Below are positions 1 through 64,000 of a stretch of 64,000 nucleotides of DNA, in pieces. The notes under the pieces were generated by a model that saw only the letters and a list, made by a program, of their open reading frames with translations, did no database searches and had not been told where the DNA came from. Source of the stretch: Kondoa subrosea (taxonomy: Eukaryota); assembly GCA_039545335.1 (NCBI GenBank), contig BCIN01000002.1, positions 1,191,118-1,255,117 of the forward strand. Reading direction: 5' to 3'. The position numbers and the translations under genes were made by a program. The number at the start of each line of letters is the position of its first letter. Position 1 is the stretch's first letter.

Positions 1-800
1 GGAGACCTGTTTGAACAATCAAGAGCTGCTCGGAACACCTCTTTCCCACTCACATCACGACCAAAGTGACGATGTTTGGCAAGCTCGTCAATGAAAGCTT
101 TAGCGAAACCCATAACATGAGATCCTTGTTTGATCTTGGCACTGCAACTCGCATTGTCAGAGCTGATAGTATGAAGCGCGAGAGTCTCGTACATCAGACC
201 AGATTCTTCTTCCGTCAAGCTAGAAGCCATAATCATGCCGTTCTTGACCGATACAGCAGCAGTAGGATCGGCTTTGAAGTCGGTCGATCCAGGCAAGCAG
301 ACATGTGCTACGAAAGGAACAGCTTCGCCTGCTGCAGCAATGGTTTTGCAATGACAGAGGGCCTGTTTTCACGTAAGAATAGCTTTTCAAAGAGGAAGGC
401 AACTTACTTCTCTGACAAAGTGAATAATCCTGCCTTCAATGCCTTTACGCAGTTCTCGTCACCGCCAGGGAAGATGAGACCATCGAAATGAGTAGAGCGA
501 CATGTTAAGAGCAGTTGCAAATCGTAAAAAGCTCAAGCCGTAGACGAACAAGTCTTCATAGTGAAGTCTACATCTTTGAGTGAGAACGCCAGAAGCAGAA
601 GTATCGCCCTTCTTGACGCCTCTCGGATATTGCGGTCCTTTGCGAGGACCAATGAGCTTCACGACTATGCCCATAGCTTCGGGACGATCTTGATGGCATT
701 GACTGGAACAGGATCATAGCCATCTAAGGTGAAGATAGCGAGACAAGTCGTGATCGTTTCGCCATGATGGCCAGTCTGATTCACTGTCTGTCGTTTTCGA
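1..800 (-). pseudogene. Degenerate C-terminal (DJ-1/GATase1-like) domain of a large-subunit (KatE/CatA-type) catalase; runs off the left edge
   Basis: Minus-strand pieces read AIFTLDGYD..., EAMGIVVKLIGPRKG, DVDFTMKTC-RSTHFDGLIFPGG, GRIIHFVRE|ALCHCKTIAAAGEA and FAKAFIDELAKHRHFGRD. These follow the order of the large-catalase C-terminal motifs. Joining them needs frameshifts near 682, 580 and 435, and one acceptor reads CAT instead of CAG (502-504). Introns are retained. Confidence 0.75.
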
Positions 801-1453
801 GTTTCATACTGCGTTTCGACGCAAGAAGGAGGCAACCGGTATGCTCTTGATCTGGATCGTTTGGCAAACAGATCCGCAGAGCATGAACCCGGGCCCCCTA
901 TAATGATGCCCCCGTTTGCAAAATGAAGTATTCGGAGGAAGATGAACAACGCGATGAAGCGGAAATACGAAGTCTAGCTTTGAAGTAAAGCATGGAAAAG
1001 TTGAAGAATGAGAAGAAGAAAGGAGACCGTTGTTCGAGCACTTTGTGGGCTTGGAGGCTGATCAAAGCATAACGCTTCGGATATAGAGCAGCAGATGAGA
1101 CTGGTCTGGACCTGAATCCAACGACAGAAACGCGAATTAGACACAGAGGGGCACCTTGTTGTTGGGCAATGCATTCACAGTGACAGTTGCTGCCGTCAGC
1201 TGATCGCAATAATGTTAATTTGATACAACTCCGATTTTCTACGAATGTACCAAATAGGTCTGGCAAATAGTGTATTTGGCATAGTGTAGTATTGATAGAA
1301 CGCATATATGCTGACGACAGTCCGCTCGGAGAATAGAGGTATGCCGATCAGAGTGCAGAAATTCGGTTCATGGGTCCAGTGATTGGTGTAGAGCATATGA
1401 TATGGTAGAAATATGTGTCGATCGACTGTGTTGGGTATATGAGTCTTGCTTGA

Positions 1454-1800
1454 TCAGGCGTTTTGTTTTCTTCCTTTAGCTAGACCGTTGCACTTGGTTT
1501 TATGGCCCTCTTTCCAACTGGAATACTCTTTCCAACTGGAATACAACTTAGCAGCCATTGATACGCGAAAGCAAACCTTTACGCACTGTTTGGCCTGGCA
1601 TTCGGTCGAGCAATACATTGCCAATGAGCCTGCATGCAATGTCAGGAACTGAGTAAGGCTCGTCGAGACTTGTACGAACAGTTGGGACAGTTCTTGAACG
1701 ACTTGAAGGTTGCATCAGCCTTCGCGAATAGGGCAGCATCATTGCCTCCGTCCTTTCTTTTGAAATATCGGACGCAAACCACGCAGACGAGATTGCCACT
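1454..1800 (-). pseudogene. MYND zinc-finger exons with no identifiable start codon
   Basis: Spliced reading: GNLVCVVCVRYF...FKNCPN|CSLAMYCSTECQAK|HWKE(YSSWKE)GHKTKCNGLAKGRKQNA*, which contains the complete MYND Cys/His pattern. There is no ATG between 1800 and the dynactin stop at 2012. Confidence 0.6.
1508..1543. repeat. Perfect 18-bp tandem duplication (CTCTTTCCAACTGGAATA x2)
   Basis: Read directly: 1508-1525 equals 1526-1543. Confidence 0.95.
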
Positions 1801-2011
1801 GGATGGGGTCAGAAGATGTGTTAGCAGCGGATTGTTGGATGTCTTGAGTGCCTCAACCCGCGCAACAGCTGTGATTTACAGCTCTTCGCTCCGATCACAC
1901 GTTACCACTTTCTTAATTTTGGTATTTATCGGACACCGTTTCTTGGCAGCCTTACTCAACGATTATAATGCAAGATATCTCAATTTCCAGGTATATCCAC
2001 AGATCCACTTT

Positions 2012-5000
2012 TTACACCACATTCACCACACTCGGTAGTTGCCTCTGAAGCGACGACAAGCGACTCTGCAACGACTTCATTCTGTCCTTCTGCTTGTCGA
2101 GCTGTGTTTCCGGTCTTGTGCTGTGTTTCTGCCATTTTGTTGCCGGCTGAACTTTGCTCAAATCGACCACTGTCGCTCTAGATGCTGCATTCAATGTATC
2201 TTTCCATAGAGCTCTAGTCTGCTCAGCGACACTTCGTAACTTATCGTTGTCCTTTTGTGCAGTTGTAAGTGAGGGAAGAGATTCGAGATCATTAATCATT
2301 GTCCTTGATTTGAGGAAAGAGTTCTCAGACTTCAAAAACCGTACGGAGCCTCGAAGACCTTCAATGTAGGAAAGAAGATGAGCTGTTTCTAGCGATCCAG
2401 TGAAGCCGACACTTTCATTTTGGCTGTTAGCTAGAGTAGAAGAAATTGCTCGAGTAGGTGAAGAAGCCGCTTGTGCTGTGACTTGCTTCATCTTAGCATT
2501 CTCTTGCTCGAGCACATCCAGATCTTTGTTGAGCGATTCGATAGCTTCCTCATAAGCCTTTTCTTGTTTCCGAGCTTTGCCAAGCTCAATTTCCAGGTCA
2601 CCAACGGATTCAGCTTGCTTCTTAGCTGCTTCCATTCGTTTCTCAATTAGTTCAATCTTTACCGAACTTTCTTGAATCGCTTGATCCTATTGGTCCCGAG
2701 TCAGTGCAGTTTGAGAATCACATTGTAGAGGACTTGCCTTGACTCGCATTAATCGCACAAGTTCGCGCATTTCCTCGTTCATCTTTGCTGCCTTCTGTTC
2801 AGCTTCGAGATTTACAGCAGCTGATGTAGCGATTTGAGCGACTCTTTCGGACCAAGGACTCAAATAGATTGCTATAACAGGATCAGCGCATTTCCGCAAA
2901 GGTGTCGAAGAGAGGCTCACTTGTTTGAGTGTTCGCCGGTTCCAAAGCAGCAGCCAAATTAGTGGAAAGTCGAGTCATTGATAAAGCCATTTCGGTGTCG
3001 AGTGCAGCCAGAACATTGTTGGAGCGGAAACCGAGTTCTGAGGTAGCCTCTTGGACTATGCCGAGTATAGTATCGACTGACAAAGGTTGACGAAGAGATT
3101 TGATCTCTGTCCCATAACGCAAGACTGACTCTGTCATCTACACCGGCACGTCAGCGATATGAAAGCAGCGGTCGGAAGACGTACTCGAGCGGCTGCGTTG
3201 GCTAGCAGATGGACTGTGCGTCCAACGTCCGACAAACTTTCGACGCTATCCGGCTGAAGATAAGAGCCTTTCGAGACTAGGTCATCGAGCCGGCGAAGCA
3301 TCTTGCGCCCAATATTTTGTGCTTGTCTTGCTTGATCAATGAGACTTTGGAAGGGTTCGAAGAGCGTCGCATCCAAATCGGTATCATCTGAAGTGATAGC
3401 TGTATCTGTTGGTCATTATGAGCTTCTTCCACAGCTAGAATGCTGAAGGAATTACCTGCGTCTTTGCTCAGAGTTACTACGCTTTGCTTGAGGTAGCCAA
3501 TGCCAGCCACAAAGGTATCTAGGTCCAACTCAAAGGTAGTAGCCTGACCCAGTTGCAGCTCGCCAAAGTCCAGGCCAGATTCGCCTAGATGGACTTCTGC
3601 TACGTGTGCAGCTTGGGCAATGAATCTAGCAATATAGATCAGAAAAGCAGCCGGGTTCATCAGGACAAGCTCACTTATCCAGCTCTCGACTACAATCGAG
3701 CTCTTTCAATTCATCTTTCTTGACCTGTTCTACAAAGAGATCCAATTTTTTCTCAATGGCAGCGAGTTCGCGGTACACTCCACCCATTCTTAAGAAGATC
3801 TCAGGGGAGCATCGTCGCAAATTGGCAGCGAAGCGCTTCGTTAGGATAGAGAATCGAGCCAATTTGGCTCGAGCTTGACAGACTAGAACGAGACCTTCTG
3901 GTACTGTCGTATTCAGCGTTTCGGCAATATTGTGCTTTTGGGTCAAGCTGTTGACCAAAAGCTCGCTTTTGTATGTCAAGCGCTCGAAGAACAGCAGAGC
4001 GTCGATAGCATCGCCATCTGCCTCAAAGAAGACGCTTGGAAGGTAGGGCTATGGGAAATCAGCATTTGATCTTATAAAGGGCGATAATAGAATACCTTGA
4101 CTATTGTCAGACGCTCAATAGCTTCTCTGGCATCTAACTTCCGTAGTTCGAGGTCGATTGTCCTGACTTGCGATTTCATAACAGTGTTCTGCAACTTCAT
4201 ATTGAGCGACAGCATGGCTTGACTTTGGCTCGAGAGTTGCTGAACATCGGTCTGGGCCATGTTCTGCTGCTCTCGCATGCTTTCCAGATCGCTAAAATTG
4301 TCATGAGCAATCTTTGTTGTCCTAGTCAGACGCAACATACCTTTGAAGATTGACAACAAGCTCTCGGAACTGGCTGATTGTGCCTTCGTAATCCACCATA
4401 CTTTCTTCCAGTAGATCAACTCTTCTGCGGCTGTCAGCGAGCAGTACATCTTTCGTTTCTGTTTGACATTTTAGTAATTGTCGTAGAGAGATATCTGCTG
4501 ACTGACCGATTTCTTCAATCAATTGCTTCTCATTCTCTTGATGATTCTCTTCAAGCTCATCATTGAGTTCCTGAAGAGCTTCAAGATCTTCGACAACAGC
4601 TCGAAGCTCTTCCACTTTCTACTCGCGTGAGTCAGAACAGCTAATAGATTTCGGCAGTTTCATTTACCTCGCTCAAGGTCAGATTGCGCTCAGTGACCTG
4701 TTCCAGCATGTCTTCAGCACCTAAAGCGTCATCAAGCTGCAATTTGAGGTCTTCCACTTGTGCTTCAGCTAGTTCCGCTCGAGCCGCAACATCGTCGAAT
4801 TCGTCTGGACAGGCAATTCAGCTGTTCCATTAACAATGGAGCCAGAAAGACGTACTCTGCAGATCAGCAGTGAGCTCTAGCTCTTTCTCCAAGTCTGACA
4901 TTTTGCGACGATGTTCCGCATCGCTTTCAGTAGTAAGGTCGCGCAAGCTACAGGAATGATCCATCATTGATCCGACGAGGGAAATTGGCCAACACTTACC

Positions 5001-6452
5001 GTCCTAGAGCTTCCTTCAGGCGTTCATTTTGCTTTTCGAGCTGAATGAACGCTAAGGAAGAGCGATCGGCATCTGAAGGTGTAGCTGAAGCGACTTCGCC
5101 GTTGATGCGGACTGTGTCACGATCTTTAGAGCCACTCGACCGAGAAGAAGTCGATCGCTCACCAGTCTCGTCTCGTAAAACACCTAGCTCAACTTCCAGC
5201 TCCGCACACTTCTCCTTGAGCATATCTAATGAGGATTCTGCCATCTCACACTTCTCTTCAGCGACTTCCTTGTCCAAAGTAGCCATCTCGACTTCATCCG
5301 CCAAATCAGCATACTTGTTATTGACGCTATCTCGTTCGCTTTCAAGTTCTTTGTTCGTTTTCCTCAATTCTTTTACTTCGGCATTCAGTTCCAACAGTTT
5401 GGCTTGTAATTTGGGACGAGTCTTATTCCAGGTTTCGGCTTCCTCCTTGAGTCGATCCAATTCTTTCAACCGTTCTCTAGACTCAGCTTGACGGGTTTCC
5501 AGCATTTTCAAGCGTAACAAGGTTTCTTCATGCGTTCGAAGAGGTACAGTCTGTTCTGTTAACCGTTTAGGTTCTTTGCTTTTGAGCGAAAAAGGATCTT
5601 CTGGTTCTTTTCTGTTGATTTGAGGGGAATCGGTGAAATCATTCAATGTGGGAGCAGCGAAATCGAGTAGAGAAGATTGAGGATTAGATTGATCTACTAG
5701 ATCTTGGAATGAATGAAGTTCATCTTCTGGTGTATTTGGTGATGATCTATGTATTGGAGGTGAAAGTAGACCAGTACGAGATTGTGAAGATAAAGGTCGA
5801 CTGCTGGCTATTGATCGACCACTTCGAGCGGAAATCGCAGAAGCTGCTGAAGTTGCCGACGAGTTTGATGCGTTCCGGGACATCGTTGTACTCCCTATGC
5901 GAGGTGTACCAGTTTGTAGGGTTGCACGAGGCGTAGCAGCTATTCGAGAGGCAGTGGATTGACTCGTACTTTTGCTCAAGGCATTTCGAGGTGTAGCAGG
6001 TACTTTGAAGGTCGAAGTCGGTACAGCTACCGGAGCTTTCTTGATAGACATGGTTGAAGGAGTACGAGACCCGATGACTGGCCGCACTGGGGTAGGGGCA
6101 GAAGATCTGGCTACGCTGCTTGGTCGAGATGCAGGCTTGTACGCATTCATGGCTCAGCACATGCCTCACCTTGTTAGGAATGCGTGCACACCTGCGAGGA
6201 AACATCTCCTTCCACTTTGACAGACGACGGCCTAACAAAGACGCCATGCAAAGGCTCGCAGTCGAAGTATCGCTTGTCGCCTACTGCTCCATCGTTCTTT
6301 CCTCCAGGTCCATCCAGTTTGATGCCTACCCATTTACCTACCGCGAATGCTGTGCTGCCAACAAAGGCTACTGTTCCAGATCCTGCCGCTACAGAAACCC
6401 TCTCGCCCAAAGTAAATGTTTGTTCAGCATTCTTTTCTCGCGCAACAGCCAT
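2012..6452 (-). CDS. DCTN1: Dynactin subunit 1 (p150Glued/Nip100/Ro-3), about 13 exons
   Basis: N-terminal CAP-Gly domain (GKWVGIKLDGPGGKNDG...YFDC...GVFVRPS), S/T/P/R-rich basic region, coiled coil with EMATLDKEVAEEKCE and QLEKQNERLKEAL, and DLEALQELNDELEENH. The frame is maintained across ~50-nt introns. Confidence 0.95.
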
Positions 6453-6766
6453 GATTGCAGGCTCAAATGGGGTACTGCTTGCTAGAGGTATCTGTGGGTC
6501 CGCCGATGCGCTTCCATCTTGGTATCTGCTTGGCCGACTCGGATCATCAATTGTTCGACATATCTTGCCAATGATGGAAGCTCACACTACTATGCATGAC
6601 TGCTGTACCACTCTGCTTGCCTCGCGACTCGTACTCGCCTTCTCTCGCTCGCTTGTGTCCTCGCTTTGCAATTAACCGCACGCACGCGTAATGTGTCGCC
6701 CTGTTGCCCCAGGTTTTTAAATCTCTCTCGTCCTTCTTCCACTCCCACGACGATACACTGAACACC

Positions 6767-8087
6767 ATGACTACTTTTGGCAGAAAAACTTCCGCTGAAC
6801 AAGCTGCTCTTCACTTCCGTGATCAAATCCGAGAGAAAACAGGTGAGTATATTTCAGAAACTTGCTCCTATCTAATTGACGAAACTGTTCAGTCTTGATA
6901 ACCGGTGTATCACCTCAAGGTCTTGGAGCAGAAGCTGCGCGAGTTATTGCCAATCAAGGAGCTCTAGTCATTCTAGCAGGCCGCAATCAGGCAAAGTTGG
7001 ATCAGACTGCTGCTGATATCCGCAAGGAAACTCCGGATGCAAAGTTACGACTCCTGATCCTGGATCTGGCTTCACCAGATGCAGTTCGCAGAGCAGCAGC
7101 GGAAGTCAATACTTATACAGAGCCTCTCGATATCCTCATCAACAATGCTGCCATCATGCATGAACCCAAGAGAGTGTCATCTCAGTACAAAGATGCGGAA
7201 GCCCAGTTCGCTATCAATCATCTTGGCCCTTTCTTATTCACGAACCTGATCAAACCTCGTTTGGCTGCTTCCAAATCACCTCGTATCGTCAATATTTCTT
7301 CTGCTGGGCATATTTATTCTGGCATTCGCTTTGAAGATGTTGGTTTCAACAATGATTATGACGGTTAGTGAATTTCAATGACAATTTCTGATCTATGTCT
7401 CAAATATAATTACTCTAGGATGGAAAGCCTACGGTCAAAGCAAGACTGCAAACATGCTCTTTGCTGTCTCGCGTTTGTCCGAGCCTTTTTTGTAGCAACT
7501 CCGTTCGCTCATTTTCATGCTTCTTGACTGCCATAGTGACTAGCAAATGGAAAGACATCAACGCGGCTGCCTTCAGTCTACATCCGGGAATGTACGTTCT
7601 CGGCCGCTCTGTCCATTCGGTGTTCAGGATTGTTGTGACTACTGCTGCGCAGAATCACTGGAACAATGCTTAGCCGAACTACAGGAATGTTTGATTGGAG
7701 CATCTGGCCGATGGTCAAAGCTCGAGTGTTTGAATTACCCAAAGCGATACCTCAAGGCTCAGCAACGTGAGTTGTGTGCATTTCGGTATGCATAAAGGCT
7801 GATATCTTGCTGTTACAGACACATTGTAGCAGCTTTCGATCCCTCAATTGCAGGTGAGCATGTTGAGCGAATTGAATAGTGCAAACTAACATGATCTCCG
7901 CGTCTAGATCAATCAGGTTCTTACTTGGTAGACTGCCAAATCAGCCACAAGAAGGCATTCGATCATGGTCTTAATAAGGTTCTTTGCTCCTCACTTGTCG
8001 CCTTTGCAGTGCTAAACTTCCGTGTAGGAAGCGGCAGAGAAATTGTGGATTTTGTCGGAAGACTATGCTGGCCAGAAGTTCACCTAA
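6767..8087 (+). CDS. Short-chain dehydrogenase/reductase (retinol dehydrogenase/WWOX-like)
   Basis: ITGVSPQGLG Rossmann variant, DILINNAA, NHLGPFLFT, RIVNISS, catalytic YGQSK, SLHPG, C-terminal AEKLWILSE. Confidence 0.9.
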
Positions 8088-8284
8088 CGCTTTGAAACTC
8101 AAGCTTCAGGTTTGGAAACGCTTTGTATAAATATATTGTGATGCACGCACTATCCTCCGGGACATGTTCTTCTCTTCCTCGAATACACTTGTGAACTATG
8201 TGTAAGTTCTTACCTAATGAGTCAGTTTGTTTTCCGACACGCCCATCTCTCGAAGCAACAACATAGATCGCAGCGCTCGAGGTC

Positions 8285-9489
8285 ATGAGCAGTGCACAGA
8301 AAGCTAGAGCAGCAGCTGCGGACGTGGCTTTGGCAGTAAAGCTTGAGGCTAAATTGGTTCGCTGCCTTAAGAACAGTACGAAGTTTGCTCACATTAAAGG
8401 CGTAAGCCCGGTTACTGATCAACAATGCACATAGGAAGCTTCAAGCTACTGGGGGAAGTCATTCAGGGCTATCCAGATTCAAGCAGAGTCGCAGTTCTCA
8501 CTTGGAAACGTCTCGCAGGAGACAAGTACGAGTTGGCTACTTTGCTGAAGGCTTACCAGAGCCTTGCTGGTGAAGAGGTCTGTTCACACAAGAGTAAAAC
8601 CATATGCCTGGCTTTCGTCGGTGCATTAGATGGGCTCCTTTCCTTCTTGCAAATCTCGTCTCGATTACGCTTTCATTCTATTACGACTATCCAATCCCTT
8701 GCTTTGTCGACCGCGCGCATCGCGTTCACTGTTCTTTTTGAGGCTCTTAACGGCGGCTGTAAAGCCTTCACCGAGGGTCTCCATGCAGCAGAGTTGGCCG
8801 TCGGTTGCTTGGCTATGATCTACAAAGCTTGTACGCGCTGGCCTCAAAGCTTCGATGCTCTATACGACACGATCGAGTCCGATCCAGTTGTTAAAAGAAG
8901 TTGGTCCAACACAATGGATCGCTTAATATCGAAATGGAATGTTGTAATGGATGAGCAAGAGGACGATAAGGGAAGTGATAATGGTTCAATAATCGACGAA
9001 CGCGATAACCCAATCTTTTGCGATGGAGTTCCTTTTGTGGTCAGACTGGCGAATATTCTCCATTTGAGCGATTACATATTACCGGAAACCGACAAAGCTA
9101 TAGTGCAGGAAGCGATGGCCGATGTTCCTCCTGGTCAAATTCGTTATTATTTACTTGATGAAGTCGTCGGCGCGGGTTCAGCCGTTCTACCAAGATTCTA
9201 TGCATACCCGAAAGCGTATTGCTTCACTTGTGGTCGCGGGTTGTGTGATTGCTGCCCAGGTCAAGAACCGCTCAAGTACTGCAGCGCTTGTCAGCTGGTC
9301 ACCTAGTGAGTCGCTGTCAGCCTTTAGTCCAAGAAGACTCACAGAGATGTATCTCCAGTTGCGACAGGGCTTGTCAGAAGCTTGGTAATTATGTCGCACT
9401 CCTTGGTCCTGGTCAAGCTCATGTACCAACACCTCATAGATTGGGCAAGACACAAGAAAAGCTGTTCTCGTGAATTTGCTCTTCCTTAA
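8285..9489 (+). CDS. MYND zinc-finger protein with uncharacterised helical N-terminal region
   Basis: ORF 8425-9306 plus two short exons gives CFTC...[26 protein letters not shown]. The 5' exon and start are tentative. Confidence 0.75.
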
Positions 9490-9565
9490 ATCTGAATTGG
9501 ACAAACGGGTCTGCAACCTATGTCATGAATATGATTGTACATTACTTGGCCGTCACTTCTGCATT

Positions 9566-11348
9566 TCATTCGGGTGCTGTGAATGCTACAACTTTGACTT
9601 CCAAACTCTTCGTATTCACCAAAACCACTTGACCCGTTTCGCTGAAAGTCGGTATGCAAATCACTCTCACTTGCTGTCCGTCATCGCCTGTGTGCATGAC
9701 ACGTCAGTACTTGTATACAAGCAACACATTACAGCATTTACCAGTCATCAGTTCCGTTGCGAAAGACGGTTGATTACCAACGAAATAAACATGCGGACAT
9801 TCTGTAATGATGAAAGGGTCGTTCTTCGAGATAGGATAGCAAGCTATTACTCGCGATCAGCTCTTTAACCCCCTTCCACAAAAGTGGCAACTTACCAATC
9901 GTATCAGGAGCAGTAGGAGCCAAATGAGACCAATTGAGCGTATCTTTCACCATACCTAATCGATCGTCTTCTTCCAAATAGCGATAAATATCATCAATAT
10001 TCTGACCACTTGTTCCCAAAAACGTTTTCCCCGCAATCTTACAACTGAAAGGGTTCGTTACTGTAGAGAACTGGTCCAAGGGATATTTGCATGCGTCTGG
10101 TAGAAGAGCAGAATGCATAGGTTGTTGAGGTAAAGTAGGTACAGCTGGATCTCTTTCGCCTGGCATGAGAGTAACGTCAAGATTGGGCAGAATGGAAGTG
10201 AGGAAAAGGTTCAGTGCTTGAGTAGGTCGTGAAGAGTAAATCGAGGCATCATAACCGTATTGCTTTGGTTTCTTGCTTGCAGCGACCTTCTCGTTCGATC
10301 TGACCGGTTGACGCATTGAATTACCTGCCAGAATCAATCTTGAGATTTTGGCAGATTGGGCTCGCTCCTGTGTCTTCAGTGTAAGTAATTTGAGATGTAT
10401 AGACTTGCCATCGAACACGCACTGAATCGCCAGCTAATTCGCCAGTCAAGAACTCGCTCAACAAATCCGCACGCAAATCATCCGCATCTTCACTTCCTCC
10501 CAATTCAAGTCCAGAAGCTAGAGCAACCCACGTTTCGCTGTCTTCCGTCTCTGCTTCTTTACCTTTTCCATTCGGTACAGCTGAAGCGCTTTGAGGTGGA
10601 AGACCAGAATAACAGATATCCATGACTTCAAATTCACCAGACGGTGTCTCTGCTCCAAGTACAGCGCAGATGATCCCTATCACCTCAGATGAGCTGTGTT
10701 ATCATAGAAAAGAAGGCAGATAATACCAGTAACGAAATTCCAGGACTTGTTAGCAATCCTGTCCCCAACTAGAGTGACCCGACCACTTTCATCCTCCAGT
10801 GATATCTCATCGCCTGCAGAGTAAATCTTCTCAGCTGGAGGTGGAACAATAATGTTGTGCTGTTGAATGAATAGCAAGCAAATAAGCAATAGCTTAAAAC
10901 CTTGGTCTACTGCATTGACCTCTCTAGCAATCTCCTGCAGCACATCCGGTTTCAACCTCATGTTCATATAAACCGTTCCAACAATGTAGCACAATTCGCC
11001 TTGCTGCACTTCCAACACTCGAGCAACATATTTCGGTTTAACTTTCTTTCCATTAGATTCCAGTTCATCCCATTTGTTAGCTGCTTGACTTAATACTCGT
11101 TTACGTAGTTTGGCCAATCGCATATAGTACAAATTCGCATATTGCTTCGTGTAGTCTTTGCCTGAATCTTTGGTCACCAGGTAGGCTTTCGACAGTTGTT
11201 CCTACTAGTCTGTCAGCACACATGTATAGGCTGAAGAGCAAGAGAGACAGACTGTGTTCTCGAGCGCAAAAGGTTGTCGCGTAAGTTTGCTGTAGGAAGT
11301 TGAAGCTACTGGTGCTTCCATCAATGGGAAAGTCGGGTCGCTAGTCAT
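9566..11348 (-). CDS. POL31: DNA polymerase delta small (B) subunit
   Basis: QYANLYYMRL, LEDESGRV, MPGERDP...LPQQPMH, VTNP, FLGTSGQNIDDI, WSHLAPTAPDT, C-terminal IPTFSETGQVVLVN. Confidence 0.95.
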
Positions 11349-12596
11349 ACAATCAGCTACAGTGAGCAAGAAGCGCGAGACGCTGCTGACATTTCCATAA
11401 TTTGTTGCTTGTTTGGGTCAACCAAATTGCTGCTCCTTGCCTGCTCTGTCATGCTTTGTCATGCGTTATTCGTCTATCACGCTCGCGCATCACATGAAAT
11501 ACATCTGAGGCATCATATCCGAGTTCCCAAATTTGGTTGCTGTTTTGCTCTGAAGAAGACTCTTGCTCGAACGCGTTGCTGTCCCTTCCATTGCGCGCTC
11601 GTTTAACAGCTTCCTGAACTGCTGGAATCCGATACGTACTGCTTGCTTCGAAATCTGGAGAATTGTCGGCTGCGCGAAGATCATTGCGAAGGTGTTATTA
11701 CTGCTTGCATGATTGATATTCTAATGCTTTGTCACACTACTCTTTCAATCACTCGTGCTTCCCATGAAGTTCGTTACCTTACAGAGAGGAGGAAAGGCAC
11801 TTATGTCTGGGCTGAACATGCTCTGCTATACCTGTCTGGATGGTGCCCAACTGCAACAATGGTTTCGCATCATGTCCTTGGCATGTACTTCACAAGTTGC
11901 AGGGATGCACAGCAAAAGTATGGAGACTATTATTATGCTTCAAAACCAACTTCGAAACAAGAGAACAGGCCTGCAAGAGAGAGAGATTCGTCCGCAGTTA
12001 AGCTCGCCATCATATTGATACAGCTAGAAAACTGACAGAAGAAGGCGACATACCTGGCCACAAGCGCGACTATGCTCATAATAACTAGATGAAGCGAACC
12101 ATACATTATCAGTTGACAGGCTTTGTTGGGCTTGAAGCCTGTGCAACCCTGTTCTGTTTAGCACCGCATCCGTCATTCCTCTAGAGCCGAATCCGTTTTA
12201 CTCTTAACTCAAAGATAACTGTACTCGCTATGTTCCTGCTGCAGCTATTTCTGCTTTGTGTCGATTCAAGTTCACCACGTTCCTGCTATTCGCCGAATCG
12301 AGGGCTTCAAGGCCGCCGAATTACTACGGGCAGAGCAAAAAGTAATGTCTCGGCTGATTAATGGGCTCGATCAGCTCTGAATCCTTGTGCGCATATGCGT
12401 CGCACTGCCACAGAGTCCGCGTGTGTACCTTTCTTTCGTACAGTCCACCTAGCGTGTTCCTAAACCAATCGAAGCGGTGCTTTTCAAGTCCCACTCCACT
12501 TTGCCATTCGAATGACGCGTGCTTAGAAATCGACAATCACGAATCTCCCATCTTTTTAAATTTACCCTCTCTTGTTCCCTCCTCAAACCACTCATT

Positions 12597-14287
12597 ATGC
12601 TTTCTACTTCCATCATCACCCTAGCTTGCATCCTTGGTGCCAGCGCAGTTCCAGTAGCTGTTGGCCCAGAAAATCCAAGTCTGCTCGCCCGCAACAATGG
12701 TCCCGTTTCTGGTGGAGATTTCCCAACTGGTCCATACCAGAAGTACATGGATCCTAGTACGTGTTTTTCCCTCTTAGATCCGTCGCTTGCATTGACATTT
12801 TCTGTGCAGTGAAGAACACTTGTAAATTTCAATCATTCTAATGGTCATCTTTCAGGTTCTAATGTGGCTGCTTTTAGCTTTGGCTCCCTACCCAACCTAC
12901 CGAGCTCTCAGCAACTTCGATTACGCTTCTTTCAACTTGGCTCTTCATCAGGAGTACATTGAACTGGATTTGGTTAGTTTCGTTCTTTGGCCCCTTTCGA
13001 TCGGTAATTAACAACTTTGAACAGTTCAATTATGGTCTTGGTTAGTCTCGTTCTTTGCCCCCTTCTTTCGATCGGCTATTAACAAGTTTATAGCAACATT
13101 CACCGCTGAACAGTTTGCCGAAGCTGGAATGGGTCCTGAAGAGACCTCGCTCTTGCGATACATGGCCCAGCAAGAAACTGGTCATGCCCAACTTTTGACC
13201 AACATTCTGGGTCCTGGTGCTGCTGTTGGCTGTACCTACAACTATACCGGAGCCTTCACGGATGTCCGCAGTTACCTGGACTTCAACCAACGCTTAACAA
13301 GATGGGGTGAATCGTGAGCTTATCTGTTACTTCATTGTTTTCAGTTGTGCTTATTCTTGATATCAGCGGAGTTTGGGGATTCTTGACCAGCTTGAACTCT
13401 CGCGATTCCGCTCAATTACTATCTCAATCAATTGCGACTGAAGCCAGACAGCAGATGGTTTTTAGACAATTCACGTTTGTTCTGTTGTCCACTCAGTGTG
13501 TTCATGGCTGACATGGATATGATAGTGGTGCATTCCCAATGCCAGTCTTCTTCGAATCTGGTATTCCACAAGTGTGTTGATTTCTCTCCTCGCTTTCCAT
13601 ATTGACTTCATTTTTGCAGAACTGGGCATGGACTCTACTCGCTCCATACATACAATCTTGCCCAGCCGAGAACCCTCGTCTACAATGGTCCAACTTCCCA
13701 GCTTTGACTGTTGAAAACGTCAAGCCTTTGGCTTACGACGGATCTAAGTCAGCAGTATCTACAAATCGAACTGCCAACATCAACGTTGGTCAGTCTATTG
13801 ATCTATCTTGGGACGACCCAGGCAAGAAGGTATGTAGCGTTTCAATACTTATGGCAACTTTATCTGATTCCATTCCTTGTTCAGGTCGGACCAAACAACT
13901 CTTACATCACTCGTCGTGCTTCTGGCGATGCTAAATACGCTCTGGTTGTATCCATGCTCAATGCTACATACTTCCCTCTAGAGAACATCAAGTCAAACTC
14001 TGCTTCATTCACTTTAAGCAAGAATCCTCCTATTTACGACACTGAACTCTCTGTTGGCGAGAATGTGATTAACGGAACGGACTTTATCGCGATCACGTAA
14101 GCCAATTCCCGTCTACATTCAAAGAACAATCTGACTGTTTTCTGTAGTTCTGACAATCCTTACGTTTCCGTCTTCAACCTCACCATGGTCAACGACTATT
14201 TGGTTGCCGGACCAGCAATGTTAGTTTCACCTTCACTACACATCCATGCGTTTTGCTGACTCTTTCTTCAGCTTGCAATCTGGTTAA
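12597..14287 (+). CDS. Rds1-type ferritin-like domain protein with predicted signal peptide, about 11 exons
   Basis: Hydrophobic N-terminus [72 protein letters not shown] (paired ExxH/ExR ferritin-like helices); [14 protein letters not shown]. Confidence 0.85.
12973..13093 (+). repeat. Two adjacent paralogous introns (12973-13024 and 13041-13093) separated by a 16-nt exon
   Basis: Manual alignment gives 44 identities in 55 columns. Both have GTTAGT donors, ATTAAC branch-like motifs and YAG acceptors, and removing both keeps the ferritin-like frame. Confidence 0.9.
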
Positions 14288-14430
14288 GCAGAACTTTCAA
14301 CTTCAAGTTCAAGTGTATAGTATGGGAACAGAACAGGACAATATTAATTACGCACAAAAACTTGTCATATAATAGCCACGCTTTCGATGCGATTTCTTCT
14401 TTTCGCATCATTCGCTTGTTGACTTTGTCC

Positions 14431-16026
14431 ATGTCTCATGTATTTTCTTTGACTTCTCCATTACGAAGCCTGCGCACTCTCAGCACGTCTCAAAAGTACT
14501 TTAATGAAGCCTGCATCCTAGTACTAGCAGGCGAAATCGGCCTCTGCCAGCTTATTATTCGATATGTCGCATACACGGAAATCGACTGGTCGACGTATAT
14601 GCAGCAAGTGCAGCTCGTAGTAAAGGGAGAAAGAGATTACGGGTCGATACAGGGAGATACAGGACCGTTGGTGTGAGTCTTGCAGCTAATCAAAGCAAGC
14701 AAAACTCAAGCTGTTGTGAAGCTATCCTGCTGGACATGTCTACCTCTATACGCTCCTCAATTGGCTCACAGATGGCGGAAAGAACATTTGGTTGGCACAG
14801 CAGATCTTTACTGGCGTGTATCTGCTATCTCTGGCTATAGTAATGCGACTCTTTGCGCGGACGAAATCTGTATGTCTCTTCTCGCAAGTGAAACGCATGC
14901 TCATTCAGCGTGCAGTAGATGCCTACTTTAGCAGTCTTCATCCTTCCTCTGTCGAAACGCTTACACTCGATCTACATGCTTCGTCTATTCAACGATGGTC
15001 TCGCCATGCTCTTTCTATACGCAGCTATCTACGCGTTACTGGACAAGCGGAATAGAAGTACTGCCATTCTATACAGGTAGGCCGGTGATGAAGTCTGTAG
15101 AGCCAAAACTAACGTAAAGCAGCTTAGCATTGTCGATAAAGATGAACATTCTGCTCTTCCTACCTGGCTTTCTGCTCATCTTCCTGCTGCGCTCGGGATT
15201 AAAAGCGACTCTTGGCTCTCTGACTACTATCGTGCTGGTTCAGGTGCGTCTGTCTTTGCAGGCAAGTAACAATGCTAATTCAGCACACAGATATTATTAT
15301 CCTTGCCGTTCACCTTGCAGAATCCTCAAGCCTATCTTTCGTCGGCATTTGATCTGTCACGTATCTTTCTATATAAGTGGACAGTTAATTGGCGCTTTTT
15401 ACCGGAATCCATCTTTCTTTCGCAAGTATTTGCCAAATCCCTCTTACTTCTACACGCCAGCTTGCTACTGGCTTTTGGTCTCAAGTGGTTGAAGCCGCAT
15501 GGGGGTCTTTTCAGGGTGATCAGAAGAACTTTGGCCGCACCTCAACATGCAGGAACATTGTTTCCGAGCCTCTTAACAGCAGATTGTGAGTTGTACAAAA
15601 TCAATTCAGAGAAGTTACACAGGTGCTTATACATGTCTTCAGTTACGTTGGACGTCATTTTTACCTGTAACCTGATTGGCATCGTTTGGGCTCGGTCGCT
15701 GCATTACCAATTCTATAGCTGGTATGCATGGCAAGCGGTCTATCTAGTTATGAGGCTACCTGTATTGCCTGTTTTCAAGTGAGAAGATTGCTCTCTATTT
15801 CCTCTAGTTACGGGACTGATACAGCTGTAGAATAAACACGCTTCTTGTGCTCGAGTATAGCTGGAATGTCTTTCCCTCAACAAGACTGTCTTCGGGTGTT
15901 TTACTACTGGCACATGTCTTTCTCTTGACGAGCAATTGGTACAGGGAAGCATTAGCCGAAAGGAGTAGATTGCGGCAAGTGAAGAAAGAGGTAAATACAC
16001 GGAAAATAGAGACGACAGATCAGTAG
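14431..16026 (+). CDS. ALG3: Dol-P-Man:Man5GlcNAc2-PP-Dol alpha-1,3-mannosyltransferase (GT58)
   Basis: [84 protein letters not shown]. Confidence 0.95.
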
Positions 16027-16091
16027 AGCTATTGCGCCAGATACAAAGTACTGATACATTGCATTGTTACATTACAAAGAGAGCCAATTAC

Positions 16092-19006
16092 TCAACTATA
16101 CTCGCCATAGCTCGACAAATGCAACCGAGTACCAATGGGCGGTCGAGCTATTTGTCGAGCACCACTCTCGCGATCAAGAACCTTTTCGACATCTTCTAAG
16201 CCAAAGAATCCATCTAACAAGCGCATTCAGATCATTGCTCAAGCGGTAGGGACAGGTCAAAGCTCACAGCCACCCATCATATCGTCGATGCTTTCGACTC
16301 CATTCTTTGGATTTGTCATAGATCGCGCTCGAGTATGTTTGAGCGGTTGACCAGTCTTAGCATCAACCTCTCCTTGATGGTGGCTAGACAGATTGTAAAA
16401 TTTTATCCAATGGATAAAGATGAGTTGACTTACTCGACGAAAGTCAGGTTCGGTCGGCGATTAGCCTCCCGATGTAGGTTGACAATCACTGTAGGCCGAG
16501 CGTATAATCAGTAATGTTGAATAGCATTCAAGGGTCCAGCTCACTTCTTTGCGCGTCCAGTAAATATGCCCTCAGTGTGTCCAAGAAACGAGGTGTTTGC
16601 AAATGCTTAGACGAAGCACAAATGGAAAGAGCGTCATCCTGGCTGCGTATTAGAGAAGTCTCACCTCAAGAAGGCACAGCTCACCTTGATAATGTAACCG
16701 ATACCAAATCCGTCTGGTACAGTCGCAGCGAAGCCAAAGAATCTAAAAAGGATGTGAGCTATTGTACAGAGATTTGAAAGAAAGCCTACCGCAGGGAGGG
16801 ATTTCCACAGTTACTCGTAGACAAAGTAGAATGGCTTAGACGAGAGTAGGCTGGATCTTCAAAGAAAGCGGGCAGCTTCTCTCCATCTTGACTCGCTAAG
16901 CAGTACATCGCATAGAGTATTCGATCTTGACCCAGGCCTTTTGAGCATTCTCGCGATATATTGGTGTGCGCTTTACAAGCATCTCGCAAAGCAGCTATCT
17001 TATCCTTTTCTGCTGCATCAGAGCAGAAGATCTGTGTGACCGAGATCAAACTAGACCTGACGGTCAACTCTGAAGTCAAACGCACCTTGACAAATTTGAC
17101 ACTTTCTGGTTGAACCGTTCTAATAGCTTCCGTTCGCCCATGCAAGAAAGCTTTCGTCATAGCTGGTTCATATGTGGAGTCTGTTCGACCATAAAGCGAG
17201 AAGTAAGTAGCTTGGAAAGCCATTTGAACAAAAGCGTCAGGCGAGAAGCCATGTCCTGTGATTGATCCCTCTTTACTTAGCTACTCACAGCAGACTGCAG
17301 AAATCACTCACGAGTGATGAAATTCTTGCCATACTTCTCGAATTCCAACGACCGCACTTCGTTCTGACAGATCAAGTCACTCAATCTTGTTTCGGCAAAT
17401 CGGACGCCCATTTTGAGTTCAGGAGTCATGTTCCACTCAAGCTTCTTCGGTGTTGTGTCTACTTCTTCTTCCGCTTCTTCTTCTATCGCATCGCCTTTGA
17501 CCGGAGCTTTCTTGCCTGCTCCAGTCGCGTAAGGTGAAATTTTTGCTTTGAACAAAGTACCCGCATGAGAGTTGATGGATTTAGCGAAGAGGAGGATGAG
17601 GTTGGTATAGACATCCGCAACGAAACTGTTCACAAGAGTTGACGCCTTAAGGACACAGAGTCCGAGGCTCAAGCATTTGAACGAACCGCAATACAGTATG
17701 ACCATCAACACCACTGTGCTCGAAGTTGACTCCAGCTGCTCCATTCGCACATACGATGATTTGTAGCTGCAAAGGGATGTTAGATTGCATACTGGAAGAT
17801 CAGGCTGAAGAACTGACTTTGTCGTAATATCGATTTGTACAAGTCCCAACTTGAATACCTGTGCGGATCGAAACGGGCTAGAGTTAGTCATTCTAATGCT
17901 GGCCAAGTTCTCACGCACCTTTGTCCAGCTTGTATGTCCCGCAAAGCATATTCTCACACAGCTCATCCGGTCCAACAGGTTCCGTATCATCCAAACAAAG
18001 AACAAACAAAGCTTTATCCATAATATCCAAACAACCTTCATTATCTTCGTCTTCTTTCAACTTGTCTCTCAAACTAGCCCAAACTTTCCGATTCTCGGTA
18101 GAGAGAACCCCAATCGCTCCCTGAGCTACTTGATTCACTGGAGTCTTGTCTGATTCAGCAATGATGGCTTCCAAGTTCATAAGGAGAGATCGTTCAGTGA
18201 GTAGAGGTCGATGTTGAGAGTCCAGAACATCGAACCAGTAGAATTCACCTCGACGCATGACTACTATATGTCTTGAATCAGGATGAGATTCAATACGACA
18301 TCCATTGCTACAGAGGTTTGGATCAATTTGGAAGGCTCTATACAAAGAACTGGAACTTACTCTGTGGGAATTCGAGCTGTTCCGAATAATCGAGTATATT
18401 GAAACATATCCAAAGGTATGCCGCGAACATCATCAGCAGGTAGTTGACCAGTTCGAAGATCATGAATGAAGCCTAAAGCTGATAGTACGAGTGAAGAGGC
18501 TCGGATCAATTGGGAGCCCCGTGAAGGTGTGGGGTCATCTCTGTCAGTAAAGTTAGGTTTTTGAACAAGAAGAGGAGATCGCAAGCTTACTGCAAGATGA
18601 AGAAAGGGTTGAGCGAGAGGACTACAGGATCTGCATAATTGAGGTAGGATTCGTCCTATCACGATTTTAGCTACACTTCGCCCATATATTAGGATGCTCA
18701 CCCAGAATTCCTCAATATAACTCATCCTATTAGCTGCATATGCTTTAAGCTTCTCATGCAGTTCTGGTCCATCATTCTTCAGGAAAGCTTGGGCTACTTC
18801 CTCGGTTTTTGCTTGAGCTGAGGCAGTTTGTAGACCCTTGGTAGCTCGCAAGTAACGTTTGATAGTATCTTCTAGCGGCGGGATAGGCAGCTTAGGTAGC
18901 TTGTCTTGACCTGTTTGACAATGCATCAGATCTCAGAGATCTGGGGCTGTATTAGCCTGCGCTGACCGGCCATGGTAGCGCCTGAGTAGATCTTTCCGTT
19001 ATTCAT
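16092..19006 (-). CDS. YAT1: Carnitine O-acetyltransferase, FacC/Yat1 type
   Basis: QDKLPKLPIPPLEDT, YIEEFW, GVLSTENRKVW, NRWYDK, FEHSGVDGH catalytic His, SPDAFVQMAFQ, TYEPAMTKAFLHGRTEAIR, LSTSNCGNPSLR. The C-terminus GGYGFF...LSSYGEYS has no PTS1. Confidence 0.9.
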
Positions 19007-20105
19007 GTTTGAAATGACTTGCAGGACAAGAGAGGAAGTGGAGGATTCGCTGAAGTCGACAAGTCCAGAAGCTTTGTCAAATACGTGAACTTCCGATAAT
19101 GGCAAGCAGAGCGTGGACAGTCCGGCGGATCAGGAGAATAGCAAGATGCGCTGCCAAATGAAGCGCATATGGCGGTGCGTTATCGAGGTCTAAGGCTTCA
19201 ATGTCAACAGGTAAGCAAATCAAGTTTACCCTGGTTTACCCGGACCGAGCATTTAATAATACAAGTCATTGGCTTTTCCCAGACTTCTCCAGTATCAGTC
19301 TGCTTGAGGTTTTTGTTCAGATCTTCTGTCCTTGAGGCGCGTTGGATCACATCGGCAGACGACAAAACTTCATTCGACTTTGCTGCAGATTTGCTGTTAT
19401 CCTGCTGTTCTGTGTTCTGCTCTTCTATGTTTCTGTGTTCTCATCTATGTCGTTGAAGCTGTGCGATGAGATCTGTTTCCTGCTTCCCTCTGCTTTCGCA
19501 TGCATTTGTCTGTACTCGCGCCTATGATTTCGGCTTTCCGTCTCAGAATCGCTGTATGCGACAGACTAGTCAATCAGAAGACAGGTACGGGGCTTAGCTG
19601 AGTGACTGTCATCCGATTCTGCCATCTTCAGACGCGTTGAATTGCTCAGCTCTTGTCGAATGACCTGCTGCGCTACATCTCGTCGGTCTTCTGTCAACCC
19701 GTTGTGCTATTGGCTGCGGGAATATGACTCACAGCAGATATTAACCCCTTGAGGCAGGAGAATCAGTCTAACTGACTCACGTCGACAGAGATCCACATCA
19801 GAAGATAAGCAATATTTGCGATTCGGAAGGCGAGAGTATATCGTGTAGAGCTGTAACGCATATATGAGCAAGATTTGACCTTCATACAAGTCCCTTCGAG
19901 TTGCCGACTGAACCGATATTCGCAACCAAGTCAGCTCTTCCCTTAAGAGCGAGGAAGAGTCTCTGTTTTTGTTTGTGTGCTCTCTATATACCTCCTAGCG
20001 TTACGCTCTGCGCTATACCTCTCAAAGCCTCCTTCAATTCTCGTCGAGGCGAAAAATACAAGTCAAGCAGCTCGTATTTCGCTTACCTGGGCTTGAAGAT
20101 GTCCT

Positions 20106-23100
20106 ATGTCGTCGAATAGCAGGCAACAGAATGCGCCTCAGACGGACAGACCAGGGTCTACGCTGCCTGTGTAAGCTCTCTCGCTTTCACAAGGTCTCGC
20201 TTTATATATTGAATCGTGCTTTGTTGTAGAATTAAAGCCCAGCTCCAGTTTCAGCTCAGCACCCTTACAGATGAGTCTTTCTCAAAGAATGTAGCAGAAA
20301 TCGATGCTGTAAGCTCTCGTCATTGCTACAATAGCAATTCTTTCTGATTTACGCCTTTGTTCATGTCTCCAGCTTATTGAGTCCAACGGCGTCGAAGCCA
20401 ATTCGCATCTCATCAGAAGACTCATCCTGCAGTCTGCACCAGCTTTACAGGCACCTGCTAACACGCCGATACCTTCACCTTCGCCTAACGCCTATTTATT
20501 ACTTCGACTGCTCTTTTACTCAGTTCGCAAACTAGCCAAAGATCCTTTACTCACTCATCGATACCGAGATGCATTCTTATCCGGTTTAAACGATACTTCA
20601 GCCGGATCTACTTCTTTTGAAGCTTTTCGTTATTTGGGTGAAAACTTGGCTGCTTTTTGTGATCGAGGTGGATTCAATGGTCTGGAAAGAACAGTCTTAG
20701 CCTTGGAAATGGTCAAAGTCTTGATCCCGCCTGTACAACCTTCAGGAACTTCGCAAACGGTTGTTAGAAATGCAATTACTCTGCACGGCAAAAGTAAAGA
20801 GTTTGGATTGGCTGCTGTGAAATTATTGAGATCAAGCTGGGATGTTGGGATTGAGGGTTTAGCTGCAGGTCAAAATGGCGATACTGTTGGACCTGTTGCT
20901 TTGAGCAGGATCTTGGATCGAGTGACTAGCGATTGGAGAATTGATGCTGAAAAGGGAGAAGCTGGCATCTGGGATGAAAGTCGAGGCGAAGCTTTGCTTG
21001 AAGTGGAACAGAAGAGAAATCTGGTTCGAAGCATTTGGGCAAGACTTGGAAAAGAATTAGCTATCCAAGTTACTGTTCATTCGCTAGAGAGCATGGAGTA
21101 CGTGATCTGAACTATTTGACGAGCGAAGCTAAACAACTTTTGATTTGTGCAGGTTTGCTTCTACTACTTCAACTATGGATGTTCTACATCGACTCTGCCC
21201 AGATCCTCAATTCTGCACGCCGGAACTCGTTCGTGCAGTCATCAGCAAACATGCCCGACCACCCAATCCTCCTTCGTCACCCGAATCAGAGAACGAGATT
21301 GCTAATCTCTTTCATCAATACATCGATCTCGCAAACCAGATCGGCGACAAGAACGCTTTTGATGCTCCTGTCATCTCACGTACCTTGGCAGAATATCTTC
21401 CTTCGCATTCTCTTGCACCCGTCATCAAACAAGTCTTCGATTTGCCAATAGATGAATTCTCTCTGCCCGAGGGATGGGGTTTCAAAGCTTGCGCAGCTTT
21501 GATCGCTGGCTCTTCATCCGCTTTCGGAGCTCTATGGGATACATGGCAATATCCAGCTCAGCAACTTGAGCTCATTCTACATCTGGTCAACGCTTCACCT
21601 GAACACTTTTCGCCCATGAATCTGTCTGGTCTTCGCAAGGTCTTGTCTATCGAAGATGTCTCCTCAGCACACCAATCAGTTCGAGCTCTGGCTCAAGGTG
21701 TCCAGAATTCTGTTTGGAATTGCGTTGATTTGACCCGCACGCTAATTCGTCTTTCGGAGAATGAAGACTGCGCAAGCAAAGCTGCTGATGTACTGGATCG
21801 CGGGATCAAATCTCATCCTGAGTTGGTCCTCATTGCATTGGTATCCATGGACAAGCCGTCGACTACTTCCCATAGTCAATTGACATCTCACCTTATCAAC
21901 TCCTTCCTTTCTGGTCAACCCTCTCATCAATTGGTCTTCCACCGTCTCTGGCAACTTGATCGATCTTTGGTCTTGACAAGTTTCCGCGATTTCTATTCCG
22001 AAAACGAGCTCAACATTGGTAGGATAGTTGATATTGCTCAAGATCTTCTCATTCTCCAAGACGTTCTTGAACTTCGTCCTTTCCAGCTCGCTTTAGATGC
22101 AGCTGCTTTAGCTAGCCGAAGAGAATTTTTGGAATTAGCTCGCTGGCTTCAAACTTGCATTGCTCGATTTGGCGCTTCTTTCGTCAAAGAAACTTTGGCT
22201 TTCGTTGGCAACAAGGTGAAGACTGAGTTGAAGAGGAACGAGATGGATCCTCCTCCCGATGCCACTACAATGCCTTTGATTGCTGGAGCTGTTGCCATCT
22301 TCATGCGAGCTTTGCGAATGAAGTAAGTCCAACCTTCTAGGACAGGACATAATAGCTAATAGTCATTTTAGTCACAGCTTATTCGATGCTGAAGATATTG
22401 AGCTGTTCAAAGAAGTCAGAACCCTCAGCTTACAGCTGCATCCGCGTCTCCTCAACTTCGCTCCTGGAGCTGATCAAGAACCTGGAATGGCAGTCGCTTC
22501 TTTCCCAGCAGACATTGAAGCTGAAGTCGATGCCACTTTCAAGCGAATGTACGAAACAGACATAACGGTTCAAGATGTTGTGCAAATCTTGCAACGCGCT
22601 CGAGACTCTGGCGAACCTAGAAAAGTCGACTTCTACCAATGCATGCTGCATGGTCTCATGGATGAGATGCGCTTCGTTGCTACCTACCCACCTCAAGAAC
22701 TCATTCTTACCGCTCATCTTTTCGGCTCGCTGATTCAAAATCAAGTAGTCGACCACATTCCTTTGGGCATAGCAGTTCGTTATGTTCTCGATGCTCTCAA
22801 ACATCCTCCTTCTACCGCTTCTTTCCGGTTCGGCGTCAGCGCTCTGGGTCAATTTCAAAATCGCTTGACCGACTGGCCTCAACTCGCTGCGGCCCTTCTC
22901 AATATCCCTCACATCAGCACAGCTACTCCAGACATCGCCGCTGTTGCTCGTGCTGCACTAAACGAGCCTGGTTCCGATGAGCCAAACGCAGTCGCTGCTA
23001 TCGTTCGACAAGATGAAGCTGTCTCGCCATTCGATACACTCAAGGCCAGCTTGCACGATCTTGGACCAATTATTCCACCTGATGAAGATGCTTCTGACAA

Positions 23101-26100
23101 AATCTTATTCATCATCAATAATTTGGCTTTCTCAAACCTCGATGCTAAAGTGACTGACATGGCTGATCGGATCAAAGAACCTCAATTCCGCTGGTTTGCA
23201 AATTACTTGGTCGCTCAACGTGTCAGTATCGAGCCAAACAACCATAATCTTTACCTCGAATTCATTGATGCTTTGGCTATCGGTCCCTTACACAAGTACA
23301 TCCTGCAAGAGTCTTATGGCAAAGCAGCAGCTCTGCTCAACTCTGAGAAGACTGTTTCATCTAGTACTGAACGAACTTTGCTGAAGAATTTGGGTGCTTG
23401 GATTGGTGCAATTACTCTGGCGAAAAACAAGCCGATCAAGCACACAAACCTAGCTTTTAAAGAGCTTTTAGTTCAAGGTTACGATAGCGGTCGTCTGATC
23501 GTTGCCATTCCTTTTGTTTGCAAGATCCTCGAACAATGCGCGAAATCTCGCGTTTTCAAACCACCTAATCCCTGGCTTGTCGCTATCCTCAGCCTTTTGG
23601 GCGAGCTCTACCAGTTTGCCGAACTCAAGCTGAATCTCAAATTTGAAATCGAAGTACTATGCAAGTCTCTGAATATCGATCTGAAAGATCTGGAGCCGAC
23701 CACGATTCTTCGCACTCGTCCTACTCGCCAAGATACCGACTTCTCTCGCAATGCAGCGGCAGCTCAAGGTCCTTCTCTCGCTCAGGATCTGGAGCGCATT
23801 GCCGCAACCGGTGGATTTGCAGCTGGACCAAGTGCTCCCGTTCGACCAGGACAGCCTCAACCTCTGCTATTATCGGGGCAAGCTGGTTACTCTCTTGGTC
23901 TGCAAGAAAGTATCGCAAGCGCTTTGCAAGCTCTACCAGCCTACATCATCTTCAACCCTCAAATCCATTTTCTTTCTGCCAACCCTGCTCTTAAGCGATT
24001 CGTACATGCAGCTATTGATCGAGCTATCCGTGAAATCATTGCACCAGTGGTCGAGCGATCCGTAACTATCGCTGGCATTTCTACTCGCGAATTGGCAGCC
24101 AAAGACTTCGCTATGGAAGGAGATGAAGAGAAATTGAGAAGCTCGGCTCATTTGATGGTGCAGAACCTGGCCGGCAGCTTGGCTCTAGTCACCTGCAAAG
24201 AACCTCTTCGACTCAGCATCATGACTCATCTTCGCAGTCTCCTCATTCAGAATGGCTTTGCAGAGCACAATGTACCTGAACAAGCTGTCCAAGTCGTCGC
24301 TAACGAAAATCTTGATTTGGCTTGTTCAGTTGTCGAGAGAGTCGCAATGGAAAAAGCAATTGTTGAACTGGATGAAAGCTTATCACCAGCTTATCTCGCT
24401 CGCCGCAGTCACAAAGAACGCAACAATGGAGCCTTCTGGGATACTGCAGCTGCCTCGTCCTCGCAATTCTCGGCTAACTTTCCTGACCCGCTGTCGCTGA
24501 AACTGAACGGCCTTTCGGTTCAGCAACTGAAAGTGTATGAAGACTTTGCCAGCGTTCGCAACAATGCTGCAGCACTCAATGAAGGACGTCACGCAGACAG
24601 TCCTGATCTGCTTGAAGATCGACCTCGGACACCCGCTGCAGCTCCTTTCGCCTCTCAACTGGCAAATGTCCCTGCTTTGCTTACTGTCCAACAGGCGGCT
24701 GACAAGTTTTCTGTGAGTGTTTGATCAACCGCGACATGCCTTTGCTCACTTATAATAATAGCAAATTGTTACCGAGCTCGACAGTACTTTGGCAGCTCAG
24801 ACAGTTACTAACCTTATCGACCTACCCAGCGACAGTGATATTTTGCTTGTACTCAGCCAATTGCCGATCCTGGTCACTCGCTCTGTCAATCCGGACGACG
24901 CCGCACTATCGGGCTCTCAGAAAGTTGTCCAGCTTCTGTATCGATCAGAGACCGATCTAGCTCGCGAGGCATATGCAGCTCTACTTGAGCGCCTCTGCAA
25001 TTTGTCTGACAAGGTAGCTCGCGAAGTCATCGCCTGGCTTATCTACGCAGAAGACGAGGTAAGCTCAAACTGCGCAGGTTCTGTCCTGCCGTTGATGTGG
25101 TCTTGTTACACAGCGCAAGTTCAACGTACCAGTAACCATATCTTTGATCAAGCACCGCATCATTCCGGTCATTGACTTCGAAGGGCAAATCGCTAAATTC
25201 ATCTTGCGCGATTTCCGTCCCAGCACAATCGATTTTGCTGCTCAGCTGATTCGTCAAATTCTGTCTGGCAAACCTCCGATGGCTACCCGAGAGCAATTGG
25301 CAAGAGTCATTGAAGCTCTTATCCAAGCTATGCACACCGAACGCGGAACGGAGCAGTCAAACTCTCTCCTCGAAGACTTGCGACTCGGTGCCGGTGCAGC
25401 AAGTCGAGCAGAGATCGAAGCTCAGGAGATCAAGGAGCAACTGACCGTATTTTTCGTTCAATGGGTTAGGATTTATCAGCAGTCAACTACGCTGGAGAAG
25501 TCTTTTGTGGAATATGTTGTTCAGCTACAAGATCAAGGCATTTTGAAGGGAGAAGATCTGTCTTCCAGATTCTTCAGAAGTAAGTTAGAACCGAACCTGA
25601 ATGACATATATTATTTACTGACCATCCATCTACAGCTTGCACGGAAGTCAGTGTCGACAGCTACATCAAACAGAAAGCTGGAGGTGGAACGATTGCAACT
25701 GGGATTTTCCAACCCGTTGATGCTCTAGCTTCGCGTAAGTCATCTTCTGCTATATCGGTAGCGGTGACTCACATATAAAATAGTCATTGCCTTCATGCTC
25801 AAATATCATGGGGACGGATCGGGCGACAGAACAGCGGCAGATGCAAAAGCGTTCTATTTGACCAAAGGTAGATTTACTCCTTGAATCTATGTCTCATGCT
25901 GATTGCGGAGCAGTCTTGTCCATCGTTGTTCTCGTCCTTTCTCAATCGCACGAAGAGCTTGGTCCGCACTTTGCCGTCGCACAAAAGCCTTTCTTTAGAC
26001 TCTTCTGTAAGTTTCTGACCTGGTTCGACTGTCAGGTCGTTAGTTAAAGGTTACCATCAATAGCTTCTTTGTTGAGTAACTTGGCGTCTATCGAACTTCA

Positions 26101-27326
26101 TGTTGGTCCGGCGTATGGCAAGATTCTGGGTGCCTTGAGGTACGCCCTGTTTGTGTCTCCTGCAAAATGTAGCTAAATTTCCACCAAGCTACTCCATCAA
26201 TACCCTTCAACCTATTTACTTCCCTGGCTTTGCCTTCTCTTGGATTGCCCTTATTTCACATCGCCTACTCATGCCAAAGCTTTTAAGAGATGCTGATGGT
26301 CAAGTCTCATTCCATCGCCTGCTCCTGTCGCTCTTGCGTTTTATGGATCCCTTCTTACGCGAACAAGAGATGAATAACACAATCCGAGCTCTCTACACTG
26401 CGACTTGCAAGATCTTCTTGGTTCTCTTGCACGATTTCCCGGAGTTCTTGTCAAACTATCATGTGTCGCTGTGTGATGCTATTCCTAGCTCCTGCTTGCA
26501 GCTTCAGGTGATTTCTCTAAGTCTCTTTGATAATCGATAGTAGCTGATCTATTGATTTACTAGAACATTGTTCTGGCTGCCTTCCCTGCTGATCTCACCT
26601 TACCTGATCCCTTCAGCTCAGAAGCTCTCAACTCTACCGAAATGGCACGCTCTCCAGTACTTCTCTCTGACTATGGAGCACCTTTGGCAAGCAACCGTGA
26701 CATGATGTTCGCTCTGGATAAGGTCTTGCGCAATGAAGCTGCTGGCTCTTCCTTCCTTACCTACAAAAGCCAGTTCACCATTGTTAAGAGCGTCGATGGA
26801 CAAGCAGATGAAGTCCAGTACAACCGCAAAATGCTCAGCTCGTTCGTTTTGGGTATCATCAGTGCTGCAGTCGCCCCGTTTAGCAAAAGTGCTACTATGC
26901 GCTTTGATTCGGCATCCCCGAGTGTTGAAGTATTCTTGGCTTTGTTAGACGCCTTTGATCCTGAAGGTAAGTATTGTCCAATTGTGTGGAGTCTTGGGTT
27001 GATTTGGATTGCCAGGTCGATATCTATTAATTTCCACGGTCGCAAATCAACTCCGCTACCCTAATACGCACACCTTCTTCGCCTCCTCCCTTCTCCTACA
27101 CACCTTTGCTCCCGGACAAGGCGATGAGATGAGTAGAGAAGTCATCGTCCGCGTCCTTTTGGAGCGAATTTGCTCTCTTCGTCCACATCCATTCGGCTTG
27201 GTTCTCACTCAGGTCGAACTCCTACGCAAATACAAGGTTCTTGAAGAACCCTTCTTCCAAACCAAACCAGAGGCAGCTCTGCTCAAGCCTTTGATCGAAC
27301 GTATTCAAGCAGCGGCTGCTGTTTGA
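20106..27326 (+). CDS. NOT1: CCR4-NOT scaffold subunit Not1
   Basis: IKAQLQFQLSTL, LDAAALASRREFLEL, DKILFIINNL, QRVSIEPNNH, LLKNLGAWIG, VFKPPNPWL, LKLNLKFEIEVLCK, LAGSLALVTCKEPLR, LVLLHDFPEFL, NQLRYPNTHT, RVLLER...RPHPFGL. Confidence 0.97.
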
Positions 27327-27805
27327 AATTTACGCACAACAAAATAATCAAGATGGCAAAGCCCAACGGAAGTACAGCATTTGTTACAAAAACGTTCAGA
27401 AGTGTTTGTGAAGAACAGAGATACAGTATCTAAAGTATACCCAAAATGATTGTACATAGGCATGCTTTTCATTTACTCGCACGATTACCAAGGGCATAGA
27501 ACGTCGTCAAAAGGGGGGTTTAAATGCACAAAATATGTTCATACTGATTGTGTCTTTGCTTTGCTAAGCGCTTGCGGATTTTCGAGGCATCGGCGAAAAT
27601 TGCAGAGTCAGCTCGCTCTCTTACTCGAACTTCGATCTCTCTCTCGCTACACTCGTCACTGTATACCAGTGCTCTCAAGACTACTGCAACTACAATCGCT
27701 GCTTGTATCCCCTTGTCACACCCGTCAGCCTTCAAGATCCGTTCAGCAATTTCGGCCCTCCCTTCTCAGTCTCAGCCGCCTGATCCTTACATCGACCTTC
27801 AGTTG

Positions 27806-27928
27806 ATGTACTTAAGAGCCTTTATAGCAACCCGTAAACAAGAAACACAAGAACGAAAGCTCTGTAGCTGTCAGTTCCGATTTCATTCTGTGCATTGCCT
27901 CTGGAGTTGTTCCTTATGCTTTTTGTGA
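27806..27928 (+). promoter_or_regulatory. eIF5 leader uORF1 (40 aa), AUG in poor context
   Basis: agttgATGt (-3 T, +4 T); ends at TGA 27926-27928, upstream of the main start. Confidence 0.55.
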
Positions 27929-28216
27929 TTGTAGAACATACGCTCTTACAAAGAAATCTACACATCTATCCATCATGGCTTCAGCTGGTATTGTCAATAT
28001 CCGAAAGGTTTGTTCAATTGTTCGCACGAGAAGTTTCGAGACTTTGTACTGATGATCCGATAATAGGACGCTCGTCACGATGCACACTACCGTTACAAGT
28101 GAGTAGCATAGTGTTTGGCAGCGACTAAGCATTGCTAAAAACATTGTTGCTTCACAGAATGCCCGCTCTTCAAATCAAACCTGAAGGCAAAGGTAACGGT
28201 GTCAAAACCGTTTTGA
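27916..28216 (+). promoter_or_regulatory. eIF5 leader uORF2, poor context, overlapping the main AUG out of frame
   Basis: tccttATGc (-3 C, +4 C), 59 nt upstream of the main catcATGg. After splicing it runs 60 codons to TGA 28214-28216. Confidence 0.6.
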
Positions 28217-29527
28217 TCAATATGACCGATATTGCTCGTGCTTTGAGTCGACCTCCAACTTGTGAGTTGGAGGCAGTCTACAGATTAGTGCAAATCTTAA
28301 GACCGATCTATTTCACAGATCCAACCAAATTCTTTGGCTGCGAATTAGGTGCTCAAACCACCTTCGACGAGAAAGCCGATCGCTACATTGTCAACGGAAC
28401 ACACGATGCCGCCCGATTGCGAGAACTTTTGGATGTCTTCATTGACAAATTCGTCCTTTGCACCGGATGCAAGAACCCAGAAACTGATCTCAACATCTTG
28501 AAAGATGAAACTATCTTGAGAGATTGCAAAGCTTGTGGTGAAAGAGCTCCAGTCGATATGAGACATAAACTCGTTACTTTCATCTTGAAGAATCCACCCA
28601 AGAAGGCCAAGAAATCCAAGAAAGCTGCTGGTGAAAATGGTGAAACACCCTCTGCTGATGGTGAGAATGGTGCTGGTGCAGCAGAGGATGGTGAAGAGGA
28701 CGGATCGGATAATGATTTCATGAGTCGAAAAATCGCAGAAGGAGCGGCTGATTTGGCCAAAGTCAAGACTGTGGATGCCGATACCGTCAATTGGTCCACT
28801 GATACTTCTAAAGAAGCTCAAGCTGCTAGAATGGAATCACTCAATGCTGGTTTGCAAGGTGCTATTTTGGCAGACGACGATGAAGATGGAACCAGCGGAC
28901 CGTACGAAGCTTTCAAGAGCTGGGTTACTGACAATCGAGGAACGGCCACCGACGCTGAGATCTACAAGAAGGCTGTTGAGATGGGTATTGAAAAGAAACA
29001 TCGAACTGTTCAAGCTTTGGTCGAGAGCCTGTTCACTGAAGAGGTGATCAAGGAAGTTGAAAGCCATAAGAATGTCTTCCTCAAGGTGCGCAAGACGAAA
29101 GTCGTCCAATTTAGCTTGCTAAATTGCAAATTTCGCTTGCGTACAGCTCACAACTTCTGAGAAGCATCAGAAAAGTTTGCTTGGTGGTATTGAACGCTTC
29201 CTTGGCATCCTTCACCCAGACATGATTCCTCTTACTCCCAAAGTGCTGATGGCTTGTGAGTAGTTTGCAATTGTGACTGACTACACCTGATATTTCTCCA
29301 GTCTATCAAGCTGATATCTTAGAAGAAGAGCCTGCTCTGCACTTCGGCAAGAATGTCTCGTATGTCAGTCATGCATTCAGCGGAATCTGGCTGATTTCTC
29401 TTTTTGGCATCACAGCAAGAAGTACGTCGACAAAGACACGAGCAAGAAAGTCAGAAGAGCAGCTCAGCCTTTCATTCAATGGCTTGAAGCTCAAGAGTCT
29501 GATGATGAAGAAGAGGACGAGGAGTAA
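27975..29527 (+). CDS. TIF5: Eukaryotic translation initiation factor 5
   Basis: VNIR...[49 protein letters not shown]...CKACG zinc ribbon, W2 domain ending [21 protein letters not shown]. Confidence 0.97.
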
Positions 29528-29704
29528 CTGTTTATGGCATTCTGTCTTGTATAACACCGCTCAAATAGAATAGCGCCTTTCTGCGACCTGTTATGAAAGA
29601 CGCGCTGCAGGCCGGGGAAAACGATCAGCTCTGAGCATCTTTTGCGTAAAGCATATCTTCCAAACCAATTTAGCCGCTTCGCATCGACGCGAACGGCCAA
29701 ACAA

Positions 29705-32680
29705 ATGGCAAAGAAGAAAGCTGCCAGTGTAGCTCAAGAGCAGGGATCTGGTTCTATTCTATCGTTCTTCTCTGCAACGCCTGTCAAGACCAAGCCAACC
29801 AAAGAAGTGAAGCGTAAAATCGCACCTCACAAGAAATCAGCTCCACCAACTCTAGCTGTATCTTCTGTCGTGATAGACTTGTGCTCTGAGTCGGACGTCG
29901 CTACCAAACTACCACAACCAGCTACCAAGAAAGCTAGGGAAGCTACAGTCGATTGCTCACCTCCGCCTGAAGCTGTCATTCCTCTAGACAAGGGAGAAGG
30001 GTGTTCCAAAGCTACTCTACCACTTGCAGAAGATATCTGGCTTGTACCTGATGATGATGAGCAAGAGATTGTAGGAAGCAATGGATTGGAAGGCACTTTG
30101 AACCCAGATTATCGAGATGAGAACGAATTGTGCGAACAAGATGCTCAGCAAGCAGTGGAAGGAGATGCGGAGAGTGATTGTGATTCAACCAGAAGCAGAA
30201 GAAGCATGTCTATCGATCAGAGGAGATCTGTTTCTGCTGTTCCTCCGCCTCAACGTAAATCTCTCTCGTCCATGTCCTTTGGTTTTGTAGAATCTGCTTT
30301 CTCAAAGAACAAGAAAGGCAAAGGGAAAGAGAAAGCTGTCGAGGAAACGCAAGCGCCTACTGCTTTCACTGCGTGAGTTGAGTTTCGCAGAATCAGGATT
30401 TTGCTTATACTTTCTGCTTTTCAGCCTTATGAGTGGACACAAGGAAGATATGGCTTGGAAGACTGCGGCCAAGAATGAGAAGATCAAGGTAGACCTATCG
30501 TCTATTTGCTAAAACAGATATCTGATTGGTATTACAGGGCGTTCGAGGTGAACTGCGGACCGCTCCCTTCTACAAAGTTATGGAAGGCATGCCTCTAGCT
30601 GTAGATGCATTCCGCTACGGAAAGATACCAGGCGTCAAGGCTTACTTTCTATCGTGTGCACATCCGTCCCTCATCTTGGAAGATGTGTTGACGCTTTTCT
30701 GTACAGCCATGCTCACTCGGATCACTACACAAATCTATCCGGTAGTTGGAATCATGGTCCTGTCTATTGTTCGAAAACGACTGCTAATCTGATCATTATG
30801 AATCTGGGCGTCAAGGTATGCTTTTTTTCGGCTACATTACTACACAAGCTGATCAAAGTACTAGCCGCAATGGGTTAAACCGCTGCCATATGATCAGACA
30901 GTTGTAGTCGAAGGCGTCAATGTCACTATGCTCGATGCTAATCAGTTCGTCTTTCCTCTTCAGAAGCTATCTAATCGCTCATATAACATGTAGCTGTCCT
31001 GGATCCTCTCTATTCCTGTTCGAAGGCCCTCAAACAGCAGCTAATTCACCTTATGCCAAAACCCCGAATCGGATCTTCCGTTATCTTCATTGCGGAGATG
31101 TACGTCAGGCTTCTTCTACATTATGAACTTCATATTCATATGTTCTTTCCTGACCTACAGTTCCGTGCTAGCCCAGCTCATCTTCTGCATCCTGCAATGG
31201 TCGGTAAACGGATCGATATTTGTTACCTCGATACGACCTATTGCTCGCCCACGCATACTTTTCCAGCACAAGAACAAGTCATCACAGCTTGTTCTGAACT
31301 CATCCGATCGAGAATCTTGGAAGGGGATGAATCTGCTTTAAGAAGAGGTTTGGGAAGTTCGAAATCGACCATCAAGTCTGAAGCGCTTTTCAAAGGCTGG
31401 TTAGGTAATGGGAAGAAAGAGGAAGACGATGATTATGATGGACATCTCTGCTTGAGTAAAGTAAAGAAGAAAGAAGAGGAAGAAGAAGCGGCGGAATTGT
31501 ATTGTGAGGTTGATCAAGTTTCGATGGATGAAGATGAAGAGAAACCTGCTATTGATTCTTTGACGCTTGATGAGAAGATTGAAGACCAGCTGGACTTGTC
31601 TGACCATGAACAGCGGGCGATGCAAGCAGAGCAACCGCTTCTAGCTAAAGAAGAAGAGGACAAGAAGCTGAAAGTCGAAGAAGTAGATGAGAAGAAGCCT
31701 CGAACGAAGGAACATATCTTGGTTCTGATTGGAACATATAGTATCGGCAAGGAGAGGATTGTGAAAGGTCTGTTTCCCTTGTCCAGTCTGTTAACTAGTA
31801 TCTGAACAAACATTGATCAGGCATTGCGAAAGCTATCGGATCCAAAATATACTGCAGCGATCACAAGATGAAGTTGCTTCAGTGCATCGATGAAGATCCA
31901 GAGCTACAAACTATGCTTACAAGGGATCCGCTTGACGCTCAAGTACACGTCACCGGCTTGTTTGCTATCAATCGCGATACGCTCGGCGACTATCTAGACT
32001 CCTTCAAAGGTCATTTCACCAAGATTGTATGCCTCTTGCTATCCTCTCACCACTCTACTGAGAATCACTCTAGATTGGACTGCGGCCGACAGGTTGGACT
32101 TTCAAGCCAGATGGAGTGAAAGAGGTGAGCAATCGAGAGTCTCTGCGTTTATCGCCGCTAATACACATTGATCTGTTCACAGAAATCACCTAGCGTTTCC
32201 AAAGTCATCGCCAACCAAACTCATAAGAACTACTCGCCAGCTTTCCTTTATCCGCAACGAGATTCTACTGAACGCTTGCAAGCTTACGGTGTACCTTATT
32301 CTGAACATAGCGTGAGTTGCATGCACAACCTGCGCGCCTTGACACTGATCTGGTTTCTGCGTCGCAGTCTTTCCGAGAACTCGTACGTCCTGCTATTGCT
32401 CTACATTATTCATGTTGAGCCATCCATTTGCTCGGTACAGACCTGTTTCTGCGTGTCCATGGATCATGGTCAGTTCCCTCTCCTTCAATGTCCCGTCTTG
32501 CGCTGCTCATGTGTATGTGTATGCGATATAGTCCGAATTATCGCTACGGTCAATGTAAACAGCGAAACTTCTCGAGCAAAGATGAAGTCCTGGTTTGAGA
32601 AATGGCAAGCCGAGCGGAAAAGGAGGAGGGATAACGGAGAACCCGCAATGGTTCGTCTCTATGACTCTACCTTCTGCTAG
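29705..32680 (+). CDS. PSO2: DNA cross-link repair exonuclease SNM1A/Pso2 (metallo-beta-lactamase/beta-CASP)
   Basis: [76 protein letters not shown]. Confidence 0.93.
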
Positions 32681-33277
32681 GAAAACTAGCTCAGGCAAAA
32701 GGTTGGGACGAACAGGTTCCCTATAGAACTATAACAACTCATGAAGGCGAGCTTGTCTTTTGGTAACACTTTATTGCATAGAGAAGCAAAGTGCTGGTTC
32801 ACTTGCATGGTCTCTTCTTGCTTGGACATCAAAGTATTACGGTCCGACCTGATCAATAGAATGTAGCATTCCTTGTATCAGTTCATCAATCATTGTACAA
32901 AGATACATTGTAACAAGAGAGTCAAATGTCAAATGTAAAACACTAAGTCTCTGTCGAATCATGTTGAAACCAAAAATGCTATTACCATACAATTGAAAAA
33001 CTCCAACAACAACGAAACTGAAATAAAGCTATAATACAATTTAATCCCTTGTTTTGCGTGAACCTTTTGCCTTAGCCTTACTTTTTTGAAGATGGGGAGA
33101 AAAAGAACAAGAAGACGTCGCCATGAAAATTATATGTACCAAAGAAAAGAGAAAAATTGTACCCAAAGTAGAAAATGCATGCACAACAAGAAAAGTTGAT
33201 GTCGTCAATAGGAAACAGGAAAGAGCATGGTTTTGAATTTGAAAAGTCGAAGTTTATAGTTCTTGGTCTGCCTTTAT

Positions 33278-34436
33278 TTAGTAGACCATTTGTTGAGGAC
33301 CTGAAGGGTGATGAGGTGCCCACATTTGCTGGTGTTGCTGCTGCTGTTGACCTTGTTGTTGAGGGTTGAAGTAATAACCTTGTTGTTGAGAATATTGAAT
33401 GCTTTGTTGAGATCTTGTGCCTCTTCTAGTATGGCCATGACCTTGACCACCAGAAGACATGTCTCTTCTACGTTGGGAGAAACGTTTAGGTGGGAATTGA
33501 CATTCTTCATCACTTGATGAGCCGGAACCTTGAGCTGAAACACCCAACATGACACCACCTCCCAATACACCTACTTTTCCCTGTGCATGTTCCGTTACTA
33601 CAGTGGTTGAAGAAGTAGGGGAAGAAGTAATCTTGCTAGATGAGGTTGAAGAAGTGGTTGTGGTTGCAGAGGAAACTGAAATGTTTGAGGTGGATCTGGT
33701 ATGGTTCAATTTCCTTCCGCCTTTGCGACCAACTGAAGTGGATGTTGGTAGAGGTGAGAAGAGAAGGGATTCTTTTGATGAGGATTCAGATGAAGAGCAA
33801 GGTGAGTCGGCACGTTTTATAGGTTCGTTTGATGGAACGAAAGCGGAGGCCAACAAGTTTGAAGCGGATAATGGAACAGGTGTACCAGGAGTGATTGAAA
33901 CTGCTGGGAATGAGAAGGAAGGCTTTCTGGAATCCGGATGCAAGATTTGAATCGCTCTTGATCTCTTTGTTGGAGAGGATGTTATATCGGATAAAGGAGG
34001 TAAAGAAGGGGCTGGTGAAGGAGCAGAGATGGGTAGAGCAGCAGGAGCTAATTGAGGTGTGCTTAGCCGACCGAAAATTTCCATCAATGGCGCTTGAGGA
34101 GCATCATCAATTCGGCTAATGCCAAGACCAATATCAGTATAAGGCCGTCACGTAAGCGTCGGATGAGAATACTGACTAGCAAACGCAACCAGGATCAATC
34201 CATATAATCCATTTCGAACCCAAATCCAAGCTTAAACCTTGCAAACTTTCATCGCCAACCGTTATAGATCTATAGGCTGAGCCTTGTTCTGTATCGTGAG
34301 GGTACCAGTGACCGGCATAACGAGTTGAAAGAGTCTGACAGAAGGCGGGCTCGATAAAAGAAGACGTGGCTGAGGAAGTCGAGGGGAGAGCGTGGTGCTT
34401 GATGAAAGCTGCTGCTGCTTGAATTTCGTTATGCAT
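33278..34436 (-). CDS. BTG/Tob (APRO) domain protein, 365 aa, with long S/P/Q-rich disordered tail
   Basis: Exon 34436-34177 plus exon 34115-33278 (61-nt GT-AG intron). MHNEIQAAAAF, Box A RYAGHWYPHDTEQGSAYRSI, Box B WIIWIDPGCVCYRI. Confidence 0.85.
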
Positions 34437-34962
34437 ACTGTTACAAAGTGCTAAAGGTGAGTTATGCAAGACAAAGAGAGATTACGAAACTCGCAACTGA
34501 CTTTTCGGAGAAGTATGTAAGTGCGTTAAGTAAGAAAGACGAAGGGTGATGGACTGAAGCTGAGGTGTAGGGCAGGTGTGATATGAGGAAGGTGTGAGGT
34601 GTGAAAGAAAGAAAGAGGGCGAGCGAAAGGTGACAAGCTCAAAAGTGGATGTTCGACTTCTCGGAGTGGATGTTCGTCGGGATGGACGGCAAAAGCTTGA
34701 GCTGGCCTTGACTGCAGTACAGCACAGCTATGACAGGGTCGTAAGCAGTAGCACAGAAAGGACCGTCCGTGCGATGCGGAAACGAAGAGGCCTTTGTCGC
34801 CACTAATTTGGTCCGCCTCATGGCTACGCCTCAAACCCTCTGTTCTTTCACTCATACTAGATTGCTCAATTTCAGCCTCCGAAAATGTACCAAAGCACTC
34901 AGTCTAATCACACTGTGACACAATCGTTTGATGACCACACTCTCATCAAAGTTATACATTAT

Positions 34963-37807
34963 TTAAGCAGGCTGCTTCTCTCCCTTTTCCAAATCCCCTT
35001 CTTCAGCAGCTGGAATCTCTACTGTTCCTACAACAGGTTGTGAACTCTTTTCATCCCCCGCTTTCACTTCTGCTCCCTTTTGAATCGTTTGTCTTTGTAA
35101 AGTATAAACTCGTAGTCCGAACATGAGACATAGTCCAACGAAGACTAGTGGCTGCAATGATACGCGATCAGGTTAGGCGTAAAGAAAGTGATGGAAGTAA
35201 CGAACTGTATCCACTATCCAAACTAATCGGACTGATCGAGCGAAAGCATGCAGGACTTGATTCCTCAATTCAACAGGCTATACACTTGCATCAGTATCTT
35301 GTTCCAATACTAAGTAAAAGAACGACTCACCTGAATCTTACTCAGATCCTGCACGTTGATCGATAAAACCGAACTACTGCTTCCTTCTTGAATAGCCAGA
35401 TCATAAGGAATAGCACGAAGACGTTTAGTTACTTCGTTCGAGTATATCGTTCCTCCTATCGTTACACCTAGAGCTCCTGACATTGTGCGCATGAGAGCGA
35501 AAGTAGAAGTAGCTGAAGCGATGCTGCAGACAGAATTATATTCAGCGACTGCAAAGATATTTGCGGAGGGAAACAAACTCTTTGACTGGCATTGCTGCTT
35601 GTAAAGCGACCAAAGGTACTTGGAATAGAGGTCTGTAGAAATCCTTATCAACCTCTGTCCGGAGTGAATCAGGAACTGAACTCACCCTATACCGAGCGCA
35701 GCGACAAGAGTAGTAAGGACCTGAGTAGCGACAGAAGAGTTGTAGTCGAGAAGGATCATCGTTCCTTGTCCAACGCAGAACACGAACCAAGATCCGATGA
35801 GGAGTTTCTGACGTAAGCGAGATCAGCTGAACATCTTTGAATGGATTTCAAAGAGAGACCTACCTTATATTCGCCAGTCTTGGTGAGCAGTACTCCTGCG
35901 AAAGTACTTGCCAGGGCACCTCCGAGCGAATAGGCTGATAAAAGAGTAAAGTGAGACAAAGAATCGAGCATATCGTCACAGATCACTCACGTAATGTACG
36001 CAGACCTGCAAGAGTAGCTGAGTTGCCTAAGATTTGATAGTACTGGACAGGCAGAAATAAGCCGGATTTCTTACTGGAGAGGTCAAAAATGCTTACGAGA
36101 GGAATGTCTGCTCAAAGAATAAGATCATGAGAGCACAAATAGTATGAAGACACTGCACTTACAGAAACTGCCGGTGAAGAACTGCAACCACCCATTAGCT
36201 CGGCCCAAACGCGCTGACGGCGAACTCACCACAAGTGAATGTAATACTACAGCTATCAAGATGATACCCGTCGTCCGAGTATGGAATAAACGAGGTGAGA
36301 TAATGGGTACTTGTTTAGTGTAAGCTCTGCAATAGTGTTAGCTGAGTTGCACGAAATAGCTTGATGTGTCTCACTCGTTGACACCAGCACCGATCAGTGA
36401 ACAAAAGCCGACGACTAGCAAAGCGATAGTAGAAGGCTTCGACCAATCCTCTTCTCCTTGCACTAGACCGATGAGTAGCATGACGACACCTCCGATGATC
36501 AAAGTGAGACCAATATAATCAAGTTCGGCTGCATGTTGTCGTGCAGTCTTGTTCTTGACTGGATTGAGGTGAAGGAAAAAGAAAAGCACAGATGCTGCTA
36601 TGGCACCTGAAGCGAAGCAGAAAAGCAGGTCTTAGCAGAAGGCAAGAAAAGACTAGCTTATACTGACCTGTTGGGAGATTTAACCAGAAAAGCCATCTGG
36701 CAGATCAGTCAGCGTCAGCGAGAGCTCAGCAGATTACAGAGCCAAAATATTCACCTCCATTGTCCAGCGTCAGCCAGAGATCCGCCAATTACAGGACCTG
36801 AAATGTACAATGAGCTCAAAAGGTTCACTGCCTGTTATGGTTACAAACCAATCGCACTATCAAGGCATCAGTGAAAGGTGAGGATCTGAGGATTAGTAAA
36901 TACCTAGCTATTCCCCAGGTGGCGCCAAGCAGACCTCCGTACTTCCCTCTCTTCTCAAGACTGACAATTTGGCTGATGATGATTTGCTGTGCCGCCAAAA
37001 GGAGTCAGAAGCCGCTTTAACGCCTTTCTTGTTCTCGAACTCACACATGAAGTCATCATCAGTCCTCCCTGTTAATCAGACCACTCAGCATGCGAAGACC
37101 AAAAGTTTTGAGAATCTGCTCACTCCGATTCCAGCTACCGCTCGACATACAATGAGCCAGATCATTGTCTGAGCTGCACCACAAAGAGCTGAACCCAACA
37201 AAAAGATGAAAATGCCGCTGCAAAAAGTCAGTCTATCATCAGATCGCGAACTTTTTGCTACACAAAGCAATACTTACGTGAATAGAGCGTATTTAGCACC
37301 GAAACTGTCGCAGACCTTGCCAGATACTGTAAGAACGAGAGCTTCAGTAATTCTTCCCTACCAAAGAAGACGAATCAACACACTAGGTGTCATGCAGGCA
37401 GCGGCCAAAAGATAAGCACTGGCAATCCACGTATAGCCTTGATATGAATGTCAACTCATGATAAATGAGGCGAACCCGTTTGACCTACCTGACCCCGGCA
37501 GCTCTGTTACAATGCGAGGGAGAGCGGTCGAGACGATCGTTTGATCCAATGCAGCCAAGAAGACAGTAAGCATCAAACCAGCAAAGACAAGGACGAGATT
37601 GTTCTTTGGTAGTTCATGTACTTCTTTGCTTGACCAACCAGCACCAGCTGGTCCTTTCTTCTTTCCCTTTACAACATCTTGTTCTACTACTGTCGCTTGA
37701 CTATCATTCGATTGACGTTCAGCTGATCGATCAGCGTTTAGTTGAGTTATAGGGAGTTCGCCTTCTTTGCCAGGGAGGCCATCCGGTGCTTTGATATTAT
37801 CGTTCAT
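34963..37807 (-). CDS. MFS drug:H+ antiporter (DHA2, 14-TM type), many short exons
   Basis: VFLAALDQTIVSTALP, WIASAYLLA, GSALCGAAQTMIWLIVCRAVAGIG, GPVIGG...WRWLFWLNLP, LDYIG, SATSTFALMRTMSGALGVTIGG. Confidence 0.92.
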
Positions 37808-38218
37808 GATGTAAAAGGTACAGACAAGTGTATCGCGTGAATCCTATGTTATGGGCGAGTCCCCTAGCAGACAGTGATGACGAGAAGATTTGGCCGATGT
37901 GAATCTCTTTATATAAGAGCGCGCAAGTGAGTCCAACAAGGCAAGAGAGTGATCGGAGAGTTATGAAGCAGATCTAATGAGGGTATCAAGCTAATCCAAA
38001 AACAAGGCTCTAAGGTCGTTTGTGGAAGGTATCGATTATCATTTTCACGCGCGGGACGCAGATTTGCATTTTACGCCGGCACGCTTATTTATGGGTTATC
38101 CGCTTATTTCGGGTTTGGTCAAAACCATTGTAGACAATGTCAAGAGCATAATATGAGACACACAAGCAAGTAGATGTTGACAATCATGAAACCCGATCCT
38201 TCTTCTCCTCCTTCTCAT

Positions 38219-40141
38219 TCACCAATGCAAGACGATCACCCATACGGCAATTCCAAAAGCAGTACTTACTCCTAAGCCGCTAGCAACTGCCGCAATCCTA
38301 TTGATCATCACATGTTCTCCTACATCTTTTCTCATCACTCTTTGTCTTCCTTCACAAATATCCCTTTTCGATCCCACAGGACATCGACAAGGTATTACTT
38401 GTTCCTTTTCTGATCGAAGATAGAATCCACCAATAACCCAACAAAAAGGTCCAAGCAAGAATCCAAGAAGGAACAAAAGTTTCGCAGGTCGACTTTCAGC
38501 TTCAATCAACCAATCCCAATCTTCTTCTTCCTTTTGCTTCTGCTTTTCCTTGATAACTTCTGTTGGAGGATGAGTAGTAGAACGTAGAGCAGAAATTGAG
38601 AACCTTCTAGATAGTTTGCGGGAAGTAGATCGTTTGTGTCGATGTTGACCTATAGAATTGGCTGTTCTGGTTTTTGTACTTGACATGAGCCATAACGGTT
38701 TGAAACCACCAGATGGAGAAGATTCTTCTGGCAGTACTTCTTGAAAAGTATGAGGATCGAAATGAACGGCTGGGCCACTTTCTGAACCCAGTAGAGGCGA
38801 ACCAGGAGAAGGAGAAGGTGGACTCAAAGGAGAAGTTGGATTATTGTTGTTGCGTTCGTGGATAGATGCGCGAGTGATCGCTAGTGCCGGCACATTCTGT
38901 TCTTCGTCAAAACCTAGGCCAGTGATATCAGGCGGTCGCAAAGAGGGAGGCAGAGGTTTCGACTGATTTGGCGGAGATGGAAAGTTGAGTGAAGTAGGGG
39001 TGCCAGCTTGAGATGAAGGAGGAGATCGCAGACTGCTGAACAGGTTGAAAGGGAATGCTGTTCTTGGAGGTGAAGAGGATGATTTGTTGTCTTCTTCGCC
39101 CATATCATAATGTTGATGTAGAGCTACCGATCGACCTTGGCTGCTGCCTAGGCTGCTGTCCGGATCTGTAATCTGTATATGTGAATGCAGAGGCTGATGA
39201 GGTGTCTTTGGCGTAAGGACAGCATCGGAAAGAGGACTAGATAATTCTGTTCCTTTTGACCCTTTTCTACGATGCGGGAAGATTGAAGAAGTAGGCGTAT
39301 TGCCAGGAGAAGATGCGCGAGAAGAGCTGTTTGTGCTGCCGAGAAAGATTCGAAGTGGTGAAACACCTCTTCGCTTGCTATGCAGAGAAGGACTGGCCTC
39401 TGATTCAGAATATGGTGATGTTGACCTTGGCAAAGCCGGTGTTGAGTTATAACTATATCCAGCTGTCGGATCAGAGAAGGCTAAAGAGTCCCTTGAGATG
39501 CTTTGGGCGTATTGATCTGGAGTATAGTGATCCATTCCAGAAGCCGACCTCCCTCGACCATGAGCTGATCTTGAATCTGATAAAGCTGGCATAGGTACGA
39601 CTTCATCATAATCCCTTGACAGGTCCAAATCTACATCATCGCTTGAGTTGTCACTTTCCTGACTGGGTCGAGGATAATGTGGTAAGAGGTTTGTGCTGTT
39701 TCTGTAAGGGAATCCAGGTTGAACATGACCAGGAGTACTTTCGATTCGAAGTCTTCTGCGCTTGTTTGATGATGCAAGGGGTATCATTGTGATTGACTGC
39801 TGTGCTGCGATATGTTTAGTGAAGGGTTGAGATGTAGGAGGTGCCATGACTACCTGACATAAGCGAAAGTTGACAGGCCAGAGAGCCATTGACTCACCTC
39901 TCGCTAAGCTGTTGTCCGAGAAAGACGGCACCATTCCTGTTGTATATTGACCATCAGCTTGCTGTTCCCAGGCGTCTGTAAAGCTGTGCATGTTCTGCAA
40001 TAGTCGAGGAGAGCCGCTGTCGCTGTTCTGACTTGATGAAGCATAGGTCAGGGCAGGAGAAGAAGGCATTGAATCTGCTGAGCGAGACATGCGGAGTGTA
40101 TGTTCTGCAGGCGCCAAACGTCTAGAGTCGAAGGTTGCCAT
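38219..40141 (-). CDS. Uncharacterised Ser/Pro-rich protein with C-terminal membrane segments
   Basis: Uninterrupted 640-codon ORF from MATFDSRR; C-terminal LLFLLGFLLGPFCWVIGGFYL and a terminal hydrophobic helix. A 93-nt in-frame intron is possible near 39800-39900. Confidence 0.8.
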   Translation of the reverse strand: MATFDSRRLAPAEHTLRMSRSADSMPSSPALTYASSSQNSDSGSPRLLQNMHSFTDAWEQQADGQYTTGMVPSFSDNSLARGESMALWPVNFRLCQVVMAPPTSQPFTKHIAAQQSITMIPLASSNKRRRLRIESTPGHVQPGFPYRNSTNLLPHYPRPSQESDNSSDDVDLDLSRDYDEVVPMPALSDSRSAHGRGRSASGMDHYTPDQYAQSISRDSLAFSDPTAGYSYNSTPALPRSTSPYSESEASPSLHSKRRGVSPLRIFLGSTNSSSRASSPGNTPTSSIFPHRRKGSKGTELSSPLSDAVLTPKTPHQPLHSHIQITDPDSSLGSSQGRSVALHQHYDMGEEDNKSSSSPPRTAFPFNLFSSLRSPPSSQAGTPTSLNFPSPPNQSKPLPPSLRPPDITGLGFDEEQNVPALAITRASIHERNNNNPTSPLSPPSPSPGSPLLGSESGPAVHFDPHTFQEVLPEESSPSGGFKPLWLMSSTKTRTANSIGQHRHKRSTSRKLSRRFSISALRSTTHPPTEVIKEKQKQKEEEDWDWLIEAESRPAKLLFLLGFLLGPFCWVIGGFYLRSEKEQVIPCRCPVGSKRDICEGRQRVMRKDVGEHVMINRIAAVASGLGVSTAFGIAVWVIVLHW

Positions 40142-41230
40142 CTGAATATGTAAGAGGATCAGCAATGGTTGCCTTGACGACTGCCGCTCGCTTGCAAGCT
40201 GACCTTCTGGTATCAAAGAATGATACAGAGAGAAGAGAGAGACAGGAGATGTATATGAAAAGTTGTGCCAGAGTAAAAAGGCCAGCGAAACAACAAAGAA
40301 CAGAAGGCAATGATATAACGCCAAAAATTCCAGGCCACGGGAATGTGAGTGCCGTGAGAGGCGTCGTGAGTAGGTCGTCAAGGGTTCGTTACTGCTGTGT
40401 GAGAGTGTTGCTTGATGGTATTCGAATGACCTTCAATTTACCAAAACAACGAAGGCCTCGACGCGTCAAGTGCCGGTCTGGATTGCTATGTCATGTCAAG
40501 GTCGCAGCAGAGCAAGAGCAAAATCAAAGGAGATAGAGAGCGACCTCCTTCCAAAGCCGCGTGGCATCAAAATCGAAGAAATTCATGAAGACACTACTGT
40601 ACGCGTGGATAGACGAGCTACTGTATGGACTGGTCGCACAGCAGTCATTCGCTCTAAGAGATCTGTCTCTTGCTTGAGTTGGTCAGCTTTCCTAGATCTT
40701 TGTCTCGTGTTCATGTCATTCCCGTTCCAATTTCTTCTGATGATGAAAAGCGGCTTTGTCTTCCTCAACGGGCAGCATGGTTTTGTGCAGCGACGCTGTG
40801 AAGCTTCGTATGAGCCAATCAGCGACATTTCCGGATTCTCAGTCAGAGCAGCTCGGCGCAAATGGCACCGGTCGAACTGCTCATATCCTCTCTTGGTTCT
40901 TACAAACGGCATGTTTACATGCAGATGGGCACGAAATGTGTACACAAGGTAGCGAGCCGGACTTCGAAGCACGTCTTTACTGGGTCTAGCAAGTTTTCGT
41001 GGCAATGCAAACGAATTTGCTTGAGATTGATATGTTGCATCTGATTTAGACTTACTGCAAGAGATTTTCCAGATCATGATCAGATTTAGGCAGGCTTCCT
41101 TCCTAGTCGTGCTATTAAATTTCCCTTTGTATTTCTGCTCTCTCCTTACCAGGAATTTCTTTTCTGGCTTCTCTTCCCCTTACCTTTCTCTTTTTCTCTT
41201 CTCCTGTTATATTACTAGCTGGCTAGCAAT

Positions 41231-42114
41231 ATGGGTCTACTTCAAAGATTTACTACCAAGACCAACCCCAACGTAGGCTACCGGGTCGTCAGCAGCAATG
41301 TTCCACCCTCCAAACGAGGCGGAGCAGCGCTCTTCTTGAATCAACGGCAGCCTCCTCGTATTACTCAACCATCTGCTGTACCTCATCGACCTACTTATCA
41401 AGATGTTCGCAACGACCCGACTGCCTTTTATAATAGTTCGCTGACATCTCGCACCGCCTGGTAGAAGTCTCATTCTCTTGCTTAGGAGGTCATACGATAG
41501 ACAGAACCACTGTATTGGTGCAATCTGCGAACTTCCAAACCCGCGCTGGCTATAACATTAATATTTCATCGGAAGTAAGCCATCCACGATATTCAATTCC
41601 GCCGGCCTGATGACCGCGTTATTCACAGAGGCACGATGAGATCAGTCAGCAGCTGGCTAATATGAGATCATCAATGTCACAACCTGCGCATTCTCAAGAT
41701 CCCAAGGCTGTTCAGTCTCAGGCTTATTTCAAGCACTCTTCATTGGGATCCAACGCGACGTCGTCTTCATCCCAAAGCGTTTCTTCTGGATTTGTGCGTC
41801 AATCTTTGGTCGGGGGATCTTTGCAAAGATCTTCCGCTATCAGAGTCAGCCGCAAAGCAAATGGTACGGATCGACCATTTGGTTTGGAGGCACGAGCAGA
41901 ACAGAGAAGAGAGGTAAACTGACTAATCTCGGTCGCGCAAGGCTTACCAGTAGTGACACAGGCTAATCAGGCGAGAGAGGCGGAAGAGGCGAAAGAGGCG
42001 GAAGAGGCGAACCGGGCGAAAGCTGGACGACAGCCTCTGATGGGCAAGTACGGTATGATTCCAGCCGCAACGAGAACCAATGAAAGCAAGGGCAAATTCA
42101 TAGAGCACTTTTAG
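41231..42114 (+). CDS. Hypothetical spliced orphan protein (~220 aa)
   Basis: Five exons join in frame through four ~50-60 nt GT-AG introns; no recognisable domain. Confidence 0.5.
41969..42021 (+). repeat. Imperfect 9-bp tandem repeat (GAGGCGRAA) encoding EAE/EAK units
   Basis: caggcgaga gaggcggaa gaggcgaaa gaggcggaa gaggcgaac cgggcgaaa. Confidence 0.8.
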
Positions 42115-42310
42115 ATCCATTAGGGAGACATCGCTGGTCGATGGTTTGAGGTCTTTTGGAAGTCTATATTGCAACGATCTTCATCTTTTACTTCTATTCA
42201 GACACCTTCTTGCATCTAGTAGCGTGCAAGGAATAGCCTGGAAATATGGCCCGATACTTTCACCACTTGACGGATCTGCTTATCGCCTCTGACTTCTCAA
42301 GCGACGAGCT

Positions 42311-43195
42311 ATGCAATCCCAGATACTCTCATTACTGCATCAAGCAGATTCCCTAGCACCTGCATTCAGAGTCAGCCTTGCTTCTCTGTCAATGCAACCG
42401 CGTCTTATACAAATGTAAACAGGCCTCACACGATCAAGCAGCTCGCTTGGCTTCCTCAGTCTATGCCTCAACAGCTCAGATACAGAATTTGCAATCACTC
42501 ATAGCGCGATATCCTCAGCCTAATGCAGTAAGAGACAGAACATTGGTCAAACTGCAGGAAGCTATAGAAGAGGCCTTAGGTTTGCAGTTGAAGCTCAGAA
42601 TTGAGACACGGCTGATGCGTATGATAGCTGGGATACGAGAGCAATTAGTCAAGATGGAAGCTTGTGTAGAACAGCTCAAGAACTTGCTCTTCCAGGTCGA
42701 GTGAGTTTTGTCATCTATGACCTTAGTTACGGGGCTGACTAGTATACAGCCTTTTCTTTGCGGATCCTCAATCAGCTATGCAATTCGGTGAGCCTGACTC
42801 GCTTTGACTGTTGGTCAAGCTCACTCGAAGATGCAGCCGGTAATGGGCAAGAAGCTCTGCGGCATGTTGATAATCTCTGTAGGTTCTCTTTACTCAATGT
42901 GGTCTTGTCTGATTGATGTGCATAGATCACTCGTATCAAGGCGAACTGCTGGAGAAACGTGAAGTAAGCTTTGACTTCCGGTGAACTTTGACTGTCGCTG
43001 ATAATGAACTGTAGCTGTACGGTCTTAGCTCCTCTAATCGTACAGGACTTATCGTAGTATAGTTTATCATCTTTCACCTGCGAAGAAATATCAGCAGAAG
43101 AGTTCGCTTACACGTGGAAGAAAACCGATGTGCTTCAAATGGGCGATGATGCGTCAATGGATGATCTGCTCAAAGGAATGAACAGTTTTGGGTAA
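42311..43195 (+). CDS. Small all-helical protein, possibly C1orf109/AIRIM-like
   Basis: Multi-exon model keeps frame: MQSQILSLL...ARYPQPNAVRDRTLVKLQEAIEEALAGIREQL...ALRHVDNLYHSYQGELLEKRE.LSSFTCEEISAEEFAYTWKK. The family assignment is by eye only. Confidence 0.6.
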
Positions 43196-43293
43196 ATCAA
43201 TTGCATGCGTATGCTATAATACATTGTAAAGTCTGCTCTATTGACATTTAGAAATCTAATTGTACAAAACCCTTGTTTCATAAGATATCGACA

Positions 43294-44446
43294 TCATACT
43301 TCTGCCATGACATTCGTTTCTTTATTCCTTGATCTTACTGGGTATTCAATACGATTGATAGTGAAGAGCGGATGACACCAGCTGAAAAGATACCTCATCA
43401 ATCTATGTCGATGAAGAGGAGGAGGAAGACTTACGCAAGAGTTGCGAAAGCAAAGAACATAGGCAATGCATCCAAGCATGCAACATAGACTTCAACAGTT
43501 GCGAGTTTCCCACTGAATCCTTCGCTGAGTTCAGCTTCACGACTATATCAAATGGATCAGACTCGCATAAAAGAGGACGAGTGAGCTTACAATCCGTTTC
43601 TGAACACGATAAGCACATTGACTATCATCACACCGACATAAGTCTTCCATACTGCTTGACCACCAGTAGCTTTGACTGATTGTTTGGTGTCCTTCTTCAT
43701 TTGGCGGAAATAATCCCACGTAAGGATAGCGAAGAGAACGGTATTGAATAATTGAAAGGAAATACCAGCAAGATATATCGATTGACCGCGTTCTAAGAAT
43801 GCGTTTCAGCAAAAAGGTCAAAGAAAGGCAAGAGGGAAATACTCACGGAGTAAATCATTATCTCCATTCGCTCCTGCTTGACCACACATAGCACCACCTG
43901 TACCTTGTAATGCTAGACAAACGATATCGACACAAATGAAGAAAATGATGAAAGTTCTTGGTTTGAAGCGAGACCATTGGGAACCAACTCGAGGTATAAG
44001 TTTACCCATCAAAGCATAGCATGTTGCCTATACACAGTGTTAACTATGTTTCGAGAGGAAAAGAGGGAGCTAACTCACGCTGAAGAAGACTGGACCAATG
44101 ACAAGCGTCACTTGCTGCACGAGATACAGCCCAAGTCCGTATGGTGAATAATGACCTCCTAGTCTCGCTCCCCATCCTATAACTTCACAAGCTCCTCCAA
44201 TCGCAGCTACTATACCCCACCAAGTGCGTGCTTTGATAGTTAAGAAGAGATGGAGAAGAGTGAGAAGGGAGAAGACGACGATATAAATAACGGATAGAGG
44301 AATAGTTGGGATGAAGCCAACTACAGGAGCGGAAGATTATCAGGCATTGATAGAAGATTTCAGAAGTGCGCGCGTCATCACTTACAAAAATTGTAAAGGT
44401 CGGACTGCCAATTTGGATCTTGTTGTCTTGCGATAAGAGTTGACAT
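43294..44446 (-). CDS. RTA1-family (lipid-translocating exporter) 7-TM protein
   Basis: GGACEVIGWGAR, QVTLVIGPVFFSA..Y..MG, SRFKPR..IIFFICVDIVCLALQGTGG, AGISFQL, ELSEGFSG, CLDALPM...HP. Confidence 0.9.
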
Positions 44447-44953
44447 CTTATGGGAGTAGAGGTATGCGGTAGCTAGTAGAAGAACAGGAAATCAGAGAAA
44501 TCGCATTTTATTCGATGCCGAGTTCCCTACCCGACCAAATCGCCGAGGCCGCACTTACGGAATGTAACAGGATATCAATCGTCGGACACTCGGACTATGC
44601 TATGCCCAGGCGTAGTTTAGTTCAGACGTCACACAAGCCAAATGATAACATGTTGCATACTTGGGGACACATGCTGAAACTCAGATAAGGGGTTTCATCC
44701 TTACACAGTGTAGATATTGAGAACTTTAGGCCAGAATTGAACAAGCAGACACAGACTCCCGACTCGTGATACTGGATCAATCTGATTACATTATCCTTCG
44801 AGCGAACCGCCAACTCGCTTTGTGCCGACGATTGCCAGATGTGCATCAGCGTGCATTAGCTATCACATATGACCAGAGCAGCCTGAGATAACCCAATTCA
44901 CGACACACATACCCCGTAAACAAATTGTGATAAGATACCATTTGGCTAGAACA

Positions 44954-47900
44954 ATGCCAGAGGCTGCTTTACTACCGCTTGTCGACGATGAGCGCAAGGC
45001 CGCCTTGACTACGGCGTCTGGCGAAACACCATTGTCCTCGAGCGAGATTGAACTACCTATCGAACTATCCAATGCAAGCAAGATGAACAATCTGGCTAGA
45101 TCCACTTTGCAATCGAATGCTTCAATGCATGGCCGAGATAACGGAAGCATCAGCGTCGGACATCAGAGTTTGCTACAGTAAGTTCAAACCTTGATTGTCT
45201 CATGGTCTCCTGTCTGTGTCAAACTCAAGATACAACTTGGCGTGGTGCTGCGTGTGCTATAGGCCTCATCAAGATCCTCTTTATAGGATTGCTCGTTCTG
45301 CGGAAAGCGCTTTATCACGTCTTTGCGCAACAAATGAAGTCAGCCTTCGAAAGCCCTTTGTTGTGTCTTTGCGCGGCAAATCAAGCCAGCCTTGATCCGC
45401 TTGACGATTCGCGGCCAGACATCATCTCAGCAAATTCTTTGCCCGTTTCAGATCGCGCTTGACTATATGAAGAGCTTGAAGTAATGTACAGCTTAGGCGG
45501 ACTTTGTCTGATGTCGTGTCTTCTTTTGCCATCTAGAATGATCAATGTCTTTGGAATGGACATGGGACAAGCTTATGAAGAAGTAGATTCAGATACAGAA
45601 GAGAATGATCACTTTCAGCAAGACGATTCTGATCGAGAAGATGATTGTGAGGGCGAAATTCTAAAGAAAGAAGAGAAAGCATCATCTTACTTTTCTTGAT
45701 GTGCTTTGACTAGATAACAGACAAGATCCTATGACTTCTTCTCTCAATGCTATATACAAGGCTGCATCGTCAGCTGGTTCGCCTTCAGCAAGTCGTACTT
45801 CATCCCAATTTCGGATGTCCGGACAAGAAGAGATGGAAGCTTCTTCCGCCTCTGAGAGCGATAGCGGTGATGAAGCTCTGAAGGGCTCGCATAAAGCACA
45901 GGAAGCCGTTTCGACCCGATCTTCCACGATATCATCGACGTCAATCGAACAAATCGAGAGTAGAAGAGAGGGAAGCTCCTCGTCTCTCTATACCTATGCT
46001 CAATCGCCGAAACGAAGACGGTCGCGTTCAAAGAAACGGCCACTTTCAGATGCTGTAGAGAAACGAGATATCTTAGCTCAAAAACTTCAGGAAGTCTTTT
46101 CTCTCCCTCAAAAGGAAGAGATCGTTGCTGGTTAGTCTCTCCAGCTGAAACTGTGTAGCTCATACACTGACGATGAAGCCAGAATATTCGGCTTTCTTGT
46201 TCAGATCTGTTCTGCTTCAAGGTTATTTATACCTTACTAAGCGCCACATATGCTTCTATGCCTACCTCAAAGCAAAAGAAGGTCAAGTCATTCGATCAGG
46301 CCATTTGGCAAAAAGAGCAACAAAGTCCAGACGATATTTGAGACGATGGTAAGCTCTTCTCTCTACCGTATTCGGCGAGTCTGAAACAACGTACGCAGGT
46401 TTGTGCTTAAAGATGCTGTACTGAGCTGGTACACGAGTTCTGCTGTACATTTTGGACTTGATAAGGAGACTTATCAGAGCTGAATGTAGTATTAGGACCC
46501 TTACTTTCCGGCTGGTGATGTATCGCTACACTATATCACCTCTGTAGAAGCATCTTTGAAGAACTCTAAGCACTTCAAAGTCATCACTGCCGATAGAAGA
46601 CTACATTTTGCAGCGGATTCTGTCAACTCAAGAGATGACTGGGTCAAGATATTGAAGCGAGTAGTGTTTCAATGTCAGAATCAAGGCGACAGCGTCAAGG
46701 TCAGCTTTTTCATTGCTTGCAAATGTATGCATTGCGCTGATAGTCTCGAATACAGATTGCTATCCCGTTGTCTCGTGTGGTCTCGGTTGCGAAAACTTCC
46801 TTGGAAATCATTGATGCACTTTCTATTCGTATACATGATCAAGAGAATGGCGACTCGATCGAAACTTATCCTTTCTGCTATTTCTCCAATCTTCAAGAGG
46901 TCTACGAGAAAGTCCGGGACTTAGTTGAAGAAGCTAAATTGGATCCAGACGCAGATGATAGCTCATTGCCAGCTGTCCTTGATACCACCTCTCATCCGGC
47001 GCCTCAACATAATGCAAATGAATCTAGCCTCCCTCATGGCCAGACAGACCTTCCTGCACCAGTTCGACTGTCACGCGCTTCATCGATCAGTGGAGGATAC
47101 CTGGCAGAATGGGCACGCAAGTTGCGCTTAGTCAACACGTCCGATAGTTCGACCCCGATAACGAAGTCTAGCGCTTTACCTGTTTCTACACCGCCAGAAA
47201 GTTCCATAGCTACTCTGCGTCAAAAGGATGTAGTGGATGCGCAATCTGTTCGACCTTCTTCACCTTCCCGAGCCTCGACACTCCCGACTTCTGGCCATAC
47301 TTATCCTCCCTCGACTGACACAGAGGATAGTGCAATGAATCAAGGCTTACTACACCACTGGGTTGGCAGTGGTGTACCTATGTGGATGCGAAATGCGCCG
47401 TATAAGCTAGTCTCAGCTACACCTATCTTAGGCTCTCTGGGTAAAGCTGCATTTGGTCAAGGTCCTGCGGCAGGTCGATCTAGACCAGATACAGTCACTT
47501 CCAATGACTTCGACGAAACTCCAGATACGCCTCTGCAGCACGAACTGTCGCATTACAACCTACCTGCGCCAGAGAAAGTTTTGCAGCGAGAAAACTGCTG
47601 CCTGTTCCGTGTTCTGCCTGTCATGGGTAAAATATGCATTACGGACAAGCATGTTTGCTTTCGTTCCACTCAGTTGCTCAGCAAGACCAGAGTAAGTAGA
47701 TCAATGCATACCGGAATCATCTCACTGATCAGTTATCACAGATGGTTTTGCCAATTCGAGACATCATCGCTGCTCAGAAGTCAAAGGCCTACAGCTTTGG
47801 CTATAGCGGTCTAATATTGATTGTTCGTGGTCATGAAGAGCTCTTTCTCGAATTTGGTACCAAAGAAGCCAGGAATAGCATCAGGAGCAGCATCGATCGC

Positions 47901-50117
47901 AAGGTTGAGGCCCATCGAAGGAAGACTGCGGCTGTTCAGCTTCAGTCGTCGTCTCAAGATGAAGATGAATGCACAGCGTTGCGCGAGCTGATCTCGCCGC
48001 CAGAACCGCCTGCAGAACTGATTCATCAGAGCGGGTCTGATGTTCCTCCAGTGATGTTTCAGTCAAGTTCGTCCTCTTTCGTGACGTTCCGACCGGACCA
48101 GCCTTTGCGCTTTACCTGTCTCACCATCGGTGAGCTTTGCGCATACCCTCAAATAGCTCCGTTCTAACAGCAATGTCAGGCTCTCGTGGGGATGTGCAGC
48201 CATATATAGCTCTCTGCAAAGGTCTTATTGCCGAAGGCCACAAATGCAAGATAGCTAGTCATCCTGAATATCGCGATTGGGTAGAAGGTCATGGCATTTC
48301 TTTCTCTCCAGTTGGTGGAGATCCTGCGGAGCTCATGAAGATCTGCGTCGAGAACGGAATGTTTACAGTGGCCTTTCTCAGGGAAGGCTTAGCCAAAGTC
48401 AGTTTTGATGCCCTGCTTGTTGTCCGTCACTAACATTAATGCTGCTTATCAGTTTCGAGGCTGGCTTGACGAGCTTCTAGTGTCATCATGGCATGCCTGT
48501 CAAGATAGCGATGTTCTCATTGAAAGTCCAAGCACGATGGCTGGCATTCACATTGCAGAGGCGCTGCAAATACCATATTGTAGGGTTGACCTCTGAACTG
48601 ATTGGCATTGGACTAAACTGAGTCGTGTCACGTGTAGATCGTGCATTCACGATGACTTGGAGCCGGACAAGAGCTTACCCGCACGCGTGAGTTCAGGCTG
48701 TTTTGGCTTTGTACATTGTAGTAATCCAGAGCTTCCAGATTTGCTGTTCCGGAAGTCAAATTAGGAGGACAATACAACTACATGACATATACCATGTTCG
48801 ATTCTGTATTCTGGCGAGCTATCTCTGGTCAGATCAATAGATGGCGCAAAAGAACGCTCGGTCTTCATGCCACCAGCTTGGATAAGATGGAACAGCAGAA
48901 GACACCTTTCCTATATAACTTTTCTCCCTCTGTAGTACCGCCGCGTGAGTCTCGCTTATGTCGAAATGACTCGAGCAATGCAATGACTGTTGGTATAGCG
49001 TTAGACTGGCCTGAATGGATCCACGTTACTGGCTACTGGTTTCTGGATACGCCGGACGATTCGCAAAAGAAGAAATGGGAAGCCCCGTGTGATCTACTGG
49101 ACTTCATGGCTAATGCAAAAAAGTTGGAGAAGAAGCTCGTCTACATAGGCTTTGGTTCAATTGTCGTCAGCGATCCAGAGGGTCTGACCCGGATAGTGAA
49201 TCTGGCTGTTGAGAGAAGTGGAGTTCACGCTATTGTTTGCAAGGGATGGTCTGCTCGCCTCACACTCCCATCAGATTCAATCGATATGAAGCGAGAGAAG
49301 GAACGCAGTGAGCTGACAGAACGGAGTTTGCTATCTGAAGCAATCTATACCATTGACGTGAGTCCGCTTCCTTTGTAAGGACACTTACTTAGAGCTCAGA
49401 CTGCTTACAGTCAATACCGCATGACTGGTTATTTGAAAGGATAGATGCTGCATGTCATCACGGCGGCTCAGGTACTACTGGTGCGAGCTTACGAGCTGGT
49501 TTGCCCACTATCATCAGGCCGTTCTTCGGGTCAGTGCTTTCATGGCTGCTTGACTGACGCTAAAATTGTCACTAGTGATCAATTCTTTCAAGCGGGTAGG
49601 CGGACTAGAACGTCTATGCGGGTGAGAAAAAATTTGACCTGAATTTGTGAACAGATCGGGTAGAAGCATTAGGGGTTGGCACCGCTTTGCGCAGGTTGAC
49701 TGTCGATTCGCTCTCCAAGGCTCTTATTACGGCTACATCGGACTCAAGACAGATCCTGAGAGCGAAGTGCCTGGGCGAGGACATTCGCAAGGTAAGACAC
49801 CGTTGAAACATTGGCACGACCTCAAGCTGATACACCACTTCTTAGGAGAATGGAGTTGCAGTCGCAATAGAGACTATATTCAGGGACTATGAATATGCAA
49901 AGTCACTAATCAAGGTGATTTCCTTCCAGAAACAGCCACAACAAGATCTCATTGCCATTTTGGACAGATTAACACTAAATTGAACGCCGAAGATACGAAG
50001 CAGATTGACACGACCGAAGGCAATAGATCGAGATCTCTGAGCGAGTCAAGTTGGGATGCCTCTTTCGACCAAACTTCCAACGAGGACGTGATGTCTCGAG
50101 GTAGCATCTCTGCCTAG
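44954..50117 (+). CDS. ATG26: Sterol 3-beta-glucosyltransferase (GRAM-PH-GRAM-GT1)
   Basis: GRAM ([17 protein letters not shown]), PH (GHLAKR...RRWFVLKD...DDWVKIL), second [81 protein letters not shown]. Confidence 0.96.
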
Positions 50118-50301
50118 CAGCCAAACCTAGAGGGCATGCGCTCTTGCTATCAAAGCAGCGAGCACAAGATGTGAATATGTAAAACTGAACTGTACAGGTA
50201 TTTACGGAAATTTTGTATCAAGGGACACTTGCTGTATGTAACATTGTTGTCTTGTGTATTACATGATTTAGCATAGCATTGTCATCACTCTCATTGCATA
50301 C

Positions 50302-53038
50302 TCATTTCCTGTCGTACGGTAGCTTCGTTTTCGGATCGAGCACACCAAGCATGTTTGACGCCGGGCCAGCTGCCCCGTTTTGACTTGAAAAACTTTCTAG
50401 CAGGTTTTTGATCAGTCCGTATTGAGCGCTTTCGTCTGTGTCGTCACTTGGATCCTTCTTAAGCATATCGAGCAGTTCTGCGTCCATTTGCGCATCTTCA
50501 TATTCGTCCTCGTCCATATCATTACTATCATCTTGTTGTGTTGTCGATGTAGAAGGCGTTTTGTTTCGGCTCTTTGACAATTCCGCATCCATAGCATCCA
50601 TAAGCGATTCAAAATCGTTGAGTTTGCTGTTACGAGCGGGCGCTTCCGGACGAGCGGGCAGGGGAGTGGTGTGATCGATCTTGTTCGATGCAGCGGTGGA
50701 TCGAGCAGAAGAGGGTGCGTCTTCATCAATACTCATCCGGCGAGCTTTAGACTTCTTTTGGGGGAAAGTTGGTACGAAAGCTGAACTTAAAGCATGAGCG
50801 AGAGCTTGCAAAGCGAATACAGAAACTTACCTCCTCTCTGTGACCGAGACTTCAGAATGTCATCATACTGCTCCGCTGTCAGTCCCAAAGCTTCTCGGGT
50901 GAATTTCAAAAAGTCTTCCATTTCCTGATCCATGTTGACTTCTTCCTCGCCCATAACTTGAGCGCCATCTTCGCCATCCTGCATAGCAGCATCATCTTCA
51001 TTCATCAGATCTTCTTCGTCATCTTCGTCATCCGAAACGCCATCATACTTGTCCCGCTCTAACTTGGGTTCAGACATAAGAGGTGGAGGATCATCGTCTG
51101 CTTTTGCTTTCGCCGCAGAAGGCTTCTGAGTATGACTTCCCCATTCTTCTTCCGGTAAAGCGGGAACGAGCTTATCTTGTGCTGCTTTTGTTTCTGCAGC
51201 AGAGGGTTTCCTTACTTCCGCGTCACTATCATCCTCATCATCCGATAATTCACTGCAACAGACTTCTTATCAGCTACTTCCAGCTGAAAAATTCTCATCG
51301 ACTGACTCATCAAGTAATGCACCATCCATACTTCCTTCAGCATGCAAGAAGGTCTCAAACTTTTCAGCCAAACCACTTAATTTCTCAGCTTGCTTCTCAG
51401 CTTCAGCTTGTTCTTCAGCGTTCGGATCTCTGTCTTCCGTTGCACCACCACGTCGTTCTTTCAGAATTTCTTCTAAGCCTTCAGGATCCATGTTCAACCA
51501 ATCTTCTGAATCTTCCGCGGCGCCTTCTGTTGCTGCTGTGAGTAAGGCAGAGGCAGGTGAAGGTGAGGTAGAAGTGAAAGACAGGATCTGTTCTACTTGC
51601 TGTGCGAAAGATAGTTCCCGATCAGACCTAGGGAGCAAGATTTAGCTTTATGGAATAAAGGCAGGTGCAACAGACTAACGGGTCTTCTCTTGTTGCAAGG
51701 AACTGCTCTTTTGCCGCTGTAAGAAGTTCGGTATGGAGTTTCGAACCAGCTAATTCTCCTCGGAAGTAATCCAGCTTTTGCAGGTTCTCTAGAAATCGAG
51801 TATAGCTGGGATCTTTACTAAGATCGACGGATTGAGGAGCCTATGAGATACAAATAAGAATATGATTGAGCAATGGATGAGACCGTACTGTCCGATCGAC
51901 CGTCAATTTGGTCAAAGTAGACTTTGTTTCTTGGTAAAGCATCTCAAAACCGCACATCTGGTTCTGCGTTATCATTGCTCTGAGAAATAGAACTGAATTG
52001 AACTCACCAATTTCATACCAATTTCTCTTCTGCGATGTTCTACTGATCCAGGAAGATCGTTTCTCATCCATTGCGCTTTCTCAAACGGTTTGGGTGGAAA
52101 GAACTTCTGACCGATCAATTGCGCATAAAGTGTTCTTGTCATCTTTACTTGTGATAGAGACGGTGAAGACGAAGCTGGTGTAAAACGAGACATGAATTGG
52201 CAAGCCTATGCAGAGTAAGCGGACAGGCAAGAAAAGATAAACTGAGGACTGACCTTGAGCGCTATCGTGTCTCGCTCGTAGAATGTAGTCACAGCAGGGG
52301 CAACCAATTGAGGTTTTGCTCGCAGAACTGAAGCGATTTCAGGTGTCAGATACGCCAAAGTACGATGTATATGCATTTTGCCGACTTGCGAAGGATATCT
52401 AGAGGGTGGAGTCAGCTTTGTGGGATCCATGATCTGCAAACGCACTGTGTTATCCGCTGAAAGACCATAGCTTCGACATCCTCATCTGCCAAGGTTGCAT
52501 CTCCTGCTTCCGCCAAAGCTTTCAACGCATCATCTGCTGAAATATAGCCTGCTTCTGTTGTATCTTCTTCGGCAGATTGCTTCGACAAAGGTATTTGACT
52601 CTGATACTGCAAAGGAATCAAGTGTAGTCTTCCTTGTTTGATCCACAATCGATTTTCAGCATTCGTCGGAGTGACCCATTTAGGTAGAACATCGGCAGCT
52701 TCAATGAGCAAGAATTCCCCATCTGTATCATTGATGGACAACACAGCATTGGTCCATCGAAGCGAAATTTGCCGAAGCAACCAAACGATGAACCATTCGT
52801 CTTCAACGCAGTCACCAGGTCTAGTTCGGCCTTCCAGATGTGTTCCATCAGCGCTCAGATGTAAAGTGAAGCTATCACGCTGCCAGATATAGCCACTACC
52901 ACAATCAGGCGAAGTGCAGAGAGAAAGAACATAAGCTGAGATTTCCTGCAAGGCAGCAGGCAAGTCCTGTTGACCCAAGAAAAAGATTCGATAGAAAGCT
53001 TCATCTTCTGCTATCTTGCGCTGCGAAACATCTTGCAT
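50302..53038 (-). CDS. ECD: Ecdysoneless/hSGT1-family protein
   Basis: YIWQRDSF.L, GDCVEDEWFIVWLL, DTDGEFLLIEAADVLPKWV...NRLWI..G.LHLIP, LYAQL..Q.F, GMKLMCGFEM, EDSEDWL, NLLESFSSQNGAAGPASNML. Confidence 0.92.
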
Positions 53039-53310
53039 TGTTGTGCTGCACCGAGGAGAGAGGTACTTAGAGCAACGCTGACGCTTGTATAAAAGACAGC
53101 AGTCGTGGAACAGGTTGAGTCCAGCAAATAATAATATTGCCTGACTCTTGAGGAAGAACAGCCGCAGGCTATCTTAGATGCAGGTAGTCCTGAGCTGAAG
53201 CTAGTCTACTACCCCTTTTTGATACCACTAAGCTTGGCTGGATACACCGCTATACTGAGCAAACACCTGCACTTCCATTTTCGAAGGAATCCATTTATCC
53301 CCCGATTGTC

Positions 53311-54286
53311 ATGGCTACAACATCGAAGTACCATGTAGGATCAAGTTCTTCGTGTAGACATTCGATTTCTCTCGATGCTGCGTCAGTAAAGCTTCCAAAC
53401 TGTCTGATTACGTAAGCTGACAATCAGCTTCAGCCGTTCATCGGCGCACAGTATCATCATGTCTTACTTAATTGACCTCTGTATTCTTTCTGGTCAGATT
53501 GATAGCTTGGAGTCTCAACTTACAGCTAACAAACTCCGAATTTCCACTCTACCTGAACAATGTAATGCTCTGGAAGCTAAAACTAGGGAAGAGACTCAAG
53601 CTATCAGCAGAACTCGATCCATCGTACGACGTGAAGCTCAAGTCGCCTACCAAAAGTACTCCGATGACCGAGATGCTCTAATGGCAAGACATCTCCTAGA
53701 ATGCGAAGAAAGAAGAAATCATGTCGAGCAACAATACGATGCACTGAAAAGTCGTACGGAGGCTCTGCAAACGCGCCTTTCTGACCAAGAGAGCGCAATG
53801 AGTTCAATAGATGGCTGCACATCGAGCTGTTCCCAACCTTGCGAGACCCATGGTACAGCTGGGATGATGGAGGAACTTCAGTCAATCCTGGAGCAGAACG
53901 CAGAACTTCATGGATTTTATGAAGAAAACAGATTAGTGCATGCTCGGTTTGTAGCAGAGTCGAAAGAAGTGCATGAAGAGTTCACTGCGAAAGACAATGA
54001 AAGAATGAGAAGGGCTGGGGAGTTAAATAGTGCGATCGATGCGATACGCGCAAAGGCGGCAGCAAAGACGGATGCTTTGGTCGAGGAGATGTCTGAATGG
54101 GATTTTGTCCGGATGCCCGCGATGCTGGATGCGCTGATCAGATTGGAAGCCAAGCGTCAGTCATGCTCTATTGTATGGTTGGGTGCTCGCTGACTGTACG
54201 AATTTCAGAGAAAGACAGAATCATTCTCATGACCATCTTCCGTAAAGAAATGAAACAGGCCACTTGGCAGAGCAGACTCGGCTGAG
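53311..54286 (+). CDS. Hypothetical coiled-coil protein
   Basis: 244-codon E/Q/R/L-rich heptad ORF (53459-54193) with flanking splice signals; the ends are uncertain. Confidence 0.55.
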
Positions 54287-54764
54287 GATATACCAGTACT
54301 TATATAGCATGCATTGTACGACTTATCAGTAGCATGGAGATTTTCCCACTGTACATTAGGAGTCTGATCTCATGAGCGACGAGTCAAGACGACACTTGAT
54401 TTTACGCGCCAGTGCTCGCAGTTCATTGCCTCATGCAATCCAAATGATTCCAATCATGACCTGATCCAACTGATCTTGTCCTCGCTGGAGACAAAAGCTG
54501 ACAGATATACTTACTATCATGCTCAATACTTTCCTGAAAAACATCGACTCACCAGGGCCAGAGAACTTCGAAAAGCCCGGAACAGGTTCATTCAGACGAT
54601 CTGGTCAAATGCAATTTCAATTGAAGAGTTGTATCTTCCAGATGCAGGAATCATACTGAGGCAATTTGGACAGCGAGAAGTAAAGCCTTTCCTCAGGCTG
54701 CAAGACACATTCAAGCGTGACGTTGTTCGCTTTCGAGATTCGGGGCAGATCCTACTTTATCATT

Positions 54765-55854
54765 TCAGCCTAATCTAAGCAAAAGCTTGCAGTCGATACT
54801 TACCAAAATATGTGACGAACACGACACAAGAATGCTACAAGCGTCCTCGTACGGATTTTGCAGCTCCTGGATGCTTTCGAGGAGGTGACCGTAGAGAACG
54901 GAAGGACGGTAACAGTTGATGATATGTAAGAATCGCAAAGACGGAAGAAGAGGAAAGAACGGTTCCAATTTATGATCGAATCCGATAACATCCAATTCTA
55001 TGCATTCCAAATGTTGCAGATTTTCAAGCATTTCGAAATCTAGCTGTGTGGTGCGATGTTCTACTTTGAGGCAGTTTCGAGCAGCGAAAAGAAGATGTCG
55101 TAATTGAGGGCAACGGTGAACAATGATGTCACCTATGCGATGCACAAAATTGACTTCCAAAGGAATCAAGAACAAAGTTGTTATGTTCGGGAAGAACGAA
55201 AGAAGACTATCAATCTCGTCCATGAGGAGGTCGCATTCGAAGAGGACCAAAGTAGAAAGTAGGAAAGCATGAGCTGGAAGAGAAACATATTCACAGAAAT
55301 TGACCAGGACCAGACATTTTAGAGCTCTTCCTGCAATGAACTGCCAAGTCTCATTCCATATGACGCCTGGTATTTCTTCTCGGGAGTCAGGAATGGGTTC
55401 ATTCAGCTTCTGCATTGTCAAGAAGTCTGTGATTGGTAAGTCGACAAGAATATGGGTCCAATCAGATGACCAATTCAGTGGAAGACTTGAAGTAGACACT
55501 TTGATTTGCCGCAGGTTCTTGCACGCCAAAACGAGCTTGACCAGTTGCTGCACATCTGTCCTCGCCATAGTAGAAGAACTTTCATTCTCTGCCGCACCAA
55601 GATCCATAACATCCAACTCGTGAATCCAACTGGCTCTTTCAGCACCCTTTGCCAGTCCATTCTCAAGCCCATTTAAATGCTCCTTCCTCTTCAACCTGAT
55701 TGACCGGTAAACATAACGCAACGCGGCTTCGTAAAGAATCTCTGAGGCGAAGCAAGCATTCAGAGCTTCGGAGGACTCAAGTAGGAGCAGATCTCTCCTG
55801 CAGTAGCTCAATGGGAAGAGCATCCGTGAGGATCGCGGGTCTTCGAGTCTTCAT
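54765..55854 (-). pseudogene. F-box/leucine-rich-repeat (RNI-like) gene with a frameshifted F-box
   Basis: The 352-codon ORF has LRR-like repeats (LRQIKV, LKCLVL, ITTLFL, CPQLRHLLF, LRFLHI). The F-box LPIELLQE / ICSYLSPP / EALNACFAS is split over three frames at 55760-55800. Confidence 0.5.
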
Positions 55855-56020
55855 CGTTAGTGGTCAGGCTGTGCTGAGATTTGTTTCGGGCGGATGATGC
55901 ACTGTGAGGCAACACCATCGTGCCAGTGTCGTCAAGCTCGTGAGGTTAACGGCGTTGATGAAAGTGTGACAGCGCGAGCGAAACATCTGACATCGCGCAA
56001 TCTATAAATCTCAGAATGCT

Positions 56021-59105
<3,085 letters not shown>

Positions 59106-59272
59106 GTTGAGGCAGGTATACAGCGCTCTAAAGCGTCGTGATATGATCCAGAGGGAGTCTGGGTATTAATGGCAGTCGATGAATAACCTTTAACAAAAAT
59201 GCTTTGACAACTTCCTCCAAGTGTGGCTGAACTAAACCATCTGTACTATTACTTGTTACAATATGTACCTCG

Positions 59273-61796
59273 TTAACCCGTTATTCGACCCAAAAGAAAA
59301 CAAACAGAACACAGAAGGAAGATTGTACCCAATTGATCGACCGTGAATCCAGAAGAAGACAGAACAGAATGATTGAGAGCAGGCATGAGGTCGTAAAGAT
59401 CTATAGAATTCCTTCTCTTCTAAATCCCACTCATCAGCTTGCATTCAGCAGAAAAGGAGACGACAGCATACTTTACTTCGACTTTCCACAACAGGTGTCG
59501 AATTGCCAGGTCCAGTAAAAACAGGTCGTAGTACCCCATCTTCTTCTTCCTCTTGTTCTTCTTCATGTTCTTCGTCCCTTGTATACGTAGCAGGACTTTC
59601 CGTATGTTCATCTTGACCATGACCTAGAGGATTTGTTGCTACAACTATCCCATCCGTATGTCCATTCGGTACACTTTTCGCTTCCAATCGTTCACCATTC
59701 AATAATACATCATTAGCGTTTTTTCCTTCTTTCCAAGGTTCGATTTTGACATTCACTTCAGAGGGGAAATCGGAAGACCAAACAAATTCGGCTGTTCTTC
59801 TGAATGCAGGACTGATAGTCACTTGAGCAGCTGACGAAGGTTCAATAGATATTGCTACGCCAGTAGGATATGATTTGGCGTTCCATTGCAGCAGACATTT
59901 TTGTGCGTTTGAAGAGGAAGAAGAAGAAAGCGATTGAAGGGTATAGGAGGAAGATAGTCTTGAAGTACTTTCTGAGGTAATATGTACTGGTCCTGCACCC
60001 CAACGAAGACATATAGGTAGTACCTATGCGATGCAGGATGCCTAAGTGTGCAAACCAACTAAGATCTCGTTCAAACGCACCGGCTGATTTTCGATATAGG
60101 AAGCCAAACTCCTCAGATCCCTCATAACCGCGACAGCTACAACTTTACCAATATAAGGAGGTAATGTTTTTTCGGCAGCTTCAGCATGTCGAATGTGAAT
60201 AATTTTGATTCTACCATTCCGTGTTGGTTCTATCCTCCAGCCTGATAGATGCAGAGATGTATATTGAGACCCTTTCACAGTGACATCAGGTGAAGAGGTA
60301 TTGATAGATTGCCCAACGAGAGATATTGCAGATCGATCGCTTGCTGCGTTTTCTCGACGGGTAGAATATTGCACGAGATGATGTGAAGGGCTGGAAGTCG
60401 AAATTATTAACATGAGTGCAGCGGATCGAGTCATGTGCTGACCTTAGATGCGGTACTATGCCATGCTCGCATTCCAGGTGATAAACATTATCTTGCGATG
60501 CATGTAGCGATATTGAAGCATGCCGTCTATCCCCTGAAAAGCAAATCAGTTGAGCGCTCTCGACATTGAATCAGTACTGACATTCTGATCTCGTTGATGT
60601 ATTAGTTATAGCGCCCAATACTTCTTCCGTTGTCGTTCCCTTGGGTACATTCACATCCACTTTCACTCTAATCAAAGGTAAAGCTCCTTCTTCTTTAGTC
60701 CATATTGACGAGCCTTCCTTATCTTTTGCCATAGTCCAACTTTTCGATTCTTGCAAAAGCGAATTAAAGCGTTCATGTAAATGCTTGGTCTCAGTTGATT
60801 CATCTTCTACTTCAGGCAAGGCTGAAGCTGATGCTATTGCAACAGGTACTTCTTCTTCAATTTTTGGATCAGCCTGACCATTTTGTAGAACCTCTTGCGA
60901 TCCTTCTGGCGCTACAACGGGGGCGCTATTGCTATGTAAAGAAGAAGGATAGCTAGCTTGTCGCATTGAAGGTGATAAAGAAGGTGTAGCGGAAGTAGCT
61001 CGACTTCTAGCTTGTCGCAATGAACCGCCATGTAAGAACATAGACATGGTTTTCTTTCTTGGCGATAACCCATTCTGACCCATTACTGAACCTGTTTGAG
61101 TTGTTCGAGCGCGAATATTATGAAGAGAGACGGCAACGTGTTTGGCTAGATGACGACCAGGGAACAGTTTAGTATGCAGAGCTTTACCACGGACGGAGAA
61201 GTAAAGCGCGGCGATTGTGTTCTCGCCATTTGGCTTCAGTATCCATCCCAAAAGATCGATATGCGCTCGCGTTCGACCTTCCACTATAGGCACTTTATCG
61301 CTGTTGACTGAAGTTGAACACATGTAGATAGCACCGTTTTCAGTTCTTTCGTGCATCTCGACTACCGATAGATCTCGTGGGCTGATCAACCAATCAGCGT
61401 GATAGCTTCCGTGATAGAGAGGACTGACTTTGAGTTTGGGATGGCATCAACCACAAAGTACAAATGCGAGGCTGCTTCCGCTAGATTGTCCACTGTGCTC
61501 ATCTGCACGAACCATTCATCCCATTGTTCTGGTTGTGATAAGGTAGCAAAGGCTGCTTCAGGCTTGATCCCACTGAGCATGACTTCACCACGATAAACTG
61601 TAGGCCGTTTAGAATCTGTGGATTTGAAGACTTGTACACCAGCATGCTCTACTGCTACTTTCTTCCAGTCCCCATTACTCGAATTACTCAGCGCTTTCAG
61701 TCGACCTAGTGATTCTTGCGCAGCCTCCAGCAAATTCGTTTGGCCTTGCTCCAATGCGAAGGAGGGCTCCTCTTCTAAGCTCTCGGTGTCTCCCAT
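59273..61796 (-). CDS. Tandem START/SRPBCC lipid-transfer domain protein with C-terminal tail anchor
   Basis: Domain 1: WKKV...VYRGE...WDEWF...ISPRDLSVV...STSV...RTRAHIDLLGWILKP. Domain 2: WTMAK...LIR...EVLGAI...LSGWRIEP...LPPYI. Last exon ends QLGTIFLLCSVCFLLGRITG*. Confidence 0.8.
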
Positions 61797-62211
61797 GCTT
61801 TACGCTCGGAGGTATCGTTGCTTTCGGTCAAGAACAATATTATGCTTGGTCTTAGGCAGCCATTCACAATCCTCTATATTGGCCTGCAATTGCTCTGCTT
61901 ATCTCGCATTATCGTCTCACATCCTGACGGACCCGGCTCTGTCCAATCGTTCTCAGTTTCTACCTGCAGATCTTACTGTAATTTGTCAGTCAAGGCATTC
62001 CTATTCCTTGCGTACATCGCTGGGCCCGTGTCCTTCTGCACAAAAGACTACTCTTGCCCTACATAGTCCAAAATAGCACCGTTTGTGCATAATACTGATT
62101 GGACGGACTATGCTAAACATGTCCCAACTGCGTGAGCTTGATAGACTCCGATAGAATCCCTGAGCTTACCCTGTTCGATAAGCTCTCGAGATTACTCAGA
62201 CGGTGATCGAT

Positions 62212-63742
62212 ATGTCAAGCGAATTAGAAGTGACGGACGAGGAATTAATGCGAATCAGACTGATGGAAACTATCTACGAGGCTGTCTCAGCCGCAGATTA
62301 CCCTGATTGGTCCGTAAGCTTGCATCGGTGAAGTTGAACTGCTCAATCTAATCCACCCTTTCAGGTACACTGCGAAATACAAGCGACGTAATCAGACATA
62401 CTGCCATATTACTTTAGTCTCGCAAGGCTTTCGTCGGATGGCCATCGAATCTTTTGTAAGTCGCAGCAATGCTTCTCTTGTGTGGTAGCTTAATTGACCA
62501 GGATTCAGTGCCTGATATCGCCGTGCAATTTCAAATCATTCCTTCTCTACGTAGCTACTGCAACATCTTGTACAACACTCGGCCCGCCCATAGCCACATT
62601 TCTAAAAGACTTAGACTTGAGGTTTTGCGCTACAACAAGGCCTGAAGTCTGGTTAGCTATGTACAACTTATCATCTCATGCGAAATCGCTGTCGACAATC
62701 ACATTCAGTCAGCACGCTGGAGGAAACTTCTTCCATGAGGTCGATCTTGATCAACGGGAGTCTCAGCATAGCCCTGTGCTAAATCTCGCCCAATTATTCA
62801 CCCGACTCTGCTCTATAAGGAACATTGATCTGACATTTGGCACTGATGCAATATGTCAAACCTTGCGGGCCATGAGCCAGCCCAAGCAATTGCATCTAAT
62901 ACGGGATATTGGATCTTCAGATATCGATTTGCTCGCCCAAGTCTTCGAGGAGCGTCAAGAACTCACGCGAATAATTCCATCCTTATCAGCCTTGGTCGAT
63001 CTAAGCATTCTATACGACCGCGATAAACACGATAGCATTGTTCGATTGCTGAAGAGCCTGCCTTCGCTGAAAAGGTAATTCAATTTCTTCACAAGTTGCC
63101 GCAAAGCTGAAAACCAGCAAGGTTTTGGTCCGCAGCGGATGTAAGCGAAGAGGCAGATTTATCTAGAGCTCAGTATCGCCAGCTCCTTCAAGCCGTACCG
63201 CAATCACTCTGCGATCTGACGCTGCTGGTGAGAGTTGATGCTGGTTATACATACAAAGTGCAAGACTTTTCGGTTTGTACTTTTGAACCATGTACTATCC
63301 TCCGCTGACATTGATTTAGGGCTTACCAAATTTAAGCCGCATCGACCTACCTGCTGGAACATTCAGTCCTAATACCTTCGCTCAAATTTTCAAAGAGAGA
63401 TTTCTTGCGAAACTGGATACTATCATCCTGCGGCTGGAACTAGTCGCCTTTGGAGAGGATTCCTGGGTCACTGAACCAGTAATGTCAATTCGACGCGATC
63501 GACCGAAAATCTTAAGAGCAGCGCAAATTCTCTCTCAGCTCGAAGCTGCCAATCTGGTCGGCTTGATTGCAACTGTGGCTTCTGCTGTGAGGGATGGGAT
63601 TTGTTGTGTGGCGGCGTCACCCTACCAGGCCCATTCGATCTATGGGAAGAGATGCATACTCTGGCACCATACGCTACTTCACTCTCCTGCATCATTTTTG
63701 GTTACGAGGCTGCTTCTTTCTTCTTTGACGAGGAAGAATTGA
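62212..63742 (+). CDS. F-box-like/LRR (RNI-like) protein; 3' end uncertain
   Basis: Spliced frame: YCHITLVSQGFRRMAIE, FLKDLDL, IRNIDL, LVDLSI, LPSLKR, LCDLTL, GLPNLSRIDL, LDTIIL. Confidence 0.6.
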
Positions 63743-64000
63743 GCAAGAGATCGCATCAGCGCACACTTGCGCAGAATCTGGGCCAGATGTTTCCCAAACT
63801 CTCTTCTCTGCTAGAGTTGCATGCGACATCTTGTGATTCAGCCATAAACGGAACGCTGCGAAGTATGGCCTCTCACAAAAGCCTGTCCTATCATCGGACA
63901 CCCGAATCGGGCCATATGCACTGGCTCAGGGAACTCTTCGAGGACAGACGTAAGCTGGATCAGTTCCTACCAGCATCAATGCAACACTTGTCCGATCTTC

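Follow-up and report, generated by a model that had tools for sequence, protein, structure and literature searches.

Similar adjacent introns in an Rds1-type gene of a basidiomycete: a probable local copy of one spliceosomal intron

Two neighboring introns in a gene for an Rds1-type ferritin-like protein, denoted here A (12973..13024) and B (13041..13093), appear to be a lineage-specific, precise local copy of one spliceosomal intron, a reading to which a probability of roughly two in three can be assigned. Under this reading, one intron would have been duplicated from its GT to its AG, with the exons excluded, and the copy placed 16 nt from its source within that gene; the insertion would have split a 16-nt piece of ancient coding sequence off as a microexon. 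Relative to the divergence from the closest relative sampled, the copy would be young, though not of very recent date, with 6 substitutions and 2 indels separating the two introns. All coordinates are positions in the window, that is, the whole stretch of DNA that was analyzed, 64 kb in length.

The host gene

The host gene (12597..14287, plus strand) encodes a predicted secreted, ferritin-like protein of the Rds1 type, with 388 amino acids after the removal of 10 GT-AG introns of 48-56 nt. In the exon model, which was built by hand and then refined against homologues, the spliced exons form an open frame from the ATG at 12597 to the stop codon at 14285-14287. Exon 4 matches the Pfam family Ferritin_2 (PF13668) with an E-value of 5e-10; the named homologues in ascomycetes carry the name 'protein rds1', and the closest match from a named organism, 63-66% identical in exon 4, comes from Cystobasidium minutum, so that the window probably derives from a Pucciniomycotina-like basidiomycete. 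P0001, a protein without a name encoded on a JGI contig of 1.35 kb, is identical to the host protein in 330 of the 387 aligned residues (85%), and a tblastn search with P0001 recovers the exons of the host gene. Against this 85% amino-acid identity, 100 of the 166 four-fold degenerate sites differ between the host gene and its nearest relative; the gene is under purifying selection. No paralogue of the host gene that could have been an intron donor is present within the 64 kb window.

The gene contains a second microexon, of only 12 nt (12810-12821), which sits between the introns 12757-12809 and 12822-12877 and completes M-K-N-T together with the first base of a Ser codon; homologues that read DPMKNTS in this place require 12810-12821. 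The two introns around this microexon are dissimilar (alignment score -2).

Structure and splicing of the twin introns

Intron A (12973..13024, plus strand; 52 nt, phase 0, GTTAGT...CAG) follows the exon end TGGATTTG (12965..12972, plus strand), which codes for ..L-D-L. Intron B (13041..13093, plus strand; 53 nt, phase 1, GTTAGT...TAG) follows the exon end TGGTCTTG (13033..13040, plus strand), the reading frame of which differs from that of its look-alike before A. Between the two introns lies the microexon (13025..13040, plus strand), with 16 nt that code for F-N-Y-G-L and the first base of an Ala codon; the predicted spliced junctions are ...GGATTTG/TTCAATTATGGTCTTG/CAACATT..., with the microexon in the middle. 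Both introns have the form GTTAGT...(C/T)AG and contain a branch-site-like TTAAC 11-13 nt from the 3' end, at 13008-13012 in A and at 13079-13083 in B, the putative branch sites. The lengths of A and B fall within the range of the other introns of the host gene (48-56 nt). The minimum free energies are -6.6 kcal/mol for A and -4.3 kcal/mol for B, with z-scores of -0.12 and -0.15 against shuffled sequences; neither intron has a stable fold beyond that of the shuffled sequences, and no Rfam match was found for either.

In 14 of the 14 full-length homologues aligned, from both basidiomycetes and ascomycetes, the motif ELDLF-x-x-GL-x-x-F is uninterrupted, and P0001 reads IELDLFNYGLATF, which is exactly the predicted splice product; among the 129 stored homologues, 103 align across both intron sites. 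Retention of A would bring in an in-frame TAA (13009-13011), retention of B would shift the frame as its length is not a multiple of three, and skipping of the 16-nt microexon would cause a frameshift, too. Given that the gene is under purifying selection, that the homologues are uninterrupted and that retention breaks the frame, A and B, by all indications, must both be spliced out. The 16-nt microexon, when set against the homologues, is evidently made of ancient, conserved coding residues and not of duplicated material. The statement of the preliminary description that the exons themselves are not repeats thus holds, with the protein colinear with its homologues and the microexon coding for ancient residues.

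Similarity of the two introns

Globally aligned, A and B agree in 44 of 55 columns; the differences amount to 6 substitutions and two indels (3 and 2 nt), and a repeat search recovers this similarity as two segment pairs, 12965-12996 with 13033-13064 (88%) and 12994-13018 with 13065-13089 (88%). The alignment score of 31 compares with scores of at most 10 for the other 44 intron pairs of the host gene (10 introns). When the interior of B is shuffled with the splice-site ends kept fixed, 0 of 5000 shuffles reach 31 (maximum 20, z = 8.5). When both strands of the 64 kb window were scanned by a pattern-based finder, 129 intron-like segments were called, with the ten host-gene introns in this set; among the 8246 pairs of such segments in the window, A-B ranks first, the runner-up scores 18, and the best score of any other segment against A or B is 12. 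Two core motifs match only A and B in the window, with 0.36 and 0.00 chance matches expected. Chance resemblance between A and B is excluded by the pair ranking (1/8246) and by the shuffles (0/5000). Both the similarity of the twin introns and the lack of anything comparable among the other introns, which had been asserted from a reading of the letters, are therefore borne out by the scores, the next pair in the window reaching 18 and the pairs within the gene no more than 10.

The stretch is not an assembly artefact: in two runs, the Logan contigs spanning 12940-13125 agree with it at every position, with word depths of 142 and 53, although both runs come from one sample that is possibly the source of this DNA, so that the check is not sample-independent. 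At 80% likeness, one contig per run was placed; A and B themselves were not flagged as fitting two places, and the placement is therefore insensitive to copies of 52 nt.

A different origin would be implied if A and B were neighboring members of a dispersed, multi-copy family of introner-like elements. Such elements account for most of the documented intron duplications in some fungi (PMC3609843), and the search for copies covered 64 kb of a genome of roughly 19 Mb. Within the 64 kb window, however, there is no further copy, and the core motifs match only A and B; furthermore, the regular length of the two introns and the lack of a stable fold are both contrary to the definition of introner-like elements, and the only fungal group for which the excerpted text of Gozashti et al. 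2022 (PMC9860276) mentions introners is Pezizomycotina. Membership of A and B in such a family appears quite improbable. The A/B core motif, with 19 fixed bases, has no match in viral contigs and a single match in a cyanobacterial MAG; in 596 Gb, some four matches would arise by chance.

Borders of the copy

The similarity of A and B stops at the 3' splice sites, with the downstream flanks matching in 3 of 8 positions, and extends 8 nt into the upstream exons, where TGGATTTG and TGGTCTTG match in 6 of 8 positions (TGGnnTTG). Within conserved codons (..L-D-L and Y-G-L-A), these upstream flanks are read in two different frames and hence are not the remnant of a duplicated exon; they are a resemblance between two insertion contexts. 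With the repeat confined to the introns, a duplicated exon is not involved: the copy extends precisely from GT to AG, has the orientation of its source, from which it is separated by 16 nt, includes no exon sequence, and lacks a target-site duplication. A match of at least 6/8 between upstream flanks occurs in 52 of the 8246 intron-like pairs (0.63%), and the microhomology, a single post-hoc test with a p-value of about 0.006, is suggestive of resemblance beyond the background. Of the donor microhomology TGGnnTTG pointed out in the preliminary description, the 6/8 match itself stands; its weight is reduced by the post-hoc character of the test and by the cDNA of the nearest relative (L001), in which the same two contexts match in only 4 of 8 positions (counted by eye).

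These borders also bear on a segmental tandem duplication of about 68 nt, comprising the intron and its exon flanks (a Rogers-type or 'segmental' same-gene duplication), which would account for the repeat period of 68-71 nt and for the run of the match 8 nt into the upstream exon. The downstream flanks, however, are unrelated (3/8), and the 8-nt upstream flanks occupy different reading frames of conserved codons. A 68-nt segmental duplication is excluded because the frame would be shifted by 16 additional nt whereas the protein is colinear with the 14 homologues, and this origin is left with a negligible probability.

Relatives and the age of the copy

Among the database proteins, there are prokaryote-style ORF calls on eukaryotic DNA, which betray intron positions. 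In three relatives, these ORFs run straight across both sites, indicating that neither intron is present there. P0005, encoded on a contig of 64.7 kb and identical in 93 of 121 residues, is uninterrupted across both sites; P0021 (from a 29 kb contig) reads through two other introns in frame, yet GLYQEWIELDLFNYGLKRFSDAEW is uninterrupted; and P0090 (51 of 64 residues identical, source unknown), which could come from a partly spliced transcript, is uninterrupted between two stretches of non-homologous read-through. Over the aligned parts, the three are 53-80% identical, the figure for P0021 including its two read-through introns. In P0039, a distant, GC-rich relative, seven non-homologous residues stand directly before FNYGL, pointing to an intron whose 3' end is at the A site or no more than 1 nt from it; F is preceded by Ser, none of whose codons ends with AG, so that this intron would not be in phase 0 and thus would not be strictly at the position of A. 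At the B site, no intron is seen in any relative examined.

A metagenome scan for the DNA of relatives yielded 18 loci. The three nearest relatives among them (L001-L003) contain no introns and, with contigs of 1.4-2 kb, probably are transcripts, and the next five loci (L004-L008) are intron-less genes with about 48% identity. The prokaryote genome collection contains no relative of the host gene. A protein search for ORF fragments reading into the introns gave no candidate with exon 2 plus the read-through of intron A as the query, and with intron B plus exon 4 as the query, only P0005 and P0032 were returned. A and B differ in 6 of 50 ungapped columns (JC 0.13), and the four-fold-site distance to L001 (JC 1.22) is about ten times as large. 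If the introns are approximately neutral, the copying, or else the last homogenisation, would have taken place long after the lineage separated from the closest relative sampled. With three relatives (P0005, P0021, and P0090) lacking both introns and with JC distances of 0.13 versus 1.22, local copying, as proposed in the preliminary description, emerges as the best explanation.

The low A-B divergence would understate the age of the introns if both were at old positions, or came from an old duplication, and were kept alike by repeated gene conversion. Ectopic repair is physically possible between repeats that are 68 nt apart on one strand, P0039 has an apparent intron ending beside the A site, and intron positions are generally crowded in this part of the gene family. 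Conversion, however, needs prior homology, which unrelated introns do not offer (the flanks match in 6/8 positions upstream and 3/8 downstream); the similarity respects the intron borders, as conversion tracts have no reason to do; and the fragments from three relatives (P0005, P0021, and P0090) lack both introns. In addition, repeats of 52 nt are short for recombination. Lacking any starting homology and given that the similarity respects the borders, conversion between unrelated old introns is unlikely, and the conversion scenario in all its forms seems improbable.

Several fragments from relatives (P0021, P0103, P0005, P0074, P0121, P0048, P0087, P0129, and P0039) are ORF fragments that lose homology near the twin introns, at points before NLAL, LYQ, QEW, IELDL, DLF, and FNYGL (within about 15 codons upstream). 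A second cluster of homology loss lies after LTRW in the relatives, to be compared with the position after WGES in the window. Judging from protein text alone, the intron positions of the Rds1 family seem to lie close together and to differ by a few codons from one lineage to another.

One of the introns read through in P0021 lies 8 codons upstream of the A site, and its in-frame peptide shares LWPLS with frame 0 of A. Kinship of this intron with A was considered, the match being the top one of 387 translations, and was dismissed as chance because A is only the fourth best of 129 by degenerate-DNA alignment.

The shared interior of A and B could, alternatively, be a functional element under selection, such as a splicing enhancer, a regulatory site or a small RNA, if it is not a product of chance. 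Microexons are often helped by flanking intron sequence, and the LWPLS common to the P0021 intron peptide and frame 0 of A, top of 387, would be compatible with such an element. The absence of an Rfam match and of a stable fold argues against it, as does the resemblance of the P0021 intron to A, which is only fourth best of 129 and not beyond chance; moreover, the 12-nt microexon of the host gene is flanked by dissimilar introns (score -2). A functional or fortuitous origin of the similarity therefore is very improbable.

Possible routes of copying

Local copying of the intron could have proceeded by an RNA route in two ways. The excised intron would have been reverse-spliced into its own transcript or else, with the TGGnnTTG look-alike as a guide, a reverse transcriptase would have changed templates while copying the pre-mRNA; in the last step, the cDNA would recombine with the gene. 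A two-jump template switch at the DNA level fits equally well, provided that selection kept only the precise copy. On balance, an RNA-mediated route appears to be slightly preferable to a DNA-level template switch. Models of intron transposition, spliceosomal retrohoming, and template switching are summarized in PMC3609843 and, within the excerpts that serve as a source here, in PMC3443670. A is weakly favored as the parent and B as the copy because the apparent intron of P0039 ends by the A site whereas none is seen at the B site in the relatives.

A more specific two-jump switch in DNA, which would make use of the resemblance between the 3' end of A (TTGAACA) and the junction at the B site (TTGCAACA), was also considered. 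It needs an extra 5-nt insertion to provide the acceptor of B and was rejected as less parsimonious than the plain alignment.

Implications and other sites in the window

The 35 adjacent intron pairs in the 64 kb window show no excess of similarity, with the next best pair after A-B scoring 7. Seven other same-strand pairs no more than 40 nt apart, called by pattern and corresponding to six distinct sites (one pair has two alternative calls, and one surrounds the 12-nt microexon), score between -6 and 4. The mean pair score rises mildly with proximity (-0.6, -1.0, -1.9, and -2.8), a trend that looks compositional. The suggestion that the twin introns point to a general mechanism generating the microexons of this genome thus finds no support in the window, where the seven other close pairs score from -6 to 4. 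It is rather doubtful that short-range self-copying of introns, into a site 13-16 nt away and within the intron's own transcript, is recurrent, still active, and a source of microexons in this genome. Were this the case, later loss of the parent copy would resemble 'intron sliding' by several codons, and recurrent self-copying would tie A and B to the crowded intron positions of the Rds1 relatives, which are close together but do not coincide.

There are few clear cases in which new spliceosomal introns can be traced to a parent, and A/B would be an unusually clean one. The pair also would illustrate one concrete origin of a microexon, namely, the insertion of an intron beside an existing intron. 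If sister strains or species differ in the presence of A or B, the locus would become a compact natural test bed for the routes of copying, in which reverse splicing could be told from a template switch of reverse transcriptase and from copying at the DNA level.

Elsewhere in the window, a 45-nt unit is repeated in tandem at 45303-45393 (two copies, 80% identical, period of 46 nt); neither strand of this probably intergenic region contains a long open frame. At 53417-53534 and 36987-37123 (both on the minus strand), there are pairs of intron-like segments 11 and 24 nt apart, respectively; these pairs are dissimilar (scores of -6/-1 and -4), and the two sites possibly hold further microexons. 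Direct repeats are found at 36710-36794 (30 nt, 83%, spacing of 55 nt) and at 51098-51210 (29 nt, 79%, spacing of 84 nt), both of which may lie within coding sequence.

Comparison with known systems

Near-identical fungal introns have been classified by Collemare, van der Burgt, and de Wit (2013) into same-gene duplications, low-copy introns, and introner-like elements (PMC3609843). The same-gene duplications, of which there are 82 members, were found in 11 of the 24 species; half of these duplications lack repeated exon flanks, and the duplicates are similar to ordinary introns in length and folding energy (PMC3609843). Like the non-segmental members of this category, A and B lie in one gene, are similar in sequence, have unduplicated flanks, and show regular length and folding; their identity is 80%, to be read with the fact that the 'near-identical' cut-off is not given in the main text of PMC3609843. 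The species in that table are ascomycetes and Cryptococcus neoformans, which has 0 same-gene duplications, whereas A and B probably belong to a Pucciniomycotina-like basidiomycete; furthermore, the spacing of A and B is a mere 16 nt, with a microexon arising between them, a point that is not discussed there (PMC3609843). The preliminary description overrated the novelty of local intron-to-intron copies in fungi, given that Collemare et al. already catalogued 82 members of same-gene duplications, half of them non-segmental (PMC3609843).

Introner-like elements (van der Burgt et al. 2012) are, like A and B, near-identical spliceosomal introns that mark recent gain. These elements, however, are multi-copy, occur in unrelated genes, have about twice the length of regular introns, and are stably folded (PMC3609843) whereas the length of A and B is that of ordinary introns, neither is structured, and the 64 kb window contains no third copy.

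A precise copy that carries its own splice signals to a new site is also the hallmark that A/B share with transposition by reverse splicing, as described for Mycosphaerella (Torriani et al. 2011) and Oikopleura (Denoeud et al. 2010) in the excerpts of PMC3443670, PMC3514964, and PMC4122922 that are the sources for these cases. According to the same excerpts, most of the Mycosphaerella and Oikopleura cases, unlike A/B, link unrelated genes. The definition of intron transposition quoted from PMC3443670 includes reverse splicing 'into its own mRNA', and the portion of that review drawn upon counts only 14 intron-gain events as unambiguous in 2012. Croll and McDonald, in the excerpted part of PMC3514964, report that no similarity was found for the gained introns of Cryptococcus or Fusarium.

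The tandem genomic duplication model (Rogers 1989), which according to the excerpted text of PMC3443670 has been demonstrated in vivo, resembles A/B in that the duplication is local, short-range, and intragenic. In that model, the intron arises from a duplicated exon whereas in A/B an existing intron would have been duplicated, and no exon. A basidiomycete case from 2008 shares with A/B the occurrence of similar introns in one gene (PMC3609843 and, in the part used, PMC3514964); as presented in these sources, it is attributed to a repetitive gene structure with exonic repeats whereas the exons around A and B are not repeats.

Altogether, in every feature tested, A and B appear to fit a non-segmental same-gene duplication, with the confinement to a single gene seen within the 64 kb window. 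The pair would thus add a basidiomycete example to a category described in ascomycetes, which leaves the overall picture unchanged; parent and copy lying side by side in a basidiomycete are of some value even though this kind of duplication has been described already.

Follow-up and report, generated by a model that had tools for sequence, protein, structure and literature searches.

A BTG/Tob-domain protein of basidiomycete type with a shortened linker between Box A and Box B and a tail rich in conserved motifs

Introduction

In human Tob proteins, the N-terminal BTG domain is followed by a long, S/P-rich tail that includes a Q-rich part. The domains of Tob1/Tob2 (Pfam PF07742; PDB 2D5R, 2Z15) and of BTG1/BTG2 (PDB 3DJU, 3E9V) share their fold, with the signature segments Box A and Box B, and their CAF1-facing residues (Y65, W103 and D105 in BTG). 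Papers are cited here by PMC number, from excerpts of their text. According to these, F55, D65, W93 and D95 of Tob1 and a Box A histidine are required for Caf1 binding, which their mutation weakens or abolishes (Doidge 2012, PMC3517456); D65 of Tob is one of three residues termed essential, and E98 is dispensable, the E98A exchange having no major effect on Caf1 binding (PMC3517456). On the side of the deadenylase, S201, C202, K203, Y197 and K254 of CNOT7 are named for the contact with BTG/Tob (Bai 2015, PMC4656213), and E247 and Y260 of CAF1 are named in PMC11774319. The link with the mRNA is made through PABP, which Tob reaches via a PAM2 motif and BTG1/2 via boxC (PMC10157403, PMC8632095).

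The family is spoken of as metazoan (PMC8632095, PMC12746107), and the btg gene of Dictyostelium was presented as its first non-metazoan member (PMC2837350). Excerpts of a 2013 review describe single-celled eukaryotes as being without BTG/TOB (PMC3870282), and those of a 2023 review describe fungi as being without any identified BTG/TOB homologue, the absence from Schizosaccharomyces pombe being used there to explain a dispute over an inhibitory or stimulatory action of PABP on Caf1 (PMC10157403). Nothing on fungal BTG is found in the excerpts of PMC3868889 and PMC13133959, and no study of a fungal BTG protein was found in the literature searched, subscription papers and supplements, in which fungal BTG genes may be listed, lying outside its scope.

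In the following, a BTG/Tob gene in a 64,000-nucleotide stretch of DNA of Kondoa subrosea (the window, to which all positions refer) is described and compared with these systems. A sequence-only reading had proposed that it encodes a fungal BTG/Tob-family deadenylation adaptor and that the fungus retains an animal-like pathway for recruiting CAF1 to PABP-bound mRNA.

The gene and its BTG domain

The gene occupies positions 34436-33278 of the minus strand, starting with the ATG at 34436, and would encode 365 residues in two exons (table 1), the splicing being deduced from sequence signals. Read through, the frame of exon 1 meets a TAG stop just past the W-x-D-P core of Box B; removal of a 61-nt intron, which splits the codon of Tyr87, restores the frame down to the stop at 33278. 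When every GT..AG pair spaced by 40-200 nt was scanned, 16 candidates left a frame longer than 150 aa, among which only the 61-nt intron both leaves Box B and the last strand of the domain intact and brings the frame to the stop at 33278. In length it fits the introns of the CAF1 gene of the same genome, which measure 50-62 nt and carry similar signals, and the sequences of the relatives P0001 and P0002 run unbroken across the point of insertion. Box A is present as the sequence-only reading had it, and Box B would be completed by splicing, as it had also proposed.

Table 1. Features of the BTG/Tob gene (positions in the window)
Feature	Position	Strand	Basis and remarks
Exon 1 (coding)	34177..34436	-	residues 1-86, most of the BTG/APRO domain; Pfam BTG E 1.3e-14, AlphaFold2 pLDDT 91.6, Foldseek
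Box A, with His43 and Tyr55 (Tob1 H43, F55)	34263..34322	-	gapless phmmer alignment to Tob1
Box A-Box B linker, 22 aa	34203..34268	-	shortest of 48 measured rows; 36 in Tob1; DSSP of the model
Box B core, with Trp79 and Asp81 (Tob1 W93, D95); Cys84 in place of Tob1 E98	34185..34202	-	alignment to Tob1
Spliceosomal intron, 61 nt, inside Box B (inferred)	34116..34176	-	GTCAGT donor, CTGAT branch-like site, TAG acceptor; frame restored
Exon 2 (coding)	33278..34115	-	last strands of the domain and S/P/T-rich tail; open frame of 289 codons between stops
SPxKR and AIQIxxP (CDK-type site, then hydrophobic strand motif)	33935..33979	-	alignment of tail-bearing rows
FSFP, [YF]xFP Cbk1-type docking motif (candidate)	33905..33916	-	motif as defined in excerpts of PMC4428629
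Hydrophobic-x-PxTP motif	33878..33907	-	28/37 rows, 0.3 expected
HxRxxS NDR/LATS-type phosphorylation site 1 (predicted)	33686..33703	-	also in the closest tail, P0054
GxVxVLGGGVxLG motif (GKVGVLGGGVMLG), predicted two-strand hairpin	33542..33580	-	37/54 rows
HxRxxT NDR/LATS-type phosphorylation site 2 (predicted)	33416..33433	-	motif pattern
Q/Y-rich low-complexity end	33326..33409	-	direct reading; sequence not conserved

The protein is a true member of the BTG/Tob family, in a basidiomycete variant. Exon 1 scores 54.3 bits against Pfam BTG (PF07742; cut-off 23), with the profile being matched over its positions 1-110 across the intron, and all seven of its sequence matches in the PDB are Tob1 or BTG2. 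The AlphaFold2 model, computed for exon 1 only from a 46-row alignment, has as its best ten Foldseek matches Tob1, BTG2/TIS21 and FOG-3 (probability 1.00, TMq 0.75-0.84; FOG-3 TM 0.82-0.83 by query), so that the family assignment of the sequence-only reading is borne out by profile and by fold. Exon 2 matches nothing in Pfam at E up to 1 and is related to P0054 (BLASTP E 6e-18). The form W-[VI]-D-P-G-C-V of Box B is common to this protein and to basidiomycete proteins labelled in databases as containing a BTG domain.

A search of the genome (18.9 Mb in 27 contigs) for BTG gave one match from one candidate. Similar searches with the Pfam profiles CAF1 and CNOT11 were blank, controls included, and the CAF1 gene was later found by pattern; such blanks are therefore false negatives of an intron-rich genome and carry no weight for an absence of CNOT11, and the BTG gene is likely, rather than certainly, present in a single copy, since the search can miss genes split by introns.

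Around the coding region, a 5' UTR intron of 51 or 64 nt may lie on the minus strand at 34501-34451 or 34501-34438, where a GTCAGT donor could pair with either of two AG acceptors shortly before the BTG ATG. The convergent neighbour (about 29600-32680, plus strand) is a multi-exon DNA-repair metallo-beta-lactamase of SNM1/Pso2 type (DRMBL E 6.2e-07 on one exon), and the upstream neighbour on the same strand (about 35000-37843, minus) looks, by reading, like a multi-exon MFS drug-efflux-type transporter (TRI12 below threshold, E 0.0011).

The shortened linker

The short segment between the boxes that the sequence-only reading had pointed out differs in length from that of Tob1, which counts 36 residues. 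The linker, taken as the residues between the GSAYR-type motif and W-x-D-P, could be measured in 48 of 54 aligned homologues (rows), six failing the pattern: it has 22 residues here, 23 in P0002, 24 in P0001, 29 in P0018 and 34-61 in the other 44 rows, the linker of P0003, which also looks short, belonging to a fragment. Compared with Tob1, 14 residues are deleted next to the position of D65. In the model of exon 1, helix between the boxes is limited to a turn of three residues, 63-65, and the model of the relative P0029 has two helices there. Most of the two inter-box helices of the five-helix, four-strand BTG domain is thus missing from the predicted structure; they are a structural feature and not part of the sequence definition of the family.

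A decaying gene or an error of assembly behind the short linker was considered and rejected as the main reading, being very improbable: both exons are open, the intron signals are normal and the motifs of the tail are intact, and the linker cannot well be an assembly error because the shortening is common to independent assemblies, those of P0001 and P0002.

The surface facing CAF1

Four of the five residues on which Caf1 binding depends in Tob1 are kept, H43, Y55, W79 and D81 corresponding in a gapless alignment to H43, F55, W93 and D95. In the same register, the fifth, D65, is replaced by Leu65; Asp62, three residues earlier and ahead of the predicted helical turn, may act as a stand-in, judging from the model, although the short-linker relatives P0001 and P0002 have no clear Asp-Pro near this position. 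The dispensable E98 of Tob1 is replaced by Cys in 31 of the 36 tail-bearing rows matched at that position. Among the rows, Ustilaginomycotina-type P0031, P0050 and P0051 have Ala at the aromatic F55 position and no His43, and CAF1 binding there may be altered.

The CAF1 gene of the genome (contig C1, loci L005/L006) encodes a protein in which the catalytic D40, E42, D161, H225 and D230 are all kept, as are S201, C202, K203, E247, K254 and Y260 of the BTG-facing surface, with Phe in place of Y197. As these BTG-facing residues are also kept in most fungal CAF1 rows, they permit BTG binding but do not indicate it. Fungal-type CAF1 sequences that diverge around K203/E247/Y260 were also seen (P0143, P0146, P0164, P0165).

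A predicted complex of exon 1 with a CAF1 of Sporobolomyces gave weak support for binding, with a score of 0.48 against 0.00 for the best of three controls, for a domain that is incomplete and a partner that is a stand-in (190 of 253 compared residues are identical to the genome's own CAF1). Between runs, at least 93% of the contacts are the same, with a partner pLDDT of at least 76. Of 78 solved pairs 51 attained the score mark, as did 2 of 108 mismatched pairs; scores of up to 0.60 among those passing were found for only 5 of the 78 solved pairs but for all four passing mismatches. Furthermore, the pass may simply reflect a similar complex, 2D5R, that is already solved.

Binding of CAF1 by the BTG domain is, on the basis of sequence and model, plausible. 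The opposite reading, in which CAF1 binding is lost or weakened by the shortening of the domain and the protein acts independently of CAF1, whether as scaffold, multimer or cell-cycle factor, draws on the deletion adjoining the D65 position, which is Leu in gapless register, on the Ala at the F55 position in some Ustilaginomycotina rows, and on precedents: FOG-3 of Caenorhabditis elegans (PDB 5TD6) forms a multimer (PMC6066285) and Btg of Dictyostelium is genetically linked to Rb (PMC2837350). These two proteins resemble the present one as non-vertebrate members of the family but differ in their flanking regions, and their functions, in the excerpts, are reported in cell fate. However, W44 and R56 are invariant and G52, W79, D81 and P82 are found in 44-45 of the 46 rows of the domain alignment, H43 and Y55 are kept, and the predicted complex with CAF1 lends a little weight on the same side, all of which makes a CAF1-independent role improbable.

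The C-terminal tail

The tail, of about 260 residues, is long where that of BTG1/BTG2 is short. The G-x-V-x-V-L-G-G-G-[VI]-x-L-G motif defines 37 of the 54 rows as tail-bearing, the remaining 17 being fragments, frame-broken or of another type, and motif counts in these 37 related rows were compared with 500 shuffles each. The sequence-only reading had singled out the GGVMLG segment of this motif as isolated and the end of the protein as Q-rich; the Q-rich end is confirmed, and the glycine motif is there but has company, as further conserved motifs are found along the tail. An AIxI-type motif occurs in all 37 tail-bearing rows with a relaxed pattern and in 32 in the strict form AIxIxxP (0.1 expected), and in 30 it is immediately preceded by [ST]Px[KR], a CDK consensus. 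The hydrophobic-x-PxTP motif may resemble PxIxIT (calcineurin), and tail motifs may also be likened to the SHP box (p97) and to RAIP (raptor). A stretch AVQIxxP in the C-terminal tail predicted for the CAF1 of this genome (L006, about 1170-1190, minus strand) is similar to the AIQIxxP of the BTG tail, maybe by chance.

When P0029 was modelled in full length, its tail came out disordered except that the glycine motif forms strands 302-305 and 308-311, in a block of low pLDDT (61), with no readable sign of docking on the BTG domain. Back-translation of the motif as an exact pattern gave no second occurrence in the genome, and nothing usable, neither partner nor look-alike, came out of an atlas search for the hairpin motif. 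That the motif may bind a partner, as had been proposed, is suggested by its conservation and by this low-confidence hairpin.

The tail also resembles, in the co-occurrence of HxRxx[ST] sites and [YF]x[FY]P motifs in a disordered region, the substrates of the NDR/LATS kinase Cbk1, namely Ssd1 and Ace2 of Saccharomyces cerevisiae and Psc1 of Cryptococcus neoformans. The two motifs together predict Cbk1 substrates, the sites rising from a background of 0.36 per 1000 aa to 2.95 in proteins whose docking motif is conserved (PMC4428629), and the same pair served to assign Psc1 (PMC13712771). In the BTG tails the density is 3.0 per 1000 aa: HxRxx[ST] was found at 50 sites in 32 of the 37 tails (8.8 sites in 7.9 rows expected from shuffles) and [YF]xFP, at varying positions, in 19 (1.1 expected), counts that concern related rows and motifs noticed after the alignment had been viewed. 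Among 30 spacings compared, H-5/R-3 has the most sites (50; the next, with 28, also contains HxR), and it also comes first in a set thinned to ten rows (13 sites in seven rows; next best spacing, seven sites), and the 36 CAF1 tails used as a control contain one HxRxx[ST] site in 3031 aa. For this protein alone, the two HxRxx[ST] sites have a p of 0.008 and FSFP, which is without the [KR] of the [YF][KR]FP docking preference of Ssd1 (PMC4428629), a p of 0.054; five of the 37 tails, that of Mixia included, are without HxRxx[ST], and 18 without [YF]xFP. Mob-family genes are found at three loci of the genome. Ssd1 and Psc1 act in post-transcriptional control, as is proposed here, but none of the three substrates is homologous to the BTG protein, and Ssd1 and Psc1 bind RNA themselves, whereas the BTG protein has no RNA-binding domain.

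How the mRNA may be reached

As in Tob, an N-terminal domain with the equivalents of H43, F55, W93 and D95 precedes a long S/P-rich tail, which here contains the NDR-type sites and the GxVxVLGGGVxLG motif and lacks PAM2. Neither a strict nor a loose PAM2 pattern matches the protein; the Pfam PAM2 model gave no match either, a weak blank in that the same model also missed three rows with the strict pattern. The strand after Box B, compared by eye, does not match boxC as defined in excerpts of PMC8632095. Recruitment to PABP-bound mRNA thus found no support, PAM2 and boxC both being absent, so that, of the animal-like CAF1 recruitment that had been claimed, the CAF1 part stays plausible, with its four residues out of five and the CAF1 surface kept, and the PABP part is unsupported. 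Instead, the tail points to kinase control rather than to PABP, as far as its sequence motifs tell.

The earlier view, a general adaptor of animal type bridging CAF1 to cytoplasmic PABP, would need a diverged or unrecognized motif. The genome does carry an MLLE-containing PABP-like gene on contig C2; residues 172-181 resemble PAM2, by direct reading, at Ala7, Phe10 and Pro12; and the strict pattern is found in 3 of the 54 rows (P0017, P0019, P0024), so that the link may be old. However, the PAM2-like stretch is without the hydrophobic residue at position 3 and is not kept in P0054, and the strict pattern is found in none of the 37 tail-bearing rows and the loose one in seven, this protein not among them; a PABP bridge is accordingly of low probability. 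As separate observations, a second MLLE domain locus exists (L004, G000:C8:674045-674215), and P0017, P0019 and P0024, being BTG rows of non-basidiomycete type, hint that a Tob-like layout of BTG plus PAM2 predates animals.

A protein that binds CAF1 with no route to RNA could also occupy the deadenylase and dampen or tune deadenylation under the gate of phosphorylation. The evidence for the interface would be the same; an APRO domain without a PABP motif slightly lengthened reporter tails, which was read as competition (PMC8632095), and CNOT7 is suppressed in vitro by Tob and BTG2 (PMC4656213). Three strongly conserved tail motifs argue, however, for additional partners, and we regard such a damper as unlikely.

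The reading we prefer, and hold with about half confidence, is that of a basidiomycete-type CAF1-binding adaptor whose tail acts as a phosphorylation gate and which reaches mRNA through a partner other than PABP. Starting from the BTG/Tob fold of the N-terminal domain, the surface formed by Box A and Box B would, quite probably, bind the CAF1/Pop2 deadenylase of CCR4-NOT even though the two linker helices are mostly lost. The disordered tail would be a regulatory platform, with Cbk1 docking on [YF]xFP and phosphorylating the HxRxxS/T sites, and the SPxK site being phosphorylated as well, a step that we favour slightly. Because PAM2 and boxC are absent, the mRNA would be reached through another protein, probably an RNA-binding or decay factor that attaches to the GxVxVLGGGVxLG hairpin or to the AIQI motif, which is the step of which we are least sure. 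The outcome would be deadenylation of a subset of mRNAs, and not of all PABP-bound mRNA.

Distribution among fungi

A word-based search with exon 1 returned no homologue among 241 candidates; phmmer (HMMER) over 1.84 billion representatives gave 31 matches. A profile search also gave 31, many of which carry organism names, comprising Leucosporidium, Microbotryum, Rhodotorula, Sporobolomyces, Mixia, Cyphobasidiales, Jaminaea, Microstroma and Sympodiomycopsis, and one cluster includes a protein of Amoeboaphelidium. No ascomycete is among those named, in searches that were seeded with basidiomycete rows and are hence no test of absence. Several relatives in NCBI/UniRef are already labelled 'BTG domain' or 'anti-proliferative protein domain', and the labelled basidiomycete proteins (KAK4052083.1 of Microbotryomycetes sp., those of Leucosporidium, Rhodotorula toruloides and Mixia, XP_025359071.1 of Jaminaea) share the architecture and the tail motifs but have linkers of 35-61 aa; no functional study of them was found in the literature searched. 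The family is known to databases and apparently unstudied in fungi, and the wording that this fungus retains the pathway understates the spread, with labelled relatives across basidiomycetes.

The form of the tail appears closest to that of Pucciniomycotina rows. In a 46-row tree of the domain, the protein is weakly joined with P0001 and P0002 (88/66) and lies outside a starred group of nine rows (95/93) with herring BTG4, only 12 of the 43 inner branches being starred. The tree, as far as a domain alignment goes, fits inheritance within basidiomycetes. A recent transfer from animals was also considered and is not supported, the domain standing among basidiomycete-type rows and apart from the group of herring BTG4, in a tree that is weak.

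Concluding remarks

That public annotation already shows the family in fungi limits the surprise of finding it here. A broader view, which we put forward as rather doubtful, is that basidiomycetes have kept the BTG-CAF1 module but rewired it: the hairpin motif would have replaced the hooks for PABP, the choice of mRNA would be made via another partner, control would come from NDR/LATS signalling (Cbk1/RAM, Hippo-like), and the linker helices would be dispensable for CAF1 binding in this lineage. If true, a direct link would run from polarity signalling to poly(A) removal. The motifs of the tail are concrete hypotheses that can be mutated, and a fungal member that is probably single-copy, with a labelled counterpart (P0045) in Rhodotorula toruloides, a genetically tractable yeast, would make it possible to learn from a clean knockout, undisturbed by paralogues, what a BTG-CAF1 module does and whether bridging to PABP is ancestral in the family or a later addition.
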